Below, piece after piece: positions 1-64,000 of a stretch of DNA of 64,000 nucleotides. This stretch comes from an uncultured Candidatus Saccharibacteria bacterium. Its GTDB lineage: Bacteria; Patescibacteriota; Minisyncoccia; UBA6257; GWB1-50-10. The notes under the pieces were generated by a model. That model ran no database searches. It was given only the letters and a program-made list of their open reading frames with translations, and had not been told where the DNA came from. Each line of letters starts with the position of its first letter. Within the stretch, counting starts at the first letter, position 1. The stretch spans positions 5,287 through 69,286 of the forward strand of contig CAYHLH010000002.1 of assembly GCA_964357525.1 (NCBI GenBank), written 5' to 3'. Made by a program: the position numbers and the translations under genes.

Positions 1-1119
1 ACGGAAGAGAAAATTCCTTATGTCGTTGCCCTGACTAAAATTGATAAGCAGAACGCCGATGTGGAGAAGGCGAAGCAAAGCCTCACGAAAGCGGGCGTGT
101 ATCTCGAGGGGCTCGGCGGCAATGTTTCCTACCATGAGATTTCCGGAAAGACCGGCGAAGGCGTATCGGAGCTCCTGGATCTTTTGCTTCTAACAGCCGA
201 CATGGAGGATATCTCGGCGGACGCCGAAGCCGTGCCGAAAGGCGTCATTCTCATGAGCCGGCTTGATCCGCGTAAAGGCATAATCGTCGGAGGCATCGTC
301 AAAGACGGTACGCTCAGGCAGGGCGAGCCAATCGCGACGGAAACCGCAAAGGGAAAGGTAAAAACGCTTTCCACATTCCTCGGGAAAGCGGTTAAGGAAC
401 TTTCGCCGTCATCGCCCGCATTCATCACCGGATTCGAGACGCTTCCGGAGGTTGGGGAGATATTTTATGCCGGGGAAAGCGCCGCTGAGTTTTGCAAGGC
501 GGAAGACGGCAAGAAAAGGGAAGCTGTGCAGGAAATTCCGGAAAACGCCCTGACGGTGATGCTAAAAGCTGACGAAACAGGTTCATTGGACGCGTTGAGG
601 GGTATAATATGTTCAAAGGAACCGCTTCGTCCGATTGTGATTCTACGGGCTGACGTTGGGGATATTTACGAAGGCGACGTGAAGCTCGCGAAGACCTCCG
701 GCGCGCTCATCCTGGGGTTCAAGGTCAAGGTAGACAAGGCCGCGGATACGATGACGAAGAACGAACAGGTGACGATGCTCGTCTCGGACGTCATCTACGA
801 GCTCGAGGAGGCGCTCGAGAAGCACTTGAAGGAGGAATCCCCGGAGGCAATGCGCGCCTTCGAGGTACTGAAGATATTCGGCGAACCGAAGGGGAAGCAG
901 TATATCGTGGGCGGACGCGCCTCGAAGGGCACCGTCAACAATCAGGAGGCGTTCGAGCTGTGGCGCGTGGAGAAAAAGCTCGGCGAGGGGAGGATACTGA
1001 ACCTACAGACGGGGAAAGAGGACGTGCAGAGCATCGACGAGGGCGTCGAGGCCGGCATGCTCGTGGAAGCTTCCGTTCCCCCGGAAAAGGGGATGACGCT
1101 TCGGTTCCGCGGAAATTAA
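1..1119 (+). CDS. infB: Translation initiation factor IF-2, C-terminal part (5' end lies outside the window)
   Basis: Frame 1 is open from nt 1 (TEEKIPYVVALTKIDK... NKxD-like GTPase motif), continuing into the IF-2 domain II/C-terminal beta-barrel sequence. rbfA lies immediately downstream, the classic infB-rbfA order. Confidence 0.85.
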   Translation, partial: TEEKIPYVVALTKIDKQNADVEKAKQSLTKAGVYLEGLGGNVSYHEISGKTGEGVSELLDLLLLTADMEDISADAEAVPKGVILMSRLDPRKGIIVGGIVKDGTLRQGEPIATETAKGKVKTLSTFLGKAVKELSPSSPAFITGFETLPEVGEIFYAGESAAEFCKAEDGKKREAVQEIPENALTVMLKADETGSLDALRGIICSKEPLRPIVILRADVGDIYEGDVKLAKTSGALILGFKVKVDKAADTMTKNEQVTMLVSDVIYELEEALEKHLKEESPEAMRAFEVLKIFGEPKGKQYIVGGRASKGTVNNQEAFELWRVEKKLGEGRILNLQTGKEDVQSIDEGVEAGMLVEASVPPEKGMTLRFRGN

Positions 1120-1137
1120 TCTTATAATTCTATAAGG

Positions 1138-1470
1138 ATGCGCCCTTACAGGAACCTGAAGGTCGGAAGCGTATTGGAGCACGAACTTGCGAAGCTCCTC
1201 GCGAGGGATTTCCACGTGGAGGGCGCCCTGGTGACTCTTTCGGGCGTGGATGTTTCCGAGGATCTGTTGCACGCGACGGCGTACGTGAGTATCATTCCCT
1301 ACGAAAAGGAGATAGAGGTATATAAGGAGTTCGGGAAGCGGCGCGGGGAACTGGAACACCTTCTCTACAAGAAGATGAACATCCGTCCGTTCCCGCATCT
1401 GGAGTTCTCCGTCGATTCCCCCGACGAAAAACTCCGCGCGAAGAAGAGGGGCGGGGTGAAGAAATGGTGA
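1138..1470 (+). CDS. rbfA: Ribosome-binding factor A
   Basis: 110-aa protein directly after infB. Size and sequence (LAKLLARDFHVEGALVTLSGVDVSEDL...) fit RbfA. Confidence 0.8.
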   Translation: MRPYRNLKVGSVLEHELAKLLARDFHVEGALVTLSGVDVSEDLLHATAYVSIIPYEKEIEVYKEFGKRRGELEHLLYKKMNIRPFPHLEFSVDSPDEKLRAKKRGGVKKW

Positions 1471-1510
1471 CCCTCTGTAAAGTTTTCGAAAGAGAAATTT
1501 GCTACAAATG

Positions 1511-1546
1511 AGGCGCTGCATTTAAATGCAGCGCCTGTGGTATAAT
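1511..1546. promoter_or_regulatory. 26-bp perfect palindrome AGGCGCTGCATTTAAATGCAGCGCCT abutting an extended -10 box (TGTGGTATAAT); candidate operator and promoter of the downstream TrpR-like gene
   Basis: Perfect dyad centred on TTTAAA, read directly from the sequence. TATAAT lies 13 nt upstream of the ATG at 1560. Confidence 0.5.
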
Positions 1547-1559
1547 GCAGTTATATCCT

Positions 1560-1934
1560 ATGGTGCGTGTAAATAAAACCCAGTTTCCGGAAAAACTTCG
1601 TGAAGAGTTGTGGGGAAAGTTTTCAAGCGAATTGAAAAACTCACCATCGTCGGAAGCACTTCTCAGAAAGTTGAGGATTGTCCTTACTCATGCTGAAATC
1701 ACCATGCTTGAGAAGCGCCTCGCGATTCCGATTCTCCTTGAACAGGGCAGGAGTTATCGGGAAATCGGCCGCATGATAGACGTGAGTTCCACGACAATCA
1801 ACTCCATCAAACATCATTTTGTGAAAAAGCCCGTGTCTCGCCATCGGTATACTTCATCATTGTCGAAGAAAAGTGCTTCACGGAGCCACCACTCATCAAA
1901 GGGCGTCGGGGCGGAGATTTGGAAAGCAAGGTAA
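1560..1934 (+). CDS. TrpR-like (YerC/YecD family) small HTH regulator
   Basis: MVRVNKTQFPEKLREELW...LEKRLAIPILLEQGRSYREIGRMIDVSSTTINSIKHHF, a Trp-repressor-like HTH. Start chosen at the second ATG (1560) by analogy with the paralog at 12997 (MVRVNRTQF). The track ORF starts at 1545, inside the -10 box. Confidence 0.6.
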   Translation: MVRVNKTQFPEKLREELWGKFSSELKNSPSSEALLRKLRIVLTHAEITMLEKRLAIPILLEQGRSYREIGRMIDVSSTTINSIKHHFVKKPVSRHRYTSSLSKKSASRSHHSSKGVGAEIWKAR

Positions 1935-1940
1935 AAAAAA

Positions 1941-1970
1941 CAAACCGCTGCATTTAAATGTAGCGGTTTG
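1941..1970. terminator. Near-perfect palindrome CAAACCGCTGCATTTAAATGTAGCGGTTTG flanked by A/T runs; terminator and second copy of the operator-like dyad
   Basis: Same GCTGCATTTAAATGCAGC core as at 1511, one mismatch, flanked by aaaaaaaa and ttttt. Confidence 0.45.
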
Positions 1971-2051
1971 TTTTTACCGAAAATGCCGTGTGGCAGCAAC
2001 GCCATTCGATGGAATTTCTTGAGATGGACTAGAGTTGTCGGTTGTTTCTTG

Positions 2052-2123
2052 AGGCCTGGGCGGGAATTGAACCCGCGCATAACGGTTTTGCAGACCGCTG
2101 CGTTACCACTTCGCCACCAGGCC
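2052..2123 (-). tRNA. tRNA-Cys (GCA)
   Basis: Reverse complement folds as a cloverleaf: acceptor GGCCTGG/CCAGGCC, anticodon loop CTGCAAA, T-arm CGGGTTCAATTCCCG. Confidence 0.8.
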
Positions 2124-2201
2124 GCGTTCGTTATCTTATCATCGCTCCACACATTTGGAAAAGCGTGTTACAATCTCCCTAAACATCCGTTCTATATCAT
2201 A

Positions 2202-3290
2202 ATGAGGAAAATTTTCATACTCGCATTCGCCGCGTTTTTCGTATCCGGAACGGGCCTCGCCGCCGCGGCGTACCCCGTCGACGTGTGGCTTCCGTACTGG
2301 AAGAAGACGGAAGGCATCGCGGAGGCGACGCCGAACCTCGCGCCCATCTGGCGGGTGCATCCCTTCTCCTACGAGGTGCAGTCCGACGGCACCATAGTGG
2401 ACCTGTGGAACATGGACGAGATCGCGACGGACGATTTCTTCCTCGACGTCCGCGCCGCGAAGGCGAAGGTCGTGCCGACCATCGCGTGGCACAACGGAAC
2501 GGAGATCATGAATATCCTCTCGAGCTCCACCGCCCGCAAGGCGCATATCGACGGCATCGTGGCGCACGCGGAGGTTTACAGGTTCGACGGGGTGGACATC
2601 GATTACGAGGGGAAGCCGGCGGAGTCGCGCGAGCACTTCTCCGCGTTCCTGCAGGAGCTCTCCGCGCGCTTACGGGCCCAAAAGAAGATACTCTCGTGTA
2701 CCATCGAAGCGAGGACACCGCTCTCCTCGCGTTTCACCGTCATTCCGGCCGATCTGGAGTACGCGAATGACTACGTTGCCATCAACAGGTACTGCGATGA
2801 GGTGAACATCATGGCATACGACCAGAGGGACGTGGATATAATCCTTAACGCCCAGAAAGGGAAAGGCGGACTTCCCTACCTCCCCGTCGCCGACAGGGAG
2901 TGGGTGGAGAAGGTTATACAGGAAACCGTGAAAACCATAGACAAAAAGAAGATACGCCTCGGCGTACCGACATTCGGGTACGAGTACGAGATGGTGCTCG
3001 GGAAATCGGACACAGGCCTCGTTGCAGGCGGATACAGCCGCCTCAGGAGCATCACTTACAGGGATTTCGACGGCCTTGTGAAAGCGTCGGGGATGAAGCC
3101 CTTCCGGAACGCGGCGGGGGAGCTCTCGCTGTTCTACATTTCGGGGAATTCAATCCGCATCGCATGGATATCGGATTCGGAGGCGGTGAAGGCCAAGGTG
3201 GCGCTCGCGAAGAAGTACGGCCTCAAGGGCGTCGTTGTCTGGACCGCGAACGGGGAGAACGACCCCAACCTCTGGAAGGTCTTGAAGTAG
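2202..3290 (+). CDS. Secreted glycoside hydrolase family 18 (chitinase-like) protein
   Basis: Signal peptide MRKIFILAFAAFFVSG and GH18 catalytic motif FDGVDIDYEG (DxxDxDxE). The track ORF start at 1968 overlaps tRNA-Cys and is rejected. Confidence 0.75.
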   Translation: MRKIFILAFAAFFVSGTGLAAAAYPVDVWLPYWKKTEGIAEATPNLAPIWRVHPFSYEVQSDGTIVDLWNMDEIATDDFFLDVRAAKAKVVPTIAWHNGTEIMNILSSSTARKAHIDGIVAHAEVYRFDGVDIDYEGKPAESREHFSAFLQELSARLRAQKKILSCTIEARTPLSSRFTVIPADLEYANDYVAINRYCDEVNIMAYDQRDVDIILNAQKGKGGLPYLPVADREWVEKVIQETVKTIDKKKIRLGVPTFGYEYEMVLGKSDTGLVAGGYSRLRSITYRDFDGLVKASGMKPFRNAAGELSLFYISGNSIRIAWISDSEAVKAKVALAKKYGLKGVVVWTANGENDPNLWKVLK

Positions 3291-3447
3291 ATTTCCGCCT
3301 TTTCCCCGAACATAAAAAGGCGTTTTTGACTAAAACGCCTTCCTGTGTTTTTATATGGAATTCATTGACTATAAGTTCATTTAGTGCTAAAAGAACATCA
3401 GTAATCAAATTTTATAAAAAGTAAATAATACAAGAAAAGGGGGCCCT

Positions 3448-4029
3448 ATGAGGTTTCTACGAAAAAGATGGAAAACGGTTCTTTTCATTCTCATCCTCGC
3501 AGGCTTCCTGGTTGTACTGAAAGACGCGCGGCAGGATTTTCTCTCTTATTTTCAGAGTTTCAATAGGTGGATTTTTCTCGAAAGTGTCGTTGTGGTAGTT
3601 ATCACTTTCGCGTTATTCAGCATTCTCTCCAAATGGAAATCGCCTGTGTTTGAACACAAGCTTCCGTGGGATTTTTCGACGGAATCCATGCTCGATTTTT
3701 CGGTGTGGGGATGGTTGCTTATAACGCTTTTTTTTCTGAACATTCCTTTTGTCGCAAAGATGGAAGAGCTCATATTCAGGGGAGATCTCTTCGGACGCGG
3801 AACCGCCGGTTGGGAAGAGGGAGTATGGAGAAGTATTTTATTTGGGTTTGTTCACTACGTATTTGGTGTACACGTGAAAACCGCAATACTCATAGTGTTT
3901 TTAGGGCTGTGGTTTACCTGGCATTATCTGCATGGCGGCGTGCCGGAATCCACGCTCTATCATGCAACTTTCAATTTCGCGGCATTGGCAATTTGGTTTT
4001 TCTCGTTTCTAGGTAAAGGTAATAAGTAA
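3448..4029 (+). CDS. CPBP family intramembrane metalloprotease (CAAX protease / Abi domain)
   Basis: Multi-TM protein with CPBP motifs EELIFRG, FGFVHY and HATFN. SD-like AAGGGGG upstream. Confidence 0.75.
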   Translation: MRFLRKRWKTVLFILILAGFLVVLKDARQDFLSYFQSFNRWIFLESVVVVVITFALFSILSKWKSPVFEHKLPWDFSTESMLDFSVWGWLLITLFFLNIPFVAKMEELIFRGDLFGRGTAGWEEGVWRSILFGFVHYVFGVHVKTAILIVFLGLWFTWHYLHGGVPESTLYHATFNFAALAIWFFSFLGKGNK

Positions 4030-4086
4030 AAATAAAAAATGGGCGGTTATTTCTAACCGCCCAAAAATTTTGTGTTGTAAGTTCCG

Positions 4087-4407
4087 TTACATCGCTATTA
4101 GGTCGCTGACCCGGCCGTCCTTTGTCCAAACCTTTATGTAACCTATTCCATCTTGTATCGGGGCTATGTTGTAGCCTTCTTTGAAATCGATGGTTTTTTG
4201 GTAACTTTGATCAAAACCGTAAAGTTCTAATTTAGTTACCTGGTTATCTGGGTTCGTTGAGTAAAGATTAACAGGTCCAATTCCACTCCAGTTCTGGGAT
4301 ACACTGTATACTGGGAGTGTATTGGTATTGTTGTTTGCTGATATTCCGAAGAATCCAACAATTATAACGACGAGAATAACGAGTGATGTGAAAAATACAG
4401 ATTTCAT
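4087..4407 (-). CDS. Small secreted hypothetical protein (AT-rich island)
   Basis: 106 aa with N-terminal signal peptide. The gene and its upstream region are conspicuously AT-rich relative to the flanks. Confidence 0.5.
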   Translation of the reverse strand: MKSVFFTSLVILVVIIVGFFGISANNNTNTLPVYSVSQNWSGIGPVNLYSTNPDNQVTKLELYGFDQSYQKTIDFKEGYNIAPIQDGIGYIKVWTKDGRVSDLIAM

Positions 4408-4588
4408 TTGATTTTTCTCCTTATGATTAATTGTTTGTAATTAATGTTTTTAAAATAAACTCTTTAAAATATAATTGATATTTAATCAAGTATATTTTAT
4501 AGCTAAATATTAGCACACTATTATAATAATGTCAATACCCTTGGAAAAGGGGTAAAAAAGCCTCATTTTAGGGGTTTTTTGCTACAAT

Positions 4589-4975
4589 GTGGGTATGTTG
4601 CTCAAAAACAGGTTCGTTCCAATTCTGCTGGTCCTTTTGATTTTCGGTGTCGGCATATATCTCGCCTATATCTACACGTTTTCGGAGCGCGCCGGTCAGG
4701 AAACCTCTTCCGAGCGGAACGGCGCTTCCTCGCTTTCCGAGGCCTCGAAGGCGGCGGTGGATGCGTACCTAAGGGGGCACATTTCGGAGCTTTCCACGGA
4801 ACCCGAGGTGCTCGGCGGGAAGTTCTACGTGACGGACATCGCGTTCCTTTCCGACACCCGGGCCAGGGTGTGGTACGAGGACGGGCACAACGCGTTCAAG
4901 GCGGAATTCGATTTCTTCATCAATGCTGACAACGAGGTGCGGGAGGTGAATTTCAGGGTGATCCAACGTAACTGA
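4589..4975 (+). CDS. Hypothetical membrane-anchored protein
   Basis: N-terminal TM helix. ATG lies 6 nt after TTGCTACAAT (extended -10), suggesting a leaderless transcript. Confidence 0.5.
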   Translation: MGMLLKNRFVPILLVLLIFGVGIYLAYIYTFSERAGQETSSERNGASSLSEASKAAVDAYLRGHISELSTEPEVLGGKFYVTDIAFLSDTRARVWYEDGHNAFKAEFDFFINADNEVREVNFRVIQRN

Positions 4976-5018
4976 CTGTTGCGTAATTCCACTAAATTCG
5001 TAGAGTAATACTGCCTGT

Positions 5019-5090
5019 GGCCCCATCGTCTAGTGGTTAGGACAACGCTCTTTCAAGGCGTAAACACGGGTCCGATTCCCGTTGGGGCTG
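5019..5090 (+). tRNA. tRNA-Glu (TTC)
   Basis: Cloverleaf: acceptor GGCCCCA/TGGGGCT, anticodon stem ACGCT/GGCGT with loop CTTTCAA, T-arm ACGGGTCCGATTCCCGT. Confidence 0.8.
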
Positions 5091-5250
5091 CAAACACAAA
5101 AATCTCCTAATCAAGGAGATTTTTGTGTTTGCTTTCCTAGGAATCGGACCGTTTTACCCCCGTGTCGGATTGAATTGAAAACCGAGGGTTTTCAAAGTCA
5201 GGGGGTCGGGGGCAAAACATGTGTTTATGTCCGATTCCCGTTGGGGCTGC
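5091..5250 (+). repeat. tRNA-Glu 3'-attached element: terminator-like hairpin, inverted copy of the T-arm, G-rich GGGGGTCGGGG motif, direct repeat of the last 22 nt of tRNA-Glu
   Basis: Hairpin ACACAAAAATCTCC-TAATCA-AGGAGATTTTTGTGT (5094-5128). GGAATCGGACC at 5140-5150 is the reverse complement of the T-loop GGTCCGATTCC. GTCCGATTCCCGTTGGGGCTGC at 5229-5250 duplicates 5069-5090. Confidence 0.55.
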
Positions 5251-5277
5251 TAAAAAAAAGTGGTATAATTACGGCAT

Positions 5278-5877
5278 ATGACCCGTCACCGGAAGAGGGG
5301 CACACACCGCGACGAGCGCGCTCCGGAAGCGCAAAGGGTTCCCGCGCATCCGGCGCACCACGTCCAGCCTCAAAAGCCGCATGAAGCGCACCGCCTCCCC
5401 GCAAGGCCGGCGCCCGGGCGGAAGATCTCCTGGAGGGCGGCGGAATTCCATTATTTTGAGAAGGATTATCTGTGGTATGTCTGGGCGGTTTTCACAGGGG
5501 TCGTGCTTCTCGCATTCGCGCTTTGGCAGAGGAATTTCTTCTTTGCGGTGTTCGTCGTCATTGCGACGGTGCTCTTCGTCGAGTTCGGCAAGCGCAGGCC
5601 GAGGACACTGGATTATGAGCTTAACGAGAAGGAGGTTCTGATAGACGGGAGGATGTCGATCCCCTACAAATCCATCGAGAGTTTCCACGTGAGGAAGCGA
5701 CTGGGGCTTCTCGACGAGGTCGTCTTCAAACGCGCCACGCGGGTGAATCCGTTCATCCACCTGCCCATCGACGAGGAACTTGCCGTACGGGCGCGGGAGT
5801 TCCTCCTCGAATTCCTGCCCGAAGACGAGCACGAACAGACCATCGTGGAGATCATCGCGGAGCGCATCGGATTCTGA
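5278..5877 (+). CDS. Hypothetical membrane protein with basic N-terminus
   Basis: 199-aa ORF with two TM helices. ATG 8 nt after GTGGTATAAT. A long antisense ORF on the other strand is judged spurious. Confidence 0.45.
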   Translation: MTRHRKRGTHRDERAPEAQRVPAHPAHHVQPQKPHEAHRLPARPAPGRKISWRAAEFHYFEKDYLWYVWAVFTGVVLLAFALWQRNFFFAVFVVIATVLFVEFGKRRPRTLDYELNEKEVLIDGRMSIPYKSIESFHVRKRLGLLDEVVFKRATRVNPFIHLPIDEELAVRAREFLLEFLPEDEHEQTIVEIIAERIGF

Positions 5878-5910
5878 TTTATTGACTTTGTTCAGATTTT
5901 GTACTAAAGT

Positions 5911-7173
5911 ATGACCATGATAGAACTCAAGTCGGTCGAAAATCCTCCCGAAAAGCCGAAAGCTCCCGAGGAGGAGATCGAAGCCGCTCCCGCCGCAAAG
6001 GACGTCCCGAAGCCGCTTCGCGACATTCCAGAGGTGAAGAGCCGTTGGGAGAGATTCCGCGACAAGACGAAGGAAAAACTCGCCGCCGTATACGAGAAAA
6101 CCGGCCTTGCGGACACGGTTGACCGCGCGAAGGTTGTGGTGAACCGCGCCATGATGAAATTTCACGTGAATGATGCCGTCGTGTACACGAAAAAGCTCGG
6201 AGAGCGCAACCAGAATATAGAATTCCTGCAGAAGAAATTCGACGATTACGACTCGAGCATAAAGAAGATGAAGGAACTCGGTGTCCACGGGGACAAGGAG
6301 GTGAGCGCGGACCTCGGGAAAGAGAGGATGAAGCTCGCCGAGAAGATAGATAAGGAGAAGAAGAAGGCCGACAGGATCCAGTCGAAACTGGAGGTGAAAA
6401 ACCTCAAGAAGGAAAGGTATGAAGGACGCGTCGGCGACATCTGCGAGAAGGCGAAGAACAGGATTGACAGGCATTTGAACCCGTTCGAACAGAAGCTCGG
6501 CGAGCTGAAGCTCGAGCGTGAAAGCCTGAAATCCGAGATCGTGAGCTTCAAGGACACGCGCGGGCGCTTTACGGAAGAGATAAAAACGCTGGAAGCGGCC
6601 GCAAAGGGCGCGGTGTGGAAAACGGAGAAGATGGCGTATGAAGCGAAGATAAAGGAGATAAAGAAGACCATAGGGAAGGCGGACGCCATGGTGGAAAAGA
6701 AGATGAAAGAAAGGACGAAGATAGAGAAGGGGATCGCCGCGAACGAGAAAAACGCGAATCCGTGGCGCGACAAGCGGAATGAGTTCGCGCGGTTCACAAA
6801 GATAGAATCGCCCGACACTTCCGTCCCGAAGAAGAAAACCGAGGAGTTCGGCGCCAGAAGTGGCGGAACCGAAAAATCGGGACCCGAGGGATCGGCGGCG
6901 GAGAAGTTCGGAGAAAAAGCGGAAAAATTCGAAACCCCGAAGCTCATCGCCTTGTGGAACAAGCACTTCGGTTCGGAGCTCTCACTTACACCGCAGATAT
7001 TGGAGAAGTTGGGCGGTTTTTCCGCGAAGCGGATGAGCGCGGATTACTTTTTGAACCTTGCTGGGCTTTATGACGCGAACATTCACGGAGCGAAGGGCCC
7101 GCAGAGGAGGGAATTCGACGATAAGGCATCGATGTTCCGGAAAATAGTCGACCGGCACGCGGGAGAAATGTAA
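5911..7173 (+). CDS. Lys/Glu-rich coiled-coil hypothetical protein
   Basis: 420 aa with strongly K/E-rich heptad-like sequence. The overlapping 565-aa minus-strand ORF has L/F-rich mirror-image composition typical of a shadow ORF. Confidence 0.5.
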   Translation: MTMIELKSVENPPEKPKAPEEEIEAAPAAKDVPKPLRDIPEVKSRWERFRDKTKEKLAAVYEKTGLADTVDRAKVVVNRAMMKFHVNDAVVYTKKLGERNQNIEFLQKKFDDYDSSIKKMKELGVHGDKEVSADLGKERMKLAEKIDKEKKKADRIQSKLEVKNLKKERYEGRVGDICEKAKNRIDRHLNPFEQKLGELKLERESLKSEIVSFKDTRGRFTEEIKTLEAAAKGAVWKTEKMAYEAKIKEIKKTIGKADAMVEKKMKERTKIEKGIAANEKNANPWRDKRNEFARFTKIESPDTSVPKKKTEEFGARSGGTEKSGPEGSAAEKFGEKAEKFETPKLIALWNKHFGSELSLTPQILEKLGGFSAKRMSADYFLNLAGLYDANIHGAKGPQRREFDDKASMFRKIVDRHAGEM

Positions 7174-7181
7174 CTCTGCAT

Positions 7182-7442
7182 ATGACCACACCACAGGACG
7201 AACGCGATCTGGTTGCCCACGCGAGCGGCCTTTTGAGGGAGATAGAGGAAGCCATGAAAAGCTTCGATGCGAAGACCTCGGACATCGTCTCGCGCGCCGA
7301 AAAGCTTATCAAGGAACTGGATGCGACCGACCTTACGAAGGAGATCGAGGCAATCGAGCGGGACGCCGTGAAGGAAATCGACGAGGCAACCTTCGATTAC
7401 GCCGAGGAGACGGACAAGCTCGGCGAAGACGAGGAGGAATAA
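7182..7442 (+). CDS. Small acidic hypothetical protein
   Basis: 86 aa, D/E-rich, followed by a hairpin terminator (7452-7497). Confidence 0.4.
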   Translation: MTTPQDERDLVAHASGLLREIEEAMKSFDAKTSDIVSRAEKLIKELDATDLTKEIEAIERDAVKEIDEATFDYAEETDKLGEDEEE

Positions 7443-7497
7443 CTTCAATCTCCCAAAGCAAAATGCCCCGGCAATCGAGCCGGGGCATTTTGCTTTG

Positions 7498-7569
7498 TGC
7501 CCTCGAGGGGATTCGAACCTCTATTACAAGATCCGCAATCTTGCGTCCTATCCATTGAACGACGAGGGC
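7498..7569 (-). tRNA. tRNA-Arg (anticodon GCG as read; ACG/GCG ambiguity acknowledged)
   Basis: Reverse complement: acceptor GCCCTCG/CGAGGGC, D-loop AATGGATAG, anticodon stem CAAGA/TCTTG with loop TTGCGGA, T-loop TTCGAAT. Confidence 0.7.
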
Positions 7570-7613
7570 CGCCGGGACTTTTAAAGGATAGAGCCGAATG
7601 CCGAAAAAATCCA

Positions 7614-7690
7614 CCCAGTAGAATCACGGCTGCGCCGTAGCTCTACCGGGCCCACCCCTTTTCGGAGGTTTTTCCTCTCTTGCTATAATG
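7614..7690 (+). promoter_or_regulatory. Degenerate type-A hairpin (CCCAGTAGA...TCTACCGGG) followed by TTGCTATAAT at the sigma-factor gene start
   Basis: CCCAGTAGAATCACGGCTGCGCCGTAGCTCTACCGGG at 7614-7650, then CTTGCTATAATG at 7680-7690. Same architecture as the elements at 15508, 19404 and 22290. Confidence 0.4.
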
Positions 7691-8293
7691 AAACCCACGT
7701 CACGAAAGACGGATTTGCACGTTATGCATTCAGAGAGGAGTAAAAAGTTGGTGGATCTGATATCCCGCGCCAAGGCGGGGGACGCAAGTGCGCTCGACGC
7801 GATATACCGCGCCTATTTCACCCCGGTGTACCGCTACGTGTTCATACGCGTAGGAGGGCGCCGCGCGGAGGCGGAGGATGTCACGCAGGACGCCTTCGTG
7901 AAGATAATGAAGAACCTCCATCGCTTCGAGGATAGGGGTAAAGATCCCCTTGCATACTTCTTCACGGTGGCGAGGACGACGCTTATAGACCGCTTGCGCC
8001 GACGGCGCGAGACGGTGTTTTCGGAGATGGAAGCCGCCGACGCCCCATTCGATGTTCCGGATGAGCGCGCGGATGCGCCAGAAATCCTGTACCGCGGGTT
8101 CATGGTGGAAGAGGCGGTGCGGGCGATGGGATCCCTCACCGATGCGGAACGCGAGGCGATCACGCTCCGGTTCTTCGGTGAACTCTCGACCGTAGAGATC
8201 GCTGCCCTCATGGGGAAGTCGGAGGACGCGGTGCGCCAGCTCCAAAGCAGGGGCTTGAGGGCGCTCGCAAAGAAATTGAAACATCATGCTTGA
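7688..8293 (+). CDS. ECF-type RNA polymerase sigma factor (sigma-70 family regions 2 and 4)
   Basis: Region 2 (DVTQDAFVKIMKNLHRFE) and region 4 HTH (LTDAEREAITLRFFGELSTVEIAALMGKSEDAVRQLQSRGLRAL). True start may be the internal Met at codon 13, since TATAAT overlaps the first ATG. Confidence 0.8.
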   Translation: MKPTSRKTDLHVMHSERSKKLVDLISRAKAGDASALDAIYRAYFTPVYRYVFIRVGGRRAEAEDVTQDAFVKIMKNLHRFEDRGKDPLAYFFTVARTTLIDRLRRRRETVFSEMEAADAPFDVPDERADAPEILYRGFMVEEAVRAMGSLTDAEREAITLRFFGELSTVEIAALMGKSEDAVRQLQSRGLRALAKKLKHHA

Positions 8294-8846
8294 AGAAAAG
8301 GACATATACCGCGAGGCGCTTGCCGCGCTCGAGCGCGGAGAAACGCTCGATTCGCTTCGCGGCCGATTTTCGAAAGCCGAGCTTGAAGAGGCGGGGCGGG
8401 TGTTTTCCGCGCTCGCGCATGCGAAAAGGGACATCGTTCCCGACGCGAACGCGCTCCGGGACGCCGTGTTTAAAGAAAACCGCGCCGTTTCCCTCGCGTC
8501 GATTGCGGGGGTCAATTGGAGGATAGCGGTTCCGTTAGGGGCGTTCGCGGTGCTCCTTCTCGCGTTCGTCTTCGGCGCGCAGCGGTTTCCGAAGCCCGCC
8601 GAGGAGGCGGCGAATCTGCAAGGCGGGAAAACCGCTTCTCCCGAATGGGGGAACGGCTCGGTTGCCGCTCTTGAGGAGCCCCTCCCAAAGGCCACGGGGA
8701 ACGTGGATGACGCGGTTGCCGCGCTCTTCGCGGACATGGAGCAGGAATCCGCCGCGCTCGGAAGCCAGGCAGATGCGGAGATATCTGTGGCGGAGAGCGA
8801 ATACGGAGAATTGAATTCCTTCAATTATGGAGAAACGCAGATATAA
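8286..8846 (+). CDS. Putative anti-sigma factor (single-pass membrane protein)
   Basis: Overlaps the sigma gene stop (ATGA-type overlap). Has a central TM helix (WRIAVPLGAFAVLLLAFVFG), the typical ECF sigma / anti-sigma arrangement. Confidence 0.5.
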   Translation: MLEEKDIYREALAALERGETLDSLRGRFSKAELEEAGRVFSALAHAKRDIVPDANALRDAVFKENRAVSLASIAGVNWRIAVPLGAFAVLLLAFVFGAQRFPKPAEEAANLQGGKTASPEWGNGSVAALEEPLPKATGNVDDAVAALFADMEQESAALGSQADAEISVAESEYGELNSFNYGETQI

Positions 8847-9714
8847 CCTTGTGGCGATGGCGCTCGCGGCGACGCTCGTCGTTTCGTTCGCGGTTCCCGC
8901 GGTTTCGTTTGCGGAAGAGAACGAGGGGAAGAACCGTCCGGACACGGAATCATTGAGGAAAAATATCCTTGAGCGGGTGAGGCAGATCTTGCCGTTCAAG
9001 GCGAGGTTTGCCACCTCGACCCGTCCCCGCCCCGAGCTTGCCGACGACAGCGACATGAAAACGGGAAAGTTCGCCTGCTCCCGACTCCCCCAGCTTTTCG
9101 GGGAAGTCCAGGTGAAGACGGCGGAACGCAGGAGCGAGCTTCTGAAGAGTCAGGAAGAGGCCCGCAGGAAGGTTCAGAGACGCAAGGAAGCGGTGCGTGA
9201 GAAGGTAAGCGAACGCAGGGACGAATGGAGCGATAATTTCAAGGAACGATTCGCGGCGCTCGAGCGGAGGGCGGCGACGACGGAGCAGCGTGCAGCCGTC
9301 GCGGCGTTCCGCGCGTCGGTCGAATCCGCGCTCGCGGCGCGCCGTTCGGCGATAGACGCGGCGACCGCGGCGTTCGCTTCCTCGTCGGCGGCTTCCGCCG
9401 GGGAACGCGAGGCGAGGATCGCGGAGATCACCGAAACGTACCGCGTTTCGGTCGCATCCGCGGCGGAGAAAGCGAAGAATGACTGCGCGGCCGATCCGAG
9501 GAATGTAGTAGCCGTCCGCGAGGCATATATGGCTTCTGTGAAGGCCGCGAAGGAAAGATTCGACGCCGACCGCAAGGTGCTCGAGGAGCTGAAAACGGAC
9601 GTGACTGATGCGGCAAAAACATACAAGGATGCGCTCCGTAAAGCGGACGCCGATTTCAAAGCGGCCGTCGAGGCGGCGTCAAAAACCCTGAAAGCCGCGT
9701 TTCCCGGCGCGTGA
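8827..9714 (+). CDS. Secreted Ala/Arg-rich coiled-coil protein, third gene of the ECF operon
   Basis: Signal peptide MEKRRYNLVAMALAATLVVSFAVPAVSFA, then a low-complexity coiled-coil. Followed by the terminator hairpin at 9737-9772. Confidence 0.5.
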   Translation: MEKRRYNLVAMALAATLVVSFAVPAVSFAEENEGKNRPDTESLRKNILERVRQILPFKARFATSTRPRPELADDSDMKTGKFACSRLPQLFGEVQVKTAERRSELLKSQEEARRKVQRRKEAVREKVSERRDEWSDNFKERFAALERRAATTEQRAAVAAFRASVESALAARRSAIDAATAAFASSSAASAGEREARIAEITETYRVSVASAAEKAKNDCAADPRNVVAVREAYMASVKAAKERFDADRKVLEELKTDVTDAAKTYKDALRKADADFKAAVEAASKTLKAAFPGA

Positions 9715-9736
9715 AATAGTAACTGATCGGCTTATT

Positions 9737-9772
9737 GGTTCAACAAAAATCCCCACAAGGGGATTTTTGTTG
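9737..9772. terminator. Bidirectional rho-independent terminator (CAACAAAAATCCCC-ACAA-GGGGATTTTTGTTG)
   Basis: Perfect GC stem flanked by A-tract and T-tract. Confidence 0.6.
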
Positions 9773-9820
9773 TATTGCGGATACGGTATACTGAATACTG
9801 TATACTGGATACTGATATAT

Positions 9821-10003
9821 ATGTCTCTCCACAAAAAAATCCTCGGCATTCTCATCGTCGCCCTGCTTCTCATCATCGTGCTCCTCGGGGGGCTGTTCCT
9901 CATCTTCAACCGCGCGGCGCAGGCGCCGACTTCGGGGTTCCAGGGTCCGACGGGAGTACCGTACGCGACCGGGCCAACAAGCCCGCCTCCGTCGTCGTAT
10001 TAA
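9821..10003 (+). CDS. Small hydrophobic membrane protein (60 aa)
   Basis: MSLHKKILGILIVALLLIIVLLGGLFLIF..., with a terminator hairpin immediately after the stop (10005-10031). Preceded by four tandem (N)ATACTG heptamers. Confidence 0.4.
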   Translation: MSLHKKILGILIVALLLIIVLLGGLFLIFNRAAQAPTSGFQGPTGVPYATGPTSPPPSSY

Positions 10004-10034
10004 CTCAAAAAACCGCCGAAGCGGTTTTTTGTTT

Positions 10035-10216
10035 TGTGCGGGTTAGGAGAAATCTCACACGCTGGGAAACCTCCTTCGATCCCGAGATTTCAGGACCGAG
10101 GGGCACGGTTTTCCCACAGCCTTCCTCCACGGGGAACCGGTCGCGGTTCCCCGACCCCCTCCTCTGTTCGATTCTCCACAGAACAAAAATACCCCGATTG
10201 GGGCATTTTTGTTCTG
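10035..10216 (-). repeat. tRNA-Gly 3'-attached element (tRNA sense is minus strand): hairpin, inverted T-arm copy, GGGGGTCGGGG motif, GGAACCG-CGAC-CGGTTCC palindrome, direct repeat of the tRNA 3' end
   Basis: TGTGCGGGTTAGGAGAA at 10035-10051 duplicates 10215-10231. GTTCGATTCTCC at 10166-10177 is in the opposite orientation to the tRNA T-loop. Hairpin CAGAACAAAAATACCCC-GATT-GGGGCATTTTTGTTCTG at 10178-10216. Confidence 0.55.
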
Positions 10217-10287
10217 TGCGGGTTAGGAGAATCGAACTCCTGTCTCAACCTTGGCAAGGTCGTGTTCTACCACTAAACCAAACCCGC
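10217..10287 (-). tRNA. tRNA-Gly (GCC)
   Basis: Reverse complement GCGGGTTTGGTTTAGTGGTAGAACACGACCTTGCCAAGGTTG...GAGTTCGATTCTCCTAACCCGCA. Anticodon loop TTGCCAA. Confidence 0.8.
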
Positions 10288-10332
10288 ATTTACAGGATTG
10301 AGTGTACGGGAAGGTTAAATTCTCTTCAAGGG

Positions 10333-11541
10333 TTATCTGATTTTTACAAACCTCTTTTTCCCTATTTTCACGATGTCGCCCGAAGCGAATATCATCTCGT
10401 CGTCCGCTGGAACGGTTTCTTGATTCACTTGTATTGCTCCCTGTTGCAAGAGCCGCCGCGCCTCGCTTTTGGAGGGAACGCCGGCCTTGAGAAGAAATTC
10501 TGTAAGGCGCATTTTTTTCTGCGGGAGGGTTATAGAAGGCATTTCCGCGGGAACTTCGCGTTTGGAGAATGTATTTATGAAAGCTTCCTTAGCCTTTTTT
10601 GCGAGCGCGGGCGAGTGGTAGAGAGACACGACCTCAAAGGCGATCTCCATTTTTATGTCACGCGGATTGCGCTTGTTCGAGAGGTCGCTTTTCAGTTTTA
10701 ACAATCGCGATTCGGTCATGTCGGTTGAAAAGTCGGCGATGAGCGTCATGTTTTCATCGTCTATTGCCATGACCTTTCCGAACATGTCCTCCGGACCGTC
10801 GTCCAGATTAATCATACCCCCCTCGCTCTTGTTCATGAGTTTTTTCCCGGTCTTTGGATCAACCAACAATTTAGTGGTGATAACGAATTTTTCTTTTCCT
10901 TTCAACGCCCTCATCAAGTCTCGTCCCACGAGCATGTTGAATGTTTGATCGGTTCCACCTATTTCGCCGTCAACATTCATTGCCACCGAATCATATCCCT
11001 GCATGAGCGGGTAGAGGAATTCGTGAACCCCTATGGGCTTGCCCGATTTCAATCGCTCCTGAAACATGTCCCGCGCGATCATTTGTTGCACCGTGATGCG
11101 CGAGGCAAGGTCCAAAATATCGGCAAAGCCCATTTTGCGGTACCATGTGGAATTGAATTTGATTGTCGCGGGATTTTTGCCCGTAAAGGAAATCACCTTA
11201 CCGACTTGGGATTTGAACGTTTTGAGATTCTCTTGTACTTGTTTTTCAGTAAGCGGTTGGCGGGGAGAAAGCTTGTCGGTGGGGTCGCCTATCCGGGCGG
11301 TCATGTCCCCGATGAGAAAGATAATTCGGTGGCCGAGTTCTTGGAGCCTTTTTAGAAGCAGTAAATTTGTGGCGGTTCCAAGGTGAAGGTGAGGCCCCGT
11401 TGGATCCGCTCCCAAATAGAAAGCCAACTTCTTTCCGCCAAGAAGAGCCTTTCTCAGCATTTCCTTAGAAGGGTAAATATTTTCCACCCCCCGTGCGAGG
11501 GTTTTTTCGATGAGCTCCAATTTATTCCCCATTTGTTTCAT
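10333..11541 (-). CDS. tyrS: Tyrosine--tRNA ligase
   Basis: Class I aaRS with HIGH-type motif (GPHLHLGT), KMSKS-like region (KKLMNKSEGG) and C-terminal S4-like RNA-binding domain (RLTEFLLKAGVPSKSEARRLLQQGAIQVN). Confidence 0.9.
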   Translation of the reverse strand: MKQMGNKLELIEKTLARGVENIYPSKEMLRKALLGGKKLAFYLGADPTGPHLHLGTATNLLLLKRLQELGHRIIFLIGDMTARIGDPTDKLSPRQPLTEKQVQENLKTFKSQVGKVISFTGKNPATIKFNSTWYRKMGFADILDLASRITVQQMIARDMFQERLKSGKPIGVHEFLYPLMQGYDSVAMNVDGEIGGTDQTFNMLVGRDLMRALKGKEKFVITTKLLVDPKTGKKLMNKSEGGMINLDDGPEDMFGKVMAIDDENMTLIADFSTDMTESRLLKLKSDLSNKRNPRDIKMEIAFEVVSLYHSPALAKKAKEAFINTFSKREVPAEMPSITLPQKKMRLTEFLLKAGVPSKSEARRLLQQGAIQVNQETVPADDEMIFASGDIVKIGKKRFVKIR

Positions 11542-11619
11542 TTTAACCGCTCTGTCCTCAAAAACATAGTGAAGCCCGCTTTCCGGAAAAAGAGGGCTTC
11601 AGCCGCATTGTAGATAGAA

Positions 11620-12207
11620 TTATTTTTTTGACGGTTTGAGGACCACGTCGATGAGGCCGTATTCCTTCGCCTCCGCGGCGGTAAGCCAAAAGTCGCGGTC
11701 CGTGTCCTTCTCGATCTTGGCGAGCTTCTGCCCCGTGTGCTTGGCGAGCACCTTGTTCAGGCGCTCCTTGATCTTCAAAATGTGCCGCGCGGTTATCTCG
11801 ATTTCCGTCGCCTGGCCCTCCGCGCCGCCCATCACTTGGTGGAGCAGTATCTCCGAGTTGGGAAGCGCGAAGCGCTTGCCTTTAGTGCCGGCGCAGAGGA
11901 GCACGGCGCCCATACTCGCGGCGACGCCGACGCAGATGGTGGATACCGGGGACTTGACGTGCTGCATCGTGTCATAGATGGCGAGGCCGCCCGTCACCAT
12001 CCCTCCGGGCGAGTTGATGTAGAGCTTGATGTCCTTCTTCGAATCCTCGTTGTCCAAAAAGAGGAGCTGGGCGATGACGGAGTTGGCGACCACATCGTCG
12101 ATGCCGCCTCCGAGGAATATGATGCGTTCCTTGAGGAGGCGCGAGTAGATGTCGTACGCGCGCTCTCCGTAGTTCGTTTTTTCAATGACGGTGGGTATTA
12201 GGTTCAT
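11620..12207 (-). CDS. clpP: ATP-dependent Clp protease proteolytic subunit
   Basis: Full-length ClpP family sequence ([18 protein letters not shown], catalytic Ser in GVAASMGA, His in LHQ). Confidence 0.9.
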
Positions 12208-12261
12208 TGTTTACAATGATAACGTATCATCAAAATATTTTCAAACAAATCGGAAATCCCG

Positions 12262-12285
12262 CCATTGGCGGGATTTTTCAATTCG
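12262..12285. terminator. Bidirectional terminator hairpin (AAATCCCGCC-ATTG-GCGGGATTT)
   Basis: GC stem with flanking A/T runs between the convergent clpP and 12315 genes. Confidence 0.5.
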
Positions 12286-12314
12286 TATATTCGTACCTAT
12301 TCGTGATTGGTTGA

Positions 12315-12812
12315 TTAGAATTCCACCTTCTCGATGAGGATGGCGTTGAATTGGCTCGCTTTCCTGACGTTCTCCGCGGCTGTCACCGTGACGGTCTCGC
12401 TCGTCTTGAGGTCGGAGAGCTTCAAGGTTTCGCGCGAAATGTTGCCGTTCTTGTCTATCTGCGTGGGCCGGAGGACGTACATTTCCGTGGATTGGTTCAC
12501 GACCGCCACGCGGGAGATGGTGCGCTGCGGGCTGCCGTCCGAGTGCGGAAGGTAATCCTCGGGGTCACCGATCGAAAGTTCTATCTTCGAGCCGTCTATC
12601 TTCGTGATGGTGCCGACGACGGTCCTGAGGTCCTCCGGCGGCTTCGGGAAGGTCAAGGCCACGAGGTCCTCCAACTGCTTCGTGTCCGTCGTTTGGAATC
12701 CGAGGTTCTTGCCGACTAGGTAGTAGCCGATGAGAAATCCTACGACGAGGCCGACGATGAAGAATATGACGGGAAGCTTTAGATTTTTTTGTTCCATGAT
12801 TTTGAAATGCAC
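12315..12812 (-). CDS. Hypothetical membrane-anchored protein
   Basis: N-terminal TM helix (LPVIFFIVGLVVGFLIGYYLV). Start could be Met1 or Met6. Confidence 0.5.
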   Translation of the reverse strand: MHFKIMEQKNLKLPVIFFIVGLVVGFLIGYYLVGKNLGFQTTDTKQLEDLVALTFPKPPEDLRTVVGTITKIDGSKIELSIGDPEDYLPHSDGSPQRTISRVAVVNQSTEMYVLRPTQIDKNGNISRETLKLSDLKTSETVTVTAAENVRKASQFNAILIEKVEF

Positions 12813-12897
12813 TTTCGCGACGTTTTATTCAGTATAGCATAAAAGATGCAAAAAACATGATTTCTCATACCCAAGGTCTTTTCTCCGCTTTTCTCCA

Positions 12898-12933
12898 CGC
12901 GGTCTGATTAATCAGACCGCGCCGTGGTATAAT
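12898..12933. promoter_or_regulatory. 24-bp perfect palindrome CGCGGTCTGATTAATCAGACCGCG followed by CCGTGGTATAAT (extended -10); operator-like site upstream of the frameshifted TrpR-like gene
   Basis: Perfect dyad centred on TTAA, the same centre as the E. coli trp operator CTAGTTAACTAG. Architecture identical to 1511-1546 but with a different half-site sequence. Confidence 0.5.
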
Positions 12934-12996
12934 AATCAATGATGATGTTTATTGTTGGCGTTGTTAAAACAGCAATAAAAACCTTTTCTCAAAAAC

Positions 12997-13372
12997 ATGG
13001 TTCGCGTAAATAGGACTCAATTCCCAAGCGCGTTACGCCGAGAGGCATGGCAGAAGTTCTGGAAAATCGTGAGAAGTTCCCCGTCGCCGGAGGTGCTCGC
13101 GCGAGATCTCTCGGCATTTTTCTCCCCCTCGGAAATCGCCGTGCTTGAAAAGAGGCTTGCGATATTACTTCTCCTTGAAAAGGGCGCGGCCTATCGGGAA
13201 ATCGGACGCACTATATGATGTTACAAGGGGTACGGTGAGTTTTGTTAAGCATCACTTCGTGAAAAAACCGCGCGTACACCGGAAATATTCACCACTGCCA
13301 AAAAGGGAATCTTCATATATTCCGCCACCGGGGACACTACGATCACTAAAACGCCACTTTAAAGAAAAATAA
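12997..13372 (+). pseudogene. TrpR-like (YerC/YecD) regulator paralog interrupted by a +1 frameshift
   Basis: Frame A gives MVRVNRTQF...LEKRLAILLLLEKGAAYREIGRTI then a stop. Frame +1 continues YDVTRGTVSFVKHHFVKKP..., colinear with ...REIGRMIDVSSTTINSIKHHFVKKP of the 1560 gene. This is either a 1-nt indel or a sequencing error. Confidence 0.55.
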
Positions 13373-13437
13373 ATTTTTCTCTCTAACTCCATCTTTCCCT
13401 CCGTCTTTTCTTTTTCTTCTATGTGTCCCCTCCACCA

Positions 13438-13461
13438 CGCGGTCTGATTAATCAGACCGCG
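13438..13461. promoter_or_regulatory. Second copy of the palindrome CGCGGTCTGATTAATCAGACCGCG
   Basis: Identical 24-bp dyad, 65 nt downstream of the pseudogene. Confidence 0.5.
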
Positions 13462-13630
13462 TTGGATTTCGGTTTTAACCGGTTTATTTGATTATTCCTG
13501 CATCTTACATTTGATTGTTCCCGCATCTTACAAAAGAAAGAAAAGAAATGAAACTCCGCTGGCTTGCGCCCGTGGTTTCTTTTGGCTACAAGCTCAGTTT
13601 GACCCAGGTCTTCCAATAATATGCGACACA

Positions 13631-13660
13631 AGAGGTGGTCTGATTAATCAGACCACCTCT
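13631..13660. promoter_or_regulatory. 30-bp perfect palindrome AGAGGTGGTCTGATTAATCAGACCACCTCT (variant of the GGTCTGATTAATCAGACC dyad)
   Basis: Same core as at 12898 and 13438. Outer positions changed symmetrically (GCGG to GTGG on both arms). Confidence 0.5.
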
Positions 13661-13843
13661 TGATAACCCCTTTGTGCTGGAACGGGAAGACCGGGGTAAT
13701 GCATTTACCCGCCTCGACATTGCGTCGGGGTGGTTTTTTGACATATAAAAAACCCCCGCAATTTGACATTGCAGGGGTGACGTCACCTTCCTTACATTTA
13801 GTAGAAGTGTCCCCCAAAAGGGACTTTTGTCAGGAGGTGTAAA

Positions 13844-15283
13844 CTATTTCATCAGTATCATTTTCTTCGTATCCGTAAAATCATCGGTTTTCAACCTGTA
13901 GAAGTAAACTCCGCTCGGCAAATTGACTCCGTCAAAAGAGACTTCGTAATTTCCGGCAGGCTTCATTCCGTTTACAAGAATTTCAACTTCTCTTCCGAGG
14001 ATGTCGTACACCGTAAGGTTTACAAGTCCTTTTTTAGGAACAGAAAACTGAATTTTTGTGACAGGATTGAACGGGTTCGGATAGTTCTGGGAAAGGGAGA
14101 ATTTTTCAGCAATCTCATTCTGATTCTGGATCCCCGTCATGGAGTCGGGCGCGTATTTCTTTATCCATCCGATCGACAGCGGATTTTGTCCGTTATCGAA
14201 GGATTTACCAAGAGCATAGAAATATCCTTGGTGAAATTTCACTCCCTGCACGTGGTTTAGGACATATTGCGGGTGTTGCACGATTCTCGTGCTCCACTTT
14301 CTGTGTCCATCAAGATCGAATGCGGCGAGGTACCCCGCCTTTTGCGACGTCCATTGCAGAGAATCCCTTCTGATCTGTGCTCCTATCAATATGAGATTCT
14401 GGTATTGCGATATGCTAACACCCTGAACAAAGTTCTCTTCATTCGCCGCGGAACTTCCGTTCGGAAGCCACATGGTGTCCCATATGATCGCGCCGTTTGT
14501 TCCGTTCAGTTTGCACAACCGGAACCATAATGCATAAAGCGGATTGAGCGAACCAGTCACGGTCATGCCGACATAGCAATTCCCGCTTGAATCAACATCC
14601 CCGTCCGTGGTAATTCCGATGGAATCCATGAAATCTTTTCTCCATGTTTGCTGGCGGGTCGCAAGATCGAATCGCATCACGGTGTTGCGGTAGGTGCCGT
14701 TGAAGGAAGTCGTGAAAATAGTCAGCTTGTCGCCTACCACTTTCGGATGCCTTCCGGCGGTGATGTTCGCCCCGATGGGAAAACTGCTCCGTTGGGTCCC
14801 GAACTCGTCATATATGAATATGATGTCATTCAATACATCAACCACGACGACACTGTCTCCGTAAACAGCAAGAAAAGGCGCTCCGACATATACCGAACTC
14901 GTATTGAGCAGAGCGCCCGATGAGGCGTCCCTGAACACAAGACGGTAATTATTGTTGGCCGCTTGGTGCGAGACATTCACTGTCTTGTTCTTTCCAGCAA
15001 GCACATTCAGTTGCGAATGACTGGCGATGGAGTTGTTATTGAACGTAGTGTCCAATTTCACCCACTGGGTAAGGCCGTTCACCGAATTACAGCGTATGAC
15101 ATGGGATTTGAAGTTGGTATAACCTCCGAGAAACAGCCCCCCGTTCCATACCTGCAGCTCGTTCGGATCCAGATGGTTTCCCTCGGAAGGAGGGTATTCC
15201 TGCGTCCAGACCAAAGATGGCGTCTGCGCGTTTGTTGCAAGAGCGCAACAAAAAAGCACAAGAGCGATGATTAGTGTTTTCAT
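13844..15283 (-). CDS. Secreted protein with a type IX secretion system C-terminal sorting domain (Por_Secre_tail)
   Basis: Signal peptide MKTLIIALVLFCCALATNAQ. C-terminus QNYPNPFNPVTKIQFSVPKKGLVNLTVYDILGREVEILVNG...LPSGVYFYRLKTDDFTDTKKMILMK matches the T9SS CTD consensus. Lower GC than the backbone. Confidence 0.7.
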   Translation of the reverse strand: MKTLIIALVLFCCALATNAQTPSLVWTQEYPPSEGNHLDPNELQVWNGGLFLGGYTNFKSHVIRCNSVNGLTQWVKLDTTFNNNSIASHSQLNVLAGKNKTVNVSHQAANNNYRLVFRDASSGALLNTSSVYVGAPFLAVYGDSVVVVDVLNDIIFIYDEFGTQRSSFPIGANITAGRHPKVVGDKLTIFTTSFNGTYRNTVMRFDLATRQQTWRKDFMDSIGITTDGDVDSSGNCYVGMTVTGSLNPLYALWFRLCKLNGTNGAIIWDTMWLPNGSSAANEENFVQGVSISQYQNLILIGAQIRRDSLQWTSQKAGYLAAFDLDGHRKWSTRIVQHPQYVLNHVQGVKFHQGYFYALGKSFDNGQNPLSIGWIKKYAPDSMTGIQNQNEIAEKFSLSQNYPNPFNPVTKIQFSVPKKGLVNLTVYDILGREVEILVNGMKPAGNYEVSFDGVNLPSGVYFYRLKTDDFTDTKKMILMK

Positions 15284-15507
15284 TTCAAACTCCTTTCGAG
15301 TTCCAAGCTTTTCAGCTTATTAATTTATTTAATTACTAGGTTCATTATAGCACATTACTACAAAATTTTCAAGTTATTCTGTCAATCCCTCACATAACAA
15401 GTTATATAAGGGATAAAGATAAGGTTTTAAGCGGTTTTTGGGTAGTTTTAATAATCAAAGAAACTAGGTCTTCCGGACGAGGTCGGGTTTTCTTGTTTCT
15501 CGATTTA

Positions 15508-15577
15508 CCCGGTAGTAGAACCGCGACAGGTTCTCCACCTTTGGGTAGTCGCGGTACACTACCGGGTTTGCTACAAT
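15508..15577 (+). promoter_or_regulatory. Type-A hairpin (CCCGGTAGTAGAACCGCGACAG...TAGTCGCGGTACACTACCGGG) followed by extended -10 TTTGCTACAAT
   Basis: Long inverted repeat with termini CCCGGTAGTAG / CTACTACCGGG, then the TGnTACAAT box. Its predicted transcript starts at about the ATG of the type-B element at 15585. Confidence 0.55.
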
Positions 15578-15584
15578 GAAACAT

Positions 15585-15718
15585 ATGCCCAGTAATACAA
15601 CTTCAATTCGCTTTGCGAAAAAGTGATTGAAGCACAGTTGCTGGGGAAAGTCGCAGTACAAACAAAAAGTTAAAAACACCTTGTCGCGGTGTAACCAATT
15701 GAAGTTGATATACTGGGT
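15585..15718 (+). mobile_element. Type-B inverted-repeat element, ORF-less derivative (MITE-like) of the GIY-YIG element at 63224-63544; its 3' end abuts the ATG of the 15719 gene
   Basis: ATG-CCCAGTAATACAACTTCAATTCG...CCAATTGAAGTTGATATACTGGGT-ATG. First 7 codons MPSNTTS identical to the GIY-YIG gene start, then a stop after 13 codons. About 23 bp terminal stem with a 3-nt central mismatch. Confidence 0.6.
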
Positions 15719-17179
15719 ATGAAAAATAAAAGGGAAATTGTATTTATTTTAGTCGGCGTGGCGTTCCTACTCTTCGTCCTTGTTTCCATGGGGGTGTTCC
15801 GGAATCTCGGGCAGCAGGTGGCCCAGGAGTTCTATGTGAACGCGAAGGGAGAGAAGTGGACGCTTCCGGACGGGAAGTACGAGTTCACGGTGAGCGCGAG
15901 CGGCTATCCGCGATTCCTAGGTGGAGTGATAGACCCCGTGAAAGTAAAAGTGGGAGATACGCAGACGATGACGGTCCGCGTCGCGAGCCCGGTGCCGATA
16001 GAGAGCGTCGTCGCTGAAATTCAAACGGACACAAAGACGCAGGAAATCGCGCTCACACTCGTGGAGAACAAGGCACTTTCGGGAGAGTATTTTGAAAACC
16101 AACCATACCTCATTGACGACAGCGGGGAGCTCATCATCAACAGGGCGAACTCAAGCTATGCGGAGAAGGCGATAAAGCAATTGGTCGCGAGCGCGGAGGC
16201 ACAATCCCTCGTAGAATATGTCTTTGAGGGCGAGTGGGTGGTAAACGACACGCATACGAAGCTTTACCACACGAAGTTCACGGCGACGGATGAGGACGGC
16301 AATGCCGACGAGCTCATTCTCGCGTGGTCCGACCCTGTGTGCAATTTTCTTACTGATGTTGATGGCACCGGATTACTTCAAGGAGACTGTTCAGTAACCA
16401 ACGGAGTTGAGGGTTTTGACGGGGCAAATCTTAGTTTGAATGGACATCAGGTAACTCTTTCCGGTACTTCCTCTCTCATCTGGAACGGGGATGCCGAAGG
16501 CAATCGGTCGCTCATCATAGGAGGGGGAAGCATCAGTATCGGCAACGGCACGCAGGTGAAGGAAGCGCTTCTGTGGTACACCGACCTTGATGCGGATACC
16601 TTTACGGCGGATTTGGGAACAATACACTACGAAGATTGTTCTCTGCCGCCGTGCCCGCAGAGGGTGCGCGTTAAAGATTCTCCATCGCGACCGTGGTTCA
16701 CTCCCGCCTTGGCAAACGGTCTTGACTGTCTCGACGACCCGACTATCGGGGATTTCAAGGCGGTTGACGTTCATCCCCAGCTTCCCGGGGAGGAGAAGTA
16801 TTTCGAGGATTTCTACAACGCGGGAGTGACAAACCCACAGAGTTACGACTACGACTGTTCCGGCGCGGCGACCGGAGGATGGGGAAATAATGTTCCCACC
16901 GATATAACCTCAACAACCCTCGTCTACTTCGACATAATAAGCGGCGGTGACGACCAGGGCGGCGGCAAGCAGTTATGCAATACAGGAGCGACCATAGAGG
17001 ATTTCTCTTCGTACTGCGGTACTCTCTCTCCTTCCACTTTCATACGGTGCGATGTTGGGCTCATTACCGGCGGTGGCGTGGGGAGCCCGGAGATTTTTCC
17101 TCCAGACCTTGAAAACGGATGGATGTACGGCACGTGCACCGAATGCATCGGCGTCTCGGTCGCCGGATTCTGCCACTGA
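15719..17179 (+). CDS. Secreted/membrane-anchored hypothetical protein with Cys-rich C-terminal region
   Basis: N-terminal signal anchor. C-terminus has multiple CxxC-like cysteines (CDVGLITGGGVGSPEIFPPDLENGWMYGTCTECIGVSVAGFCH). Confidence 0.55.
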   Translation: MKNKREIVFILVGVAFLLFVLVSMGVFRNLGQQVAQEFYVNAKGEKWTLPDGKYEFTVSASGYPRFLGGVIDPVKVKVGDTQTMTVRVASPVPIESVVAEIQTDTKTQEIALTLVENKALSGEYFENQPYLIDDSGELIINRANSSYAEKAIKQLVASAEAQSLVEYVFEGEWVVNDTHTKLYHTKFTATDEDGNADELILAWSDPVCNFLTDVDGTGLLQGDCSVTNGVEGFDGANLSLNGHQVTLSGTSSLIWNGDAEGNRSLIIGGGSISIGNGTQVKEALLWYTDLDADTFTADLGTIHYEDCSLPPCPQRVRVKDSPSRPWFTPALANGLDCLDDPTIGDFKAVDVHPQLPGEEKYFEDFYNAGVTNPQSYDYDCSGAATGGWGNNVPTDITSTTLVYFDIISGGDDQGGGKQLCNTGATIEDFSSYCGTLSPSTFIRCDVGLITGGGVGSPEIFPPDLENGWMYGTCTECIGVSVAGFCH

Positions 17180-17214
17180 TGAAGTATCCGAATTAGGTAG
17201 GAGTTACACAGCAT

Positions 17215-17250
17215 CAAAAAGCCCCCAAAAAGGGGGCTTTTGATTTTGAT
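17215..17250. terminator. Bidirectional terminator (CAAAAAGCCCCC-AAAAA-GGGGGCTTTTG)
   Basis: Perfect GC stem with A/T tracts on both sides. Confidence 0.6.
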
Positions 17251-17305
17251 TGAAATAAAGGCGGGGCCTCCAAACCCCGTCTTTTTCTTTACTTTTTAGA
17301 GTTGC

Positions 17306-17334
17306 TTGACGCCTATATTTGTGGTATAAACTAA
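17306..17334 (+). promoter_or_regulatory. Sigma-70-like promoter (TTGACG, 17-bp spacer, TATAAA) for the DUF397 gene
   Basis: TTGACGCCTATATTTGTGGTATAAACT read in sequence. The DUF397 gene has a strong SD (AGGAAGGAG) 7 nt before the ATG at 17428. Confidence 0.4.
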
Positions 17335-17427
17335 CAGTAGTTTTACATTAACAAACTTTGAGTGCCTGCTTGCGCATCTCATCCTTTCCGTAGGTTGGAA
17401 GGAATTTTAAAAGCAGGAAGGAGATTC

Positions 17428-17658
17428 ATGAAAATGAAAAAGCAATTTTCATTTCCGGTGGAGGACTCGGATTTCCAAACTTCGAGTTACACTCACCCCG
17501 GTGGGATAATTACCCGCTGTGTAAAAGTCGCCATAAAGAAAAAAGGCGTAGCTTTGCGGGACAGCAAGGATCCCGGTAATAAGACCTTATTCTTCAAGCT
17601 CGGCGAATGGAATGCCTTTATTAAAGGCGTTAAAGACGGCGAATTTGACCTTAAATAA
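17428..17658 (+). CDS. DUF397 domain protein
   Basis: FQTSSYTHPGGIITRCVKVAI...ALRDSKDPGNKTLFFKLGEWNAFIKGVKDGEFD matches the DUF397 signature (SSYS..CVEV...RDSKDP...F...W.AF..GVK.GEFD). Start set at the ATG with a good SD, not the track start at 17362. Confidence 0.6.
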   Translation: MKMKKQFSFPVEDSDFQTSSYTHPGGIITRCVKVAIKKKGVALRDSKDPGNKTLFFKLGEWNAFIKGVKDGEFDLK

Positions 17659-17748
17659 AATTGTGCCGTAGCGCTACGACATATATATGGGCATACTTGA
17701 TAGGTATGCCCTTTTGTCATTTAATTAATTCGATGGGAAGACCATAAT

Positions 17749-18324
17749 ATGGAAAAACCTCGGTTCTACATTTTACCCGGGTGGGGGCATAGGATTACCG
17801 ATAGAAACTATCGGAAGCTTATTTCCATTGTCTCCAAAAAGTACCTATTTACGCCGCTCGCGCTTTCCACGAGGAACAGGAAATATTCGCTGGGAGGCCC
17901 GGAGCCCGTCTCAACAATACTCAAAAAAATCGAGGAACAGATTGCCAAACCATGTGGGCGTGACGTAATCCTCGGATTCTCCGTGGGAGCCCTGCAGGCA
18001 TATCTCCTTGCGCGGCGGCTCGATTTCAAACATGCGATTTTGTGCTCTTTGAGTCCGGTGCTCGGCAAGGACATCCTGCTTTACCGCAAGAAAGAACTTT
18101 CGGATTTCTCCCTGGTTCAACGGCGGGAAATGAAGAAAATGAATTACCCCCCGCTTGCTACAAAAAAGGTGACGCTCCTGTATGGCGGAAAAGAGCACAT
18201 TACCGTGAAGAATAGGGCGAAGCGGTTGAGCAAGAGAAAAGGGTGGCGCGCAATCGAGATCAGAAATGCTGACCATGACCTTGGTGATGCATATCTGAAA
18301 GGCATAAAAAAGGTTTTACTATAA
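17749..18324 (+). CDS. Alpha/beta hydrolase fold protein (YqiA-like esterase)
   Basis: GxSxG nucleophile elbow (GFSVGA) and C-terminal His (ADHDLG). AT-rich. Confidence 0.5.
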   Translation: MEKPRFYILPGWGHRITDRNYRKLISIVSKKYLFTPLALSTRNRKYSLGGPEPVSTILKKIEEQIAKPCGRDVILGFSVGALQAYLLARRLDFKHAILCSLSPVLGKDILLYRKKELSDFSLVQRREMKKMNYPPLATKKVTLLYGGKEHITVKNRAKRLSKRKGWRAIEIRNADHDLGDAYLKGIKKVLL

Positions 18325-18372
18325 ATAAAAACTCCCGTATTTCTACGGGAGTTCAGGAGAAAAATGAAGTTA

Positions 18373-19275
18373 CTATCGTATCAGTATCATCTTCTTCGTA
18401 TCGGTGTAGTCCCCAGCCGTCAAGCGGTACAGGTATGTCCCGCTTGAGAACTTGTTTGCATTCCAGTCGATCTTGTAGCTTCCGGCTTCCATTTCCTCGT
18501 TCACCAGAACCTCGATTTCCTTTCCCAAGGCGTCATACACCGTGAGTGTCACGAGTTCCGGTTTTTGTATCCAGAATTCTATGTTCGTCAAGGGGTTGAA
18601 CGGATTGGGGTAATTCTGCTTGAGTTTGAATTCTTTCACCGTTTCGTTTTGTGGTTCCATACCCACTAGCGTCCTCTCAAAGTCGTCAATGATGGCCTCC
18701 CAAGTTGCCCCGCCGTTGGAGGAAGTAATGTACCAGTCAAGTATGACCGATGCATTTATGTTCTGTCCTCCTGGAGGATAAATAGTGACGAACTTTATCT
18801 TTAGTTTGTTGAACTGTTGGGGGAAGTTTTGTGGTACCACCCAAAGTCCAAGACCCCATGAGTTGAGAGAAGCCCTGCTAATGAAATAACCGCCAACTTG
18901 AGACCATGGATCGCTGTTTTTTTTCACATAAAAATACAGTTCCAATCCAACTACTGATGAAATTGGAGTAAGTTCAGTGGGTTTAATGCGTATGACGAAA
19001 AATTCTGCTTGAGTGGAACGATTTATCATCGTAGCAAGCGTTTTCTCGATTTCTATATATCCTTCATGAATTCCCACAATATTGAACTTCTGAGCCGAAT
19101 CGCCTTGCCCCCAGTGGTCACCGGTCATTTGTGAATTGTAAACCGTGATACCGCTATGCGTGCCGTTCGGCGCCCAGCCGTTTATGGGATTCATGTTGAT
19201 TTCATAAAGCAGGAATAGAAACCCCAAGATAAGTATCAACAAGGCTCCAAAAAAGATAATCTTTGTAGGTTTCAT
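18373..19275 (-). CDS. Secreted protein with a T9SS C-terminal sorting domain (second copy)
   Basis: C-terminus KQNYPNPFNPLTNIEFWIQKPELVTLTVYDALGKEIEVLVNEEMEAGSYKIDWNANKFSSGTYLYRLTAGDYTDTKKMILIR. N-terminal TM/signal. AT-rich. Confidence 0.7.
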   Translation of the reverse strand: MKPTKIIFFGALLILILGFLFLLYEINMNPINGWAPNGTHSGITVYNSQMTGDHWGQGDSAQKFNIVGIHEGYIEIEKTLATMINRSTQAEFFVIRIKPTELTPISSVVGLELYFYVKKNSDPWSQVGGYFISRASLNSWGLGLWVVPQNFPQQFNKLKIKFVTIYPPGGQNINASVILDWYITSSNGGATWEAIIDDFERTLVGMEPQNETVKEFKLKQNYPNPFNPLTNIEFWIQKPELVTLTVYDALGKEIEVLVNEEMEAGSYKIDWNANKFSSGTYLYRLTAGDYTDTKKMILIR

Positions 19276-19403
19276 TTCTGAAACCCTCCTTTCCAGTGAT
19301 ATTTAGTTTTTATTTATTCTGTCCTATTTATACCACGAAATACGGAGAAAAACAACCATTCTGTTCGAGTCCTTTTTCTACCCCTTTTTCAGCATTGAAT
19401 TTG

Positions 19404-19471
19404 CCCAGTAGTAGAACCGCGACAGCCCTTGCCGGAAAATGGTCGCAGTTCACTACTGGGTTTGCTATACT
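19404..19471 (+). promoter_or_regulatory. Type-A hairpin (CCCAGTAGTAGAACCGCGACAG...TCGCAGTTCACTACTGGG) followed by extended -10 TTTGCTATACT; a second TTTGCTATAAT box at 19498-19508 lies 8 nt before the ATG
   Basis: Inverted repeat with termini CCCAGTAGT / ACTACTGGG, read directly. Promoter boxes TGCTATACT and TGCTATAAT. Confidence 0.55.
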
Positions 19472-19516
19472 TATTACATAAGGTCAGAGATCGAAAGATT
19501 TGCTATAATAAAAGCA

Positions 19517-21430
19517 ATGAAAAATAAACTTCTCGTTTTTTCAGTCGGCGTACTTTCGCTTGCGGTGCTTTTCTCCGCAGGAGCGGTATTTGGGCAGGGA
19601 AGAAACAATACGTGGACCCCGCCCGCCCAGCAATTCCCGGCGGGGAATACAACGCCGCCGGTGGACGTGGGAGCAGAAAAACAAACGAAGGTGGGTGAGT
19701 TTACTGCAAGGGTTCTCGAATCAAGCAATAGTCTTGGTGGACCGGGTTTCATTCTTCAACCCAACACTTCCATACAATCCGGACAGAACACCTTCTTTCT
19801 TTCCACGGGAGGTTATTCCGTTCTGAATTCTTTGGGCCACATTTTCCTGAACTCCAACAGCGGGTCAATCCAAATCAACGCCCCGGCGGGGACTGCGAAC
19901 TTTTCCATCACGAAAGGACTCGTGCTCCCGAACTACACGACGACCCAACTTGGTACCGGGGTTCCGGCAGGAACTGTTACCTATAACCCTACGACCGGCG
20001 AATTATGGCTTTTCACCGGCGGAACGAATTGTAATGAACAGCAGGGGGGAATTTTGAATTCGGCTTCCGCACAGAGCGGGAGGTGCTGGGTGAAAGTCGC
20101 CACGGGCAGCCTGAATGTCAATACGTACTGGCAGCCGGTGGGTACTGGAAAGATCCATTACGACAACAATGTGGGAATCAACACGGGAACTGCTGAGCCG
20201 CGCGGGCCGTTGGACATCGTGAGCGGCGCGGACAACAAACCTGCGTACTTCTCAAGCGCCAAGGGGTTGGTGCTCCCGAATTATACGACGGCACAGTTGG
20301 GGAGCGGTGTGCCCGCTGGGACTATCACCTGGGATAACACGACAGGGAAATTGTATGTTTTAAAAACACAAACAGGAGGATCGAAAGCGCCAGGGTTGGT
20401 AGGCGAAGCGAACGCGCAGGTCGGTGGAACGTGGGTTGAGATTGGCGCGGGCGGGCAGCCCACGAACGTGTTCTGGCAAGCGGGAACGGGAGGTGCCATT
20501 CATTATCCGGGAGGCAATGTCGGTATCGGGACGAACGCTCCTGCTATCAATCTCGCCATCGGCGATACCGACACCGGTCTCAAGTGGATAAGTGATGGCA
20601 ATCTCGCGGTTTATACGAACAATGCGGAGAGGATGAGGGTTGATTCAAGCGGTAGCGTCGGCATCGGCACGAGCATGCCGACGGCGAAGCTTGACGTGGT
20701 TGGCAGCGCGAAATTGACGGGGGATGTCACGCTTGCTCCTTCGGGACAGTCGGCATATACCGTGAAAAACAGCGCGGGGACCATTGGGCTCTACAACGGC
20801 TCGAACGCGGTGAACTTCAGCGTGGGGCAGGACGGCGTCGTGCTCGTGAAGGACAGAATTGCCGCGCAGGGGACGACGCTCCAAATAGTGGGGTCATCGG
20901 GAAGCGAGAGTGTGCTCAAAGTGGGAGGTACGTATGGAGGCACGTTCCGGCCCGGCAGGGTGGAAATCGCGCATCCGAACGGTACGGACACGATATCTCT
21001 GAAGCAGGAATACGGGAAAACACTTTCTATCAGCGAGCCGGGGAATAATAAGACGCTCAAAATAAATCTTGATAACGTTTTGGCCACAAGCTGTTTCAAC
21101 GTGAACGGCGTTGATCCGCACAGATTTTTGAAAGTGGACGCGAACGGGTGGCTCGTCTGCGCCGATCTTCCCAATTCAAGTCCCACGGTGCAGATTTTCC
21201 CTGCGCCAGGTAGCAATCCGCTTGCGGGCGACAATATGATAGATCTTGGGAACAACTGGTCACTTTGTTCGCTCTCGTGGATGGAGTCTACCGGAGGTCC
21301 GGGCGGGGATCCGTTTCGTCCAACCGGCTGCGAAGTCGGAAAGAACACTGGCAATAATCAGTGGTATCTGCGGGCGATCAAGAACGGCGAATGGAACGCC
21401 CGATGTAAGGCCACGTGCGTGAGATTTTAA
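19517..21430 (+). CDS. Large secreted repeat protein (tail-fibre/adhesin-like), two copies of the motif GLVLPNYTTxQLGxGVPAGTxT...TTG(E/K)L
   Basis: Signal peptide MKNKLLVFSVGVLSLAVLFSAGAVFG. Internal near-identical repeats at about residues 130-165 and 250-285. Gly/Thr/Asn-rich. Start chosen at the ATG after the TATAAT box (track start 19439 lies inside the hairpin). Confidence 0.55.
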   Translation: MKNKLLVFSVGVLSLAVLFSAGAVFGQGRNNTWTPPAQQFPAGNTTPPVDVGAEKQTKVGEFTARVLESSNSLGGPGFILQPNTSIQSGQNTFFLSTGGYSVLNSLGHIFLNSNSGSIQINAPAGTANFSITKGLVLPNYTTTQLGTGVPAGTVTYNPTTGELWLFTGGTNCNEQQGGILNSASAQSGRCWVKVATGSLNVNTYWQPVGTGKIHYDNNVGINTGTAEPRGPLDIVSGADNKPAYFSSAKGLVLPNYTTAQLGSGVPAGTITWDNTTGKLYVLKTQTGGSKAPGLVGEANAQVGGTWVEIGAGGQPTNVFWQAGTGGAIHYPGGNVGIGTNAPAINLAIGDTDTGLKWISDGNLAVYTNNAERMRVDSSGSVGIGTSMPTAKLDVVGSAKLTGDVTLAPSGQSAYTVKNSAGTIGLYNGSNAVNFSVGQDGVVLVKDRIAAQGTTLQIVGSSGSESVLKVGGTYGGTFRPGRVEIAHPNGTDTISLKQEYGKTLSISEPGNNKTLKINLDNVLATSCFNVNGVDPHRFLKVDANGWLVCADLPNSSPTVQIFPAPGSNPLAGDNMIDLGNNWSLCSLSWMESTGGPGGDPFRPTGCEVGKNTGNNQWYLRAIKNGEWNARCKATCVRF

Positions 21431-21574
21431 ATTAGCTTCATTTCAGCCGAAGGCTGGTCCGCCTTTGGCGGAAGCTTCATAGTAAGAAAGTCCGCCCCCG
21501 CCATGGCGGGGTCGGACTTTCTTTAATATGGTTTGACCAAGATTGAGGAACGGTAGAATATAAGAATATAACCT

Positions 21575-21925
21575 ATGGAAATAAAAATAGTGAAAGATCA
21601 TATAACCGCGGAAGAGTTAAAAAAAATGGCGAGCGAGGGGTTTGGCGATCTCGTGAAAGCGGTCGTTGATGTGAGTCAGAAAATCATGGCGGTGGGCGGA
21701 GAGCTTCACGCCGATGAAGAGATAATGCTCGTGGAAAAAGAACATTCGCGTCGTGAACATACATGGGGAATTAATATTTACCCCGCGAGGCCGGAGAAGG
21801 AACGGCTTGAATTTGATTCCATGATTAACTTGAAGCCGATGTCCGGCAACCGGTCGCGGGATGTGGAAAGCCCGGATACGAGAGAGAAGATACGAGAAAT
21901 CGTAGCAAAACTTGTACGCGGGTAA
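21575..21925 (+). CDS. Small conserved hypothetical protein (possibly DUF5674-like)
   Basis: 116 aa, MEIKIVKDHITAEELKKMASEGFGDLVKAVVDVSQKIMAVGGELHADEE... Family assignment from memory only. Confidence 0.45.
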   Translation: MEIKIVKDHITAEELKKMASEGFGDLVKAVVDVSQKIMAVGGELHADEEIMLVEKEHSRREHTWGINIYPARPEKERLEFDSMINLKPMSGNRSRDVESPDTREKIREIVAKLVRG

Positions 21926-21926
21926 T

Positions 21927-22256
21927 ATGGCGCTAATCCATAAAAATCTGGCAGAGGGGAGGTGGTACGAGCTGTCTTTCGCGGAGCAGTTGGGGAACAT
22001 TGGAAGCGAGGTATTGCGCGCCTCGCGTCGGCAATTGAAAGACAACACACTTTTCTGGGGCGCGGTTTTTCGCGCGCTGGAACTTTTTGATTTGACCCTT
22101 GGCGATCCGCGCTGGGCAGGGCGCCGTTACGAAATCGCCCGCGCCAGAGAGGTATTTTGCGATGCCGTATACGGAGGAAAACTGTACAAAAGTTCATTGT
22201 CCGATTTAATTCCTTATTTTGACAGTTTCGCGCTTGCGGCAAGAAATAAATTATAG
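21927..22256 (+). CDS. Small hypothetical protein, adjacent to (1-nt gap) the previous gene
   Basis: ATG 1 nt after the stop of the 21575 gene. Helical, no recognised motif. Confidence 0.4.
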   Translation: MALIHKNLAEGRWYELSFAEQLGNIGSEVLRASRRQLKDNTLFWGAVFRALELFDLTLGDPRWAGRRYEIARAREVFCDAVYGGKLYKSSLSDLIPYFDSFALAARNKL

Positions 22257-22289
22257 GTCAGATAGATAATAGTCTGTAAAGGAAATTTG

Positions 22290-22430
22290 CCCAGTAGTAG
22301 CACTGCGACACATTTTGCGCCTCCAGTGGATTTTTCAGAAAACATCGGAATGGCGTTATAAAATAATATATTCAACTGTATCAATGACATGTTAGAGGCA
22401 GTCGCAGTCCACTACTGGGTTTGCTATACT
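22290..22430 (+). promoter_or_regulatory. Type-A hairpin (CCCAGTAGTAGCACTGCGACA...CAGTCGCAGTCCACTACTGGG, loop of about 90 nt) followed by TTTGCTATACT; ATG of the downstream gene lies 7 nt after the -10 hexamer
   Basis: Inverted-repeat termini identical to the 19404 copy. A leaderless arrangement is predicted. Confidence 0.55.
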
Positions 22431-22437
22431 TAATATA

Positions 22438-24969
22438 ATGACAATAAAAAGAGTTTCTTTTCTTTCCTTTGCGCTTGTCGCGGCTATGGGGATTTTTGTT
22501 TCTTTTGCGACAGCAGCAGAGCCATTAAGGGCCCGCGTTTCCTCAATTACCGCCAATTCGGTGGTCGTTTATCTTGATGGGTGGACGCAGGCGCGGAGCG
22601 GCGAGATCTACACGCTCTACCGGAACAACGGAACGGGCGACACGCGCCTCAATGTCGGTACGGCTATGTTTTATCGCGATACCAATGTCCCGACTGGGAA
22701 GACTTACACCTACCGGCTCACGAAAAATCCTGGGGGAGATATAGGCACCGCGCAGGTGAACGCCAACATACGCCCAGGAACAATAGTGAAAGGCGTTGGA
22801 TGGAGTTCGATGGACGGCGCAGGCATAGGGTGGATAAGCGTCAATAGCACCTCGCAGGATCGGCAGGGAGGCAATCCCCATTCTTCGGTTCCCTATGGCG
22901 TCTATGCGGATGATTCCGGAGTTATGCACGGCGTCATGTGGGCGGGGCATGTGTCTGGAAGTCCCGCGACGGGGTGGGGGTGGCTCTCATTCAACCAGGA
23001 AGATCTGAAAAACTGCCCCGACAGCAATTGCAGGGCGTTCCTGAACCCTGCGACGGGGAAGATTGACGGATGGGCAAAATTCATAAACACAACAGGAGCA
23101 GCGGAGTCTTGGAGCGGATGGGTAAGTTTGCGGAACATGGATCCAAAAAATCCGTACGGACTCTGTTTCGGCGATCCGGACGGACAGCCAATCAAAGTTG
23201 ACGATGCGTTGTATTACAGCGGAAACGCGTGCAAGGCAAACGGAGGGGTGACCCACCCCGTGCTCACAGGTGCCGCATGGGCGGGTTTGAACTCCGATGA
23301 GCCAGGGGGATGGGTTCTATTTGCCTCGTCTTCTCTGGGCATCATCAATCCGACCTCGACCTTGTCGGGCGTTGCCATCAGCCCTCCGCCGCCGCACAAC
23401 GTCGCCATCCGCGACATCAAGGAGTTCTCGGCGAACAGGGCTGTTTCGTGGTTTGTGGACAACACCTACGGTGGGAATTCCCGCTACGGGACGGTGACAC
23501 CGCGCGATTCCGGAGAATACGTGCCGGTGAGCTACCTGGCGCCGATGACCCTGCCGAACCCGAGAAACACCTTCATCAGGGTGTCGACGACGGACAGCGG
23601 CACTCCAGCCGCCGACCAGGATCCCTTGACTGTCGTGCCGCCGTACTCCTTGACGTGCCTTTCCGAGGGCGAAACCTCCATTCGCCTCATAATCACGAAG
23701 AATTATTTCGACCCGAACTATTTCGGGCGCGAGCCGCACCGGATAGACCTCCGCGGCGCGACGGGAACTCCGCCCTCCGTCATCATCGCGTCGTCCACGA
23801 CGGGCGCCATCCCCTCATTCACGCACACGGGGCTGAAGAAAAAGACGAAGTATAACTATGAGCTCGCTACGACCTATAACCGCGACGGGTATGTGGTGAG
23901 GACCTCGCCCATCGTGTCCTGCGAGACGGGCGCGTCGCCAGAGCCCGTGGGGGCCGCCGTGAACCTCAACGCGTACGCGAACACACCGCAGAGCATCTGG
24001 GTGAACTGGAAGGATACTTCCCGCGCGACGACGCCGTACGAGTTCGAAATCCAGCGCATGAGGGTCACTCCCGATCGCGAGAACCTGCGGCTTGAGTTCC
24101 GCCCGACGAGCATGACGAAGGCGGAGATCACGTGGGAGAACAGGACGCTCTGGGTCCCGTACATACAGAAGTTGTGGAGGAGCGACGGCCCGAGCGGGAA
24201 GTTCGACCTTGTGTTGGGCAACGTCCCCGGGTGGCTCCGCGAAGGGCCTCCGACTTCGACCGTACGATACGCGTTCAGCGACGTGGTCGAGCCGGGGCAC
24301 CAGTATCGGTACAAGCTCGAGGTGTGTGCCTCCCTGAACCTCGAGGACGTATACTCAAGTCCCGTTCGCGGCGGGACGGCGAAGCCGCCGCTCGTGTGCG
24401 TTGAGTCCGACACGTTCAACTACCTCCATTCGTGGAGTGGCGGCGAGGGCGCCCGCGCTCCCGGAACGTTTGCCAAAGCGACGGCGTCCCTCCTTGATGT
24501 CTCACACCGCGCGCTCCGGAGCGTCTGGAATGCGGTAGCAGGGCTTTCCGAAAAGGTTTCCTCGGGATTGAGGTTCGCCGCCTCGTCCGTCTCGAAATGG
24601 TTCGGCGGCGGAGAACGGACGGTGCTCGCACAGACCGCAAATTACAATGCGTACTTCAAGACAGCGGTCATCACAAAGAACCCGTCCTACTTCGACAGTG
24701 ACCTCGTCCCCGACACGGTGTATCTTTACCGCGTGTCAATCCTTTCGGACGAACCCGTGTGGAGCAATCTCCGCGCGGCGAAAACACTCCTCGACGACCA
24801 AGGGGGTCCCACGGAGAACCGTCCGGTCTGCACCCGGAACAGCTTCTGCGACGCGAGCGTGCCGGGAGTGAAGACGGGCGACCTTTCCGAATCATCGGAA
24901 CAGCAGTGCTTCGTGAACAAGGACTGCGTGGATGTGGGGAGAAGCGACCAGGGATTCCAGGAAAGATAG
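22438..24969 (+). CDS. Large secreted protein with fibronectin type III-like repeats and a Cys-rich C-terminus
   Basis: Signal peptide. FN3-like segments (ANSVVVYLDGWTQARSGEIYTLYR...GKTYTYRLTKN; YNYELATTY...). C-terminal CTRNSFCDASVPG...CFVNKDCVD. Confidence 0.6.
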   Translation: MTIKRVSFLSFALVAAMGIFVSFATAAEPLRARVSSITANSVVVYLDGWTQARSGEIYTLYRNNGTGDTRLNVGTAMFYRDTNVPTGKTYTYRLTKNPGGDIGTAQVNANIRPGTIVKGVGWSSMDGAGIGWISVNSTSQDRQGGNPHSSVPYGVYADDSGVMHGVMWAGHVSGSPATGWGWLSFNQEDLKNCPDSNCRAFLNPATGKIDGWAKFINTTGAAESWSGWVSLRNMDPKNPYGLCFGDPDGQPIKVDDALYYSGNACKANGGVTHPVLTGAAWAGLNSDEPGGWVLFASSSLGIINPTSTLSGVAISPPPPHNVAIRDIKEFSANRAVSWFVDNTYGGNSRYGTVTPRDSGEYVPVSYLAPMTLPNPRNTFIRVSTTDSGTPAADQDPLTVVPPYSLTCLSEGETSIRLIITKNYFDPNYFGREPHRIDLRGATGTPPSVIIASSTTGAIPSFTHTGLKKKTKYNYELATTYNRDGYVVRTSPIVSCETGASPEPVGAAVNLNAYANTPQSIWVNWKDTSRATTPYEFEIQRMRVTPDRENLRLEFRPTSMTKAEITWENRTLWVPYIQKLWRSDGPSGKFDLVLGNVPGWLREGPPTSTVRYAFSDVVEPGHQYRYKLEVCASLNLEDVYSSPVRGGTAKPPLVCVESDTFNYLHSWSGGEGARAPGTFAKATASLLDVSHRALRSVWNAVAGLSEKVSSGLRFAASSVSKWFGGGERTVLAQTANYNAYFKTAVITKNPSYFDSDLVPDTVYLYRVSILSDEPVWSNLRAAKTLLDDQGGPTENRPVCTRNSFCDASVPGVKTGDLSESSEQQCFVNKDCVDVGRSDQGFQER

Positions 24970-24972
24970 AGA

Positions 24973-25677
24973 TCAGGTTTTGGCTATGGCGAGTCCCGCG
25001 ACATGCGGGACTCCCGCTTTTTTGAGGGCGCGCGCTGCCTCCTCTATCGTCGCGCCGGAAGTGACGACATCGTCCACGAGGAATACGAGCGCGTTCTCCG
25101 GAAGCCCGCGGTTTTCCGCCGAGAAGCATCCCTCGACGTTCAGGGCGCGCTCTTTCCGCGTTCCGCATGCGGTCTGGCTTTTCGTATCTCGAGTGCGGCG
25201 GAGTGTGTTGGAAAAGACCGCCGCCCGGAACCCGGTTTTCCGGAGCTCGCGCGCGAGCGCCTCTGAAAAGAGCCCGGACTGGTTGAATCCCCGCTCGCGC
25301 TCCCTGCGCGGATAAAGCGGGATGGGAAGGAGCGCTGGCATCGCTCCGCGCGGAATCGTTTGCGAGAGAAGCGGAGAAATGAGCCGCGCGGCGGTCGCCG
25401 CCGCCTTCTCCGTTCCACCGTATTTGAGAGCGTGGATGAGCCGCCTCGCAGGGATGGACTCATAGGAAAATCCCGCAAATACGGAAATGCTTCCCGGGTG
25501 GCACTTTCCCTCCGCGACGCGCTTTCCGCACGACGAGCAGACGAATCCGCCCCGCACGCCGAGCAGCGCGGAGCACTCGGGACACATGAGGGGGACGCCG
25601 ATCGCGAGCGCGCGCCCGCACGAGAGGCAGAGTGGAGGGAAAAGAAGATCTGGAATTTTCCGCAGGAAGGAGAGCAT
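24973..25677 (-). CDS. comFC: ComF family protein (phosphoribosyltransferase-domain competence protein)
   Basis: N-terminal Zn-finger-like CxxC pairs (CLSCGRAL...CPECSAL; CSSCGKRV) and C-terminal PRTase motif (LVDDVVTSGATIEEAARAL). Confidence 0.7.
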   Translation of the reverse strand: MLSFLRKIPDLLFPPLCLSCGRALAIGVPLMCPECSALLGVRGGFVCSSCGKRVAEGKCHPGSISVFAGFSYESIPARRLIHALKYGGTEKAAATAARLISPLLSQTIPRGAMPALLPIPLYPRRERERGFNQSGLFSEALARELRKTGFRAAVFSNTLRRTRDTKSQTACGTRKERALNVEGCFSAENRGLPENALVFLVDDVVTSGATIEEAARALKKAGVPHVAGLAIAKT

Positions 25678-25710
25678 TCGTCTTTATTTTACTCCTCTGT
25701 TAAAATAGGG

Positions 25711-26820
25711 ATGCACACCATGTCTTTCATCAGCGATTTTTTGGGCGACTTGGGGAATTTCCTCCGCGGGGGGACGGTTTTGGGCATCGACATCGGCACG
25801 TCGTCCGTGAAGGTGGTGGAGCTCAAAAAGCTCGGCGACCGGTTCGCCTTGAGGAATTACGGCATCCTCGAGACGAGGGACTATTTGGAGCATCCGAACC
25901 AGGCCATACAGACGAGTTCCCTGAAATTGAGCGAGAGGGACGCAGCCGCGACCTTGAAGCTCCTCCTCCGCGACATGAAGCCGAAGACGAACCTCGCGGT
26001 CGCGACCCTGCCGGTCTTCACGACGTTCACGACCACCCTGGATTTTCCCGACCTTCCGCCCGCGGAAACCGAGAAGGCCATCCATTTCCAGGCGGCGCAG
26101 TACATCCCCATTCCGATCTCGCAGGCCTCTATCGAATGGCGCAAGGTCGCCGAATATACCGACAAGGAAGGAAGGAAGCATCAGCGCATCATCCTCACTG
26201 CGACGCCCAATGACGTCATCAGGAGCTACGAGCAGGTATTCAAGCTCGCGGGTCTCCGCCTCGTCACCCTCGAGCACGAGCCGTTCGCCATCGCCCGGGC
26301 GCTCAAGGGATCGTTGACCGACGCGGCGACCCTGGTCGTCGACATCGGGGCGCAGTCCACGAGCGCCATCGTCCTGAGCCGCGGGGCCGTGGAGTATGTG
26401 GGTCAGACCGACGTGTCGGGGATTTACCTCACGCAGGCGCTCTCGCGTAGCCTGGAGGTCTCGATGTCGCGTTCCGAGGAGCTCAAGCGGCGAAGGGGGC
26501 TACTCGGCACGGGCCCGGAAGCGGAGTTATCAACTATCCTCCTGCCGTTTTTGGATGTTATAATACAAGAGACGAGGCATACGAAGGAGCTTTACGAGGC
26601 GCAGTTCGGCAAGCGCGTCGAAAAGGTGATGTTCCTCGGGGGCGGCGCGAATCTTGCGGGAGTGGAGAAATACGCGAGCGGGCAGTTGAACCTCATGTTG
26701 GGACAGCACTCGTTCATGCAGGGGCTCGTCTACCCGAAGGAACTCGTCCCCGCACTCCGCGACCTCGATAACCGCCTCCTCGTCGCGTTCGGGTGCGCGA
26801 AGCGATATTTCAAACAATGA
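25711..26820 (+). CDS. pilM: Type IV pilus assembly protein PilM (actin-like ATPase)
   Basis: VLGIDIGTSSVKVVELKK N-terminal actin-fold motif. The track N-terminal extension overlapping comF is rejected; start at MHTMSF. Confidence 0.8.
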   Translation: MHTMSFISDFLGDLGNFLRGGTVLGIDIGTSSVKVVELKKLGDRFALRNYGILETRDYLEHPNQAIQTSSLKLSERDAAATLKLLLRDMKPKTNLAVATLPVFTTFTTTLDFPDLPPAETEKAIHFQAAQYIPIPISQASIEWRKVAEYTDKEGRKHQRIILTATPNDVIRSYEQVFKLAGLRLVTLEHEPFAIARALKGSLTDAATLVVDIGAQSTSAIVLSRGAVEYVGQTDVSGIYLTQALSRSLEVSMSRSEELKRRRGLLGTGPEAELSTILLPFLDVIIQETRHTKELYEAQFGKRVEKVMFLGGGANLAGVEKYASGQLNLMLGQHSFMQGLVYPKELVPALRDLDNRLLVAFGCAKRYFKQ

Positions 26821-27368
26821 ATTCAGTGCAAAACGGCAGAACGCAAATAGGGTACGGGAACATTCCCGTCGGTTTCCCGTGGAAGATACTGGTCTTCGCG
26901 GTGGTGGTGTTCCTTTTCACGTTGTTCGTGTTTTTCGGGGTCAAATTCGGCTATTCTAATTTCCTCGACAGCCGCGAGAAGACGCTCGACCAGCGGATCG
27001 ACCAGCTCGCCGCGGTGGTCTCCCAGGAAGACCAGCAGGAATTCATCTCGTTCTATTCCCAGCTCGTGAACCTCAAGGAGGTGTTTTCCCGGCACGCGGG
27101 CGGGAGCGAGGCGCTCTCGATCCTAGAGCGCCACACCATCCCGTCGGTGTATTATGCATCCGCGAAGATCCTCCCAAAGGAGCGGAAGGTCGAGGTGTCC
27201 GGGCGCGCCTCCTCTCTCGATTCGTTCATAGAGCAGATGTATGTGTTCGACAATTCGCCGGATTTCCGCGAACGGGTGACCGTGACGCAAATGGGATTCG
27301 ACCAGGGGCGGGTGGTGTTCAGCGCTCTGCTCTTCCCGCGCGAGGAAGTGTTCGGGGTGATGCAATGA
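26817..27368 (+). CDS. pilN: PilN-like type IV pilus assembly protein
   Basis: Overlaps the pilM stop (ATGA-type overlap). Single TM helix then a coiled-coil, as in PilN. Confidence 0.55.
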   Translation: MNSVQNGRTQIGYGNIPVGFPWKILVFAVVVFLFTLFVFFGVKFGYSNFLDSREKTLDQRIDQLAAVVSQEDQQEFISFYSQLVNLKEVFSRHAGGSEALSILERHTIPSVYYASAKILPKERKVEVSGRASSLDSFIEQMYVFDNSPDFRERVTVTQMGFDQGRVVFSALLFPREEVFGVMQ

Positions 27369-27372
27369 CGAC

Positions 27373-27933
27373 ATGAAAGCTTCGACAAAAAGGGTACTTT
27401 CCATATTCTCCGCGGCGGCGCTGTTTTTCGCCTCGGTCCTGGTTTACTCGAACCTCATAAGGCCCGAGTTCGACCGCGTGGCAGAAAAGCGCGCCGTCGT
27501 CACCGCGAAGGAAGAGGTGTTCTCGACCCAAAAGGAGGCGGTGGACCAGGTGAAAAACGTGATTTCCCAGGCGCAGGGGATGGAATCGGTACGCGAGACC
27601 GTGTCCTTGACGGTCCCCGAGGACCCGGATACGACCGGGATCCTCCGCCAGCTCTCCGCGATCGCGAATGCGAATCAGGTGGCGTTCACCTCGTTTTCCA
27701 TAGAGACGCCCGTCCCTCCGCGCACGAAGGATTTCCTCGTGAAGCAATTGGCGGTCGTACGGATGCAGATGTCCGTGTTCGGCCCCTATGAAGGCCTCAA
27801 GGGATTCCTCCGCGGACTCGAGACGAACGTCCGCGTGGCGTCCATCGAAAATGCGGAGATACGCCCCGTTTCCTCGGGCGGAGGCGAACTTTATTCCCTT
27901 GCCGTCAAAGTCGAATTTTTCTATCAAAAGTAA
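27373..27933 (+). CDS. pilO: PilO-like type IV pilus assembly protein
   Basis: Single N-terminal TM, coiled-coil, then a C-terminal domain. Position after pilN. Confidence 0.55.
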   Translation: MKASTKRVLSIFSAAALFFASVLVYSNLIRPEFDRVAEKRAVVTAKEEVFSTQKEAVDQVKNVISQAQGMESVRETVSLTVPEDPDTTGILRQLSAIANANQVAFTSFSIETPVPPRTKDFLVKQLAVVRMQMSVFGPYEGLKGFLRGLETNVRVASIENAEIRPVSSGGGELYSLAVKVEFFYQK

Positions 27934-28139
27934 GGGCTTGATATAAATTTACGAGATGAAATCGAAGGAAATTTATGAATCAAACCTTACCCGCCCAAAT
28001 TTTTAAAAAACAAAACATTATGACAAAACAATTCAATCAATCAAAAGATAGCCACCACAGTATCCCAACGGTCGTTCAAAAACTTGGGCGGGTGTGCAAT
28101 TTTATGATTGCTCACTGCGTTCGCAAATAAAATCCGCAC

Positions 28140-28430
28140 ATGGCCATTGTTGTTCAGGAGGAAAAGAAGCCGGTGAATTGGATAGGGATGCTGACCGTGG
28201 TGTTTCTCGTCGTCGCGCTCTTCGTGCTTTCCTATTTCCTTTTCTTCAAGCGTCCGGAGGTCATCGAGCAGGTGACCCCCAAGAAGTTCGACGACATCAA
28301 CAAGATCTCGCGGATCTCATTCGATCCGGAGGCGATCGTCTCGTCGGAGTCGTTCCAAGCGCTCAAAAACTACGCACCGTCGTTCGTCCCGCGCGAAACA
28401 CCAGGGAAGCCCAATCCGTTTCGCCCGTAA
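28140..28430 (+). CDS. Small membrane protein (pilus cluster, PilP-like position)
   Basis: 96 aa with one TM helix. Stop at 28430 immediately precedes the type-B element. Confidence 0.4.
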   Translation: MAIVVQEEKKPVNWIGMLTVVFLVVALFVLSYFLFFKRPEVIEQVTPKKFDDINKISRISFDPEAIVSSESFQALKNYAPSFVPRETPGKPNPFRP

Positions 28431-28439
28431 GGTTCTCCC

Positions 28440-28574
28440 ATGCCCGGTAATACAACTTCGATGCGCTCCGTGAAAAATGAATCGAAGTGTAATGCCTTTG
28501 GAAATTAATGACACGAGTAAATATCAAAATTACATTAGTCGCGGTGATAACCAATCGAAGTTGATATACCGGGC
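28440..28574 (+). mobile_element. Type-B inverted-repeat element (ORF-less derivative of the GIY-YIG element), filling the whole intergenic space between the 28140 gene stop and the pilB ATG
   Basis: CATG-CCCGGTAATACAACTTCGATGCG...CGCGGTGATAACCAATCGAAGTTGATATACCGGGC-ATG. Keeps codons MPGNTTS then a stop after 23 codons. Arms carry compensatory changes relative to the 15585 copy (A/T to G/C at two stem positions). Confidence 0.6.
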
Positions 28575-30320
28575 ATGACCGATCAGGACTTGGTGAAGGA
28601 ACTCGTGGGGGCGTCGCTCCTCTCCGACACGGAAGGGGCGAAATTGTTGCATGACGCCGAGACAAGCAAGAAGCCGGTGGAGGATTTCATCTATGACGGC
28701 CATCTCGTCGACGACGTGGCCGTCGCGAAGGCGAAGGCGAAGCTCCTGGGAGTCCCTTTCAGGCGCGCGGACGTTTCAACCATTCCAGATGCGCTATTGA
28801 AGCTCATCCCGCAGGAGACCTCGGAGAACTACAAGGTCATCCCGATGGAACGCAAGGGGAACATGCTCGTGGTGGGGATGCTAAATCCATTGGACGAGCG
28901 CGCCCAGGAGGCGCTCCGCTTCATCGCGAAGCGGGAGCGCGTGAGCCTTGGGGTGTATCTCATCCCCATTTCGGACCTCAGGGAGGCGTGGCGCAAATAC
29001 AAGCCGTACAAATCCGAGCTCGAAGAACTCGTGACGAGCGTGTCAAAGTCCATGAAGGGCGAGAAGTCCGCACTGGTTTCGCTCGACGAGGCGTCAAGGA
29101 CCTCTTCGGAGGACGCGCCCATAATCAAGATGGTCGCAAAAACCCTGCAGAACGCAGTTGAAGGACTCGCCTCGGACATTCACATAGAGCCCGGCAGAAC
29201 CGCTCTTAGAATACGCTTCCGCGTCGACGGCGACCTTAAGGAGGTTGCGTCGCTTCCAACTATGTTGGCTCAGCCCATCGTCTCGCGTGTTAAGGTCCTC
29301 GCAAACCTGCGCCTCGACGAAAACCGAATTCCGCAGGACGGACGGTTCCGGACCATAATTCAGAACCGGGAAATCGATTTCCGCGTCGCGACATTCCCTG
29401 TTCCGACCGGCGAAAAGGTGGTGCTCCGCGTGCTCGATCCGCTTACTGGCCTCAAAGGTCTGGAGAGCCTCGGATTCGAGGACTACAATTTCAAAAAAAT
29501 ACAGGCGGCCGTCGCCGCGCCGTACGGGATGATAATCATTTCCGGCCCCACGGGGAGCGGGAAGACGACGACCCTGTACGCCATCATGAAGAAGATGGAC
29601 GCCGTGACGCAGAACATCGTGACTTTGGAGGATCCGGTGGAATACACCATGGACGGCATCAACCAATCGCAGGTGAAGCCCGAGATTGGTTACACGTTCG
29701 CTTCGGGCCTGCGGCAGATCCTCCGCCAGGACCCCGACGTGGTCATGGTCGGCGAGATCCGCGACGACGAGACGGCCGGCTTGGCGGTGAATGCGGCCTT
29801 GACGGGACACGTCGTCCTTTCCACCTTGCACACCAATAACGCCATCGGCGTAATTCCTCGGCTCGTAGACTTGGGCGTGGCGAAATTTCTCTTGCCATCG
29901 GCGTTGCACACCATGCTAGCCCAGCGCCTGCTTTCACACCTCTGCCCGGAGTGCCGGAAAAAAGATGTAGCTCCGACGGAATTGCAGGCGATAATTGCAG
30001 GCGAGATAAAAAAACTCCCGGCGGAGACTCGGGAAAAGGTTGTCTCCGAATTCGGCAAAAGCGCGTACGAGACGTACCGCACCGAACCGAAGGACACGTG
30101 CAAAGTGTGCAAGGGAAAGGGCATTGTAGGCAGGATTGCCATAACCGAGGTGTTCCAGATGACGCGCGAGCTCGGAACGATTATTGCCGAAGGATTCTCC
30201 GAGGACAAGCTGTATAAGGAAGCAGAGAGGCAGGGAATGATTTCAATGAGGGCTGATGGCATCGTGAAGGCACTGAAAGGCGAAGTGCTCATAGAAGAGG
30301 TGCTCCGCGAGACGGAGTAG
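28575..30320 (+). CDS. pilB: Type IV pilus assembly ATPase PilB (GspE family)
   Basis: N-terminal GSPII_E N domain, Walker A GPTGSGKTTTLYA, Asp box, His box, and a C-terminal tetracysteine motif (CPECRKK...CKVCKGKG). Confidence 0.9.
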   Translation: MTDQDLVKELVGASLLSDTEGAKLLHDAETSKKPVEDFIYDGHLVDDVAVAKAKAKLLGVPFRRADVSTIPDALLKLIPQETSENYKVIPMERKGNMLVVGMLNPLDERAQEALRFIAKRERVSLGVYLIPISDLREAWRKYKPYKSELEELVTSVSKSMKGEKSALVSLDEASRTSSEDAPIIKMVAKTLQNAVEGLASDIHIEPGRTALRIRFRVDGDLKEVASLPTMLAQPIVSRVKVLANLRLDENRIPQDGRFRTIIQNREIDFRVATFPVPTGEKVVLRVLDPLTGLKGLESLGFEDYNFKKIQAAVAAPYGMIIISGPTGSGKTTTLYAIMKKMDAVTQNIVTLEDPVEYTMDGINQSQVKPEIGYTFASGLRQILRQDPDVVMVGEIRDDETAGLAVNAALTGHVVLSTLHTNNAIGVIPRLVDLGVAKFLLPSALHTMLAQRLLSHLCPECRKKDVAPTELQAIIAGEIKKLPAETREKVVSEFGKSAYETYRTEPKDTCKVCKGKGIVGRIAITEVFQMTRELGTIIAEGFSEDKLYKEAERQGMISMRADGIVKALKGEVLIEEVLRETE

Positions 30321-30339
30321 CGGGTGTATAATTCATTCA

Positions 30340-30884
30340 TGAAGAAAACTTTTTTATACGCGGTAGTGGTAATTGTGGTCGCTCTTGGTTCCTATTTCGC
30401 GTACGGGTTTTTGAATACCGCAAAAGGCCCCGTGACAACCGAAGAAAGTTTGCCGCAGGAGGGGCTTCCAGTTTCAAATCTGGAATCGGGAAGCGAGATA
30501 ACGAGGTACGGCGATACCTACATATACACGAACAGTGAATTTGGTTTTAAACTCGCATTTACCAAGGCGTGGGAAGGATTGAATCCGCGCACTCTCGGCG
30601 GATCAGAATTTTCATTGAAAAGCATTTATATGCAGGTTCCCGTGGTTTACTGCAACGAAGCCCCGGATCCGAAAACCGGAACATGCTATGCTTCCCCGAT
30701 GATAGTGTCGGTTTATTCGAAATCCCAGTGGGATGCCGTGTCGCAGGGCGCATTAAAGCCAACATTTATCGCGGAGAACGCTGATTACGTTTTTGCGTAT
30801 GCCACGTGGCAGGACGCGCCTGCCGGGATGGAGCAGCTCGATTTTCAGATTCCTTCGGTCATAGCGTCGTTCAGGTTCAAATAA
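30340..30884 (+). CDS. Hypothetical membrane-anchored protein
   Basis: MKKTFLYAVVVIVVALGSYFAYGF... ATG 6 nt after GTGTATAAT (leaderless-type). Confidence 0.45.
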
Positions 30885-30910
30885 TGGGGTTTCAGTACTA
30901 TAATTAACAT

Positions 30911-31981
30911 ATGAACTATAAAGAGAAACTCGGGGAACTTCTACTTTTGACGGTCAAGCAGAACGCATCGGACATCCACTTTTCGGTCGGCAAGCGCCCG
31001 ACGGTGCGTGTGGACTCAATGCTAGTGCCGGTCGCAAAGGAAGCAATCCTGACGAAGGAGGACACGCAAGGGCTCGTGGACGCCATGCTCACGGACGAGC
31101 AGAAGGAGGCGTTAGCACGCGACAAGCAGGTGGACTTCTCGTACGCGTACGAGGACAAGGCGCGCTTCAGGGTGAACGTATACTACCAAAGGGGGTTCCC
31201 CGCGGCGGCATTGCGGCTCATCCCCGCGCAGATCAAGACCGTGCAGGAATTGGGGCTTCCCCCCATCATCCACGACTTCACAAAGATGAAGCAGGGATTC
31301 GTCCTCCTTGTCGGTCCGGCTGGGCAGGGGAAGTCGACGACCTTGGCGGCGATCCTCGACGAGATCAACCACACCCGGAACGACCACATCATAACCGTCG
31401 AGGATCCCATCGAGTACGTGTTCTCGCAGGACAGAGCCATCGTCTCCCAGCGCGAGGTCGGCATGGACGTCAAATCGTTCCAGGACGGGCTCCGGAGCGT
31501 CCTCCGGCAGGACCCGGACGTCATCATGGTCGGCGAGATGCGCGACCCGGATACCATCTCGACCGCGATGACGGCCGCGGAGACCGGCCACTTGGTGTTC
31601 TCCACGCTCCACACGAACTCCGCGTCCCAGACCATAGATCGCATCATCGATTCGTTCCCCCCGAACCAGCAGGGGCAGGTCGTGTCCCAGCTCGCGTCGA
31701 CCTTGATCGCCACCGTCAGCCAGCGCCTCATCCCGCGCATCGGCGGCGGAAGGGTGCCCGCGACGGAGATAATGCTCGTGAACCCGGCCATCAAGAACCT
31801 CATCCGTGAGCGGAAGATCTATCAGATAGACCTCGTCATCGAGACCTCCATACAGGAAGGGATGCTTTCCCTGAACCGCTCGCTCGTGAACCTCGTGAAG
31901 CGCAAGGAGATCTCCATGGAGCAGGCGCTCGCATTCTCACTGAACCCTTCGGAACTTAGGATATTGGTCAATAGGACATAA
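30911..31981 (+). CDS. pilT: Twitching motility ATPase PilT
   Basis: Walker A GPAGQGKSTTLAA, Asp/His boxes, PilT-length (356 aa). Confidence 0.9.
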   Translation: MNYKEKLGELLLLTVKQNASDIHFSVGKRPTVRVDSMLVPVAKEAILTKEDTQGLVDAMLTDEQKEALARDKQVDFSYAYEDKARFRVNVYYQRGFPAAALRLIPAQIKTVQELGLPPIIHDFTKMKQGFVLLVGPAGQGKSTTLAAILDEINHTRNDHIITVEDPIEYVFSQDRAIVSQREVGMDVKSFQDGLRSVLRQDPDVIMVGEMRDPDTISTAMTAAETGHLVFSTLHTNSASQTIDRIIDSFPPNQQGQVVSQLASTLIATVSQRLIPRIGGGRVPATEIMLVNPAIKNLIRERKIYQIDLVIETSIQEGMLSLNRSLVNLVKRKEISMEQALAFSLNPSELRILVNRT

Positions 31982-32080
31982 AAATAATGCAAAATTCAAA
32001 TTTCAAAAATCAAAATTGAAATTCAAAATGGTTAATTTTGAACTTTACATTTCACCTTTGCAGTTTGCATTTTGAACTTT

Positions 32081-32100
32081 GAAATGAAATGAAATGAAAT
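32081..32100. repeat. Pentanucleotide tandem repeat (GAAAT)x4 overlapping the pilC start codon
   Basis: GAAATGAAATGAAATGAAAT. Three ATGs in three different frames; the last (32094) is the pilC start. The region 31985-32080 is low-complexity A/T-rich with CAAAAT/TGAAAT repeats. Confidence 0.6.
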
Positions 32101-33299
32101 ATTCATATAAGGCGCGGACCAAAGAAGGCGAGCTCCAAGTAGGGAACGTGGAGGCGCTCGACAAGAACTCGGCGGTGAATGTGCTCCTTTCCCACGGGCT
32201 CTTCGTGCTTTCCGTCGAGGAGCACAGCGAGGAGGAATGGTACGACCGCCTCCTCAACTTCTTCAAGCGAGTCAAGACCACGCACATTATGATCTTTACG
32301 CGCCAGTTCGCGACGCTTTTGGCGAGTCAGGTCCCGCTCTCGGACGCCTTGAACAACCTCTACAAGCAGACGGAGCACCCCATCCTCAAGGAGGCCATCT
32401 ACGACATCTCGAACGACATTCAGGCGGGCTTCGCGCTCTCGCAGGCCCTGGAGAAGCACACGAACGTGTTCTCGGATTTCTTCATCAACATGGTGCGTTC
32501 CGCGGAGGTGACGGGGCGCCTCTCCGAGGTACTGGAATTCCTCGCGGACTATCTCGAGAACCAGGTGGCGATGCAGTCCAAGATCAAGAACGCGCTTTCC
32601 TACCCCATTTTCGTCGTCATTCTCGCGTTCGTGGTCCTCGGAATCATCATCACCTTCGTGTTCCCGCAGATCCTTCCCATCTTCGAGGATTCCAACATCG
32701 CGGTGCCGTGGTACACGGCGCTCATGCTCTCCGTCGGGACCTTCCTCAATAAGTTTTGGTGGATAGTCGTGTTCGCCATAGTCGCGCTCGTCCTCATCCT
32801 CATCAACTACTTCCAGACGCGCGAAGGGCGCATCGTCTTCGACGAGACCATCCTCCACATTCCGCTCGTCGGGAAGCTTTTCCGCAAGATCTACGTGGCG
32901 CGTTTCGCTGAGTCCGCGCGCGTCCTCATCAAGGGAGGGCTCACCATCCCCCAGGCGGTGGAGATCTCGGCGAGGACGATAGGCAACGTGGAGTATCAGG
33001 AGGTTTTGACGCAGGCGTCCGAGGAGGTCAGGAAAGGAAAGCTCTTGAGCAAGGTCATAGAGGAGCGTCCCGAATTCCCGCCGCTCGTTTCCCAGCTCAT
33101 CGCGATAGGAGAAAGCACCGGCCGCTTGGAGGAACTGCTCCAGAAGGTGCGCGATTTCTACATGCGGGAGATAGAGAATGCCATCGAGAATTCCATTTCG
33201 CTCATACAGCCCATTTTGATGGTCTTCGTCGGGGTGGTCGTCGCGTTCCTCTTTGCGGGCATACTCCTTCCGCTCTTCTCGCTTACGCAGACGATTTGA
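32094..33299 (+). CDS. pilC: Type IV pilus inner-membrane platform protein PilC (GspF family)
   Basis: Two T2SSF domains, three TM segments, 401 aa. Confidence 0.85.
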   Translation: MKYSYKARTKEGELQVGNVEALDKNSAVNVLLSHGLFVLSVEEHSEEEWYDRLLNFFKRVKTTHIMIFTRQFATLLASQVPLSDALNNLYKQTEHPILKEAIYDISNDIQAGFALSQALEKHTNVFSDFFINMVRSAEVTGRLSEVLEFLADYLENQVAMQSKIKNALSYPIFVVILAFVVLGIIITFVFPQILPIFEDSNIAVPWYTALMLSVGTFLNKFWWIVVFAIVALVLILINYFQTREGRIVFDETILHIPLVGKLFRKIYVARFAESARVLIKGGLTIPQAVEISARTIGNVEYQEVLTQASEEVRKGKLLSKVIEERPEFPPLVSQLIAIGESTGRLEELLQKVRDFYMREIENAIENSISLIQPILMVFVGVVVAFLFAGILLPLFSLTQTI

Positions 33300-33342
33300 T
33301 GTATAATTCTGATAAATAAAAGGTCGTAATTTTTTTTTCCAT

Positions 33343-33795
33343 ATGAAATTTTCAAGCAAAAAAGGGTTTACGCTGATCGAGATGCTCATCGTCATCGCAA
33401 TCATAGGCATCCTTTCGGCCGCGGTGTTGGCCGGCCTCGGGCCCGCTCGCAACAAGGCGAAGGACGCCCGCATCATCAGCGGGATGAACCAGGTCCGTTC
33501 CATCGCAGAGGCGAAGTACAACCCTTCGAGCGATGTTCCGTACTCGGCCATGGTGAGCGCGGATCCGATCGAACCCACGGATCCCGATCTGATAAAGATT
33601 GACGATGATATCGAGGCGGCATCCGCAAAGAAAAGCACGCTTACGGTACTGAGCGACGGAACGTATTACCTGGCATACGCGCTGCTGCTCACGAACCAGA
33701 ACGAGTGGTATTGCGTGGACAGCGCGGGCACCGCCGGCGTGGTGAAAGACAGCGCCCCGCAGGGGCAGACCTGTGCCATCGGCGGCACGCCTTAA
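33343..33795 (+). CDS. pilA: Type IV pilin (major pilin candidate)
   Basis: Class III signal: MKFSSKKGFTLIEMLIVIAIIGILSAAVLAGL (G-F-T-L-I-E motif). Confidence 0.8.
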   Translation: MKFSSKKGFTLIEMLIVIAIIGILSAAVLAGLGPARNKAKDARIISGMNQVRSIAEAKYNPSSDVPYSAMVSADPIEPTDPDLIKIDDDIEAASAKKSTLTVLSDGTYYLAYALLLTNQNEWYCVDSAGTAGVVKDSAPQGQTCAIGGTP

Positions 33796-33818
33796 TCGCG
33801 GAGCATACTAAGTTACAA

Positions 33819-34721
33819 ATGGCGGCCCTTCCCGGATTCTTTTTCTTCGTGTTCGGCACCGCGATCGGGAGCTTCCTGAATGTGGTGATACTCCGATATC
33901 GTCCGGAAAGGCCGCTTTTTGATTTGAAGATAATTTCCGGGCGCTCGAGGTGCCCAAAGTGCGGGAAGCTGATTCCAGCCCGCGAGCTCATCCCTCTCGC
34001 GAGCTTTTTGTTCCTCAGGGGAAAGTGTTCCGCGTGCAGGGAAAGGATTTCCATACAATATCCGCTCGTGGAGTTCCTGACGGGACTCGTGTTCCTCGGC
34101 GTCCCGCTATTTTTGAACCGTTTCTACGGCCAGTCGAACGAATTGTTCTTCTCGTTCGCCATGGACCCGTGGTACTACTTCCTTGTCGCGTTCTGGGTTT
34201 TGGCGTTCGTCTGTTTCATCCTCCTTGTGGCGATCGACCTCAGGCACTACATCATCCCGGACGAGTTGAACGTCATGGTGGGTACCGTGGGCATTTTTGT
34301 CGCGTGGCTTCTCGCCCAAAATCAGGCGCTCCTCGCTCCCTTTTCCACGTCTTTCGTGAGGCATTATGCGCTCGTGTTTTCCCCGGTTTCCAACCTTCTT
34401 TTGGGGCATCTCCTCGGAGCGGTCGCGGCGGGGCTCTTTTTTCTCGCTCTCGTGCTCTTGACCAAGGGGCGCGGGATGGGAATGGGCGACGTCAAATTCA
34501 TGTTCATGGCGGGGCTCCTTTTCGGCTGGCCCGATGTCGCCGTCGCCACGTTCTTCGCGTTCCTCCTCGGGGGCGTCACTGCGGGCGTGCTCTTTTTTCT
34601 CAGAAAGAAGGGAATGAAGGACAAGATTCCCTTCGGGCCGTTTCTCGTCCTGGGGCTCTCGGCCGCGTTCTTCTTCGGATACCCCGCGCTTCAGGGCTAT
34701 TTTGCCCTTTTCAACATCTGA
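33819..34721 (+). CDS. pilD: Prepilin peptidase (A24 family) PilD
   Basis: N-terminal Zn-finger CPKCGK...CSACRE, catalytic Asp regions (IDLRHYIIPDELN; GMGMGDVKFM). Start at MAALPGFF. Confidence 0.85.
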   Translation: MAALPGFFFFVFGTAIGSFLNVVILRYRPERPLFDLKIISGRSRCPKCGKLIPARELIPLASFLFLRGKCSACRERISIQYPLVEFLTGLVFLGVPLFLNRFYGQSNELFFSFAMDPWYYFLVAFWVLAFVCFILLVAIDLRHYIIPDELNVMVGTVGIFVAWLLAQNQALLAPFSTSFVRHYALVFSPVSNLLLGHLLGAVAAGLFFLALVLLTKGRGMGMGDVKFMFMAGLLFGWPDVAVATFFAFLLGGVTAGVLFFLRKKGMKDKIPFGPFLVLGLSAAFFFGYPALQGYFALFNI

Positions 34722-34751
34722 AAACCCCCGAAAACGTGGTAGAATGAACCC

Positions 34752-35237
34752 ATGCGTATGAGGGGCGGCTTCACGCTCGTCGAAATGGCGATCACAGCGA
34801 CCATCATGATCATGGCGTCTTCCATGCTCATCGTCTTTTCGCAGGGGAGCGGCAACCGGCTGACCCTTGGAACGGAGGCTGCGAAGATAAGCGGGGTACT
34901 GAACCGCGCGAAATCCCTCGCGCTCCAGCGCTACCGCACGGAAGGGGGTTCCTCGTGCGGATTCGCGTTCCGCTGGAACGACCCTGCGGCGACCTATACT
35001 ATCTCCCCAGTGCTCCGCGACGAGGAGAGGAATTGCACCGATGTTCAGCCCGCCATTGAAACCTTCGCACTCAACCGCAACGTGATGTTCCAGGGGCCGG
35101 GGGACACCATAATATTCGAATCGCCGTATCTCACGACCAGGAATCCCTTGGTCATTCAAATAGCCCTTCGTGACAATCCGGAGGAAAACACCGCCGGCAT
35201 CGAGGTCACTGCCGGGGGAGCCATCGTAATGAGGTGA
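34752..35237 (+). CDS. Pseudopilin / minor pilin
   Basis: MRMRGGFTLVEMAITATIMIMASS prepilin-type N-terminus. Confidence 0.65.
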   Translation: MRMRGGFTLVEMAITATIMIMASSMLIVFSQGSGNRLTLGTEAAKISGVLNRAKSLALQRYRTEGGSSCGFAFRWNDPAATYTISPVLRDEERNCTDVQPAIETFALNRNVMFQGPGDTIIFESPYLTTRNPLVIQIALRDNPEENTAGIEVTAGGAIVMR

Positions 35238-35239
35238 AC

Positions 35240-35782
35240 ATGTCCATTTTCCGCGGCCGGAAGGGCAACATCCTCATCGAATCCATCGTGTCGGTGTCGC
35301 TCATCCTTATCGGCCTTTTGGGGGTGTTTGGGCTCATCACGAGTTCCGTGAGGCAGAACAAGGACGTGAACCTTCGGGCCGCGGCGGCGTACCTCGCCGC
35401 GGAGGGCATCGAGGTGATGAAGAACATCGTGGACACGGACGTCGTGTCCACCTCCTCGCCGTGGATTGCCACGGTGGGAGAGGAGCCGTTCGAAACATAT
35501 GAAGTGGAGTACGACACCGACAACAGCCCCGAACTCGCGCCGATACTGTTGCCGAACGGCGCATCTTCGACGCGGGCGCTCGTGCTCGATAATGATACGG
35601 GCCTTTATCGCTACCCGGTTATCGGAGGGAGCGAAACGCCGACCCTCTTCAAGCGCACTGTCGCGGTCGCTAGCGAGAGCCCAGATGAACTCAGGATCAC
35701 GTCCGTCGTCGAATGGACGGAGCGGGGGGAGCGGAGAAGCGTGACGCTTCAGACGATATTCACGAATTGGAGGACGGACTAA
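35240..35782 (+). CDS. Minor pilin (PilV-like)
   Basis: MSIFRGRKGNILIESIVSVSLILIGLLGVFG N-terminal methylation-type motif. Confidence 0.6.
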   Translation: MSIFRGRKGNILIESIVSVSLILIGLLGVFGLITSSVRQNKDVNLRAAAAYLAAEGIEVMKNIVDTDVVSTSSPWIATVGEEPFETYEVEYDTDNSPELAPILLPNGASSTRALVLDNDTGLYRYPVIGGSETPTLFKRTVAVASESPDELRITSVVEWTERGERRSVTLQTIFTNWRTD

Positions 35783-35784
35783 AA

Positions 35785-36376
35785 ATGGAACACATGACAG
35801 ATGACCTAAAACTGAAAACCCGCTGCGGGTTCTCCACGACGGAACTCCTCGTCGGAATTGGGATATTCACCGTCATCGGCTCCGTGATGACGGGGATATT
35901 CGTGTCCGCCCTCAAGAACCAGCGCCTTATCCAGCAGATCATGGTGGTGAACAACAATGGCGGCCTTGTGCTGGAACAGATCGCCCGAGAGGCGCGGACT
36001 GGATACACGTTCATCGTCGAGGAAGGGGAAGGGACATGCCCCGAGGGGTCGGGAAGCATGGTCACTTTTGTGAACGGACAGGGGAATGTGACCACCACCT
36101 TCGCCCTCGCGGCGGACAACGAGACGGTGGTAAGGTATGAATGGGAAGGCGAGGAGCCTGGGCAAGGGCTGGAACTCTCCGCTTCGAGCGTGGCGGTGAA
36201 ACGGCTCTGCTTTTTCATGAAGCAGTTCGAAAGCGAAAGAAACTTCTGCAACCCCGAGCGCCTGACCATATTGATGGAGGTGGCGCCGCTCACGAACGCC
36301 TCGAGCGTCCAGCCGCTGCATCTTCAGACTACCGTTTCGTCGCGCGTGCTCCCGAGGGAGATCCCGGGAGACCCGT

Positions 36377-36393
<17 letters not shown>
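35785..36393 (+). CDS. Minor pilin (PilW-like)
   Basis: ...TRCGFSTTELLVGIGIFTVIGSVMTGIF prepilin-type N-terminus. Confidence 0.6.
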
Positions 36394-38891
<2,498 letters not shown>

Positions 38892-38909
38892 GGTGGTATC
38901 CTTTCAATA

Positions 38910-39239
38910 ATGCCCGAAAAGATAACCAAGGAAACGCTTGAGCATCTCCTCTCGCTTTCGCGCATAGAGTTGACAGAGGAAGAGAAAAAAAACAAGGAAC
39001 CCAAGCTTTTGAATGACCTTCAGAGGATTTTGGAGCATTTTGAGGAATTGAACGAAGTTAATACCGACGGAGTTGATGTCATAGAAGGGGGGAAAGCGGG
39101 CGTGAACGAATACAGAAAGGACGAAGAAAAAAGCGATTTCCGGAAAGAAGATGCTACTGAGCAGTTTCCGGAGACGCATGGCGGATACCTGAAGGTTCCC
39201 GCGATTTTGGAGCACAAGAAAAAATCAACGAATAACTAA
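38910..39239 (+). CDS. gatC: Asp-tRNA(Asn)/Glu-tRNA(Gln) amidotransferase subunit C
   Basis: About 100-aa protein (ITKETLEHLLSLSRIELTEEEK...) immediately upstream of gatA. Confidence 0.7.
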   Translation: MPEKITKETLEHLLSLSRIELTEEEKKNKEPKLLNDLQRILEHFEELNEVNTDGVDVIEGGKAGVNEYRKDEEKSDFRKEDATEQFPETHGGYLKVPAILEHKKKSTNN

Positions 39240-39305
39240 TATGTACAAATATACTAATCATTTAAAACATTCGTACATTCGTATTTTATTCGTAATTAGT
39301 TGGTT

Positions 39306-40778
39306 ATGAACATTCGTGATCTTTCCGTAAAAGAGTACGGCGAAGGACTACGCGCCAAGAAATTCAGCGCGGAAGAAGGCATGCACGAGTTTTTGTCGGT
39401 AATAAAAAAAGAGGACAAAAAAATCCACGCATTCCTTTCGGTATTTGAAGATGAGGCGCTAACGCAGGCGCGGGCCGTTGACGGAAAAATCGCCCGAGAG
39501 GAAATGTTGCACCCGCTCGCGGGCGTGCCGATTGCCGTTAAGGACAACATATTGATTCATGGCGCGAAAACCACCGCCGCGTCACGGATTTTGGAGAATT
39601 ACGCCTCCGCCTATGACGCGACCGTGATTCAAAAATTAAGGGACTCGGACGTTGTATTTTTGGGAAAGACAAACATGGACGAGTTCGCAATGGGCGCCTC
39701 AACCGAGAATTCGGCTTTCGGCGCGACCAAGAACCCATACGACATATCCCGCGTTCCGGGCGGCTCTTCCGGGGGCTCTGCGGCCTCCGTGGCCGCCAAA
39801 TTCGCCCCTATGGCGCTTGGAAGCGATACGGGGGGGTCGGTTCGCCAGCCCGCGGCATTTTGCGGGGTGGTTGGTTTCAAGCCTTCGTATGGCGCGGTTT
39901 CGCGCTTCGGCCTGATTGCAATGACTTCAAGCATAGATCAGATAGGCCCAATTGCGCGTTCTGCGGAGGATGTCTCGTTTCTTTTTGACGCAATAGAGGG
40001 AAAAGACAGATTTGACACGACGTCCGTCGGCGTGCCTTCGGGCGAGTATTCGGAGGAAGCGGTGAAAAAAATAAGAATCGGGATTCCGAAAGAATATTTC
40101 CTGCCTGCGCAGGCAGGCGGCGAAGGCGTTGACGCGCCGGTCAAAGCCGAAGTTATGAAATCAATCGAAGCGTTCAGAAAAAACGGGTTCGCGGTTAAGG
40201 AAGTGAGCTTGCCTCTCACGAAATACGCGATTTCCGTTTATTACATAATCGTGCCGGCGGAGGTCTCTGCAAACCTCGCGCGATTTGACGGCATTCGGTA
40301 CCCGAAGGAATTGAAAAAGGGATTTGAAAAATCATTTTCGGATTTGCTAGAAAAATACAAGAAGGCGCGGGGATACGGATTCGGCGATGAGGCGAAAAGG
40401 CGGATACTGCTCGGAACGTTCGTGCTCTCTGCCGGGTACTACGACGCCTATTACAAGAAGGCCGAGAAGGTTAGAGAGCTCATCACGCGAGAATTCGAAT
40501 CAGTGTGGGATGATGTTGACGTTCTTCTCGCTCCAACGACGCCGACCAGAGCCTTCAAGTTCGGCGAAAAGACAGACGATCCGCTTCAAATGTATGCATG
40601 CGATATGTTGACGGCTCCGGCTAATCTCGCGGGCCTCCCGGCTCTTTCGGTGCCTGTGAAAAAATACGAAATCGGCGGTAAAGAACTGCCTGTAGGTCTG
40701 CAAATTATCGGCAGGCAATTCCACGACCGAGAAGTGCTCGCACTCGGAAGATTCTACGAAAAATACCTGCGCGTATAA
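39306..40778 (+). CDS. gatA: Glu-tRNA(Gln)/Asp-tRNA(Asn) amidotransferase subunit A
   Basis: Amidase signature GGSSGGSAASVAAKFAPMALGSDTGGSVRQPAAFCG. Confidence 0.9.
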   Translation: MNIRDLSVKEYGEGLRAKKFSAEEGMHEFLSVIKKEDKKIHAFLSVFEDEALTQARAVDGKIAREEMLHPLAGVPIAVKDNILIHGAKTTAASRILENYASAYDATVIQKLRDSDVVFLGKTNMDEFAMGASTENSAFGATKNPYDISRVPGGSSGGSAASVAAKFAPMALGSDTGGSVRQPAAFCGVVGFKPSYGAVSRFGLIAMTSSIDQIGPIARSAEDVSFLFDAIEGKDRFDTTSVGVPSGEYSEEAVKKIRIGIPKEYFLPAQAGGEGVDAPVKAEVMKSIEAFRKNGFAVKEVSLPLTKYAISVYYIIVPAEVSANLARFDGIRYPKELKKGFEKSFSDLLEKYKKARGYGFGDEAKRRILLGTFVLSAGYYDAYYKKAEKVRELITREFESVWDDVDVLLAPTTPTRAFKFGEKTDDPLQMYACDMLTAPANLAGLPALSVPVKKYEIGGKELPVGLQIIGRQFHDREVLALGRFYEKYLRV

Positions 40779-40822
40779 TACTTGGGTTAGTATAATGCTC
40801 TGTCACGCGGTATAATGGCCTT

Positions 40823-41515
40823 ATGCCGGTTTTTAAATCCGTTAATAAAGACTTCTTTAAGAAATGGTGTCCGGAAATGGCCTACGTGCTCGGATTTTTC
40901 GCGGCTGACGGTTATATTACTGTGAACAAGCGCGGTGGACAGTTTTTAGGAATTCAGATTACCGATAAGGATCTTCTTGAAAATATTAAAAAAGCGCTGA
41001 GTTCGGAGCATAAGATAGGGAAACGTGCTCGTGGAGGAAATGAACAACCAACATATCGTCTTCAAGTTGGGAGCATTGAGATGTGCGACGATTTACGCCG
41101 TCTCGGTTTTTGCGAGAAAAAAGTAAGACGTTTAACGATGCCAAATATTCCCAGAAAATATCTTTCTGATTTTGTTCGCGGTTATTTTGATGGCGATGGA
41201 AATGTATGGGTGGGATTTGTGAATAAAAAGAGAAAAAATCCGGTGTTAACCATTGTAACGATGTTCACTTCTTGTTCGACTGAATTTTTACGCATTTTGT
41301 GGGGAAAGCTTCGAGTGGAGGGGGTTTCCGGCGGTTCTATCTATAATGCAAAGGGTAATTATTCTCGTTTACAATTTGGAGCGAGAGATTCTTTGAAATT
41401 ACAAGAATTTATGTATAATCAGAATTGTCTTAAAAATGGACTGTTTCTCGAGAGAAAGAAAAAAATTTTCAAGAGATACAATGCGTTAAAAAAGAGACAT
41501 GCGGTCGTGGTGTAG
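40823..41515 (+). CDS. Free-standing LAGLIDADG homing endonuclease (two-motif, single-chain type)
   Basis: Two LAGLIDADG motifs: LGFFAADGYI and RGYFDGDGNV. AT-rich. Three TATAAT boxes upstream. The 3' end overlaps tRNA-Asp by 15 nt. Confidence 0.75.
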   Translation: MPVFKSVNKDFFKKWCPEMAYVLGFFAADGYITVNKRGGQFLGIQITDKDLLENIKKALSSEHKIGKRARGGNEQPTYRLQVGSIEMCDDLRRLGFCEKKVRRLTMPNIPRKYLSDFVRGYFDGDGNVWVGFVNKKRKNPVLTIVTMFTSCSTEFLRILWGKLRVEGVSGGSIYNAKGNYSRLQFGARDSLKLQEFMYNQNCLKNGLFLERKKKIFKRYNALKKRHAVVV

Positions 41516-41575
41516 CCTGGTTAACATACCTCCCTGTCACGGAGGGGATCGTGGGTTCAAATCCCATCGGCCGCG
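41501..41575 (+). tRNA. tRNA-Asp (GTC)
   Basis: Acceptor GCGGTCG/CGGCCGC, anticodon stem CCTCC/GGAGG with loop CTGTCAC, T-arm GTGGGTTCAAATCCCAT. Confidence 0.8.
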
Positions 41576-41605
41576 CAAAAAAAAACGCCAAATGGCGTTT
41601 TTTGT
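41575..41605. terminator. Bidirectional terminator (CAAAAAAAAACGCC-AAAT-GGCGTTTTTTG)
   Basis: GC stem flanked by A and T tracts, directly after tRNA-Asp. Confidence 0.55.
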
Positions 41606-41606
41606 T

Positions 41607-42053
41607 CTAATAGCGTTTCACTAGGACGATGCCGTATTTCGGGATTTTTATAAAATCGGAAAGTTTCTCGATGGTAACTACGCCGTTGGATTGTTTGGCG
41701 TGGATTATTTCATCAGAGCCGAGATACATTACCATGTGGCCTATACATACTTCTTTGTCGGGAAAAAGTTCGTCGTTGTAATGTCCCTGCGGTCCCCGCA
41801 TGAACAATAGGTCGCCGGCTTCGAGGTTTGAGTGATTGGACGCGGATTCCACTTCTTTGCTTTGCGGGTCGGCGGCCTGAAGTATTGTGCTCCGCGGAAG
41901 CGTGAATCCTATTTGTTTATACAGATATAGTACGAATGAGGAACAATCGAACTCGGCCGGCGCCTTGTCCGGCGAGGCTCCGTAAACGTAGGGAACTCCC
42001 ACAAGATTTTTTGCGATGGATGTTACTTTTTCTTTTTGTTCTTTGGTAAGCAT
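41607..42053 (-). CDS. NlpC/P60 family cysteine peptidase
   Basis: Catalytic Cys in FDCSSFVLYLY and His in IGHMVMYLG. Start set at MLTKEQKEK; the track N-terminal extension would run into the tRNA-Met-associated repeat. Confidence 0.65.
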   Translation of the reverse strand: MLTKEQKEKVTSIAKNLVGVPYVYGASPDKAPAEFDCSSFVLYLYKQIGFTLPRSTILQAADPQSKEVESASNHSNLEAGDLLFMRGPQGHYNDELFPDKEVCIGHMVMYLGSDEIIHAKQSNGVVTIEKLSDFIKIPKYGIVLVKRY

Positions 42054-42060
42054 ATTATTC

Positions 42061-42226
42061 TGTGCCGACGGGAGGAAGCGGACAATCCACCTTTGGCGGA
42101 TTTTGGAACCCAGCGGTTCCAAGGCCTCCGCATTGGGAAAACTCCCGTTTCCCCACCGCCCCTTCCCGTCCGATTCCAGAGCGGCAAACACAAATGTTTT
42201 GAAAAACTCAAATCATTTGTATTTTG
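42061..42226 (-). repeat. tRNA-Met 3'-attached element (tRNA sense is minus): A/T hairpin, inverted T-loop copy, G-rich GGGGCGGTGGGG, GGAACC-GCTG-GGTTCC palindrome, direct repeat of the tRNA 3' end
   Basis: TGTGCCGACGGGAGGAAGCGGAC (42061-42083) versus the tRNA 3' end TGTGCCGACGGGAGGAATCGGAC (42225-42247). GTCCGATTCC at 42168-42177 is in inverted orientation. Confidence 0.55.
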
Positions 42227-42299
42227 TGCCGACGGGAGGAATCGGACCTCCGACCTAAGCGTTATGAGTGCTTCGCTCTAACCACTGAGCTACGCCGGC
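42227..42299 (-). tRNA. tRNA-Met (CAT) (elongator Met or Ile2/lysidine type not distinguishable)
   Basis: Reverse complement GCCGGCGTAGCTCAGTGGTTAGAGCGAAGCACTCATAACGCTT...GGAGGTCCGATTCCTCCCGTCGGCA. Anticodon loop CTCATAA. Confidence 0.75.
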
Positions 42300-42545
42300 T
42301 AGCGAAGGAAAAATGAAAATTTATTTTCATTTTTCCTGAGTAACGCCGGCGCAAGTCCCGCAAAGTCGGGACGCCACACCGGCAAGTGAGGAATACGCAC
42401 GTATTCCGAACGCCGCGGGCGCAAGCGTAGCGCTACGACGGCATCGCTTTTATTCTAGATAAAAAGAGGTTTTTCGCAAGATTTTTAAGTGTTGTAGTAA
42501 AAAAAAGAGGAGTATGCTTATAGCAAAGGTCAAAAATACAAGAGT

Positions 42546-44114
42546 ATGAAAAAATCAATTGTTTTAGTTTTTGCAGTTCTTTTTGTGTTTTGGTCGATTC
42601 CGTTAGTTTCGTACGCGAACTCTGAACAGCAAATTCCTTCAGGTGTTCTCGCACAACTCCTTGATGTGATTCAAGGATTGGTTGATAAAATGACTGAATT
42701 GCAACAATTGCCAAATAATACCGTTTCGGTTCCGTTAAGTACAGAAACTTCCCCTCGGATCGATTATTTTGTGAGTCCAGCCACGAATGATATCTGGCAA
42801 ATAGGTACAGTGCATAAAATAGAATGGATAATCGATCCACAGCCCGACGAAGTAAGCCTGCATCTTCTCAGGGATGGGTTTCCAAATTACGAAGTGCCAA
42901 TCACAGAAGGTTCAATTAAAAATACCGGCAGTTTTAATTGGACGGTTGGACCGCTAATCATGGATCTTGGAAAAGATTTTCGTGTTGAAGTAAGAAGCAA
43001 GGCTTACGGGCTTAGGAGCAATCTTTTCCAAATTACAAGAGTTACTCCTACACCAACCGTCGTTATCTCAAAAGACAGTTCGTCTCCGACTTCAAGGATT
43101 ACTCTTGTGGGGCAGAGTTCGGTTGAACTGCATAGAATCGGATTTGACGGGCGGGGGAGCGACCTCACGCTGAAAAAACTCACTCTGCAATTAGTGAGAG
43201 CGAACAAGAGGTTGTGGACATTAGGTTCGGTCTCCGCGAATTTCGGCCAGATTTATCTGTATGACGGTACAACGTTGGTCGGTTCCGGGGTTGTCAATCC
43301 CGCAAACGGGAAAGTTGCTTTTTCCGGTCTGAATGTGACGCTTCTCCAGGGGATGCGCAAAGTTCTTGGCGTGAAAGCGGACATTACCGGTTCCGGAACT
43401 CTGAAAGACAACAGCACGTTGGCGTTCTGGATCCCTTCGACGAGCGTAGACGAGATGGAAATTTACGGCCCGAACGGCTTATTGCCTTCGAGCAACATCA
43501 GGCTCCAGGATCGGGCGCTCTCGAATTTCAACCTGTATAAGAGCGTTGCTCCGAGCGTGATAAATGCGATGTCGAACGGCATCAAAACTCCGGGTGTGAA
43601 CCAGGAGATCGCGAAATTCACTATCACGAATGTCGCACCGCCAGGCGGGCGCTCGCTCAGGTTTGACAGATTTGAACCAACGGTTCTTCTAAGCGGATCA
43701 TGCACCGAATCGAGCACGGTGAGCAACTTCAAGTTGTATGACGGCGGTACTGTAATCGGTGTATCACCACTTTTGGCTGTTTTGAATTGTGGTTCCAGTC
43801 TGAAGCTCTATTACGATGCGAGCGATTCTGGCTGGGGAACACAGGAAATTCCTGCGGGAGGTTCAAAAACCTACACCATCAAGGCCGACACGACGAATAT
43901 CAGGAACGGCGTTCCGAGCGGGACATCGGTGTATCTTTCATCGAAAGTTGACGGTTTGAGGGGATACAACTCGAGGGATTTCACTGGTCCAGAGTATTAC
44001 TGGAATACGGGGGATGTGAAGTATAACTATACGACTGCGGGGATTATGGAAACCCACAAGAACAACAAGGCATCCGATTCATACTCGGTTCAGGGCGCGA
44101 CACTGACATACTAG
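42546..44114 (+). CDS. Secreted Ser/Thr-rich protein (AT-rich cassette); N-terminal 50 aa paralogous to the 48816 gene
   Basis: MKKSIVLVFAVLFVFWSIPLVSYANSE...GVLAQLLDVIQGLVDKMTELQQL versus MKKLVIVFTAGFLIFWSIPIRSFATAE...SMLAQLYEALQRVTEQISELTSE. Confidence 0.55.
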   Translation: MKKSIVLVFAVLFVFWSIPLVSYANSEQQIPSGVLAQLLDVIQGLVDKMTELQQLPNNTVSVPLSTETSPRIDYFVSPATNDIWQIGTVHKIEWIIDPQPDEVSLHLLRDGFPNYEVPITEGSIKNTGSFNWTVGPLIMDLGKDFRVEVRSKAYGLRSNLFQITRVTPTPTVVISKDSSSPTSRITLVGQSSVELHRIGFDGRGSDLTLKKLTLQLVRANKRLWTLGSVSANFGQIYLYDGTTLVGSGVVNPANGKVAFSGLNVTLLQGMRKVLGVKADITGSGTLKDNSTLAFWIPSTSVDEMEIYGPNGLLPSSNIRLQDRALSNFNLYKSVAPSVINAMSNGIKTPGVNQEIAKFTITNVAPPGGRSLRFDRFEPTVLLSGSCTESSTVSNFKLYDGGTVIGVSPLLAVLNCGSSLKLYYDASDSGWGTQEIPAGGSKTYTIKADTTNIRNGVPSGTSVYLSSKVDGLRGYNSRDFTGPEYYWNTGDVKYNYTTAGIMETHKNNKASDSYSVQGATLTY

Positions 44115-44192
44115 GAAAAACTTATTTTCCGCAAAACGAACTCTCTTAAGGGTTCGTTTTGCGTTTTTCCGGCTCTCGTATATACTAGCCCG

Positions 44193-44264
44193 TGCGGGGA
44201 GGAGTAACGGTTGCTCGTCAGGCTCATAACCTGAAGGTAGTGGGTCCAATTCCCACCCCCGCAA
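44193..44264 (+). tRNA. tRNA with CAT anticodon (Met or Ile2); 5' boundary uncertain by 1 nt
   Basis: Anticodon stem TCAGG/CCTGA with loop CTCATAA, T-arm GTGGGTCCAATTCCCAC, acceptor TGCGGGG/CCCCGCA. Confidence 0.65.
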
Positions 44265-44276
44265 CACAGAACGAAC

Positions 44277-45434
44277 ATGAAGCTTTACGAAAATCCAAAT
44301 CCGCTGAAAGTTACAATTCCCTCGGACGAGGAATTGAAGCTTAAGGTCGAACTGGAGAAGAAAAGCGACTCGGACAGCGCGCGCCTGCGCCGTTTTTTGT
44401 CTCTTCCGGATCTTTCGCGGACGCCGGGAAACCCAATCAGCGAGCTTGTGGAGCGTATTTTCCATATTGAGGAGCTTTCCAACTTCGACAGCGTGACCTC
44501 ACCGGAAATAAACCGCGCGGACGTTTCCTTTGATCTTTTCAATTTCCCGCAAGATCACCCCGCGCGGAGGGGGTCGGACACGTATTTCGTGGACGATAAA
44601 AACATTCTTCGTACGCACACGACCATAATGTGGTATTACTACCTCGGTCTTCCGGAAGTTAAGGAAAAGATGAGCCGGAGGGAGCATTTGGGGCTTCTTT
44701 CGCACGGAAAGGTGTACAGGAAGGACGAAATAGACCGATTCCACCTGAACGTGTTCCACCAGATGGACAGTCTTTATTTGGTTCCCAACGAAGAAAAAAC
44801 GCTTACGGAGGACGACTTGAAAGGCGTTTTGACGAAAATTGCGGAAGCGGTGTTCGGAAAAGACACCCAATGCCGATTCAATCTTGACCAATTCCCGTAC
44901 ACGGACCCGTCAATAGAAATGGAAGTGGAAAGGAACGGGAAATGGGTGGAGGTCCTTGGCGGAGGAATGGCGCGCCAGGTTGTCCTCAAAAACCTAGGCG
45001 TAGAGGGTTATAACGGCTGGGCGTTCGGGTTCGGCCTGGAGCGCCTCGCGGTTGTTTCCATGGAGCTTCCCGACATACGCCTTCTCCGCTCCGAAGACCC
45101 GCGCGTGAAGCGGCAGCTGGTGCTCGGAACCCCGTTCAAGGAGGTGAGCAAGTATCCGCCGGTTACACGCGACATCTCATTCGTGGTAAAGAACGACTTC
45201 GAGCCGAACGGCTATTTCGATCTCATCCGCGACATCGGCGGAGACCTTGTTGAGGAAGTCCGGCTCTTGGACAAATACGAAGATGCGAAAAAATTCGGAG
45301 AAGGAAAAATAAGTTACACGTACCGCGTTGTATACCGTTCCGGCGACAGAACGCTCACGTCGGAAGAGGTGGACGTATTACAGAAAAAACTATACGACGA
45401 GACCGCAAAACAATTTCGGGCAGAGCTGAGATAG
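44277..45434 (+). CDS. pheS: Phenylalanine--tRNA ligase alpha-type catalytic chain fused to a C-terminal FDX-ACB anticodon-binding domain (single-chain, mitochondrial-like architecture)
   Basis: Class II motifs (FPQDHPARRGSDTYF; FPYTDPSIEMEV; GWAFGFGLERLAVV). The last ~100 aa (KYPPVTRDISFVVKNDF...YRVVYRSGDRTLTSEEV) match the FDX-ACB fold normally found at the C-terminus of PheT. No pheT adjacent. Confidence 0.8.
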   Translation: MKLYENPNPLKVTIPSDEELKLKVELEKKSDSDSARLRRFLSLPDLSRTPGNPISELVERIFHIEELSNFDSVTSPEINRADVSFDLFNFPQDHPARRGSDTYFVDDKNILRTHTTIMWYYYLGLPEVKEKMSRREHLGLLSHGKVYRKDEIDRFHLNVFHQMDSLYLVPNEEKTLTEDDLKGVLTKIAEAVFGKDTQCRFNLDQFPYTDPSIEMEVERNGKWVEVLGGGMARQVVLKNLGVEGYNGWAFGFGLERLAVVSMELPDIRLLRSEDPRVKRQLVLGTPFKEVSKYPPVTRDISFVVKNDFEPNGYFDLIRDIGGDLVEEVRLLDKYEDAKKFGEGKISYTYRVVYRSGDRTLTSEEVDVLQKKLYDETAKQFRAELR

Positions 45435-45472
45435 CTTGCAATATTTCCTCGCTGACTTACCTTATTTAATGA

Positions 45473-45544
45473 GCCCCCATAGCTCAATGGATAGAGCAGC
45501 GCTCTTCTAAGGCGTTGATCTGGGTTCGACTCCTAGTGGGGGCG
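45473..45544 (+). tRNA. tRNA-Arg (TCT)
   Basis: GCCCCCATAGCTCAATGGATAGAGCAGCGCTCTTCTAAGGCGTTG...CTGGGTTCGACTCCTAGTGGGGGCG. Anticodon loop CTTCTAA. Confidence 0.8.
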
Positions 45545-45692
45545 CAAATTTTTGACGATAGTGTTTTTTTGTCTATACTGAAAAAGTTCGCCACAGTGAC
45601 GAAGTTGCCGCGGTGGCGTCCCGCCTTGGCGGGACTTCCCACGTCGGCGTTCGGGATTAATAATAACGAGGGTTCTTATCCATCCCTCACTT

Positions 45693-45764
45693 GCCGCGGT
45701 AGCTCAGTGGTGGAGCGCTGCCCTGAAGAGGCAGGCGTCGGGTGTTCGATTCACCCCCGCGGCA
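45693..45764 (+). tRNA. tRNA-Phe (GAA)
   Basis: GCCGCGGTAGCTCAGTGGTGGAGCGCTGCCCTGAAGAGGCAG...GGGTGTTCGATTCACCCCCGCGGCA. Anticodon loop CTGAAGA. Confidence 0.8.
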
Positions 45765-45780
45765 CAAAGACAAAAAATTA

Positions 45781-45810
45781 CATTCCAACATTCTGCAGAA
45801 TGTTGGAATG
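45781..45810. terminator. Perfect hairpin CATTCCAACATTC-TGCA-GAATGTTGGAATG after tRNA-Phe, convergent with the DedA-like gene
   Basis: 13-bp perfect inverted repeat read in sequence. Confidence 0.5.
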
Positions 45811-45823
45811 TCGTTGAGAATGA

Positions 45824-46486
45824 TTATTTCTCTTCTTCCTCCAGCGCGGGGAGCTCTTTAGGCGCCCACATCCGGATGATTTTCTTCACTGAATATTCTC
45901 CGATGAAGAAGAGGATGATTATTCCGACAATTATGAATTCTACGTTCTCGAATATTTTGTTTTGCTTGAGATAATGGAGTCCGGATGTAACAGCATAAGC
46001 GGAAGTTGTGACTATGGTAAACCAAAAGAGAGCTACTGGAATATAGACACGCAGGAATTTTTTGAATTCGGTCTTAGTCCACCCCATAAGCAGAATCATC
46101 AGCGTGTTCATCCCCGGAAGGAATTTCGCGAGTGTGAGTATTCTTATCGTGTGATTCCTTAGGTAATATATGTAAAGCTGGATTTTGCGGTTTCCCTTCA
46201 TCCGCCTGTATAATCGCCAGCCGAGGCGCGTTCCTCGGAGTTTTTTTCCCAAAAGATAGATGCACGTTTCGCCGACGAAAAGCCCAAAGAGAGCCGAGAT
46301 GATGAATTGCAGGAGAGTAATATGCTTGCCGACGACGAGGTAAAGCGAGAGGAGAGTCGTGATTTCCCCCTGAATGATTATTCCCAGTCCGATTATGACA
46401 CTGGTCCATTCAGGATGCTGTAAGGCAAGCGCGCCGAGGTAATCTAGAATGTTCGTCATTTTATGGGACGTTGAAAACCATTTCAT
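45824..46486 (-). CDS. DedA/SNARE-associated family membrane protein
   Basis: Polytopic membrane protein, about 220 aa, with a DedA-like G-rich loop (LFGLFVGETCIYLLGKK). Confidence 0.55.
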   Translation of the reverse strand: MKWFSTSHKMTNILDYLGALALQHPEWTSVIIGLGIIIQGEITTLLSLYLVVGKHITLLQFIISALFGLFVGETCIYLLGKKLRGTRLGWRLYRRMKGNRKIQLYIYYLRNHTIRILTLAKFLPGMNTLMILLMGWTKTEFKKFLRVYIPVALFWFTIVTTSAYAVTSGLHYLKQNKIFENVEFIIVGIIILFFIGEYSVKKIIRMWAPKELPALEEEEK

Positions 46487-46492
46487 TATATA

Positions 46493-46915
46493 ATGAAGAA
46501 ACCCATGAATCCATTTTTCAAAAAAGAAGATGTGCGCATGAAAATGTCGCGTTCGTCGGGGCCCGGCGGACAGAATGTGAACCGGCGTTCCACGAAGGTA
46601 CAGGTGCGACTTCCGATTTCAAAGATCCTTGTTACGGAAGTCCAGCGTGCGCGCATTTTGAGCCGCCTCGCGCACCGCATCAATCACAAGGGCGAGCTTG
46701 AAGCCGAGTCCGAAGAGGAACGGACGCAGGAGGCGAACCGCGAGAAAGCGCTTGCAACCCTGAATCGGTTGATTGTTTCTGCGGTGAGAATCCCAAAAAA
46801 GCGCATTCCCACGAAGATATCGAGGACGGCGGAGTCCCGGTTTCAGGAAAAGAAAAAGAAGGATGCGGAAAAAAAGCGATTGCGGAAATTCCTGCCGAAG
46901 GAGTGGCTGGAGTGA
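46493..46915 (+). CDS. arfB: Peptidyl-tRNA hydrolase ArfB (class I release factor-like ribosome rescue factor)
   Basis: GGQ motif SSGPGGQNVNRRSTKVQ and basic C-terminal tail. 140 aa. Confidence 0.75.
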   Translation: MKKPMNPFFKKEDVRMKMSRSSGPGGQNVNRRSTKVQVRLPISKILVTEVQRARILSRLAHRINHKGELEAESEEERTQEANREKALATLNRLIVSAVRIPKKRIPTKISRTAESRFQEKKKKDAEKKRLRKFLPKEWLE

Positions 46916-47057
46916 CATGTAACACGGAACACATAACATATAACACAGAACAGGTAACATGGAGTATTCCTAATTGATAATTTGATTTTTCCGTGTCATA
47001 ATTTTCACGTTTTGATGCTTGTTACATGCTCTATGTTGCATGCTTCATGACAACAAT

Positions 47058-47129
47058 GGTGCCTGTAGTTCAATGGTAGAACGCCGCCCTGTGGAGGCGG
47101 TCACGGGAGTTCAATTCTCCTCAGGCACC
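47058..47129 (+). tRNA. tRNA-His (GTG) with encoded G-1
   Basis: G-GTGCCTG...anticodon loop CTGTGGA...T-arm GGGAGTTCAATTCTCC...CAGGCAC-C. Extra 5' G pairs with C73. Confidence 0.8.
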
Positions 47130-47131
47130 CA

Positions 47132-47165
47132 GGTCAAAAATCCCGCATTCAGTGCGGGGTTTTTG
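47132..47165. terminator. Terminator hairpin CAAAAATCCCGCA-TTCAGT-GCGGGGTTTTTG
   Basis: GC stem plus T-tract after tRNA-His. Confidence 0.5.
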
Positions 47166-47175
47166 TTGGGGCTGA

Positions 47176-47991
47176 TTGGAGGTTAGAACTTTTGCTGATA
47201 AGATAAGGATAATGGCAAAGAAGAAATTCCTTTTTTGGAGGAAAACATCAGGGAATTTGGTTGAAGATAATTTCTCTGATAAACCGGAATATCACGCATT
47301 TTTTGCGCGATGCAACAAAGAGTTTGAATTTCGCATCGCCAATGACCCAGAGGCATATCTTGGAAACGGGGTCTTTAAAAATGTTTTTTCCTACAGTAAT
47401 TGGAAATTCATCCACGCAGAGGAAACCTTCAAGCCGGATGTAGTGTACCAACGGAAGAAACTTACAGAAGAATCCTTTGATAAGGGTGTTCCTATAATCA
47501 ACACACCCGAATTCAAGAAATGGAGCCCTGATAAGCTGGGTCAATATGAATTGCTCAAAGAATATATGCCGAGGACGTTCCTTATTGAAAAGGAGCAGGA
47601 TTTAGACGCGCGATTGGCGGAGATTTCCACCCCAAAAGCGGTACTCAAACCAAGAAGAGGGGAAAAAGGGGAGAATGTGGTTATTTTTGAAAAAAGCGCG
47701 GTCCCTCGGTTGAATAACGAGATTTTAGAGAAAAGAGGCTATGTGTTACAGGAATATGCAGATACCAATGTTTCGGTTCCGAATGTTGTGGAAGGCGTTC
47801 ACGACATCAAGCTGATCACCATTGGCGACAAGGTCTTTGCCAATTTGAGGACCCCTGAAATAAATAAGGATTATTGCACCTTGGTTCTCACCCCGATACC
47901 ATCTCCGTCTGCGGCTACGAGCTACGGGGCAGGCTTCCTCTACGACGGCACCCAGCATCAGTTTTTAGGAGAATCCGTAATGAAAATTTGA
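47176..47991 (+). CDS. ATP-grasp domain protein (RimK/glutathione-synthetase-like), possibly 3'-truncated at a GC-rich junction
   Basis: ATP-grasp motifs (AVLKPRRGEKGENVVIF; YVLQEYAD; DIKLITIGDKVFA). AT-rich up to about 47860, then an abrupt GC-rich tail (…PIPSPSAATSYGAGFLYDGTQHQ) that coincides with the GC-rich repeat ending in CTACGACGGCACC. Confidence 0.5.
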   Translation: MEVRTFADKIRIMAKKKFLFWRKTSGNLVEDNFSDKPEYHAFFARCNKEFEFRIANDPEAYLGNGVFKNVFSYSNWKFIHAEETFKPDVVYQRKKLTEESFDKGVPIINTPEFKKWSPDKLGQYELLKEYMPRTFLIEKEQDLDARLAEISTPKAVLKPRRGEKGENVVIFEKSAVPRLNNEILEKRGYVLQEYADTNVSVPNVVEGVHDIKLITIGDKVFANLRTPEINKDYCTLVLTPIPSPSAATSYGAGFLYDGTQHQFLGESVMKI

Positions 47992-48392
47992 AGGAAATTT
48001 CGGATATTTTTCACGATGACGTCCTTCTCTTTTGGATTGCTCTCGGCAACCATTTTTGCGAAGCGGTAGAGTTCTTTATTGTTTACTTTGAGCCACCTCC
48101 CGTTTCTGTGGAGGAAGAGCAATAATGCCATGATGGCAATACGCTTGTTTCCGTTCTGAAACGGATGATTTTTTATCATCATGTAAAACATCATTGCCGC
48201 TTTTCCAATGAGGCCTTTGTAGAGGTTTTTACGGTCAAACGTTTGAAAAGGGGAATCCAAACATGTTTCGAGCACATGAGGAAAACGAGAACTGAAATCG
48301 GGAATCGGTTCGCCCCATTCCATGATTTTTTTCGCCATCTCGTAGGCGGTGTATTCAACTTCCCTTACGGTGATTTTCTTGAGCGGCGTCAT
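47958..48392 (-). CDS. doc: Doc (death-on-curing) family toxin, Fic fold
   Basis: Fic/Doc motif HPFQNGNKR. 144 aa. AT-rich. Confidence 0.7.
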   Translation of the reverse strand: MTPLKKITVREVEYTAYEMAKKIMEWGEPIPDFSSRFPHVLETCLDSPFQTFDRKNLYKGLIGKAAMMFYMMIKNHPFQNGNKRIAIMALLLFLHRNGRWLKVNNKELYRFAKMVAESNPKEKDVIVKNIRNFLQIFITDSPKN

Positions 48393-48661
48393 TCTTTTCC
48401 GAGCAATTTGAGCGTTTCGCCGTATTCTTTTATCCCTTTCCTTACCACTTGTTCTATCTCTTTTTTCTTTTCCTCACTCAAGAGCGTTCCGAGGGCTTTC
48501 AAAAGCTCTTTTTTTTCAATGACGAAGTTCCGCCCGATTTTCACCGCACGTATTTTCCCTGTTTTTATCTTGTTGAAAATAGTGACTCTGCTCACCCCGA
48601 GAATCTCCGCTACTTGGCTTGTTGAAAGGAGTTCTTGATCCATATGCAGGCATATTAACAT
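48389..48661 (-). CDS. HTH (excisionase/MerR-like) antitoxin partner of Doc
   Basis: LLSTSQVAEILGVSRVTIFNKIKTGKIRAVKIGRNFVI helix-turn-helix. Overlaps the doc start by 4 nt, upstream in the same operon. Confidence 0.6.
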   Translation of the reverse strand: MLICLHMDQELLSTSQVAEILGVSRVTIFNKIKTGKIRAVKIGRNFVIEKKELLKALGTLLSEEKKKEIEQVVRKGIKEYGETLKLLGKE

Positions 48662-48815
48662 ATGTTAATACCCGAAATCAACTCTTAACAAAATCCCAAT
48701 GTGGCGGGCTTCCTACTTCTTCGCTTTCGGCAGATTCGACAAGCTCACTGCAGGCAAGCTCAGTATTTACAATCTACGACGGCACCTATGTAAAATATAG
48801 GAGTATAATAAATTT

Positions 48816-50009
48816 ATGAAGAAATTGGTCATTGTATTTACAGCGGGTTTCCTTATTTTTTGGTCGATTCCTATTAGATCTTTTGCGACCGCAGAATTTT
48901 CGGTTTCTACAAGCATGCTGGCACAATTGTATGAAGCATTACAGCGGGTAACTGAACAAATTTCCGAGCTGACATCTGAAAATTCCTCTATTCAACCATC
49001 AAAAAATATTTTTCCAACGAATTCGCTAACATCGCCCGACAATATAATCATTCTTTCACCGACGGCTGCCGATATATTTTGGGTCGGTCAATCAAATAAA
49101 ATCGTATGGAAAGTTCCGCAAAGGATAAGCCTTAGTAAGGTTGAAGGATGTATGAAAATACCAAATCTTCACTGTGATCTGGTCGGCTATGTGGCGGGAC
49201 ACGGAGATAAATTCATATTTTGGACGCCTGACCCTCAAGCACTTTGGTTTCCTAATTCTGAAACTTGGATAAGAATCAGCGATGGTGATAACCAAAGCGA
49301 ATATGTTGACAGCGGCCACTTTCCGGTTTTAATGCCACACGGGAATATAGACGGGTTGGTGGTAGATTTCCCTGTCGTGGGCGGGACTTGGCGGCTCGGC
49401 AACATGGAACGAATACAATGGACGCCTGAAACCGAGGGGCCGTATACACATATCGCGCTTTATAAGCTCGGCCAATACATACGAACGATATATGCTGGTA
49501 AGTCTGAGGAGAACAAATTTGCTTGGAGCGTCCCTCGTGACATACCTGCCGGAAATAATTTCCAGGTGGAAGTCATAGAATTTATAAACGGTGGAAACGG
49601 TGTATCGGGATGGAGCGGTCTGTTTTCAGTTCTTAATGACAGAGCATCGTCCTCAACGTCATCGGTTTCGGTGGCTTTAGACGCTTATAATGAAGCGGCG
49701 GCGGGCGTGGCGAGATTCGGTCGAAGAGTAATTTTCCTGAAAAATGGAAATCAGTGGAAACACGGAACTGTTCAAACGATTATATGGGACAAATCGGTTT
49801 TTTCCGGGCGGTACGTAAAAATTACTCTTGTGCCAACAGATTCGAAATATAAAGACGTGGTTGTTTCCCGTCTTGCCCATAACGACGGTGACTTTAGGGT
49901 TACGGTCAAAAAGGAGTGGGGTTTGAATACAAAATATAAAGTCAAAATTGCCTCGCCGGATGTGAATTCGGTAGTTTCCGAAAGCGACGTAATTATGATA
50001 GAGCGTTGA
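48816..50009 (+). CDS. Secreted Ser-rich protein, paralog (N-terminus) of the 42546 gene; AT-rich cassette
   Basis: Signal peptide and conserved N-terminal 50 aa shared with 42546 (see that entry). Confidence 0.55.
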   Translation: MKKLVIVFTAGFLIFWSIPIRSFATAEFSVSTSMLAQLYEALQRVTEQISELTSENSSIQPSKNIFPTNSLTSPDNIIILSPTAADIFWVGQSNKIVWKVPQRISLSKVEGCMKIPNLHCDLVGYVAGHGDKFIFWTPDPQALWFPNSETWIRISDGDNQSEYVDSGHFPVLMPHGNIDGLVVDFPVVGGTWRLGNMERIQWTPETEGPYTHIALYKLGQYIRTIYAGKSEENKFAWSVPRDIPAGNNFQVEVIEFINGGNGVSGWSGLFSVLNDRASSSTSSVSVALDAYNEAAAGVARFGRRVIFLKNGNQWKHGTVQTIIWDKSVFSGRYVKITLVPTDSKYKDVVVSRLAHNDGDFRVTVKKEWGLNTKYKVKIASPDVNSVVSESDVIMIER

Positions 50010-50061
50010 ATAATCCATTAAGCCGCACCCCTGACTGTTTGTCGGTAGGCAGGTTCTCACC

Positions 50062-50156
50062 CTCCTTCGCTCACGCTTCGGACGGGCAGGCTTCTTCTCC
50101 GCCTCCGCTTCTCCTTCGCCAAGGCTTCGGACGGGCATGCTTCCTCTCCTCCTTCG
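50062..50156. repeat. GC-rich imperfect tandem repeat, about 47 bp x2 (CTTCGGACGGGCAKGCTTCYTCTCC...)
   Basis: CCTTCGCTCACGCTTCGGACGGGCAGGCTTCTTCTCCGCCTCCG / CTTCTCCTTCGCCAAGGCTTCGGACGGGCATGCTTCCTCTCCTCCTTCG. Related shorter copies at 47883-47952 and 48711-48786. Confidence 0.55.
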
Positions 50157-50270
50157 TCCCGCCTCGGCGGGACTACGGACGGACGGGCCCGCCTTGACTC
50201 GCCGTCAGGCGAGGCGGGTACGACGGCACCCGTTTTGCGTTGCGCGAGGAGCGCATGATATACTGCTGGT

Positions 50271-50525
50271 ATGATAGACGTAACGCGTCTCATAAAGGTC
50301 AGCGCCGCGTGGGTGTCACTGGTCTACGCCGTGTGCTTTGCCGGCGTCGCGATGTTTCCTAACATCCGTCCGGGATTCATGCGGTATGGGCTCCATATGG
50401 GAATCGATTTCGGACGGAACATTTTGACGTTTGGAACTTTCCTCTCCGGCCTCATTATCTGGAATGTCATTGCGCTTCTTGGGGTCTGGCTTTTTGCCGC
50501 TTTGTGGAACTCGATAAAAAAATGA
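50271..50525 (+). CDS. Small polytopic membrane protein, paralog A (84 aa)
   Basis: MIDVTRLIKVSAAWVSLVYAVCFAGVAMFPNIRPGFM...FGTFLSGLIIWNVIALLGVWLFAALWNSIKK. About 80 percent identical to the 57188 gene product. Confidence 0.5.
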   Translation: MIDVTRLIKVSAAWVSLVYAVCFAGVAMFPNIRPGFMRYGLHMGIDFGRNILTFGTFLSGLIIWNVIALLGVWLFAALWNSIKK

Positions 50526-50905
50526 ACCGTTTCTTTGTTTTTACGCTTCTAATCGCGTTTATCGGCGCGGCGTTCATATGGGCGCTTCCCATGGTTGGGG
50601 ATCACGGCGACGGGTGCCTCGTCGCGTCGCTCTTCGGGAAGGCGATATGCTGGGGGGCGCTTTCAGAAACCGCCGCCCGCCACATCGCCGCATATTGGAC
50701 ACTCACGAACATTCCCGCGATTTCCTTCTTCGCGGCCTTTCTGTTTTTCGCTTTTGCGTTTTTTACCTTTCTTTCTTTGTACGCGAGAGGGAGACCCCGT
50801 TTGTATGTCATTTCCCGCGCACCTTTGCGGGAGCGGATACCGGTTCCGAAACAATCTTTCTATTCGTGGTTCTCGCTCCACGAGCGGAGTCCCTCTTTTG
50901 CGTAG
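50522..50905 (+). CDS. Hypothetical membrane protein (low-complexity C-terminus; could be degraded)
   Basis: ATG overlaps the previous stop (ATGA-type overlap). Three hydrophobic segments, then an Arg/Pro-rich tail. Confidence 0.3.
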   Translation: MNRFFVFTLLIAFIGAAFIWALPMVGDHGDGCLVASLFGKAICWGALSETAARHIAAYWTLTNIPAISFFAAFLFFAFAFFTFLSLYARGRPRLYVISRAPLRERIPVPKQSFYSWFSLHERSPSFA

Positions 50906-51144
50906 CGACGGCGTTTTTGCGGGGCGAGTGGTCGCTCCTCCGCATGCGCCGTTTTTCGTCCCCTTGAAGGGGATTTTTGTCGCGTAGAGAAAATGAAGGA
51001 TATGAATCCCGATGATGAATAGATTGCTCGGTGAATTTCGGGATTACATATCAAAATAAATACCATGCAAAATAAAAAGAATACAAGCAATATACAGTCG
51101 CAATCGTCCGAAAACGCACGAGTGCGTTTTCGTTCATCATCGGG

Positions 51145-51651
51145 ATGAAACATAAAAACATCATTATCGGCATCGCTGCCGCGGTCATCGTGCTCGGAGC
51201 TCTCGTGTGGATCGCGAGGCCGGACGGTAAGAGTGCAAACACGGGCGTTCCTTCCGCCCCGGTCGTACCTGGTGCGCTCGCCGCGGAAGTGACAGACTTC
51301 GATTTCGGCACGATATCCATGGCGAAAGGGACCGTGAGCCGGACCTTTACGGTCAAAAACACCGGCGCGGGACCGGTCATCATAGGAAAAATGTACACGT
51401 CATGCATGTGCACGACGGCGTCCCTAACGCTCCGCGGGGAGCGGTTCGGCCCCTACGGCATGCCCGGCCACGGATTCGTCCCGACCATCAACAGGGAGAT
51501 CGGCGCGGGCGAGGAAGCCGCGGTGGAGATCGTCTTTGACCCGGCCGCGCACGGCCCCGCGGGCGTCGGGAGAATAGAGCGCGTCGTCATCATCGAGAAC
51601 GACGGCGGGGCGCCGCTCCAAGTCGGGTTCACGGCGAATGTAACTCCTTAA
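51145..51651 (+). CDS. DUF1573 domain protein, membrane-anchored
   Basis: DFDFGTISMAKGTVSRTFTVKNTGAGPVIIGK matches the DUF1573 signature (DFG.I..G......F...N.G..PL.I). Confidence 0.6.
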   Translation: MKHKNIIIGIAAAVIVLGALVWIARPDGKSANTGVPSAPVVPGALAAEVTDFDFGTISMAKGTVSRTFTVKNTGAGPVIIGKMYTSCMCTTASLTLRGERFGPYGMPGHGFVPTINREIGAGEEAAVEIVFDPAAHGPAGVGRIERVVIIENDGGAPLQVGFTANVTP

Positions 51652-52433
51652 TGAGCAGGAAATTAATCATCCTTATCGTCATCGCGGCCGTTGTCCTCGG
51701 TTCGGTGGTCCTTTTCGGTTCTGACGGGGCGGGAACGGCGGCGCTGTGGCGCATAAGCCGGGAGGGCACGTGGCTGCTCCCGCTTGTCGGCGTCGCCGCC
51801 CTCGTCGATTCCGTGAATCCGTGCGCGTTCTCCATCCTTCTCCTCACCATCGCATTCCTCCTCTCCATCGGCGCCGTTCGCGGAAGGATGCTCGCGATCG
51901 GCGCCTCCTACATCGCGGGACTTTTCTTCGTGTATCTTTTGATCGGCCTCGGGCTTCTGCAGGTGCTCCATCTCTTCGATACGCCGCATTTCATGGCGAA
52001 GGTGGGGGCGGCGCTTCTCATCGCGTTGGGCGCCCTGAATCTTGTGAATGCACTTTTCCCCAAGTTTCCGGTGAAATTCCGCATTCCTCACGGGGCGCAC
52101 AAAAAGCTCGCCTCGCTCATGGAAAAAGCGTCATTGCCGACGGCGTTCCTCCTCGGAGGGCTCGTAGGCCTCTGTGAGTTTCCGTGCACTGGGGGCCCGT
52201 ATCTCATGGTGGTGGGGCTCCTCCACGATTCCGCCTCGTACCTCACGGGGGTGGGATACCTCTTCCTCTACAACCTCATCTTTGTTTTGCCGCTCGTCGT
52301 CATGCTCCTCCTCGGGAGCGACGAGAAGCTTCTGGGAAAGGTGCAGGCGTGGAAGACGAAGGAAGCGAAGTCCATGCGTCTTTGGAGCGGGGTCGCGATG
52401 GTCGCGCTGGGAATCATCATTTTCTTCTTGTAA
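51651..52433 (+). CDS. ccdA: Cytochrome c biogenesis / thiol-disulfide transmembrane electron-transfer protein CcdA (DsbD-beta family)
   Basis: Conserved Cys in two TM-embedded motifs: DSVNPCAF and CEFPCTGGPY. Six TM helices. Confidence 0.75.
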   Translation: MSRKLIILIVIAAVVLGSVVLFGSDGAGTAALWRISREGTWLLPLVGVAALVDSVNPCAFSILLLTIAFLLSIGAVRGRMLAIGASYIAGLFFVYLLIGLGLLQVLHLFDTPHFMAKVGAALLIALGALNLVNALFPKFPVKFRIPHGAHKKLASLMEKASLPTAFLLGGLVGLCEFPCTGGPYLMVVGLLHDSASYLTGVGYLFLYNLIFVLPLVVMLLLGSDEKLLGKVQAWKTKEAKSMRLWSGVAMVALGIIIFFL

Positions 52434-52435
52434 AA

Positions 52436-53433
52436 TGGGAAACATTGAAAAACAATCAAATAGTCGAAGTAAGACGATAAATACAATGGAAGACAAAATA
52501 AAAGACGCAGAGGACGAAATGGAACCGCAAGAGAACGGAGCGTCGCTCGAGAACAAGCTGCTTCTGCCGGCGAGCATCGTCGCTGCGGCGGTCATTCTGG
52601 CGGGCACGTGGATGTATGTAACGGGGAAGATTGTCCTCCCCGAAAGAACGGGTGGCGCCTCGAGTTTGGCGCGGGATGCCGAACGTGAGGAAAAGGTCCT
52701 CCCGAGCGGGGGCGCGGAGCTCCCCGTCCGGTGGGGCGATCTCGGGGCGAAGATGATCGCTTCGGGCGTCATCGACGCGGAGCAGTTCGAGGCGCTCTAC
52801 GAATCCCGCGGCGGGATGGATGGCGAAGCAAAAGCGCTCCTTTACGGAAAGGACAACGGGAACCTCAAAATCACGCGCGAGAACGCCGGAACGGTCCTAA
52901 ATCTCCTCTGGGCATTCGGCCTCGGAAACAAGAACGACATCTTGGAAAAGGGACCGATGGCGGACCCTGAATTCGGGGGCGCGGGGGTGTTTGCCTCGAC
53001 AGGCGGATGGACCTTGGCGGAGGGGGACGCGATGAACCATTACTCGATGCATAAATTTGTAGCGCTCACGACGGACCAGCAGGCGCTCGTAGAGCGCGTC
53101 GCGCAGGGCGTGTACCGCCCTTGTTGCGGGAACTCGACCTACTTCCCCGATTGCAATCACGGCATGGCGATGCTGGGGCTCCTCGAGCTCATGGCGAGCC
53201 AAGGGGTTTTGGAGGACGAGATGTACCGCGTCGCGCTTGCCGTGAATTCCTACTGGTTCCCAGATACCTACCTCACCGTCGCGAAGTATCTCGAACAATC
53301 GGGCGTCGCGTGGAAAGACGCCGACCCGAGGCAGGTCCTCGGATACGATTTTTCGAGCGCCGCGGGGTACAGCAACGTTCTCTCCAAAACCCAACCGCAG
53401 GGGTTCCAGGGGGGCGGCGGGTGCGGGGTATAG
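52436..53433 (+). CDS. Membrane-anchored hypothetical protein with a CCGNSTYFPDCNHG cysteine motif
   Basis: N-terminal TM (LLLPASIVAAAVILAGTWMYV), soluble domain with a clustered Cys/His motif. The track N-terminal extension from 52174 overlaps ccdA and is rejected. Confidence 0.45.
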
Positions 53434-53474
53434 ATATGGGGAATTAGGGGTTAGGAAATAGGAATTGGAACGCA

Positions 53475-53900
53475 ATGAAAAAAAATATACTGGTGATCTC
53501 GGTAATCGCCCTCGCCGTCGTCGGTATCGGCGTATATCTCTCCGCGCGTTCCCCGTCGCCGGAGGGGGAGAGTAAGGTCATTTCCATGAACGGCCTCCAT
53601 TGGCACCCGCACCTTATGATCTATGTGAATGGCACGCCGCAGGGGATTCCCGCAGGCATTGGGCTCGGTGCTGTGCACAACCCCGTGCACACCCATGACG
53701 CGGACGGCATCATCCACCTCGAATTCAGCGGGGCGGTGCGCGGACGCGACATCGCGCTCGGGAGATTCTTCGAGAATTGGGGGAGGGACATGCATTCGTT
53801 CGGCGGAAACATGAGAATGACGGTGAACGGGGCGGAGAACTCTGAGTATGAGCGCTACATGATGCACGACGGGGACGAGATCGAGATCAGGTATGAATAG
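53475..53900 (+). CDS. Secreted His-rich hypothetical protein (possible metal-binding)
   Basis: Signal peptide. HWHPHL...HNPVHTHDADGIIHLEF histidine clusters. Lies in the copper island. Confidence 0.45.
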   Translation: MKKNILVISVIALAVVGIGVYLSARSPSPEGESKVISMNGLHWHPHLMIYVNGTPQGIPAGIGLGAVHNPVHTHDADGIIHLEFSGAVRGRDIALGRFFENWGRDMHSFGGNMRMTVNGAENSEYERYMMHDGDEIEIRYE

Positions 53901-54318
53901 GCCGATCCTGTACGGATTTGCGGGTATGGTCGGACTCCTCGGTCTTTATTTTGGAATTCTCACACTTGTTTCAGGGTGGGGTTTTGCCGAAAGCCAATTT
54001 GTCGTTTTTTGGTACTTCATTGTGAGCCTCGCCGTCGGTTTCGGCATCCAGGTCGGACTGTATGCGCATTTGCGGGATCTTATGAAGGAAATGCACGGGG
54101 AGGGCAAGGTCCTGGGCGTGACCGGCACGACCTCAACTGCGGCGATGGTTTCCTGTTGCACCCATTACCTCGCTAACTTACTCCCGATTCTTGGCGCGGT
54201 CGGAATTGTAACCTTTGTGGCGCAGTATCAGATACAGTTGTTTTGGGTCGGTCTGTTATTTAACATCGGTGGCATTTTTTATATAACTAATAAAGTTTTA
54301 AAGTATAAAAAAGCATGA
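53893..54318 (+). CDS. Hypothetical polytopic membrane protein
   Basis: Four predicted TM helices. Overlaps the previous stop. Confidence 0.4.
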   Translation: MNRPILYGFAGMVGLLGLYFGILTLVSGWGFAESQFVVFWYFIVSLAVGFGIQVGLYAHLRDLMKEMHGEGKVLGVTGTTSTAAMVSCCTHYLANLLPILGAVGIVTFVAQYQIQLFWVGLLFNIGGIFYITNKVLKYKKA

Positions 54319-54785
54319 AATATCTAAAATTTACACTTATCATTTTGGTCGCGATATTCCTTCTGTATTACTACTTCAGTGTTTCCGATGCTGGAAAACA
54401 GCAGCTGAAAGGTAGTCGGCAAATAGAATCAGTAAGTAGCTCCGAGCAAAAACAATGGGAGACAAAAACCGATGAGCAGTCGCCGGTAACTGTTGCGGTA
54501 ACTCCGATTGAATTTGGCAAAGATGCGGGCACATGGAAATTCGACATCGTTTTTGATACACATTCCGGAAATTTAGATGAGAACCCTCTTGAGATAGCAC
54601 TTCTTCTGGACGATAAGAGCAATACCTATCAACCTCTTGCGTGGGAAGGACCGGGACCCGGCGGACACCACCGCGAGGGAGTGTTGATATTCAATCCAAT
54701 ACGCCCCGCGCCGCCTTACGTGGAATTAAAAGTTAAGGATGTCGGCGGCATTTCGGAGCGCTCGTTCAAGTGGAGTGTAGAATAA
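54315..54785 (+). CDS. Secreted hypothetical protein
   Basis: Signal anchor MKYLKFTLIILVAIFLLYYYF, 156 aa. Confidence 0.4.
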   Translation: MKYLKFTLIILVAIFLLYYYFSVSDAGKQQLKGSRQIESVSSSEQKQWETKTDEQSPVTVAVTPIEFGKDAGTWKFDIVFDTHSGNLDENPLEIALLLDDKSNTYQPLAWEGPGPGGHHREGVLIFNPIRPAPPYVELKVKDVGGISERSFKWSVE

Positions 54786-54789
54786 ATAT

Positions 54790-57162
54790 ATGAAGCAATA
54801 TCATCATTCAAAAAATCAGCATCCAATCCACGCTTCCCCCGCGCATTGCTCATGCGGTAAAGAGTGTTTGTGTTGCAAGGGAGAAAAGCTTGCTGTCAAT
54901 TGCGGTTGCGGCATGGAGGCAAAGCAGTATGAGTACAATATGGGTTCGAGCTGTTGTCACAGCGAACACGCCCACAAAGAAGAAATGAAGTTAGAGCCGA
55001 AAGGAAACAAAAACATTGTCTATACCTGTCCCATGCATCCGCAGGTCAAGAAGAACGAGCCCGGCCGGTGTCCGGCGTGTGGTATGGAGCTTATTCCTAA
55101 AGAGAAAGCAAAAAGCCACGCAGGTCATGACATGCAGAAGATGAGTCATGCCGATCACGAAGCGGCGATGACCAATCCGCAAATTGCTAAAGCGATGGAG
55201 AGAGATATGCTCCGCAGATTTTTGGTTTCCCTTATTCTTTCCATTCCCATTTTCCTCTATTCGCCGGTAGGTATTAACTTTTTCAAGCTCAACCTCCCAA
55301 CGCCGATACCGGTGAATTGGCTGCTCCTCATTCTCACTACGCCGATTGTTTTCTGGGCCGGATCGATCTTCATCACGGGCACCTACTATTCTCTCAAGGC
55401 CCGCAAGCTTAACATGGCGGTTCTGATCGCGACGGGCGTCTTGGCGGCGTATCTCTTCAGTGTTCTTCTCACTTTCCTGAGGCCAGAATCGGAAACTTTT
55501 TACGAAGCGGCGGCCCTCCTCGTCACTTTCGTGCTCTTTGGTCACTGGATGGAAATGAAGTCGCGCAGGGGTACATCCGATGCCTTGCGCGCCCTTTTTG
55601 ACCTCGTGCCGCCGAAGGCAAACGTTATCCGGGACGGCAGGGAGATGAGCATTCCGAGCGCGGAAATAGTTCACGACGATATCGTGGTTTTAAGACCCGG
55701 TGACAAGGTGCCGGTGGACGGGGAAATTACGGAAGGTGAGACCTCCATTGACGAGTCCCTCGTGACCGGGGAGTCCATACCGGTTTCGAAAACCATAGGC
55801 GCGAAAGTCGTTGGCGGTTCGGTAAATTTAACTGGAGCAGTTCGGTTCAAAGCCACGCAGGTTGGTTCGGAGACGGTACTCGCGCAGATCATCAAGATGG
55901 TTGAGACGGCCCAGAACTCCAAAGCTCCGGGCCAGCGCATTGCTGACAAGGCCGCGGGGGTGCTCGTAGTCGTCGCCATCGGTTCAGGCACCGCGGCGTT
56001 TCTCGGTTGGTATTTTTTGGCGGGGATCGGCCTCCTCGCCGCGCTCACCTTTGCGATCTCAACTGTGGTGATCGCGTGTCCTGACGCCTTGGGACTCGCG
56101 ACGCCTACTGCGGTTGCGGTAGGCACCGGCATCGGGGCGAAACACAATATCCTCATCAAGGACGCCGCGACGCTTGAGAACACCTCGCGCCTGAACGCGA
56201 TTGTGCTTGACAAGACCGGTACTCTCACGGAGGGGAAGCCGAAAGTAACTGAAGTTATTTCGGTTAATCCGTACAATAAAAATGATGTGCTCGCGTATGC
56301 TTCTGCCGTAGAACAAAGTTCAAATCATCCCATTAGCGCCGCTATTATTGAGGAGGCGAAGAAGCAAAGAGTGTTTGCGGAAAAAAAGATAGAAAAATTC
56401 TTGAGTCTAGGCGGACAGGGGGTGCGCGCGGTCGCGGACGGGAAAGCGGTCATTGTCGGTACTGAACACCTTATGCAGCAGAGCAATGTTGATATTTCGC
56501 CATTGAGACAAGAAATTGACCGGTTGCTTGAAACTGGAAACACCTTGAGCATTGTCGCCGTTGACGGAAGAATCGCCGGCGCGATCGGCGTTGCCGATAC
56601 GGTGCGCGTTTCCGCAAAGCGTACGGTTCAGAAGTTACATGAGCTGGGGCTCGAGGTCGCGATGATCACCGGGGATCACGAGCAGGTGGCGGGCGCGATT
56701 GCCCGTGATCTCGGTATTGACCGCTATTTCGCGCAGGTGCTCCCCGAGGACAAGGCGAAATATGTGAAAAAACTTCAGGACGAGGGGAAATTCGTCGCGA
56801 TGGTGGGGGACGGGATTAACGATGCGCCGGCGCTCGCGCAATCGGACATCGGAATCGCAATCGGCGCGGGCACCGATGTGGCGATTGAGACGGGAAACAT
56901 CGTGCTTATGAAATCGGACCCCTACGATATCGTCGCCGCACTCCGTTTGAGCAAGGCGACCGTGGTAAAGATGAAGCAAAATCTATTCTGGGCGGCGATT
57001 TACAATCTTCTCGCGATTCCCGTTGCCGCGGGTGTTTTCTACAATTCGTTCGGCTGGTCGCTCCGCCCTGAGATCTCCGCGCTCCTCATGTCGGCGTCGT
57101 CAATCATCGTGGCGACGAACGCCGTGCTCCTAAAGCGGGTCGAATCAAAACTCAAAGCGTAA
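54790..57162 (+). CDS. copA: Copper-translocating P1B-type ATPase
   Basis: N-terminal metal-binding region YTCPMHPQV...CPACGM, TM CPC motif (IACPDALGLATP), phosphorylation site DKTGTLT, and GDGINDAP hinge. 790 aa. Confidence 0.9.
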   Translation: MKQYHHSKNQHPIHASPAHCSCGKECLCCKGEKLAVNCGCGMEAKQYEYNMGSSCCHSEHAHKEEMKLEPKGNKNIVYTCPMHPQVKKNEPGRCPACGMELIPKEKAKSHAGHDMQKMSHADHEAAMTNPQIAKAMERDMLRRFLVSLILSIPIFLYSPVGINFFKLNLPTPIPVNWLLLILTTPIVFWAGSIFITGTYYSLKARKLNMAVLIATGVLAAYLFSVLLTFLRPESETFYEAAALLVTFVLFGHWMEMKSRRGTSDALRALFDLVPPKANVIRDGREMSIPSAEIVHDDIVVLRPGDKVPVDGEITEGETSIDESLVTGESIPVSKTIGAKVVGGSVNLTGAVRFKATQVGSETVLAQIIKMVETAQNSKAPGQRIADKAAGVLVVVAIGSGTAAFLGWYFLAGIGLLAALTFAISTVVIACPDALGLATPTAVAVGTGIGAKHNILIKDAATLENTSRLNAIVLDKTGTLTEGKPKVTEVISVNPYNKNDVLAYASAVEQSSNHPISAAIIEEAKKQRVFAEKKIEKFLSLGGQGVRAVADGKAVIVGTEHLMQQSNVDISPLRQEIDRLLETGNTLSIVAVDGRIAGAIGVADTVRVSAKRTVQKLHELGLEVAMITGDHEQVAGAIARDLGIDRYFAQVLPEDKAKYVKKLQDEGKFVAMVGDGINDAPALAQSDIGIAIGAGTDVAIETGNIVLMKSDPYDIVAALRLSKATVVKMKQNLFWAAIYNLLAIPVAAGVFYNSFGWSLRPEISALLMSASSIIVATNAVLLKRVESKLKA

Positions 57163-57187
57163 AGGTCGAAAATCTAAAAAATAAACC

Positions 57188-57445
57188 ATGATAGCAACCA
57201 AACGCCTGCTCAAAGTTACCGCCGCGTGGATAAGCGTCGTGTACGCGGTTTGTTTTGCCGGTGTGGCGCTTTTCCCGAACATCCGTCCGGGATTCATGCG
57301 CTCCGCCTTGCATGTGGTGGGGGTGGATCTGGGCATTGATGTGCTCACCTTCGGCACGTTCCTGTCTGGCCTCATCATCTGGAACGTCATCGCGCTCCTC
57401 GCGGTGTGGCTCTTTGCGGCGCTCTACAACGGCATAAAGAAATAA
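57188..57445 (+). CDS. Small polytopic membrane protein, paralog B (85 aa)
   Basis: MIATKRLLKVTAAWISVVYAVCFAGVALFPNIRPGFM...FGTFLSGLIIWNVIALLAVWLFAALYNGIKK. Confidence 0.5.
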   Translation: MIATKRLLKVTAAWISVVYAVCFAGVALFPNIRPGFMRSALHVVGVDLGIDVLTFGTFLSGLIIWNVIALLAVWLFAALYNGIKK

Positions 57446-57474
57446 GAAGCGGATACAATTTGTATTTCCCCGCT

Positions 57475-57688
57475 CGCTCGGAAATGTAGGTATAACCACC
57501 CCCATTTCCTCGCTCGCCAGGTTATGGCGGAATGAAATTCCTTGGTAACCTAGTTCGCTCGGAAATGTAGGTATAACCACCCCCATTTCCTCGCTCGCCA
57601 GGTTATGGCGGAATGAAATTCCTTGGTAACCTAGTTCGCTCGGAAATGTAGGTATAACCACCCCCATTTCCTCGCTCGCCAGGTTATA
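57475..57688. repeat. 81-bp tandem repeat, 2.6 copies, copies 1 and 2 identical
   Basis: Unit CGCTCGGAAATGTAGGTATAACCACCCCCATTTCCTCGCTCGCCAGGTTATGGCGGAATGAAATTCCTTGGTAACCTAGTT at 57475, 57556 and 57637 (partial). The partial third copy ends in AGGTTATAATG, creating a TATAAT box 9 nt before the GTG start of the 57697 gene. Confidence 0.85.
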
Positions 57689-57696
57689 ATGAGTTT

Positions 57697-58596
57697 GTGA
57701 AGGAAAAGAAAAGTTTCTTAATGCGGCTTGTTTCCGCGGTCATCATCGGACTCGTCGCCGTTCTCGGTTATTACGGGTATCAATACTATATTCTCTCAGA
57801 CGAACTCCTACGGACCCGAGACGAGTTCCGCAGAACGGTTTCCGATTTTGAGAATCGGGTTTCGGCGCTTCAGGCGGAGCTCGAGGCGGCGAAAAACGAG
57901 AACGCGGATCTTTCGGTGAAGCTCGCCGCCGAACAGGGGAAGAATGCCATGTTTGCGGAGCAGATTTCGGGCATTGCGGGCACAGTGGGCATTTTGGAAA
58001 AGCTTTCAAAGACCGACAAGGAGCTCCTGCAGAAATATTCCAAGATCTATTTTCTGAACGAGCACTACATACCCGAGGCGCTTGTCCAAATAGCAAAGAC
58101 ATATCTCTCGGGTGGGAACGACGAGGAGTGGATACACGCCCGCGCGTGGCCGCGCCTCCAGACGATGCTCGACGCCGCCTCGCGCGACGGCGTTACCCTC
58201 AAAGTCGTTTCCGGGTACCGCTCCTTCGACACGCAGGCGGATCTGAAATACGGATACCGCGTCTCCTACGGTTCCGGCGCGAACCAGTTCTCCGCGGACC
58301 AGGGATATTCCGAGCACCAGCTCGGCACCGCGGTGGACCTCACGACGCCCTCAATGGGAACGTCCCTCACGACGCAGTTCGAGAAGAAGCCGGAGTACGG
58401 CTGGCTTGTCGCGAACGCCTACCGATACGGGTTTACGCTCTCGTACCCCAAAGGGAACGCATACTACCAGTTCGAGCCGTGGCATTGGCGGTATGTCGGG
58501 GTCGCCTTAGCGACGAAGCTCAAGAACGACGGGAAATATTTCTACGACCTTGACCAGCGCGAGATCGATGCCTACCTCGTGAGCATCTTCGATTAG
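57697..58596 (+). CDS. D-alanyl-D-alanine carboxypeptidase, VanY/peptidase M15B family, membrane-anchored
   Basis: Zn-binding motifs SEHQLGTAVDL and EPWHWRYVG. N-terminal TM plus coiled-coil. GTG start. Confidence 0.75.
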   Translation: MKEKKSFLMRLVSAVIIGLVAVLGYYGYQYYILSDELLRTRDEFRRTVSDFENRVSALQAELEAAKNENADLSVKLAAEQGKNAMFAEQISGIAGTVGILEKLSKTDKELLQKYSKIYFLNEHYIPEALVQIAKTYLSGGNDEEWIHARAWPRLQTMLDAASRDGVTLKVVSGYRSFDTQADLKYGYRVSYGSGANQFSADQGYSEHQLGTAVDLTTPSMGTSLTTQFEKKPEYGWLVANAYRYGFTLSYPKGNAYYQFEPWHWRYVGVALATKLKNDGKYFYDLDQREIDAYLVSIFD

Positions 58597-58613
58597 AGGT
58601 ATAATTCTGTTGT

Positions 58614-59135
58614 ATGGAACCGCAATACAAAGCGAAGGGGTATGGGAAAAGGCCGCTGTGGCAGTGGATACTCATATATGCGGTCGTCGGAGGCATAGTG
58701 TACGGCCTCATTTACTATTTTGCGTTCTCGAAGCGCGGCCTCTACGATTATGAGACGCCGTATGGCACCCCGGAACAGGGGACGGAAGAGTGGATAGATT
58801 ATAGAGGAGAAAATCCGCTTCCAAAGGAAGTAACATTGGATCTTTCCACCGAATTTGCGCGGCAGTTCCAAACCGTGCTCTCCGCGGAACTTGCGAAGCC
58901 CGCGAACTTCGCGGGACACTATCGCATGGCGCTCGTGGGATGCGGTTCCGCGTGCGGGGTGCATAAGCTTTTGGACAAGGATACGGGTAAAGTGTACGAC
59001 ACGCCCGTTTCCGAGGATCTCATGCTCTACTCTTCCGTGGAATTTTCAGTTTCTTCGCCCGACCTGGTGCTTCGTCTCACCGGCGGAGGTGCGGAGACAT
59101 ACCGTTGGAACGGCTCCGTTTTCGTGAGGTTGTAG
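58614..59135 (+). CDS. Hypothetical membrane-anchored protein
   Basis: N-terminal TM helix, 173 aa. ATG 8 nt after AGGTATAAT. Confidence 0.45.
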   Translation: MEPQYKAKGYGKRPLWQWILIYAVVGGIVYGLIYYFAFSKRGLYDYETPYGTPEQGTEEWIDYRGENPLPKEVTLDLSTEFARQFQTVLSAELAKPANFAGHYRMALVGCGSACGVHKLLDKDTGKVYDTPVSEDLMLYSSVEFSVSSPDLVLRLTGGGAETYRWNGSVFVRL

Positions 59136-59146
59136 GATTTTTATGG

Positions 59147-59178
59147 AACAAAAAACGCCCAAAGCGGGCGTTTTTTGT
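59147..59178. terminator. Bidirectional terminator CAAAAAACGCCC-AAAGC-GGGCGTTTTTTG
   Basis: Perfect GC stem with A/T tracts between convergent genes. Confidence 0.6.
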
Positions 59179-59197
59179 TTTCAAAGGGCGAAGCCCT

Positions 59198-59980
59198 TTA
59201 TCTCACGCTCGTGTCGCGGATGACCGTCGCGTCTATTGTTGAGCTCGCCGAATTCACGAGCCCGTATATGCGGACGTTGTCTCCGGCCTTGAGCGACGTA
59301 AGCGGGATCCTGAGCCAGAAGACGTTCAGGACCGAGGTGTCCGCGGCGATATTCACCGTGTAATCCCTGTCCTTGAACGTGGCGACCATGGTGGTCGGCG
59401 TGGATGAGGCCGCCGGAGGCGTCTTGATCTTCCCCTCGAGTGTCATCGGCGCGGGAGCCGGCTTCAGCACCGTCCAGTTCTTCACTATCTTCGCCTGCAC
59501 GGTGAGGGGCGACGCGACGCCCGTTTGGAGCATTCCCTGGAAGCTTACGAGGTCTCCCACGGAGATCTCCGAGATGGACGATTTCCCGCCGCGGCGTACG
59601 AACTCGGTATTGGAGTCCGTGACGATGTTCCACGTCATTGACGCCGAGCCCCACGTCGTCGCGGCGCTTATGGTGTTTCCCGATATCGCCGTAACTTTGG
59701 CGCCCCGGACGAGCACGTTGCCCCTGTCAGTGACGTGCACCTCGAGCATGGAGCCGATAGCTTTAACCTCCTTTGCGAGTTTGAACTCGTCGTCGTTGCC
59801 CTTCCCTTTCCCGTTGTCGTCATCGGCGTATGCCGGAACGATAAGCGCCGCCATCAAGGCGAACACGACGGAGAAAATAAGGGTTGAAATTGCTGTCTTT
59901 TTTAACATGTTTTTATGGGTAATATCGACCTTTCCATTTAGTAGAACGTATGGCAGTCCGAAAAATGACATCCAGTTCAT
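59198..59980 (-). CDS. Secreted hypothetical protein
   Basis: Signal peptide around MLKKTAISTLIFSVVFALMAALIVPAYA. Thr/Ser/Val-rich beta-type sequence. Confidence 0.45.
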   Translation of the reverse strand: MNWMSFFGLPYVLLNGKVDITHKNMLKKTAISTLIFSVVFALMAALIVPAYADDDNGKGKGNDDEFKLAKEVKAIGSMLEVHVTDRGNVLVRGAKVTAISGNTISAATTWGSASMTWNIVTDSNTEFVRRGGKSSISEISVGDLVSFQGMLQTGVASPLTVQAKIVKNWTVLKPAPAPMTLEGKIKTPPAASSTPTTMVATFKDRDYTVNIAADTSVLNVFWLRIPLTSLKAGDNVRIYGLVNSASSTIDATVIRDTSVR

Positions 59981-60053
59981 TGACAGACAGGTGAAAAAGT
60001 TGTTTATGTAAAGTCAGTAATTCAATAATTTATATAAGAAAGAGGTAATAATC

Positions 60054-61271
60054 TTGAAAACTATAGCGATAATCCTGTTATTGGCGCTTTCCAGAGAGGC
60101 ATTCGGAGGCGACGGGCCGGAATACCGGTTTCTTGAGGAAAAACTATCATTGAATGTGCCGCATGATGATGGGTTGCTCGGGTGGATGAGAATGGACCGC
60201 CGGGGCCGAATTGAGGGACCGAGGCCGATAGGAAAGGAAAACACGGAGCGGAGAGGGTATCTCTCTATTCCACTGCTGCCTATCGTCAATTCCGACAACA
60301 TAAGCGCATACATGAACTCCGTAAGGCTTCTCAGCCTCATCGCATCGATAAGTTCTGACAGGTCGGAAACAGGATCTGACGCGGAAGGCCGCGTAAAAGA
60401 GCTGCAAAAGATTCCGCGGACGGATGCCTTGGTGAAAGCGAGTGAAATCATCAAGTTCGGGTTCCCGCTCGGCAAGAAGATATTTTTTGAGGCGCATATA
60501 GGCGCGCTGGCTTCGGCCGACTACGCGTACAGCGGTGTCGGGGCGTATTCGAAGAGCGGAGACACCGTGTTTGTGGCTTCCACAGAGAACTCGCTGTTCG
60601 CGCTTGGCGAACTTGGATTCCTCGGGGGATTCCGCATTACCGCACCAATAAATTTCAAAGGCCGCGGAACGCTGAATGTATCTTCGGAGTTTCTGTATAA
60701 ACGAATAATCGCATGGCAAGGATACGGATTCGTCAACGCGGTCATTACGAGCGGCGAAGACGTCAGTTTTCTTCCGGACAAATACATACGGATAGACGCC
60801 GACAAATTCTCATGGAACGTCTATCTTTCATATGAGCCTGAGTGGAAGAACCGGCTCTCTCCGCGGTTCGGGATGAAGATAAACGATCTTGCATATTCAT
60901 TTTCGCCGCGCTATGCGGGAAACGAAAAAACTGTTCCACGCGTGCGGAGTCCTAGGAGCATCGAGCTTGGAGCGCTCGCATCCCCGAAGAAGTGGCTTGA
61001 TGTCGGATTCAGCATGACCCTTTCGGGACTCAGGCCGCAGTACTGCATGGAAGTTTCTGCAAGGCCCGTTTACCTGCTACGGCTTTTGCTTAAGGCGGAA
61101 TTCAACAGGCCGGATCTTTTTCTCCAGACCGAAGATCTGTATAGTTTTCTTGTTATCTTCGGCTCAGGCGGAGTGCAGGTATCAATTCCCTTCTCCTACA
61201 ACGGGAAAAATGTGGGTATTGGTTTTGGATTTGTGCTCGGTTCCAACCTCTGGAATGCGCCGTCATTCTGA
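60054..61271 (+). CDS. Secreted hypothetical protein ending in an aromatic residue (NLWNAPSF), TTG start
   Basis: Signal peptide MKTIAIILLLALSREAFG. Alternating hydrophobic pattern near the C-terminus and a terminal Phe, reminiscent of outer-membrane beta-barrel signatures. Confidence 0.4.
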   Translation: MKTIAIILLLALSREAFGGDGPEYRFLEEKLSLNVPHDDGLLGWMRMDRRGRIEGPRPIGKENTERRGYLSIPLLPIVNSDNISAYMNSVRLLSLIASISSDRSETGSDAEGRVKELQKIPRTDALVKASEIIKFGFPLGKKIFFEAHIGALASADYAYSGVGAYSKSGDTVFVASTENSLFALGELGFLGGFRITAPINFKGRGTLNVSSEFLYKRIIAWQGYGFVNAVITSGEDVSFLPDKYIRIDADKFSWNVYLSYEPEWKNRLSPRFGMKINDLAYSFSPRYAGNEKTVPRVRSPRSIELGALASPKKWLDVGFSMTLSGLRPQYCMEVSARPVYLLRLLLKAEFNRPDLFLQTEDLYSFLVIFGSGGVQVSIPFSYNGKNVGIGFGFVLGSNLWNAPSF

Positions 61272-61314
61272 CGGCTGACGGAAAAAGAATTTTAAAGCCC
61301 CGCTATGCGGGGCT

Positions 61315-62289
61315 TTAGCTTTTGAAAAGGGTTTTCGCCTCTTCCCAGAAATCCGGGATGTTCCTCTTCTCCTTCATGTACCACCACCACTCGGCGCCCC
61401 AGAGATACAATTCCGGAAATCCCGTGTCCCGGGCGTAGCGGATGTTCTTCCGGAACTGTCCGATGTCAAGCGTCTCTTTCCAGTCGTCCTCGGAAGTGCC
61501 CAAGGGGTATGCCCGGAACCACGGTTCCGCCTGCACCTCCACGGAAATCACATCTTTTCCAAAGAATTGCCTTATGACGAGCGCCCTCAGCCGGTAGTAT
61601 GCGGGCGGAAAGGGGAACGAAAGGTATGTATGGAGCGCGGGAAAATAGGCCTTCCGATAGAGCGTGACGCCGACCACGTCTCCGAGTTTTGCCGCTCTGA
61701 TCCAGAGAGACCATTCGCCTGTGTCGGTCGTCATTACCGGCCGCGCGGGGTCTATCGCTTTCAGGGCCGCAATCTCTCGCCCGACGAAGTCCTCCGATAT
61801 CGGAGGGCACTCGCCGAACGGGAAGAACGGCTCGTTTTCCGCCTGCCACATCACGACGGCGGGGTTCCCCTTGTAGCGCCCCGCGACGGCCGCGGAGAAC
61901 CTGATGGCGGCGTTTTCCCGTTCCGCATCCGTGAGGTCCTTCGCCCACGCGGGGATGTGACACTCGGGCCAGCGGGGCGATTTCATGCCGACCGCGAGAA
62001 TGAGCTTAGCGCCGCGTTTTGCCGCCTCGTTTACCTGGAAATCAAGTTTGTCGAACGCGAAGACGCCCTCCTCGGGTTCCACGAGGTCCCATGGTACGGC
62101 GATGCGGAGATTCCTCGCGCCGAGGTCGTCGAGGAGCGCAAGATAAGCCGCCTTCCAATCGAGTCCCAAGGTCTCCGCGTGCTTTTGCGAGAATGTTACA
62201 CCCCACGCAGGTTTCCCCTCCGGCGCGCGCCACATGAAGAATGCGACGAGCGCGAGTGCAAATAGAAGCAGAAAAATGATTTTCTTCAC
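61315..62289 (-). CDS. Secreted glycoside hydrolase, (beta/alpha)8 clan GH-A type (GH5-like)
   Basis: Catalytic acid/base motif MWQAENEP. Signal peptide from GTG start VKKIIFLLLFALALVAFF. The track start at 62367 is an upstream in-frame extension. Confidence 0.55.
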   Translation of the reverse strand: MKKIIFLLLFALALVAFFMWRAPEGKPAWGVTFSQKHAETLGLDWKAAYLALLDDLGARNLRIAVPWDLVEPEEGVFAFDKLDFQVNEAAKRGAKLILAVGMKSPRWPECHIPAWAKDLTDAERENAAIRFSAAVAGRYKGNPAVVMWQAENEPFFPFGECPPISEDFVGREIAALKAIDPARPVMTTDTGEWSLWIRAAKLGDVVGVTLYRKAYFPALHTYLSFPFPPAYYRLRALVIRQFFGKDVISVEVQAEPWFRAYPLGTSEDDWKETLDIGQFRKNIRYARDTGFPELYLWGAEWWWYMKEKRNIPDFWEEAKTLFKS

Positions 62290-62293
62290 GGTA

Positions 62294-63223
62294 TCAGTTA
62301 GCCGCGAGAAGCACGACGATGCCGGCAAGGAAGAGCGCGGATGCGGCAATTTTTTGGATGGCCGCAATTCCAGTGAACGATTCCTTGAGCACGGAGGGGA
62401 ACCTCGCGGAGAGCGCGAACGCGAAGAGTTGCACGAAGAGGAACTGCACCCCCTGCAGGGCGTTCACGACGGCGACCGCGCCCGCCGGCGCGAGGTACAC
62501 GGCCGCGTTCTGGAGCACTCCCGCCGTCGCGCCCGCGCCCTGGATGCCGAGGAAAGTCCCTGTGCCTCCGCGTTTCGTCTCAGCCGGCGCTTCCGGCACG
62601 CGCTCCTTTTTCCGGAAGAGCTCGCTCCGCACGGAAGGCGAGAATGCGAATATCGCGAGTGCGGCGAGTGCGCCGAAAAGCCTTGCCCACAAAAGCCCGT
62701 CCCAGAAAGGCCCGAGGGAATACACGTATTTCAATGACACGAAGTACATCGCGAAGAGCAGCGCGGGAAAGAACGCAGCGCCGAGGCTAAGGAGGATGCG
62801 TTTGCCGCGCTGTGCGGTCACGACGACGCTCGCCGCTACGAAGAGGATGAGCGAGAGCGCCTGAGCGGAACCGATGGGCTCCCGTGGGAATACCGCGTAC
62901 GCAAGGAGGAGTGTGAGAAGGGGAAGGAGCCCGCCGATGGCGGGGATTATGCGCGAGGATTCGTGGACATTCAGGTTCTTATAGAACACGCCGAGCGCAA
63001 TGATGAAGATTATGCCTGAAAAGGCCGAGGTGAAGAGGAATTGCGCGCCTGGGAGAGGGAATCCGAAAAATGGGGCGAGCAAGACCACGAGCCCGCCCAG
63101 CGCGCCGACGTAGAAGGTGAATTGGAGGGGGCTCGGGACGACCTTCGCGAGTAGATATTTGTCCCCGACGGCGTTCACCGCGAAGAGAAGGTAGGCGAAA
63201 AGCGCCGCCGCAAGCCAGAGCAT
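62294..63223 (-). CDS. EamA/DMT-superfamily-like polytopic membrane transporter
   Basis: 309 aa with about 10 TM helices in two repeated halves. Its ATG is directly abutted by the 3' inverted repeat of the GIY-YIG element. Confidence 0.55.
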   Translation of the reverse strand: MLWLAAALFAYLLFAVNAVGDKYLLAKVVPSPLQFTFYVGALGGLVVLLAPFFGFPLPGAQFLFTSAFSGIIFIIALGVFYKNLNVHESSRIIPAIGGLLPLLTLLLAYAVFPREPIGSAQALSLILFVAASVVVTAQRGKRILLSLGAAFFPALLFAMYFVSLKYVYSLGPFWDGLLWARLFGALAALAIFAFSPSVRSELFRKKERVPEAPAETKRGGTGTFLGIQGAGATAGVLQNAAVYLAPAGAVAVVNALQGVQFLFVQLFAFALSARFPSVLKESFTGIAAIQKIAASALFLAGIVVLLAAN

Positions 63224-63541
63224 CCCAGTATATCAACTTCCAGTGACGCCAGACGCCCCTTTGGAACGCTGGTATTCCTGAAGTCGCAATCCGAGGAACC
63301 TCCGACCCTGGGTTCCCTTGAGATAGTGTTCCCTGCGTCTGGCGTCTTTTAAGTTTGTGCACCCCTCAAAGTACACGAGCTTGAATGGTCTGCGGGGAGC
63401 AGTTGCAAGGCTTTTGCCTTTTTCGTGCGCTTCCAATCTCTGCCTGAGGTTGGGAGCATACCCGATGTATCGTTTGTTGTCCTTCATGCTCTCCAAGACG
63501 TAGACATAGTGGAAGTGCACTCTGGAAGTTGTATTACTGGG
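63224..63541 (-). mobile_element. Type-B inverted-repeat element, full-length copy carrying a GIY-YIG gene (candidate parent of the copies at 15585 and 28440)
   Basis: Minus-strand reading: ATG-CCCAGTAATACAACTTCCAG...CTGGAAGTTGATATACTGGG-ATG. The 5' arm is the first codons of the GIY-YIG ORF. The 3' arm contains its TGA stop and ends exactly at the ATG of the 62294 gene. Confidence 0.55.
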
Positions 63542-63544
63542 CAT
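63233..63544 (-). CDS. Small GIY-YIG nuclease superfamily protein (YhbQ/UPF0213-like), 103 aa
   Basis: YVYVLESMKDNKRYIGYAPNLRQRLEAHEKGK...RRPFKLVYFEGCTNLKDARRREHYLK matches the GIY-YIG motif series. ATG 1 nt after the TAG stop of the upstream glycosyltransferase gene. Only the C-terminal 103 aa of the 206-aa track ORF are real. Confidence 0.7.
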   Translation of the reverse strand: MPSNTTSRVHFHYVYVLESMKDNKRYIGYAPNLRQRLEAHEKGKSLATAPRRPFKLVYFEGCTNLKDARRREHYLKGTQGRRFLGLRLQEYQRSKGASGVTGS

Positions 63545-63545
63545 C

Positions 63546-64000
63546 CTATTGCCGCGCGACGAGGCGCGCGATGTGTTCGGTGCCCTTTCGTTCCATCTTG
63601 ATGAATCCCTGCATCGCCGCCTCGGCGAACTTCCCCTCGTTAAGGAAATCGAAGAACCACTGTTCGGTGAACTGCACCGAGAGCTGGTCGAGCCCCGCGC
63701 CCGTGTAGAGGAGCCATTTGCGGTTCTGTATCTCCTGCGAGCCGATGGGAGGCGCGATGATGATGGGGATGCCGAACGCCCCGAAAAAGGAAAGCTCCGA
63801 CGGCTTTGTCCAAAGCACGTCCACCGAGTGGAGGAGTCCGTTGAATTTTTCAAAATATTCGTCCTTCGTGTCGGCGAAGAGGACGGTAAAGGTCTTCCCG
63901 AGATGTTCCTCGAGCCCGAGTTCGCGGGCGGCGCGCATGAATTCGTCTCGCGCGTCGGCGGAGACGCCGGCGACGAGGTGGAGGAGGATCTTCCCCGCGC
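63546..64000 (-). CDS. GT28-family glycosyltransferase (MGDG synthase/UgtP/MurG-like), C-terminal part; gene continues beyond the window end
   Basis: Frame open to nt 64000. Glyco_tran_28_C-like motif GIPIIIAPPIGSQEIQNRKWLLYTGAG. Confidence 0.5.
   Translation of the reverse strand, partial: AGKILLHLVAGVSADARDEFMRAARELGLEEHLGKTFTVLFADTKDEYFEKFNGLLHSVDVLWTKPSELSFFGAFGIPIIIAPPIGSQEIQNRKWLLYTGAGLDQLSVQFTEQWFFDFLNEGKFAEAAMQGFIKMERKGTEHIARLVARQ

Follow-up and report, generated by a model that had tools for sequence, protein, structure and literature searches.

Known Regulators Resembling the Locus

The TrpR repressor of E. coli represses its own gene, and its operator overlaps the regulator gene's own promoter, an arrangement that is also predicted for the locus described here. 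Both proteins belong to Pfam PF01371 and share a fold over helices A–E, with the helix-turn-helix aligned residue by residue. In addition, both operators are palindromes in an 18-bp frame, with G at the outer position and TT-AA at the centre, reading GTACTAGTT-AACTAGTAC in this family and GCTGCATTT-AAATGCAGC in E. coli (here and below, a hyphen marks the centre of a dyad). Nevertheless, identity with TrpR is only ~26%, a disordered basic tail of ~35 residues takes the place of helix F, and the operators conserve G[C/G]T as opposed to the GNACT of TrpR. Furthermore, a second putative operator occurs in the terminator, linkage to trp or aro genes is absent, and several paralogs are found per genome, whereas TrpR is single-copy.

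Genes that lie between palindromes of their own, with each paralog paired to a different palindrome, are also found in the REP/RAYT system. There, the proteins (RAYTs) are transposases of the HUH/Y1 type, and the palindromes (REPs) are scattered, with copies numbering from tens to hundreds; in contrast, the TrpR fold of the protein described here comes with no catalytic domain, and the dyads are confined to the gene neighbourhood. LacI (O1/O2/O3), GalR (OE/OI) and DeoR likewise have several copies of an operator around a single promoter, at spacings of a few hundred bp, and by analogy with these auxiliary operators, the repeated sites here may allow looping or a roadblock. In this family, however, the second site is systematically located in the gene's own terminator, helical phasing was not detected, and a tetramerisation domain is not known. 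A further parallel is provided by the C proteins of restriction-modification systems, which are likewise small helix-turn-helix proteins autoregulated via palindromic boxes at their own promoters. Their fold is of the Xre type, and they are encoded adjacent to restriction-modification genes, but neither the fold nor such neighbours occur here.

The remaining relative is HisR (YerC/YecD; TIGR02531), the histidine repressor of Firmicutes, which provides the protein's best sequence matches among those of solved structure (3kor, 3e-6; 3g1c, 2e-4). HisR, a small repressor of the TrpR family, has ~20-bp palindromic operators that read cacTTTAnnnnnnTAAAgtg, and about half of hisR genes are apparently autoregulated (PMC9413887). 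The dyads here instead read G[C/G]TnnnnTTAAnnnnA[G/C]C, and while HisR is single-copy and controls his and transport operons, the neighbours here are unrelated housekeeping genes. In fact, the YerC/YecD label given to the gene in the first-pass annotation had to be dropped: the NCBIfam TIGR02531 score was 19.8 bits against a cut-off of 42.2, and with dyads unlike cacTTTAnnnnnnTAAAgtg and no linkage to his or histidine-transport genes, an identity with HisR was rejected. A literature search returned the HisR/YerC study (PMC9413887) but no paper on this TrpR-like family, and no experimentally studied transcription factor from Patescibacteria (CPR), which have very small genomes and few recognisable regulators. 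The locus is a tidy variant of an already known type of regulator and not a new kind of system.

Anatomy of the Cassette

The features of the locus, and of a paralogous copy elsewhere in the window (the whole 64-kb stretch of DNA that was analysed, which comes from an uncultivated member of the Patescibacteria), are collected in Table 1. Considered as a whole, they are probably best explained by a TrpR-family autorepressor with cognate dyads and a downstream operator-terminator, packaged as a self-contained, lineage-specific unit. The predicted order within the ~575-bp unit would be operator, promoter, gene and operator-terminator, the whole being inserted between rbfA and tRNA-Cys.

Table 1. 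Positions of the cassette, its parts, and the paralogous copy in the window.
Feature	Position	Strand	Remarks
Whole cassette, ~575 bp	1471..2045	+	Between rbfA stop codon and tRNA-Cys
Putative upstream operator, perfect 26-bp palindrome AGGCGCTGCATTTAAATGCAGCGCCT	1511..1536	.	
Extended −10 promoter TGGTATAAT	1538..1546	+	
TrpR-family helix-turn-helix gene, 124 aa	1560..1934	+	ATG 1560, stop 1932–1934
Putative downstream operator within bidirectional intrinsic terminator	1936..1975	.	A8 and T5 flanks
tRNA-Cys(GCA), convergent neighbour outside cassette	2051..2123	−	
Paralog putative upstream operator CGCGGTCTGATTAATCAGACCGCG	12898..12921	.	Core 12901–12918
Paralog extended −10 promoter TGGTATAAT	12925..12933	+	
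Paralogous TrpR-like gene	12997..13372	+	1-nt insertion near 13216
Paralog dyad copy 2	13437..13462	.	65 nt past reading-frame end
Paralog dyad copy 3, in 34-bp perfect palindrome	13629..13662	.	RNA fold −27.3 kcal/mol

The upstream palindrome, which had been described as perfect and fused to a promoter, is indeed both. It contains a 22-bp family dyad (1513–1534) and an 18-bp core (1515–1532), and it is abutted by GTGGTATAAT, yielding the extended −10 motif TGGTATAAT. Such TGnTATAAT motifs occur seven times in the 64-kb window as compared to 0.7 expected. The core GCTGCATTTAAATGCAGC was found twice (with zero and one mismatch; 0.03 expected), and the palindromic pattern G[CG]TnnnnTTAAnnnnA[CG]C in five places, all of them dyads of the cassette or the paralog (0.015 expected from shuffles). 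Transcription is predicted to start near 1553, leaving a leader of ~6–7 nt.

The TrpR-Like Protein

That the gene encodes a TrpR-like regulator, as first proposed, is supported by several lines of evidence. The N-terminus, MVRVNK, agrees with that of the family, and the protein matches Pfam PF01371 with 35.3 bits (cut-off, 27), the family to which its homologs are already annotated. An AlphaFold model of the 124-aa monomer has a pLDDT >90 over residues 10–88 and comprises five helices (11–27, 31–41, 44–61, 66–73 and 77–88), of which D and E make up the helix-turn-helix and the last is the recognition helix. Helix F is absent, and residues 90–124 constitute the disordered basic tail. When the model was compared with the PDB by Foldseek, the top 29 matches were all TrpR or TrpR-like (probability 0.95–1.00; target-normalised TM-score 0.55–0.69), and a profile search matched the TrpR-like entry 3frw in addition to 3kor and 3g1c. 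As modelled, then, the gene product is supported as a member of the TrpR family with a TrpR fold.

Residues 69, 79–81, 83 and 84 of TrpR (Arg, Ile, Ala, Thr, Thr and Arg, respectively) are listed as contacting DNA (PMC9413887). An hhalign alignment with the E. coli protein (probability 93%) paired R67 with Arg69, residue 77 with Ile79, residue 78 with Ala80, and T79 with Thr81, while N/S81 replaces Thr83 and Ser82 replaces Arg84. R67 and T79 are kept among the family and residues 77 and 78 are variable; TrpR Arg54 is retained as R53. Arg84 is a tryptophan-contacting residue in TrpR, and its replacement by Ser82 was counted against the autorepressor explanation; a ligand may or may not be involved in the action of the present protein.

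Proposed Repression from an Operator within the Promoter

By analogy with TrpR, the protein is presumed to act as a dimer, and its cognate operator would be the 18–22-bp dyad GCGCTGCATTT-AAATGCAGCGC. The upstream dyad is centred ~29.5 nt 5′ of the predicted transcription start and spans about −40 to −19, such that the operator overlaps the gene's own promoter and a bound protein would block RNA polymerase. Because this upstream copy overlaps a promoter with an extended −10 motif and without a −35 element, the protein would repress its own gene. It is this position of the operator that points to repression over activation, although a centre at −29.5 leaves some room for the latter.

Indeed, the same promoters could be read as those of a positive autoregulator, in which a bound dimer replaces the −35 element and recruits or remodels RNA polymerase in the style of class II or MerR-type activators. 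A −35 hexamer is recognisable neither for the promoter at 1538–1546 nor in any homologous locus, and the distance from the end of the upstream dyad to the −10 hexamer is 5–10 nt in most loci, a tight register of the sort typical of activator sites. Sigma-70 region 4 also gives weak matches in Pfam (E = 0.0014). Against this, the promoters carry the consensus extended −10 motif (TGnTATAAT), and extended −10 promoters function without a −35 element. Moreover, class II sites are centred at −41.5 and MerR sites lie in the spacer, whereas the centre here is near −29.5. The register over all loci (5 to 15 nt) is looser than a face-specific activator would lead one to expect, and both relatives that have been characterised, TrpR and HisR, act as repressors. 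Activation is for these reasons unlikely, and autorepression is the reading followed below.

A Putative Second Operator in the Terminator

A near-identical palindrome, CAAACCGCTGCATTTAAATGTAGCGGTTTG, occurs at 1941–1970, where its core (1947–1964) has one G-T mismatch. With the A8 and T5 flanks, the arms reach 23 nt and are 96% complementary. The + strand RNA folds with −27.5 kcal/mol and is followed by U5 (z-score −8.5), while that of the − strand folds with −22.8 kcal/mol and is followed by U8 (z-score −6.6). Both strands display the stable GC-containing hairpin and U-tract of an intrinsic terminator, which supports the earlier suggestion that the downstream palindrome of the 1560 gene doubles as one; the convergent tRNA-Cys(GCA) gene could share it. 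Across the homologous loci, the downstream dyad lies 2–190 nt past the stop codon, and T or A runs accompany about half of the copies.

In the proposed mechanism, the downstream copy would serve both as the stem of the bidirectional terminator and as a second predicted binding site, and its added role might be to partner in a repression loop, to act as a roadblock, or to insulate the gene from convergent transcription. Operator-to-operator distances (384–568 bp) showed no convincing or significant helical phasing, so looping is without support. Why a second operator should be kept inside the gene's own terminator is a question raised by the arrangement.

Of course, hairpins of this kind invite simpler interpretations. 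One takes the palindromes for ordinary terminator hairpins or structural repeats that have nothing to do with the protein and resemble each other through local duplication or gene conversion. Both copies form strong RNA hairpins, the downstream one with U-tracts on both strands, and the upstream copy could stop read-through from rbfA. However, the upstream copy has no U-tract and is located 5′ of a −10 hexamer, the window's other terminators differ in their stems and loops and lack the dyad core, and the pairing of upstream and downstream copies recurs with different sequences in nearly all homologous loci. Given as well that operator position 2 co-varies with a DNA-contacting position of the protein (see below), this interpretation is highly improbable.

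A protein acting on RNA would conceivably bind the transcribed downstream hairpin and thereby control termination or mRNA stability. The downstream copy is transcribed and its hairpin, as noted, is stable; the upstream copy, on the other hand, lies 5′ of the predicted start and would be outside the gene's own mRNA. Since the TrpR fold is a binder of double-stranded DNA and a covariation of Arg with G suits readout in the major groove, we give this idea very little credence.

Conservation of the Layout among Patescibacteria

The comparison set consisted of 29 distinct loci with homologs, which all belong to Patescibacteria and lie in different genomic contexts. In 27 of the 29, a dyad at the promoter is matched by a dyad after the stop codon, and an extended −10 motif is found 3′ of the dyad in most. 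The family dyad is 18–22 bp in length and reads G[C/G]TnnnnTT-AAnnnnA[G/C]C, with inner bases that vary between loci and agree within each locus. Each locus carries two to six copies, with identical core positions and differing bases beyond the core. The layout is kept even at L035, where a member of 40% identity is accompanied by a quite different operator, TGTTCTACGT-ACGTAGAACA. With each relative having its own palindrome in this way, the locus is very probably a self-regulating gene cassette, and the original claim that the palindromes are operators of the gene they flank is supported by sequence comparison.

The first-pass annotation had conceded that occurrence of the dyads at many unrelated loci, as a generic terminator, would speak against operators. 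In the 64-kb window and ~250 kb of homologous loci, the dyads were confined to within ~3 kb of family genes, and none were found in five control loci without a family gene. The family itself comprises 324 clusters at 50% identity (E-value at most 1e-10), with up to four copies per genome; four paralogs are found in assembly PCRZ01. No target beyond the own gene was evident in the window and the fetched loci, which is odd for a regulator present in up to four copies per ~1-Mb genome.

Co-Divergence of Protein and Operator

A more specific link between the protein and its dyads comes from their covariation. Position 2 of the dyad co-varies with residue 77, which aligns with the DNA-contacting Ile79 of TrpR: Arg77 occurs in all nine loci with a GGT half-site, while Pro, Ser, Gln or Leu occupies the position in all 17 loci with GCT, ACT or GTT (Fisher p = 3e-7). 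In a neighbour-joining tree built from ~90 aligned residues, the Arg loci are spread over at least three clades, but because this tree is weakly resolved, it is uncertain how often Arg and G arose together independently. The pattern agrees with the proposal that protein and operator have co-diverged, and it suggests a candidate recognition rule in which Arg at position 1 of the helix is matched by G at operator position 2.

The family supplies ~25 natural protein–operator pairs together with a simple candidate rule for their recognition. As the operators are already paired to each protein, they make up a ready-made test system, which could be used to study how a helix-turn-helix of the TrpR type shifts specificity, or as a source of orthogonal repressor–operator pairs.

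The Paralogous Copy at 12997

A second family member in the window had been presented as having the same architecture and three copies of a dyad of its own. The layout and the dyads are indeed present, with GGTCTGATTAATCAGACC occurring exactly three times in the window (12901, 13441 and 13637; 0.01 expected); the gene, however, is frameshifted near 13216. The first frame (12997–13218) encodes 73 aa and the remainder is in the +1 frame (13217–13372), which contains the recognition helix, DVTRGTVSFVKHH. The truncated fragment scores 26.5 bits against PF01371, slightly under the cut-off. Programmed frameshifting was considered and rejected: the site, AUA UGA U, is without known slippery features, which makes a pseudogene or an assembly error more likely. 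An intact probable ortholog, P0003, is found in a similar context at locus L041.

The copy would represent a family member that has diverged and carries a dyad of its own, GGTCTGATT-AATCAGACC. Its recognition helix begins with Arg, and this is accompanied by a C-to-G change at operator position 2. The two dyads of the window would presumably be orthogonal on this account. That three perfect dyads persist despite the broken gene was counted against the autorepressor explanation.

Other features were sought around the paralog. An Rfam search of its intergenic region and four loci detected one tRNA and no known RNA family, and when the regions between and after the dyads were compared with all fetched loci by BLAST, the dyads alone were conserved. 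A motif, CCYGTGGTTTYYTYTYGG, apparently common to the window (13569–13586) and L024 was discarded, being at chance frequency in the window and absent from other loci. Likewise, a small ORF after the dyads (13548–13619 in the window; from 3716 in L024) had no convincing homology.

Gain, Loss and Possible Mobility

In L048, L049/L050, L051 and L052, the regulator gene is missing and tRNA-Cys follows 0–20 nt after rbfA. RbfA identity to the window is 74%, 73%, 70% and 85%, respectively, and L048 retains the tRNA orientation and the flank cgttcgttatcttatcatc as in the window. The absence of the ~575-bp unit from these four relatives with the same neighbourhood indicates a lineage-specific cassette, and it agrees with the description of the locus as a compact, self-contained module.

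Such a distribution, and the fact that each homolog sits in a different housekeeping context, might suggest mobility: the palindromes would mark the ends of a small cassette, or the sites at which it recombines, much as in a REP/RAYT pair or in the attC cassettes of integrons, while the protein would be the DNA-binding part of the mobilisation machinery and regulation would be secondary. Up to four copies per genome, some decayed, a tandem duplication of the dyad-promoter unit in L014, and a GC-rich gene remnant bracketed by two dyads in L037 could all be accommodated. Yet the 124-aa protein consists of a TrpR fold and a disordered tail without a catalytic domain, no transposase or recombinase is consistently near family genes, and the insertion shows no target-site duplication. 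The dyads also occur only near family genes and are not dispersed as REPs are, a scan of viral contigs returned no relatives, PADLOC gave no match, and PHROGs gave chance-level matches only. Since the fixed register with the −10 hexamer fits regulation and not mobility, we regard such an origin as decidedly unlikely.

A related thought, which we find unlikely but worth stating, is that the units of the self-regulating family are semi-autonomous regulator cassettes, a selfish or nearly neutral family subject to turnover in the reduced patescibacterial genomes. Equipped with a strong promoter, a repressor holding it shut, and operator-terminators insulating both ends, the unit could insert at any intergenic site, where it could duplicate, decay, and diversify its operator and recognition helix against cross-talk. 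Many copies would then have zero host targets. Should the cassettes indeed lack further targets, they would exemplify regulator genes that behave as self-contained elements of gain and loss.

On this same reading, the dyads might even mark sites where foreign DNA is captured, as hinted at by L037. The gene remnant between its two dyads, for which no Pfam or PHROG match was found, has a GC content of 62–65%, as compared to ~43% in its surroundings.

Self-bracketing of the regulator gene

The TrpR-like regulator gene at 1560 is bracketed by near-identical palindromes (dyads), much as the first-pass annotation had it, with a perfect 26-bp palindrome upstream and a copy of it within 1936–1975. The same annotation took the downstream palindrome to double as a terminator, and RNA folding upholds this. 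Both strands of the segment fold with a U-tract after the stem (−27.5 kcal/mol then U5 on the plus strand; −22.8 kcal/mol then U8 on the minus strand), so that 1936–1975 is a bidirectional intrinsic terminator. Other terminators in the window have stems unrelated to the dyad, and its 18-bp core, GCTGCATTTAAATGCAGC, occurs in only two places in 64 kb, both of them dyads of the regulator gene (0.03 expected). No −35 hexamer is recognisable at the promoter. TGnTATAAT occurs seven times in the window (1538, 5261, 7681, 12925, 15344, 19501 and 26556) vs. 0.7 expected; extended −10 promoters are apparently the norm in this genome. The start codon was placed at 1560 because the protein then begins with the family N-terminus MVRVNK; the leader is merely 6–7 nt if transcription starts about 7 nt past the −10 hexamer.

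The paralog at 12997 was correctly described as having the same architecture and three dyads (12901, 13441 and 13637; 0.01 expected), but the interruption of its gene had been overlooked. Reading frame 1 ends at 13218, after GRTI, and the remainder (DVTRGTVSFVKHHF...) runs in the +1 frame up to 13372. A 1-nt insertion lies at 13210–13220 of the window (ACTATA-T-GATGTT), and the interrupted copy is therefore either a pseudogene of recent origin or the product of an assembly error; all three dyads are still perfect despite the broken frame. Between the second and third dyads, a 23-bp tandem direct repeat, TTTGATT(A/G)TTCC(T/C)GCATCTTACA, occurs twice (13487–13532) and is followed by a 23-codon ORF (MKLRWLAPVVSFGYKLSLTQVFQ) at 13548–13619; neither has an Rfam match or is conserved in the other loci.

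Table. Features of the two regulator modules in the window
Feature	Coordinates	Strand	Remarks
Upstream dyad	1511–1536		AGGCGCTGCATTTAAATGCAGCGCCT; perfect 26-bp palindrome
Extended −10 element	1538–1546		TGGTATAAT, within GTGGTATAAT, which directly adjoins the upstream palindrome
Regulator gene	1560–1934	+	start codon at 1560
Downstream dyad with flanks	1936–1975		A8-CAAACCGCTGCATTTAAATGTAGCGGTTTG-T5
tRNA-Cys	2051–2123	−	convergent, facing the 1936–1975 terminator
Paralog upstream dyad and promoter	12901 (core); 12925 (promoter)		CGCGGTCTGATTAATCAGACCGCG then CCGTGGTATAAT; before the gene start at 12997

Protein family and fold

By Pfam score and fold, the regulator is a member of the TrpR family. 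It scores 35.3 bits against Trp_repressor (PF01371; cut-off 27), and the 29 best PDB fold matches of its AlphaFold model, which is confident over residues 10–88 and consists of five helices with a basic, disordered tail, are every one TrpR or TrpR-like. The first matches of the family profile are likewise TrpR-like crystal structures (3kor at 3e-6, then 3g1c and 3frw), and hhalign against E. coli TrpR (sequence checked against 3wrp) gave 93% probability. Score and fold thus bear out the first-pass call of a TrpR-like regulator. Its more specific YerC/YecD label was wrong, as NCBIfam scores were all sub-threshold (TrpR, 20.6 vs. 67; YerC/YecD, 19.8 vs. 42.2); the protein is not YerC, a histidine repressor with 20-bp operators that has been renamed HisR (PMC9413887). 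Residues R67, 77, 78, T79, 81 and 82 pair in hhalign with Arg69, Ile79, Ala80, Thr81, Thr83 and Arg84, the six DNA-contacting positions of TrpR (PMC9413887).

An exhaustive profile search returned 324 clusters at 50% identity (E-value ≤1e-10), and the named homologs are exclusively from Patescibacteria, including Jorgensenbacteria, Brennerbacteria and Paceibacterota. A literature search found no publication on this family. The profile also matched P0138, whose 740 aa contain a helix-turn-helix repeated ten times in tandem (ILELLEKGLSQKEVGEQLGVS...); P0138 does not belong to the family. The disordered C-terminal tails end in short conserved motifs (alignment A1; relatives' loci L002, L009, L011, L035 and L047), namely KGVGxxxWK in the window protein, L017, L012 and L044, and G[RK]GRW[RS][WF]L in many other members. 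These motifs could serve oligomerisation or partner binding.

Layout across relatives

The 47 fetched loci encoding relatives gave 29 distinct gene–dyad combinations, the window's two counted in. In 27 of these, a dyad stands just 5′ of a −10-like hexamer (mostly TGnTATAAT) and the same dyad recurs past the stop codon. The end of the 22-bp dyad lies 5–10 nt from the hexamer in most loci (15 nt in one), while the downstream copy lies 2–190 nt past the stop and tends to sit in a longer stem with A or T runs, i.e., a terminator. The dyads follow the pattern G-Y-G-[C/G]-T-nnnn-TT|AA-nnnn-A-[G/C]-C-R-C. Its four inner bases vary between loci (e.g., GCAT, CTGA, ACAG, CTGT, TCGA, TTAA, ATAA and CTAA) and are the same in all 2–6 copies of one locus, whereas bases outside the 18-bp core vary among copies. 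Distant members retain the layout despite very different operators. L035, from a 40%-identical member, carries TGTTCTACGT|ACGTAGAACA (i.e., TGTTCTACGTACGTAGAACA) upstream at 2909–2928 and a second copy with 2 mismatches at 3397–3416, 7 nt past the stop; this operator is similar to the consensus for the trp operator of E. coli, TGTAcTnGTnnACnAgTACA (PMC9413887). The two exceptions are L011, where AT-rich repeats are ambiguous, and L047, where the gene lies in an operon.

The first-pass annotation had proposed that dyads at many unrelated loci would mark a generic terminator. The general pattern had no further match in the window (0.015 expected) and none in five control loci lacking a family gene. 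That the palindromes are unrelated terminators is highly improbable.

In L014 (1344–1451) and L034 (2832–2939), the dyad-plus-promoter unit 5′ of the regulator gene is duplicated in tandem (78 bp); it is single in the related locus L016. L024 has a 47-bp direct repeat after its downstream dyad (3482–3575). A third type of dyad (GTGCTATAATTGATTATAGCAC) stands as an orphan at 3650–3671 of this locus; it has a T-run, and no regulator gene lies near it.

Covariation of residue 77 with the dyad

The recognition helix begins with residue 77, which aligns to TrpR Ile79. Residue 77 is arginine in nine distinct loci (the window paralog, L012, L026, L033, L037, L039, L041, L042 and L043), and in all nine the 18-bp core begins GGT. 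The remaining 17 loci have Pro, Ser, Gln or Leu at this position, and their core begins GCT, or else ACT (L046) or GTT (L047, L035). The association has a Fisher p of 3e-7 with phylogeny ignored, and the Arg77 loci fall into at least three separate clades of a neighbour-joining tree that is weak at about 90 residues. The window pair conforms, with Ser77 and GCT at 1515, and Arg and GGT at 12901. Arginine–guanine readout in the major groove is a classic pairing. This covariation is the strongest non-experimental evidence that the adjacent protein, not another factor, would read the dyads, and it bears out the earlier suggestion that the paralogs co-diverged with their palindromes. A weaker trend joins Asn86 (KHNL motif) to inner nTAA.

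Proposed mechanism and comparison with TrpR and HisR

The regulator probably binds its own dyads as a dimer; binding at the RNA level instead is hardly credible. The upstream site would span roughly −40 to −19 of a strong promoter independent of a −35 element, and because of this position the bound regulator would be expected to shut off transcription of its own gene. TrpR shuts off its own transcription, and the regulator may act at its own promoter in the same manner. About half of hisR genes are likewise predicted to be autoregulated (PMC9413887). Positive autoregulation, in which the bound protein would instead activate its gene, is unlikely. The downstream site could be terminator and operator at once, with a putative role in looping, roadblock or insulation, and its conservation throughout the family argues that binding there would matter. 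Operators are spaced 384–568 bp apart (median 472), and no convincing helical phasing of the spacings was found.

No targets other than the regulator's own gene were found within the window, and a few other loci hint at some. L043 has dyads at 456–477, 541–563 and 1223–1246, the dyad holding TGGTATAAT on both strands; the third lies 85 nt 5′ of a gene for an Asp/Asn-tRNA synthetase that may genuinely be a second target. In L047, three related palindromes (e.g., GGTGTTATGCTATAGCATAACACC) lie 5′ of thrS at 890–990 and the gene of this distant family member comes directly after thrS, which suggests a thrS–regulator operon under the regulator's control.

Unlike TrpR and HisR, the regulator lacks helix F and has a basic disordered tail instead. 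Its family also differs from both in its operator consensus, in the second candidate operator lying systematically inside the terminator, in the multiplication of paralogs and diversification of operators, in the lack of pathway context and in its cassette-like gain and loss. Ser82 occupies the position of TrpR Arg84, a tryptophan-contacting residue in TrpR structures, and the TrpR ligand pocket is therefore not fully conserved. The proposed mechanism would be conventional, yet the family offers about 25 natural protein–operator pairs and an unusual self-bracketing design.

Distribution of the cassette among relatives

Four relatives located via RbfA (85, 74, 73 and 70% identical) all have infB–rbfA and then tRNA-Cys at once, with no regulator gene; in L049/L050, the window's GH18 gene follows as well. 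In L048, the minus-strand tRNA lies 8 nt past the rbfA stop and the flank matches that of the window, and the ~575 bp at 1471–2045 are therefore an insertion in the window's lineage. Other homologs all lie amid unrelated housekeeping genes. One Jorgensenbacteria assembly holds four copies, two with a common dyad, and decayed copies include the frameshifted window paralog, a truncated L003 and L005 with a degenerate upstream dyad.

Such presence or absence of the unit among relatives would suit palindromes that are mobile-cassette ends or recombination sites. So would L037 (1762–2678; also L038), where the dyad GGTTTAATTAATTAAACC occurs in six copies in 3.4 kb, two of which bracket a frameshifted gene remnant of 62–65% GC in a region of ~43% GC; neither Pfam nor PHROG gave a match to the remnant. 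However, neither a catalytic protein nor dispersal accompanies the unit, no target-site duplication was seen at the ~575-bp insertion, and the idea is improbable. No relatives were found on viral contigs, and defence-system models gave no match. Operators read by the adjacent protein remain the preferred reading of the dyads.

The tRNA-Cys by rbfA (L048 3419–3490, L049 3479–3552, L051 4021–4093 and L052 881–950) lies on the minus strand in L048, as in the window, and on the plus strand in the three other relatives; the switch in orientation is due to a small local inversion unconnected with the insertion of the cassette. Directly 5′ of infB, L051 carries a large serine recombinase gene (238–1812; Resolvase, Recombinase and Zn_ribbon_recom domains).

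Follow-up and report, generated by a model that had tools for sequence, protein, structure and literature searches.

Small structured elements with tRNA-matched repeats behind three tRNA genes of a Patescibacteria genome: comparison with mobile elements and tRNA-like RNAs

Among the described systems that the element reported here resembles are the islands and prophages whose tyrosine integrases target tRNA genes: the tRNA is regenerated, tandem arrays occur, and a direct repeat of the 3′ part of the tRNA lies at both ends, the stretch from the T-loop through the tRNA 3′ end being reportedly the classical identity block of T-loop-type integrase sites. When CTX phage integrates at dif (XerCD), or the integron attC at attI, it is a folded single strand that integrates, and its stem rebuilds the target duplex. 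With CTX attP(+) and integron cassettes the element shares the integrated order, i.e., direct site, loop, inverted site, cargo and direct site, as well as the conservation of stem structure rather than of sequence. Like MITEs, REP/BIME sequences and the palindromes of IS200/IS605, it is small, non-coding and multi-copy, contains hairpins with compensatory changes, lies in intergenic DNA near terminators and would need an enzyme in trans. With the tRNA-like domain of tmRNA, 3′ETS-leuZ and mascRNA-type mimics it has in common a same-strand location within the 3′ trailer of a tRNA and, in some subfamilies, a closing helix that equals acceptor plus T-stem, with a hairpin at the D-arm position. Finally, a break point in the T-loop region and related sequence at several tRNAs are shared with the non-canonical introns and split tRNAs of archaea.

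The element was studied in a window of 64 kb (the whole stretch of DNA that was analysed), which belongs to a Patescibacteria (CPR) genome from Hainich groundwater and to which an 8.2-kb contig of ENA assembly ERZ1292625 (Hain_H41_01um) is identical. The closest named-genome relatives of its TyrRS, found among Paceibacterota and Yanofskybacteria, reach at most 54% identity, and in a contig scan these relatives displayed no synteny with the window and hardly any tRNAs. Ten tRNAs are encoded in the window, none of them with an encoded CCA (ARAGORN, Rfam tRNA model). The element stands behind three of the ten, all of which are intact: tRNA-Glu(UUC) at 5019–5091 on the plus strand (Rfam tRNA, 61.9 bits), and tRNA-Gly(GCC) at 10216–10287 and tRNA-Met(CAU) at 42226–42299, both on the minus strand. 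The initial annotation had described a shared module behind exactly these three tRNAs and its absence from others, and the main features of that module were all recovered in place, the remaining seven tRNAs having neither the direct nor the inverted repeat. Neither ARAGORN nor the Rfam tRNA model detected a second tRNA in the element regions. The repeated part comprises the segment from the T-loop to the 3′ end only, and the second copy shows none of the 5′ half, D-arm or anticodon arm that a tRNA pseudogene or a tandem tRNA duplication would retain.

Read in the sense of the tRNA, the three copies follow a common order: tRNA, terminator-like hairpin (H1), inverted copy of the T-arm, GC-rich multi-hairpin core and direct repeat. 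The insertions are 140–165 bp long, non-coding and tightly folded, with about 138–160 bp of non-coding DNA between the direct repeats; the inverted T-arm copies are perfect over 10–12 nt and the cores take up ~78–115 nt. The direct repeat begins at G53–G57 and spans the T-loop, the tRNA 3′ end and the trailer, running 6–10 nt past the tRNA end in the Gly and Met copies. The description of these elements as fused to the tRNA 3′ end is to be refined: the duplication starts inside the T-loop and the hairpin is inserted DNA. The length of the duplication varies, from 22–31 bp in the window copies up to ~60–70 bp elsewhere (L099, L104), which is unlike the action of fixed-stagger transposases.

In the Glu copy, the repeat search placed the proximal repeat, from T-loop G53 to the tRNA 3′ end, at 5070–5091; it equals the distal repeat at 5229–5250 in 22 of 22 positions and is extendable to 31 nt at 90%. 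Hairpin H1 (5090–5132; inverted-repeat search) has perfect 19-nt arms flanked by an A-run and a T-run and to the eye looks like a terminator in both directions; a simple terminator scan passes over it, because the T-run is itself paired with the A-run. The 11-nt inverted T-arm copy GGAATCGGACC (5140–5150; inverted-repeat search) is 100% complementary to 5069–5079 in the tRNA and to 5229–5238 in the distal repeat. The structured core (5151–5228) is predicted to form a long-range stem of 5151–5162 with 5207–5218 and a hairpin at 5175–5195, and holds the G-rich motif GGGGGTCGGGGG at 5201–5212. Downstream of the distal repeat follow a native promoter-like TGgTATAAT (5261–5269) and an ATG at 5278. 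All these features lie on the plus strand.

The Gly and Met copies are laid out on the minus strand. In the former, inverted-repeat search identified H1 at 10177–10218 (19-nt arms, 95%) and the 12-nt inverted T-arm copy GGAGAATCGAAC at 10166–10177 (100%). The core (10052–10165) contains predicted hairpins at 10130–10153 and 10064–10115 and the motifs GGGGGTCGGGG and CCCCGTGGAGGAAGGC, which are in common with relatives. The distal repeat of 26 nt (10026–10051, against 10206–10231; repeat search) is 96% identical and includes 10 nt of trailer, and past it lies a second terminator at 10006–10031. In the Met copy, H1 occupies 42190–42220 and the 10-nt inverted T-arm copy GGAATCGGAC occupies 42168–42177 (inverted-repeat search, 100%); the core (42084–42167, fold z = −4.3) has hairpins at 42135–42154, 42103–42122 and 42084–42102. 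Its distal repeat, delimited by repeat search and by empty-site comparison (42056–42083, against 42220–42247), is 28 nt long with 2 mismatches and directly precedes the start codon of an NlpC/P60 gene (42053–42051).

The A/T-flanked hairpins, the segments reverse-complementary to each tRNA's own T-loop region and the direct repeats of the tRNA 3′ end thus all agree with what had been annotated, and the GGAACC-n4-GGTTCC palindromes noted for Gly and Met are real core hairpins (10130–10153 and 42103–42122). Two of the annotated traits stood in part. The G-rich motif GGGGGTCGGGG, which is found again in relatives, is common to the copies at Glu and Gly, but the Met copy has a looser version only; and the three copies are one family by way of modules common to copies from other genomes, through which alone the relatedness of their cores becomes clear, whereas direct alignment of the whole cores is weak (64% mean column identity). 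The cognate matching of element and tRNA, for which chance had been argued against, does go beyond chance: the exact words of the repeats and inverted copies have no other occurrence within the 64 kb, and cognate arms were found at unselected tRNAs elsewhere, as described below. With its conserved core and its repeats, the element is far more than an intrinsic terminator.

The relatives of the window provide sites with and without the element, and the empty ones come from genomes merely 58–74% identical at the protein level, so that precise loss is formally possible. At the Met locus, the relative L181 (NlpC/P60 74% identical) has a tRNA-Met that is identical over 74 of 74 nt and carries no element; it is followed by AAAATAT (7 nt) and then by the NlpC/P60 start codon. 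In the window, AAAATAC follows the tRNA, and 136 nt made up of the hairpin, the inverted copy and the core separate this heptamer from a second copy, GTCCGcTTCCTCCCGTCGGCACAgAATAAT, after which the same start codon comes. By this alignment the Met locus is a clean 164-bp insertion with a target duplication of ~28 bp beginning at G53, and H1 counts as inserted DNA because the empty site lacks it. An exact-protein look-up returned no same-species empty allele at Met on record. At the Glu locus, the counterpart in L021 (74% relative) of the distal repeat with its promoter-like TGgTATAAT is the 3′ half of the native tRNA-Glu together with its promoter; by this orthology the distal copy represents the tRNA end as it was before the insertion, and all the DNA between the two copies is inserted. 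The tRNA-Glu of L023 (58% relative) is followed by a terminator only, while that of L022 (67% relative) has a homologous element. Overall, the element was seen at 0 of ~8 tRNAs in the 74% relative and at 0 of 6 in the 63% relative.

The L022 element shares a 62-nt block of 89% identity with the window Glu copy, the motif CCCCGTGGAGGAAGGC with the Gly copy and GGCCTTGGAA..TTCCAA with the Met copy. A scan of metagenome contigs with the pattern GTTCGATTC-N45-75-GGAGAATCGAAC yielded at least 119 loci, a retrieval that is biased by the search pattern. Among the matches listed, ~65 human-gut ones were rejected as an unrelated palindromic locus, a 96-nt convergent pair of tRNA-like 3′ ends; each of the remaining 55 has a first arm that forms the T-arm of an intact tRNA and a second one outside any tRNA, and the majority have a distal repeat of the tRNA tail 120–240 nt downstream. 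Cognate inverted and direct copies are present also at tRNAs of those loci which the pattern had not selected, namely Tyr, Pro, Arg (GACTCGAAC/CGAGTCC), Gln (GATTTGAACC/CAAATCC), Leu(cag) and Trp, whose T-loops differ (e.g., TTCGAAT, TTCGAGT, TTCAAAT); this independently confirms that element and tRNA are matched. Many unrelated datasets contain homologous elements. The element-bearing contigs that could be placed taxonomically belong to Patescibacteria, to which the loci of the best-defined subfamily were assigned from the names of close homologues of the adjacent CCA-adding enzyme. Across the family the elements are non-coding and about 110–165 bp in size. Viral contigs gave no match to AGGGGGTCGGGGGCAAAA, chance-level matches to the 16-mer CCCCGTGGAGGAAGGC and one chance match to the architecture pattern.

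Several observations hint at recent spread within genomes and at turnover. In L142 the cores at Gly(gcc) and Arg(tcg) have an identical stretch of ~30 nt and are ~95% identical over the first half, with different arms, and in L065 the first halves of the Pro and Arg cores also resemble each other closely. Tandem units exist in L067, L104, L066/L151 and L135/L148, and copy number varies, L148 having two tandem units against one in L135. The distal repeat usually copies the tRNA tail better than the inverted copy does; in the window Met and Gly copies, in L022 and in L074, the true T-loop is matched more closely by the inverted copy than by the distal repeat. A complement of the acceptor 3′ strand (8–9 of 9 positions) lies upstream of the inverted copy in 8 of 60 elements, and the acceptor-complement score exceeds the 5% shuffle threshold in 10 of 60, against ~3 expected by chance. 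Between this complement and the inverted copy, some elements have a conserved hairpin at the D-arm position (L153, L087, L161, L077).

The fold was best resolved for one subfamily, of which 13 elements were predicted by RNAalifold to form a three-way junction, where the inverted copy pairs with the distal repeat as closing helix P1, and P2 and P3 enclose one hairpin each; compensatory changes were found at 28 of 35 pairs. A covariance model built from this alignment gave 25 strong matches in ~450 kb of loci, every one of them immediately downstream of a tRNA and on the tRNA strand, with none elsewhere, except that the upstream tRNA was uncheckable for two matches cut by a contig end. For a set of 24 distinct sequences the share of paired cells is 93%, compared with 66% for shuffles and 32–49% for slid controls, and double changes occur at 33 of 35 pairs. 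The real T-arm and the distal repeat are both possible pairing partners of the inverted copy, and it is the helix with the distal repeat that is kept across the family; in L159 the P1 pairing persists even though no T-arm similarity is left in the arms. The plan of the window-type subfamily, drawn from single-sequence folds and hairpin-by-hairpin comparison (the MAFFT alignment being poor and giving no automatic consensus fold), consists of P1 and three hairpins, with the G-rich GGGGGTCGGGG, GTGGAGGAA and GTGA ahead of the distal repeat; its hairpin stems vary in sequence between copies and remain paired. Fold z-scores of the window copies disagree as to strand.

Could a known enzyme or RNA class be responsible? 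Pfam searches of the flanking genes and of the 30 largest window ORFs detected no integrase (Phage_integrase), resolvase, transposase or reverse transcriptase. No autonomous insertion-sequence relative turned up in ~450 kb of loci, no gene-carrying version was found when a more distant distal repeat was sought in loci lacking a near one, and no free or circular form was seen. At gathering score, neither the window nor 18 element-carrying loci gave Rfam 15 matches other than to tRNA (and one to rRNA), and permissive Rfam searches returned sub-threshold noise only, the weak microRNA-like matches being due to the long hairpin. Hammerhead, HDV-like, hairpin and twister ribozymes were rejected, as their core motifs are absent and Rfam gave no matches. 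IS110/IS1111 elements (bridge RNA/seekRNA), in which a DEDD recombinase gene adjoins the RNA and the junctions carry a 2-nt core repeat, were considered only because the element has a segment complementary to its target; they do not apply, since no ORF lies in or adjoins the element and its junction repeats are 22–31 nt. IS91-type GTTC targeting, casposon or CRISPR-repeat-like duplication and target-primed reverse transcription each fail to fit all the features and have no supporting gene here. Homing-endonuclease repair likewise does not fit all of them; the sole candidate, a LAGLIDADG ORF, adjoins a different tRNA. A full-text literature search, whose coverage is incomplete so that an earlier description is possible, found no description of such tRNA-trailer elements.

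The differences from the systems named at the outset are as marked as the likenesses. Unlike integrase islands, the element is only 110–165 bp long and carries neither an integrase nor any other gene, it has an internal inverted T-arm copy and a covarying multi-helix core, and different tRNAs bear cores that are nearly identical, with arms that fit the respective tRNA. Whereas CTX phage and integron cassettes use dif and attI, its target is the tRNA T-arm and 3′ end, its cargo is a structured core of ~100 nt, and its arms vary by tRNA. The inverted copy and the distal repeat form a pair like terminal inverted repeats; in contrast to those of MITEs, however, the terminal repeats are copies of the target that change from tRNA to tRNA rather than being element-specific, the duplication is long and variable with no fixed short target-site duplication, and the element is strictly 3′ of tRNA genes and strictly oriented, with no parent insertion sequence found. 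It differs from the tRNA-like RNAs in having no T-loop or anticodon arm, in its presence/absence polymorphism between relatives and in the lack of an acceptor mimic in the window copies. As for archaeal tRNA introns, the host is here a bacterium, and the upstream tRNA is complete and contiguous, so no splicing is needed. In its manner of working the element resembles a MITE or a hairpin-att element. We class it with neither family, on account of its target-derived arms, its long variable duplication, the lack of a parent element in the ~450 kb of loci and that of a recombinase in the ORFs scanned.

The best explanation, and the one towards which we lean with moderate confidence, is a small non-autonomous mobile element specific for the tRNA segment from T-loop to 3′ end, which would be mobile now or have been so recently. 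It is rated best on the insertion polymorphism, the multi-copy cores, the conserved hairpin architecture and the direct-inverted-direct order. A tiny tRNA-linked element with attL/attR-like duplications was among the possibilities already raised, and it is borne out by the exact Met empty site, the native Glu distal repeat and the many members elsewhere. The target segment starts in the T-loop (G53–G57), takes in the tRNA 3′ end and reaches the first bases of the trailer. As the insert lies between two direct copies of the target, the tRNA stays intact, and the old tRNA 3′ end with the native downstream DNA is displaced by ~160 bp. From the order of direct copy, hairpin loop, inverted copy, cargo and direct copy we infer movement as a folded single strand, which would be recognised and moved by an enzyme encoded elsewhere and whose stem would rebuild the target duplex on integration, with replication to follow. 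The arms would be re-matched to each new tRNA, either by target copying or by hairpin-templated correction. Under conservative recombination every element would have to arrive with a cognate tRNA 3′ end; cores that are nearly identical at different tRNAs speak against this, barring a renewed copying of the arms. A mobile element of this kind would represent a minimal tRNA-specific insertion system with target-matching arms rebuilt at each site, and would point to a new enzyme or to a route of folded-strand recombination outside the dif and integron systems. Its location on the tRNA strand and the terminator at the end of most copies make it probable that the element is also transcribed as a structured tRNA trailer, and it may supply its tRNA with a terminator.

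The main alternative, which we hold to be rather unlikely, is that the element is primarily a functional non-coding RNA in the tRNA trailer, with a three- or four-way junction whose closing helix is copied from the T-stem of the tRNA and, in some subfamilies, also from the acceptor stem, so as to mimic a tRNA minihelix. RNase P and RNase Z might cleave this RNA, it might be CCA-tailed, or it might serve as a decoy or a regulator of the maturation of its tRNA; the duplication would then reflect the origin of the gene and be no sign of ongoing mobility. The very strong covariation argues for this alternative, as do the position always directly downstream of a tRNA on the same strand, the own terminator that usually follows, and the retention of P1 in L159. 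The conserved unpaired nucleotides, together with possible tandem G-A pairs beside P1, look more like a functional RNA than like a recombination site. The acceptor complement and D-arm-position hairpin of some elements give the topology of acceptor plus T-stem, but the window copies have no such acceptor-stem mimic; and several inverted copies resemble the true T-loop more closely than the distal repeat does. On the other side, G-U mismatches are not clearly favoured over A-C ones (20 against 12, a difference that is not significant), a symmetry that is no less compatible with a fold of DNA than with one of RNA. The element is moreover dispensable, given that it is found at three of ten window tRNAs only and at none of those counted in the relatives, and the cores of different families are not all homologous, that of the L066 type being only 16 nt long. 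A trailer RNA and a mobile element are not exclusive of one another, and pairing of the inverted copy with the T-arm in the precursor transcript, an antisense role that the arrangement of the arms would permit, is possible. If trailer RNAs they are, the elements would form a large undescribed class of tRNA-linked structured RNAs.

That the elements are collapsed islands or prophages, once borne by an integrase and reduced to attL and attR by deletion of the interior, is improbable. The repeat does run from the T-loop through the tRNA 3′ end, as at T-loop-type integrase sites, and other insertions, too, are concentrated at tRNA genes in these genomes. Deletion remnants are nevertheless difficult to reconcile with uniform size and layout at three loci here and dozens elsewhere, with a conserved and covarying core fold, or with near-identical cores at different tRNAs of one genome; no longer gene-bearing version, no recombinase nearby and no integrase in the ORFs scanned has come to light, and related sequence is absent from the viral contigs. 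This part of the initial annotation, which had listed collapsed island remnants among its possibilities, finds no support.

Quite improbable, on our estimate, is a self-contained RNA device that reads the tRNA, in which the inverted copy would act as a guide over the T-loop junction, the distal repeat as a replacement 3′ end, and the core would catalyse or recruit. Its possible versions are a trans-splicing or 3′-end-replacing ribozyme that repairs tRNAs and a guide RNA that programmes DNA insertion at tRNA genes with a matching T-arm; the geometry, the covariation and the conserved unpaired bases are what suggests them.

As the sole cause, a local product of replication or repair is very unlikely. 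Template switching at a palindromic terminator and the T-arm hairpin could generate a direct-inverted-direct triplication of the tRNA tail, which is the order observed; at some loci (L114, L065, L153) a long degenerate palindrome is centred on the hairpin, and quasi-palindrome correction could account for an inverted copy that matches the tRNA. Yet template switching predicts either no foreign core or the reverse complement of the tRNA body, whereas the core observed belongs to a family common to different tRNAs and genomes, and the Met insert brings a hairpin that the empty site lacks. It may contribute to the re-matching of the arms of a mobile element. Chance similarity or an assembly artefact at tRNA repeats has a next to negligible probability, having in its favour only the prior that tRNA-derived repeats can confuse assemblers: the three element regions are base-for-base the same in 2–3 independent contigs each from replicate Hainich samples (L001, L188, L189, L191, L192), which excludes an artefact, homologues are present in unrelated datasets, and the exact 22-nt repeats and the inverted copies are confined to these loci in 64 kb.

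The genomes of Patescibacteria are tiny and streamlined, yet many of their tRNA genes bear a structured passenger of 110–165 bp that copies the tRNA tail. Whether it is a mobile element or a trailer RNA, this passenger accounts for ‘partial tRNA’ repeats in these genomes and offers a testable handle on the genome dynamics of uncultivated bacteria. On either reading it also misleads gene callers: at the Met locus, a public NlpC/P60 call of 194 aa has its start within the element.

The insertion of the element 3' of tRNA-Met affects the annotation of the neighbouring protein gene, since in public gene calls the NlpC/P60 protein has 194 aa (window 41607-42191, minus strand) and starts at a GTG that lies within the Met element. 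Comparison with relatives, together with the empty site, indicates a product of 148 aa that is read from the ATG at 42053-42051. At tRNA-Glu (window 5240-5269), an extended -10-like sequence, TGgTATAAT (5261-5269), is located 3' of the distal repeat, which itself contributes a TTGGGG at -35 distance. The same arrangement is present in L021 (NCBI GCA_041643275.1), a 74% relative, behind the native tRNA-Glu end. A simple promoter scan did not call the promoter-like TGgTATAAT at 5261-5269.

The L021 tRNA-Glu locus (1727-1929) looks like a case in which a tRNA gene was replaced by an inserted tRNA cassette. Roughly 130 bp of inserted DNA interrupt the anticodon loop of the native tRNA-Glu. A second tRNA-Glu, complete but different from the native one, lies in this DNA at 1798-1873, between the arms of a 13-nt inverted repeat (CCCCTCACCTTTT/AAAAGGTGAGGGG), and the old 3' half of the native gene is decayed. 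On the same contig, the 5' end of an intact tRNA-Arg (2662-2734), GCCCTCGTCGTTCAA, is directly repeated about 75 nt upstream (about 2571-2661) and an inverted ACGACGAG immediately precedes the gene, which is the mirror-image arrangement, on the 5' side of the tRNA.

Nuclease ORFs were also found beside tRNAs. In the window, a LAGLIDADG-domain ORF (40823-41515, plus strand; Pfam E = 6.5e-12) has its 3' end within the start of tRNA-Asp (41501-41576, plus strand). Relative to its counterpart in the relative L181, this tRNA-Asp has the opposite orientation and an identity of no more than about 75%, which suggests a nuclease-linked tRNA replacement. In L021, a GIY-YIG ORF of 89 aa (E = 2e-12) stops 3 nt 5' of tRNA-Gly. 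The window tRNA-Gly (10216-10287) shares its strand with the neighbouring TyrRS gene, whereas the tRNA-Gly of L021 (3349-3420) and of a second relative, L024 (8225-8296), is opposite in strand to TyrRS and only about 80% identical to that of the window; in the window lineage, tRNA-Gly and its element were inverted or replaced.

Position 55 of the T-loop is a near-universal U. It is C in the window tRNA-Glu (5019-5091) and two tRNA-Met (42226-42299 and 44193-44265), and likewise in tRNA-Phe of contig L182, these T-loops reading UCCGAUU or UCCAAUU; the matching G is present in the inverted copies of the window Glu and Met elements.

A lone inverted T-arm copy, GGGAATTGAA, is found in two further contigs, L185 (about 9108-9118) and L187 (about 220-230), 3' of the second tRNA-Met, after a terminator and before the next tRNA. 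No recognisable core or distal repeat was seen at these sites, and the copy may be a decayed element. The human-gut contig L070 (565-666) carries a 96-nt unit of two inverted tRNA-like 3' ends containing GGAGAATCGAAC, with a terminator between them, and about 60 further human-gut contigs have a similar unit. Neither end was called by ARAGORN in tRNA mode; the unit, which is unrelated to the element, probably consists of two convergent tRNA-like genes. In two element-rich Patescibacteria contigs, L142 (8382-9869) and L093 (1584-3062), the gene of the CCA-adding enzyme directly adjoins a Gly/Arg/Pro tRNA cluster, the tRNAs of which bear elements.

Follow-up and report, generated by a model that had tools for sequence, protein, structure and literature searches.

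A composite structured leader in a Saccharibacteria genome, probably built by two small mobile-element insertions and linked to candidate GIY-YIG nuclease elements

The leader of the gene at 15719 in the window, as we call the whole 64,000-nt stretch of uncultured Candidatus Saccharibacteria DNA that was analysed, raises the question of whether a host gene has here evolved an elaborate regulatory RNA or whether its structured 5' region has some other origin. A sequence-only reading had described a composite of a hairpin (type A), an extended -10 box and a second structured element (type B) carrying a 13-codon mini-ORF, and had proposed that type B sequesters the start codon of the gene as a riboregulator. 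All of the pieces lie where they were said to lie, from the hairpin ends CCCGGTAGTAGAACCGCGAC...GTCGCGGTACACTACCGGG (15508-15566), through the box and the gaaacat between it and the first ATG (15585), to the single T that separates the right end of type B from the host ATG; the sole misquote is that of the type A 3' end, given as CTACTACCGGG where the DNA has CACTACCGGG. It is the interpretation that we would change, since comparison of the sequences makes it highly probable that this leader consists of two small mobile-element insertions belonging to the families described below (Table 1). The protein of the host gene itself gave no match in a Pfam search.

Table 1. Positions of the leader components, of their relatives in the window and of the genes that they adjoin.
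Feature	Position	Strand	Basis or remark
TTTA, left flank of type A	15504..15507	+	Degenerate copy of the 4-bp target duplication TTTG
Type A, 59-nt MITE-like hairpin, antisense to the gene	15508..15566	-	Arms match the P0276-type element (L169), reversed
TTTGCTACAAT, native extended -10 promoter-like box (predicted)	15567..15577	+	Motif recurrence; TTTG regenerated by the type A duplication
TATG, left copy of the target duplication	15584..15587	+	ATG is the putative original start of the gene, now heading the mini-ORF
Mini-ORF MPSNTTSIRFAKK plus TGA	15585..15626	+	Codons 2-7 from the left terminal repeat
Type B, 130-nt non-autonomous copy	15588..15717	+	Left repeat 15588-15608, right repeat 15697-15717
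ATTGAAG, 'proximal partner' of the sequence-only reading	15626..15632	+	Not conserved in the subfamily
TATG, right copy of the target duplication	15718..15721	+	ATG is the regenerated host start codon
Host gene, 486-aa secreted or membrane-anchored protein	15719..17179	+	ATG at 15719
Second type A copy	19404..19460	-	TTTG on both sides, then TTTGCTATACT
Third type A copy, 130 nt, with a longer interior	22290..22419	-	TTTG on both sides, then TTTGCTATACT, 7 nt, ATG
Second short type B copy	28443..28573	+	CATG on both sides; at the pilB start codon (28575)
Gene of a 309-aa membrane protein, host of the full-length type B	62294-63223	-	
Full-length type B, 318 nt	63224..63541	-	ATG on both sides; at the start codon of the 309-aa membrane protein gene
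GIY-YIG nuclease ORF, 103 aa	63233..63544	-	Pfam PF01541, E = 4.1e-15

The window itself holds the first evidence. Probes of 20 nt find three copies of each repeat type in its 64 kb as compared to none in 100 shuffles, so that the two element types together are present in six copies, and one of the type B copies is a full-length element with the layout ATG CCCAGTAATACAACTTC ... GAAGTTGATATACTGGG ATG, the interior of which is the ORF of a GIY-YIG nuclease. The ATG of this ORF (at 63544) is the flanking copy of the target and lies immediately beyond the left repeat, to which the first seven codons correspond; the stop TGA falls within the right repeat (GAAGT-TGA-TATACTGGG), with the ATG of the following gene 11 nt further on. 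Since the same ends enclose this ORF, the type B elements at 15588 and 28443 appear to be short, non-coding versions of the coding element. The mini-ORF of the focal leader had already been connected with the GIY-YIG gene, and rightly so, its first 20 nt being identical to the start of the nuclease ORF on the minus strand; its 'MPSNTTS' would be what in-frame reading of the left repeat yields, a leftover of the nuclease N-terminus. The length of the mini-ORF is not conserved across the focal-subfamily copies (13, 22, 16 and 41 codons), and outside the repeats the interior of this subfamily has no similarity to the nuclease ORF.

A scan of public genomes, one per species, for the repeat core, with left and right arms then paired, returned about 48 complete elements of the type B family from many lineages of the Patescibacteria (CPR), the host MAGs being labelled as Doudna-, Terry-, Azam-, Wolfe-, Kerfeld-, Veblen-, Magasanik- and Saccharibacteria and as other Patescibacteria. 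Other phyla gave single unpaired matches only, about as many as chance would produce with a 14-base pattern in 596 Gb, and a scan of viral contigs for the right arms of types A and B likewise gave only chance matches lacking a partner arm. The elements form a size series of 62, 129-158, 198-254 and 309-336 nt, their repeats of 17-21 nt comprising a 17-nt conserved core plus 3-4 covarying pairs, and no ORF other than the nuclease is enclosed in any of the approximately 48 pairs. In several mid-sized copies, parts of the nuclease ORF can still be recognised at both its 5' and its 3' side, and these copies would thus be internal-deletion derivatives. For the focal subfamily, a metagenome scan (AACCAANNGAAGTTGATATAC) yielded true copies in three of 21 hits, which sufficed to test the proximal helix considered below but are too few for statistics; one groundwater metagenome contig (L135) carries a copy identical to the type B at 28443.

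How these elements arrive is indicated by their flanks. Among the 46 elements with both flanks, 34 are bounded by perfect 4-bp direct repeats, TATG in 24 cases and otherwise CATG, TGTG, CACG, TAAA, TTGA, TATT, TATA or ATGA, identical on the two sides, and most of those without a perfect repeat share ATG or differ at one base. Flanks that vary in sequence and are nevertheless the same on both sides demonstrate a true target duplication as opposed to a fixed end sequence. In a logo of the 46 flanks the four duplicated bases alone carry information (T 35, A 39, T 40, G 38), which speaks against a composite of promoter plus ATG as the target, TATG alone being visible. A 62-nt copy nested in the nuclease ORF of another element provides a further instance: CAAG stands on both sides of it, and uninterrupted nuclease ORFs read ACTCAAGGTCG at the same position, a clean empty site for the insertion. 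This nested copy (L048, P0060) leaves the GIY-YIG ORF in frame, and a protein with a similar in-frame insert was also seen.

The preference for gene starts is marked, with about 40 of the 48 elements adjoining the start codon (ATG or GTG) of a sizeable ORF. With a single exception, these start-codon insertions are in the sense orientation, that is, with the nuclease-sense left end directly after the ATG. Start codons make up only about 22% of the non-genic TATG sites in the same loci (164 vs 575), so the bias toward start codons goes beyond a preference for TATG. The contexts that have been struck are both of the leaderless type (TAnAAT 5-9 nt upstream) and of the Shine-Dalgarno type. Such a bias may result from targeting or from the survival of tolerated insertions; the non-coding copies show it too.

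We turn to what was there before the insertions. The arrangement of TTTGCTACAAT, 7 nt and ATG (15567-15587) is shared by five further genes of the window, and the other TGnTAyAAT boxes in the window likewise stand 6-8 nt ahead of an ATG, in agreement with the leaderless-type promoter spacing that the sequence-only reading had recognised. TTGCTAYAMT occurs six times as compared to 0.13 expected, and a motif of this type is also found upstream of the focal-gene orthologs; the box is therefore best read, as a prediction, as the native extended -10 of a leaderless-type gene. All three type A copies are followed directly by CTAyAmT, the focal one lying between TTTA (left) and TTTG (right) and the other two having TTTG on both sides. 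Type A would have inserted at the TTTG of an extended -10, with the duplication restoring the TG of the box. One of its arms, CCCGGTAGTAGAAC..., corresponds to the right arm of a P0276-type element, and the other, its right arm taken as the reverse complement (CCCGGTAGTG...), to the left arm of that element. We infer that type A is a short copy of this second GIY-YIG subfamily, and the reversed match places it antisense to the gene downstream.

Homologues of the focal protein (54-47% identity) are found in a syntenic neighbourhood that includes a divergent Por_Secre_tail gene upstream, and the orthologs at L145-L147 read TTTGCTATAAT uninterrupted, with neither type A nor type B. For instance, L145 reads cttgaTTTGCTATAAT where the window has ctcgaTTTA followed by type A and then the box. 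Orthologs that keep an intact promoter while lacking both elements indicate that type A and type B are lineage-specific insertions, the 54%-identical orthologs being the nearest comparison, as an exact or same-species empty allele of the focal sites was not recovered. Relatives of pilB (82-88% identity) also lack type B, and as each of them has a different palindromic spacer of about 100 nt they do not offer a clean empty site.

The enzyme encoded by the full-length element has a weak T5orf172 match besides PF01541, and its 184 relatives at 60-72% identity are nearly all 101-103 aa long, beginning with MPSNTTS and ending in GS and the stop. The residues of the GIY-YIG motif are invariant, with the Y/Y/R/E positions as in UPF0213. 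A profile search of solved structures returned 1zg2 (BH0048; E = 1.1e-9), 1ywl (EF2693; E = 2e-5) and the SLX1 structure 7wme (E = 0.0085); the AlphaFold model is a single-domain fold with a pLDDT of 81, for which Foldseek places BH0048 (1zg2) and several Slx1 structures on top, with I-TevI and UvrC far below. TIGR01453 scores 17 against a cut-off of 56. By profile and predicted fold, then, the nuclease would belong to the standalone SLX1-like/UPF0213 branch, of which the eukaryotic SLX1-like members cut branched and stem-loop DNA (PMC1564403). Within a 50%-clustered library the MPSNTTS family amounts to one representative, and a further 569 small GIY-YIG proteins are found at E <= 1e-10. The protein is a single domain of 103 aa with no obvious DNA-binding or strand-transfer function, an observation that weighs against nuclease-driven mobility.

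Selection appears to act differently on the interior and on the ends of the element. Among the five full-length elements, conserved residues are encoded by many synonymous codons (four for V16, L17 and G85, five for R51), whereas codons 1-7, which the repeat encodes, and the final two codons show no synonymous variation; this contrast points to purifying selection on the protein and to a DNA-level constraint on the ends. Distant GIY-YIG relatives (L168, L169-171, L172) have the same layout of ATG, repeat, repeat and ATG with repeats of their own. Writing the element boundaries as slashes, the P0276 locus reads aATG/CCCGGTAGTGAAAATTCAAG ... CTTGAATTTCTACTACCGGG/tATG, the P0273 locus tATG/CCCCGTAAGGCAAATTTA ... 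TAAATTTGCTTTACGGGG/tATG, and the P0406 locus gATG/CCGAGTAGTGAATCTTCTGG ... CCAGAAGGAATACTACTCGG/tATGA, the stop in this last case overlapping the regenerated ATG of the next gene, which we take from its N-terminal sequence to encode alanyl-tRNA synthetase. A stop codon near or overlapping the restored host ATG thus recurs in all three of these elements. Our main argument for the nuclease as part of the element, and not as cargo, is that ORF and repeats change together.

The helices on which the regulatory interpretation was founded can be reconsidered on this basis. The predicted RNA fold of the focal type B has the distal helix closed and both AUGs paired (-45 kcal/mol, z = -5.1), and the suggestion that this helix sequesters the downstream start is borne out to that extent. 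The four focal-subfamily copies, two from the window and two from a groundwater metagenome (L129 and L139), all fold with the repeat stem closed and with both AUGs in it, at -35 to -47 kcal/mol and z from -3.0 to -5.5, and in each the duplicated (T)ATG is the exact point of closure. A host regulator with two alternative helices is nevertheless not supported: what forms the distal helix is the pair of terminal inverted repeats of a mobile element, and this element occurs at about 48 unrelated loci in many lineages. The substitutions quoted for the copy at 28440 are indeed present, but the three-way covariation seen in them rests on one change from A:T to G:C between two copies and is absent from L129 and L139. 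Moreover, the proximal partner ATyGAAG is missing in these same two of the four copies, which are unrelated at that point, a result that the sequence-only reading had itself named as fatal to its pair of alternative covarying helices.

Covariation is nonetheless real at the level of the family. Across 45 elements, 90.8% of stem cells are paired as compared to 83.6% in shuffles, double substitutions occur at nine pairs, and the repeats have a covariation score of 0.215 vs 0.077 (0/500 shuffles reach 0.215; slid controls <=0.055); the three pairs just inside the conserved core show three or four pair types each. The double substitutions and the covariation indicate that complementarity of the element ends is maintained, and this is equally expected from folding at the DNA level or from a mechanism in which one arm serves as the template for the other. 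On the sense strand, G.U and A.C mismatches in the stem are equally numerous (6 vs 6), with no signal of selection on RNA. Searches of Rfam, at gathering score over the whole window and at E <= 1 on 15400-15800, returned nothing relevant, with only tRNAs at gathering score and one spurious hairpin match. The repeats of type B carry a conserved ATA/ATA mismatch, which makes the arms unlike and in the right arm creates the TGA stop; that it might act as a guide by pairing with the target TAT was considered and set aside, as type A has no equivalent loop.

Since the predicted fold buries both AUGs, it probably affects expression of the host gene, but that the repeat stem materially controls host-gene translation we consider only a possibility, somewhat short of even. 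A transcript from the box would be predicted to begin close to the first ATG, in which case the element would make up the entire 5' leader of the 15719 gene. The frame of the first ATG stays open to <=25 nt from the host ATG in 10 of 30 short copies, as compared to 1.8 expected from interior shuffles, and likewise in the full-length elements, suggesting selection, in some subfamilies, for translation across the element and for its coupling to the host start. The proposed coupling to the mini-ORF thus gains some evidence for the family but fails for the focal copy, in which the frame stops 92 nt ahead of the host ATG (66 nt in the pilB copy). With a stop so early, simple termination and reinitiation does not explain expression of the 15719 gene, and both host genes would be translated in another way: ribosomes on the mini-ORF may open the stem, the stem may be processed, or the insert may be looped out. 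An outward promoter in the right repeat (TGATATACT), giving a leaderless host mRNA, is unlikely, as it lies only 3-4 nt from the ATG.

Taken as a history, the leader would begin as a native leaderless-type promoter and start (TTTGCTACAAT, 7 nt, ATG), into which, as sequence comparison indicates, two independent non-autonomous insertions were made. Type B would be a short derivative of an element of about 310-320 bp whose repeats enclose one gene, for a nuclease of 101-103 aa. Having no start codon of its own, this element would insert with a 4-bp duplication, preferring TATG, such that the nuclease ORF would start at the left copy of the host ATG and be driven by the promoter or ribosome-binding site of the host, and the right copy, just beyond the nuclease stop (11 nt upstream), would restore the start codon to the host. 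Type A would be an insertion of the same kind by the second GIY-YIG subfamily, antisense at the TTTG of the extended -10, with the box restored. The 'distal helix' would then be the pairing of two terminal repeats; in the mRNA this stem would bury both AUGs, and ribosomes from the first AUG might open it or reinitiate after the stop, or it might be processed. We would give even chances to the further proposal that the nuclease, acting on folded or cruciform repeats, mobilises coding and short copies alike. The broadest claim, of a new superfamily of autonomous Patescibacteria elements of about 0.3 kb that are mobilised by their nuclease, insert at start codons or TTTG and leave short copies that become host 5' leaders, is put forward tentatively, as rather less than an even prospect.

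One rival to this reading is the original one, a 5' UTR riboregulator evolved by the host, in which a proximal and a distal helix would switch translation of the 15719 gene, possibly via the mini-ORF. We now regard it as very improbable. It can call on the prediction of the distal helix as the minimum-energy fold, with both AUGs paired in it, on the matched substitution in all three segments by which the two window copies differ, and on the first-ATG frame that remains open to the host ATG in some short elements, but it has to contend with the loss of the proximal partner in L129 and L139, with orthologous loci that lack the element (the orthologs of the host gene have neither of the two), and with the same sequence standing, complete with target duplications, before unrelated genes in many lineages; nor is there an Rfam family match or an excess of G.U on the sense strand. 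The alternative that had been offered in its place, 'insertion debris', does not fit either, as type B would be an intact non-autonomous element.

It might be argued instead that these are true MITE-type transposons moved by an unlinked conventional transposase, the GIY-YIG gene being cargo, a nuclease of the selfish or addiction kind, or a homing-type enzyme that does no more than promote spread by break repair. Known bacterial insertion sequences all use DDE, DEDD, HUH, serine or tyrosine enzymes, we know of no GIY-YIG enzyme that serves as a bacterial transposase, the present nuclease has no DNA-binding domain, and a 4-bp duplication is typical of the staggered cuts of DDE-type enzymes. Yet in every full-length copy the ORF starts and stops within the repeats, three further GIY-YIG subfamilies have the same layout with repeats of their own that diverge together with the ORF, and no other ORF is ever enclosed; moreover, homing does not account for insertions at about 40 unrelated sites. 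In the partly annotated window, the surroundings of the six copies revealed no transposase, and the HTH-like genes that recur there, at 1545 and 12997, are by their sequence motifs presumably TrpR/YerC-like and not transposases. On balance, we judge an unlinked transposase unlikely. A different proposal concerns only what the stem does, namely that it renders the insertion harmless in RNA, either because the stem of about 24 bp is cut by an RNase III-type enzyme, which would remove the element from the 5' end and leave a near-leaderless host mRNA, or because the insert is looped out, which would bring the upstream ribosome-binding signal beside the second AUG. There are precedents for both: RNase III cuts the hairpins of Correia elements and excises intervening sequences of 23S rRNA, and in phage T4 gene 38 a hairpin bridges a split ribosome-binding site. 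The exact closure of the stem at the duplicated (T)ATG, the double substitutions that keep its complementarity and the intact state of the host genes, pilB among them, all agree with this proposal; the lack of a sense-strand G.U bias does not, and the complementarity could equally serve the DNA or be homogenised by the transposition mechanism. We consider it fairly unlikely.

If the nuclease does drive mobility, the elements would represent a new enzymatic class of bacterial transposon and, to our knowledge, the smallest autonomous one, and a role would be suggested for the widespread UPF0213/standalone Slx1-like proteins of about 100 aa. The logic of insertion is unusual as well, in that the start codon of the host is taken, its signals are used and the start codon is returned via the duplication, with the consequence that in very reduced genomes many genes come to have a strong hairpin between promoter and coding sequence. 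For annotation, this would explain the recurrent mini-genes labelled 'GIY-YIG nuclease family protein' and the odd structured leaders of CPR genomes. There is also a caution, in that the covariation of terminal repeats can pass for evidence of a riboswitch.

With respect to known classes, types A and B look like MITEs: they are short (59 and 130 nt), contain no functional ORF, have terminal inverted repeats and a 4-bp target duplication (34/46), belong to a dispersed multicopy family (the window plus about 48) that shares its ends with an autonomous-type partner, and differ in presence and absence from the orthologs at L145-L147, though no same-species empty allele was recovered. The full-length element is not a classical insertion sequence, its sole ORF being the GIY-YIG nuclease and not a DDE, DEDD, HUH, serine or tyrosine transposase. 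Nor do the leaders behave as a cis-regulatory RNA, given the lack of conservation in orthologs and of a curated family and the proximal helix missing in 2/4 copies. The nuclease has the catalytic domain of a GIY-YIG homing endonuclease, but as a single 103-aa domain, at about 40 unrelated sites and with repeats and duplications; its similarity in sequence and fold, together with its conserved catalytic motif, aligns it with UPF0213 and standalone SLX1-like proteins. A literature search, incomplete in its coverage, found no description of repeat-flanked GIY-YIG elements in bacteria.

Several known systems share some of these traits. The recognition of folded DNA and orientation-specific insertion by a short tetranucleotide recall IS200/IS605, REP/RAYT and integron attC sites, in which imperfections of the stem may mark strand or orientation, as the ATA/ATA mismatch perhaps does here; those systems differ in using HUH or tyrosine enzymes, in having no target duplication and in their subterminal hairpins. 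Rickettsia palindromic elements are similarly small, palindromic and found in frame within genes, as is the 62-nt copy, but have no known enzyme and no preference for start codons. Like intron-encoded and free-standing homing enzymes such as I-TevI and the Seg proteins of T4, the nuclease is encoded by what looks like a selfish GIY-YIG gene between or beside host genes; the homing enzymes, however, have a separate DNA-binding domain and one cognate site, spread by break repair and lack repeats and duplications. The best profile and fold matches are to UPF0213 proteins (BH0048 1zg2, EF2693 1ywl, E. coli YhbQ), which are likewise single domains of about 100 aa, but which are annotated as having no known function and for which neither repeats nor mobility have been reported; a survey of the superfamily from 2006 treated prokaryotic standalone Slx1-like proteins as vertically inherited (PMC1564403). 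Among non-coding elements, the comparison of interest is with the Correia elements, to which we come last.

Correia (CREE/NEMIS) elements of Neisseria are non-coding sequences of 100-160 bp with inverted repeats and a short duplication, many copies of which lie next to genes and are co-transcribed with them, and their hairpins can alter mRNA processing and expression. They duplicate TA, have no known autonomous partner and do not sit on start codons, whereas the elements described here have an autonomous-type GIY-YIG partner with identical ends and take (T)ATG at gene starts as their target.

The type B element, the mobile element that occupies the start codon of pilB in the window, is absent from the pilB orthologs of close relatives (L142, L143 and L144). 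Instead, in each of these loci the upstream pilus gene is separated from pilB by a different palindromic spacer of about 90-125 nt, and such differing palindromes in relatives that lack type B suggest that hairpin elements have a hot spot before pilB, or that a stem-loop is required there. At the ortholog of the focal gene (15719-17179, plus strand), in locus L145, another hairpin of about 60 nt is flanked on one side by TTTGCTATAAT and on the other by a second TATAAT box lying 8 nt upstream of the ATG; this is a different small palindromic element in the same kind of position.

The right terminal repeat of type B, TGATATACT, has the TGnTAnnnT form of the genome's own extended -10 boxes, but its distance to the regenerated ATG is just 3-4 nt. 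The close spacing of such boxes to ATG codons elsewhere in the window (Table) suggests that leaderless mRNAs would be widespread in the source organism.

Table. Coordinates of the repeats, boxes and GIY-YIG genes discussed
Feature	Location	Remark
Palindromic spacer before pilB	L142 2909-3000; L143 2875-3000; L144 238-349	
Hairpin, TAGTCGGCTGTCGGGAAAA...TTTTCCCTCGTTACCGACTA	L145 2290-2394	ortholog of focal gene
Right terminal repeat of type B	window 15701-15717, 28557-28573, 63224-63240	
Extended -10 boxes, TGnTAyAAT or TGCTATACT	window 4580, 5261, 12925, 19501, 22421	6-8 nt before ATG
Palindrome GCGGTCTGATTAATCAGACCGC	window 12895-12921, 13435-13461, 13631-13657	third copy a variant
Tandem 81-nt unit	window 57474-57716	two copies identical, third partial (70%)
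More distant small GIY-YIG genes	L168 306-620; L169 523-840; L172 275-593; L173 870-1160	
Nested-element loci	L060 276-348; L115 6515-6763; L105; L088; L090	249-254-nt copies (L115, L105, L088, L090)
62-nt type B copy in GIY-YIG ORF	L048 1404-1465	

Two further repeats were noted in the window, the tandem 81-nt unit and a perfect 22-nt palindrome. The palindromes adjoin a TGGTATAAT box and a frameshifted gene copy (intact paralog at 1545-1934) which, judged by its sequence motifs, we take to be TrpR/YerC-like, and the arrangement looks like that of an operator/repressor pair.

More distant small GIY-YIG genes carry terminal repeats of their own, arranged as in type B (ATG|repeat...repeat|ATG); L173 may be an exception, with a 15-nt inverted repeat upstream of the GIY-YIG ATG instead. 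In L168 the GIY-YIG stop overlaps the regenerated ATG of the next gene (ATGA), presumably alaS from its N-terminal sequence.

Type B copies can themselves house other elements, one resembling type A, the second small hairpin element (CCCGGTAGTAAC...CTACTACCGGG, CGAAG flanks), and another of a different kind (CCCAGTACTAGAG...CTCTTAGTATCTGGG, TTCG flanks); CCCRGTA...TACYGGG termini are common to all of these. Type B has also entered a GIY-YIG ORF, that of L048, where the 62-nt copy and a 4-bp duplication make an in-frame insertion of 66 nt, and at that position an independent GIY-YIG protein, P0060, has an insert of 24 aa. These in-frame palindromic insertions are reminiscent of the Rickettsia palindromic elements.
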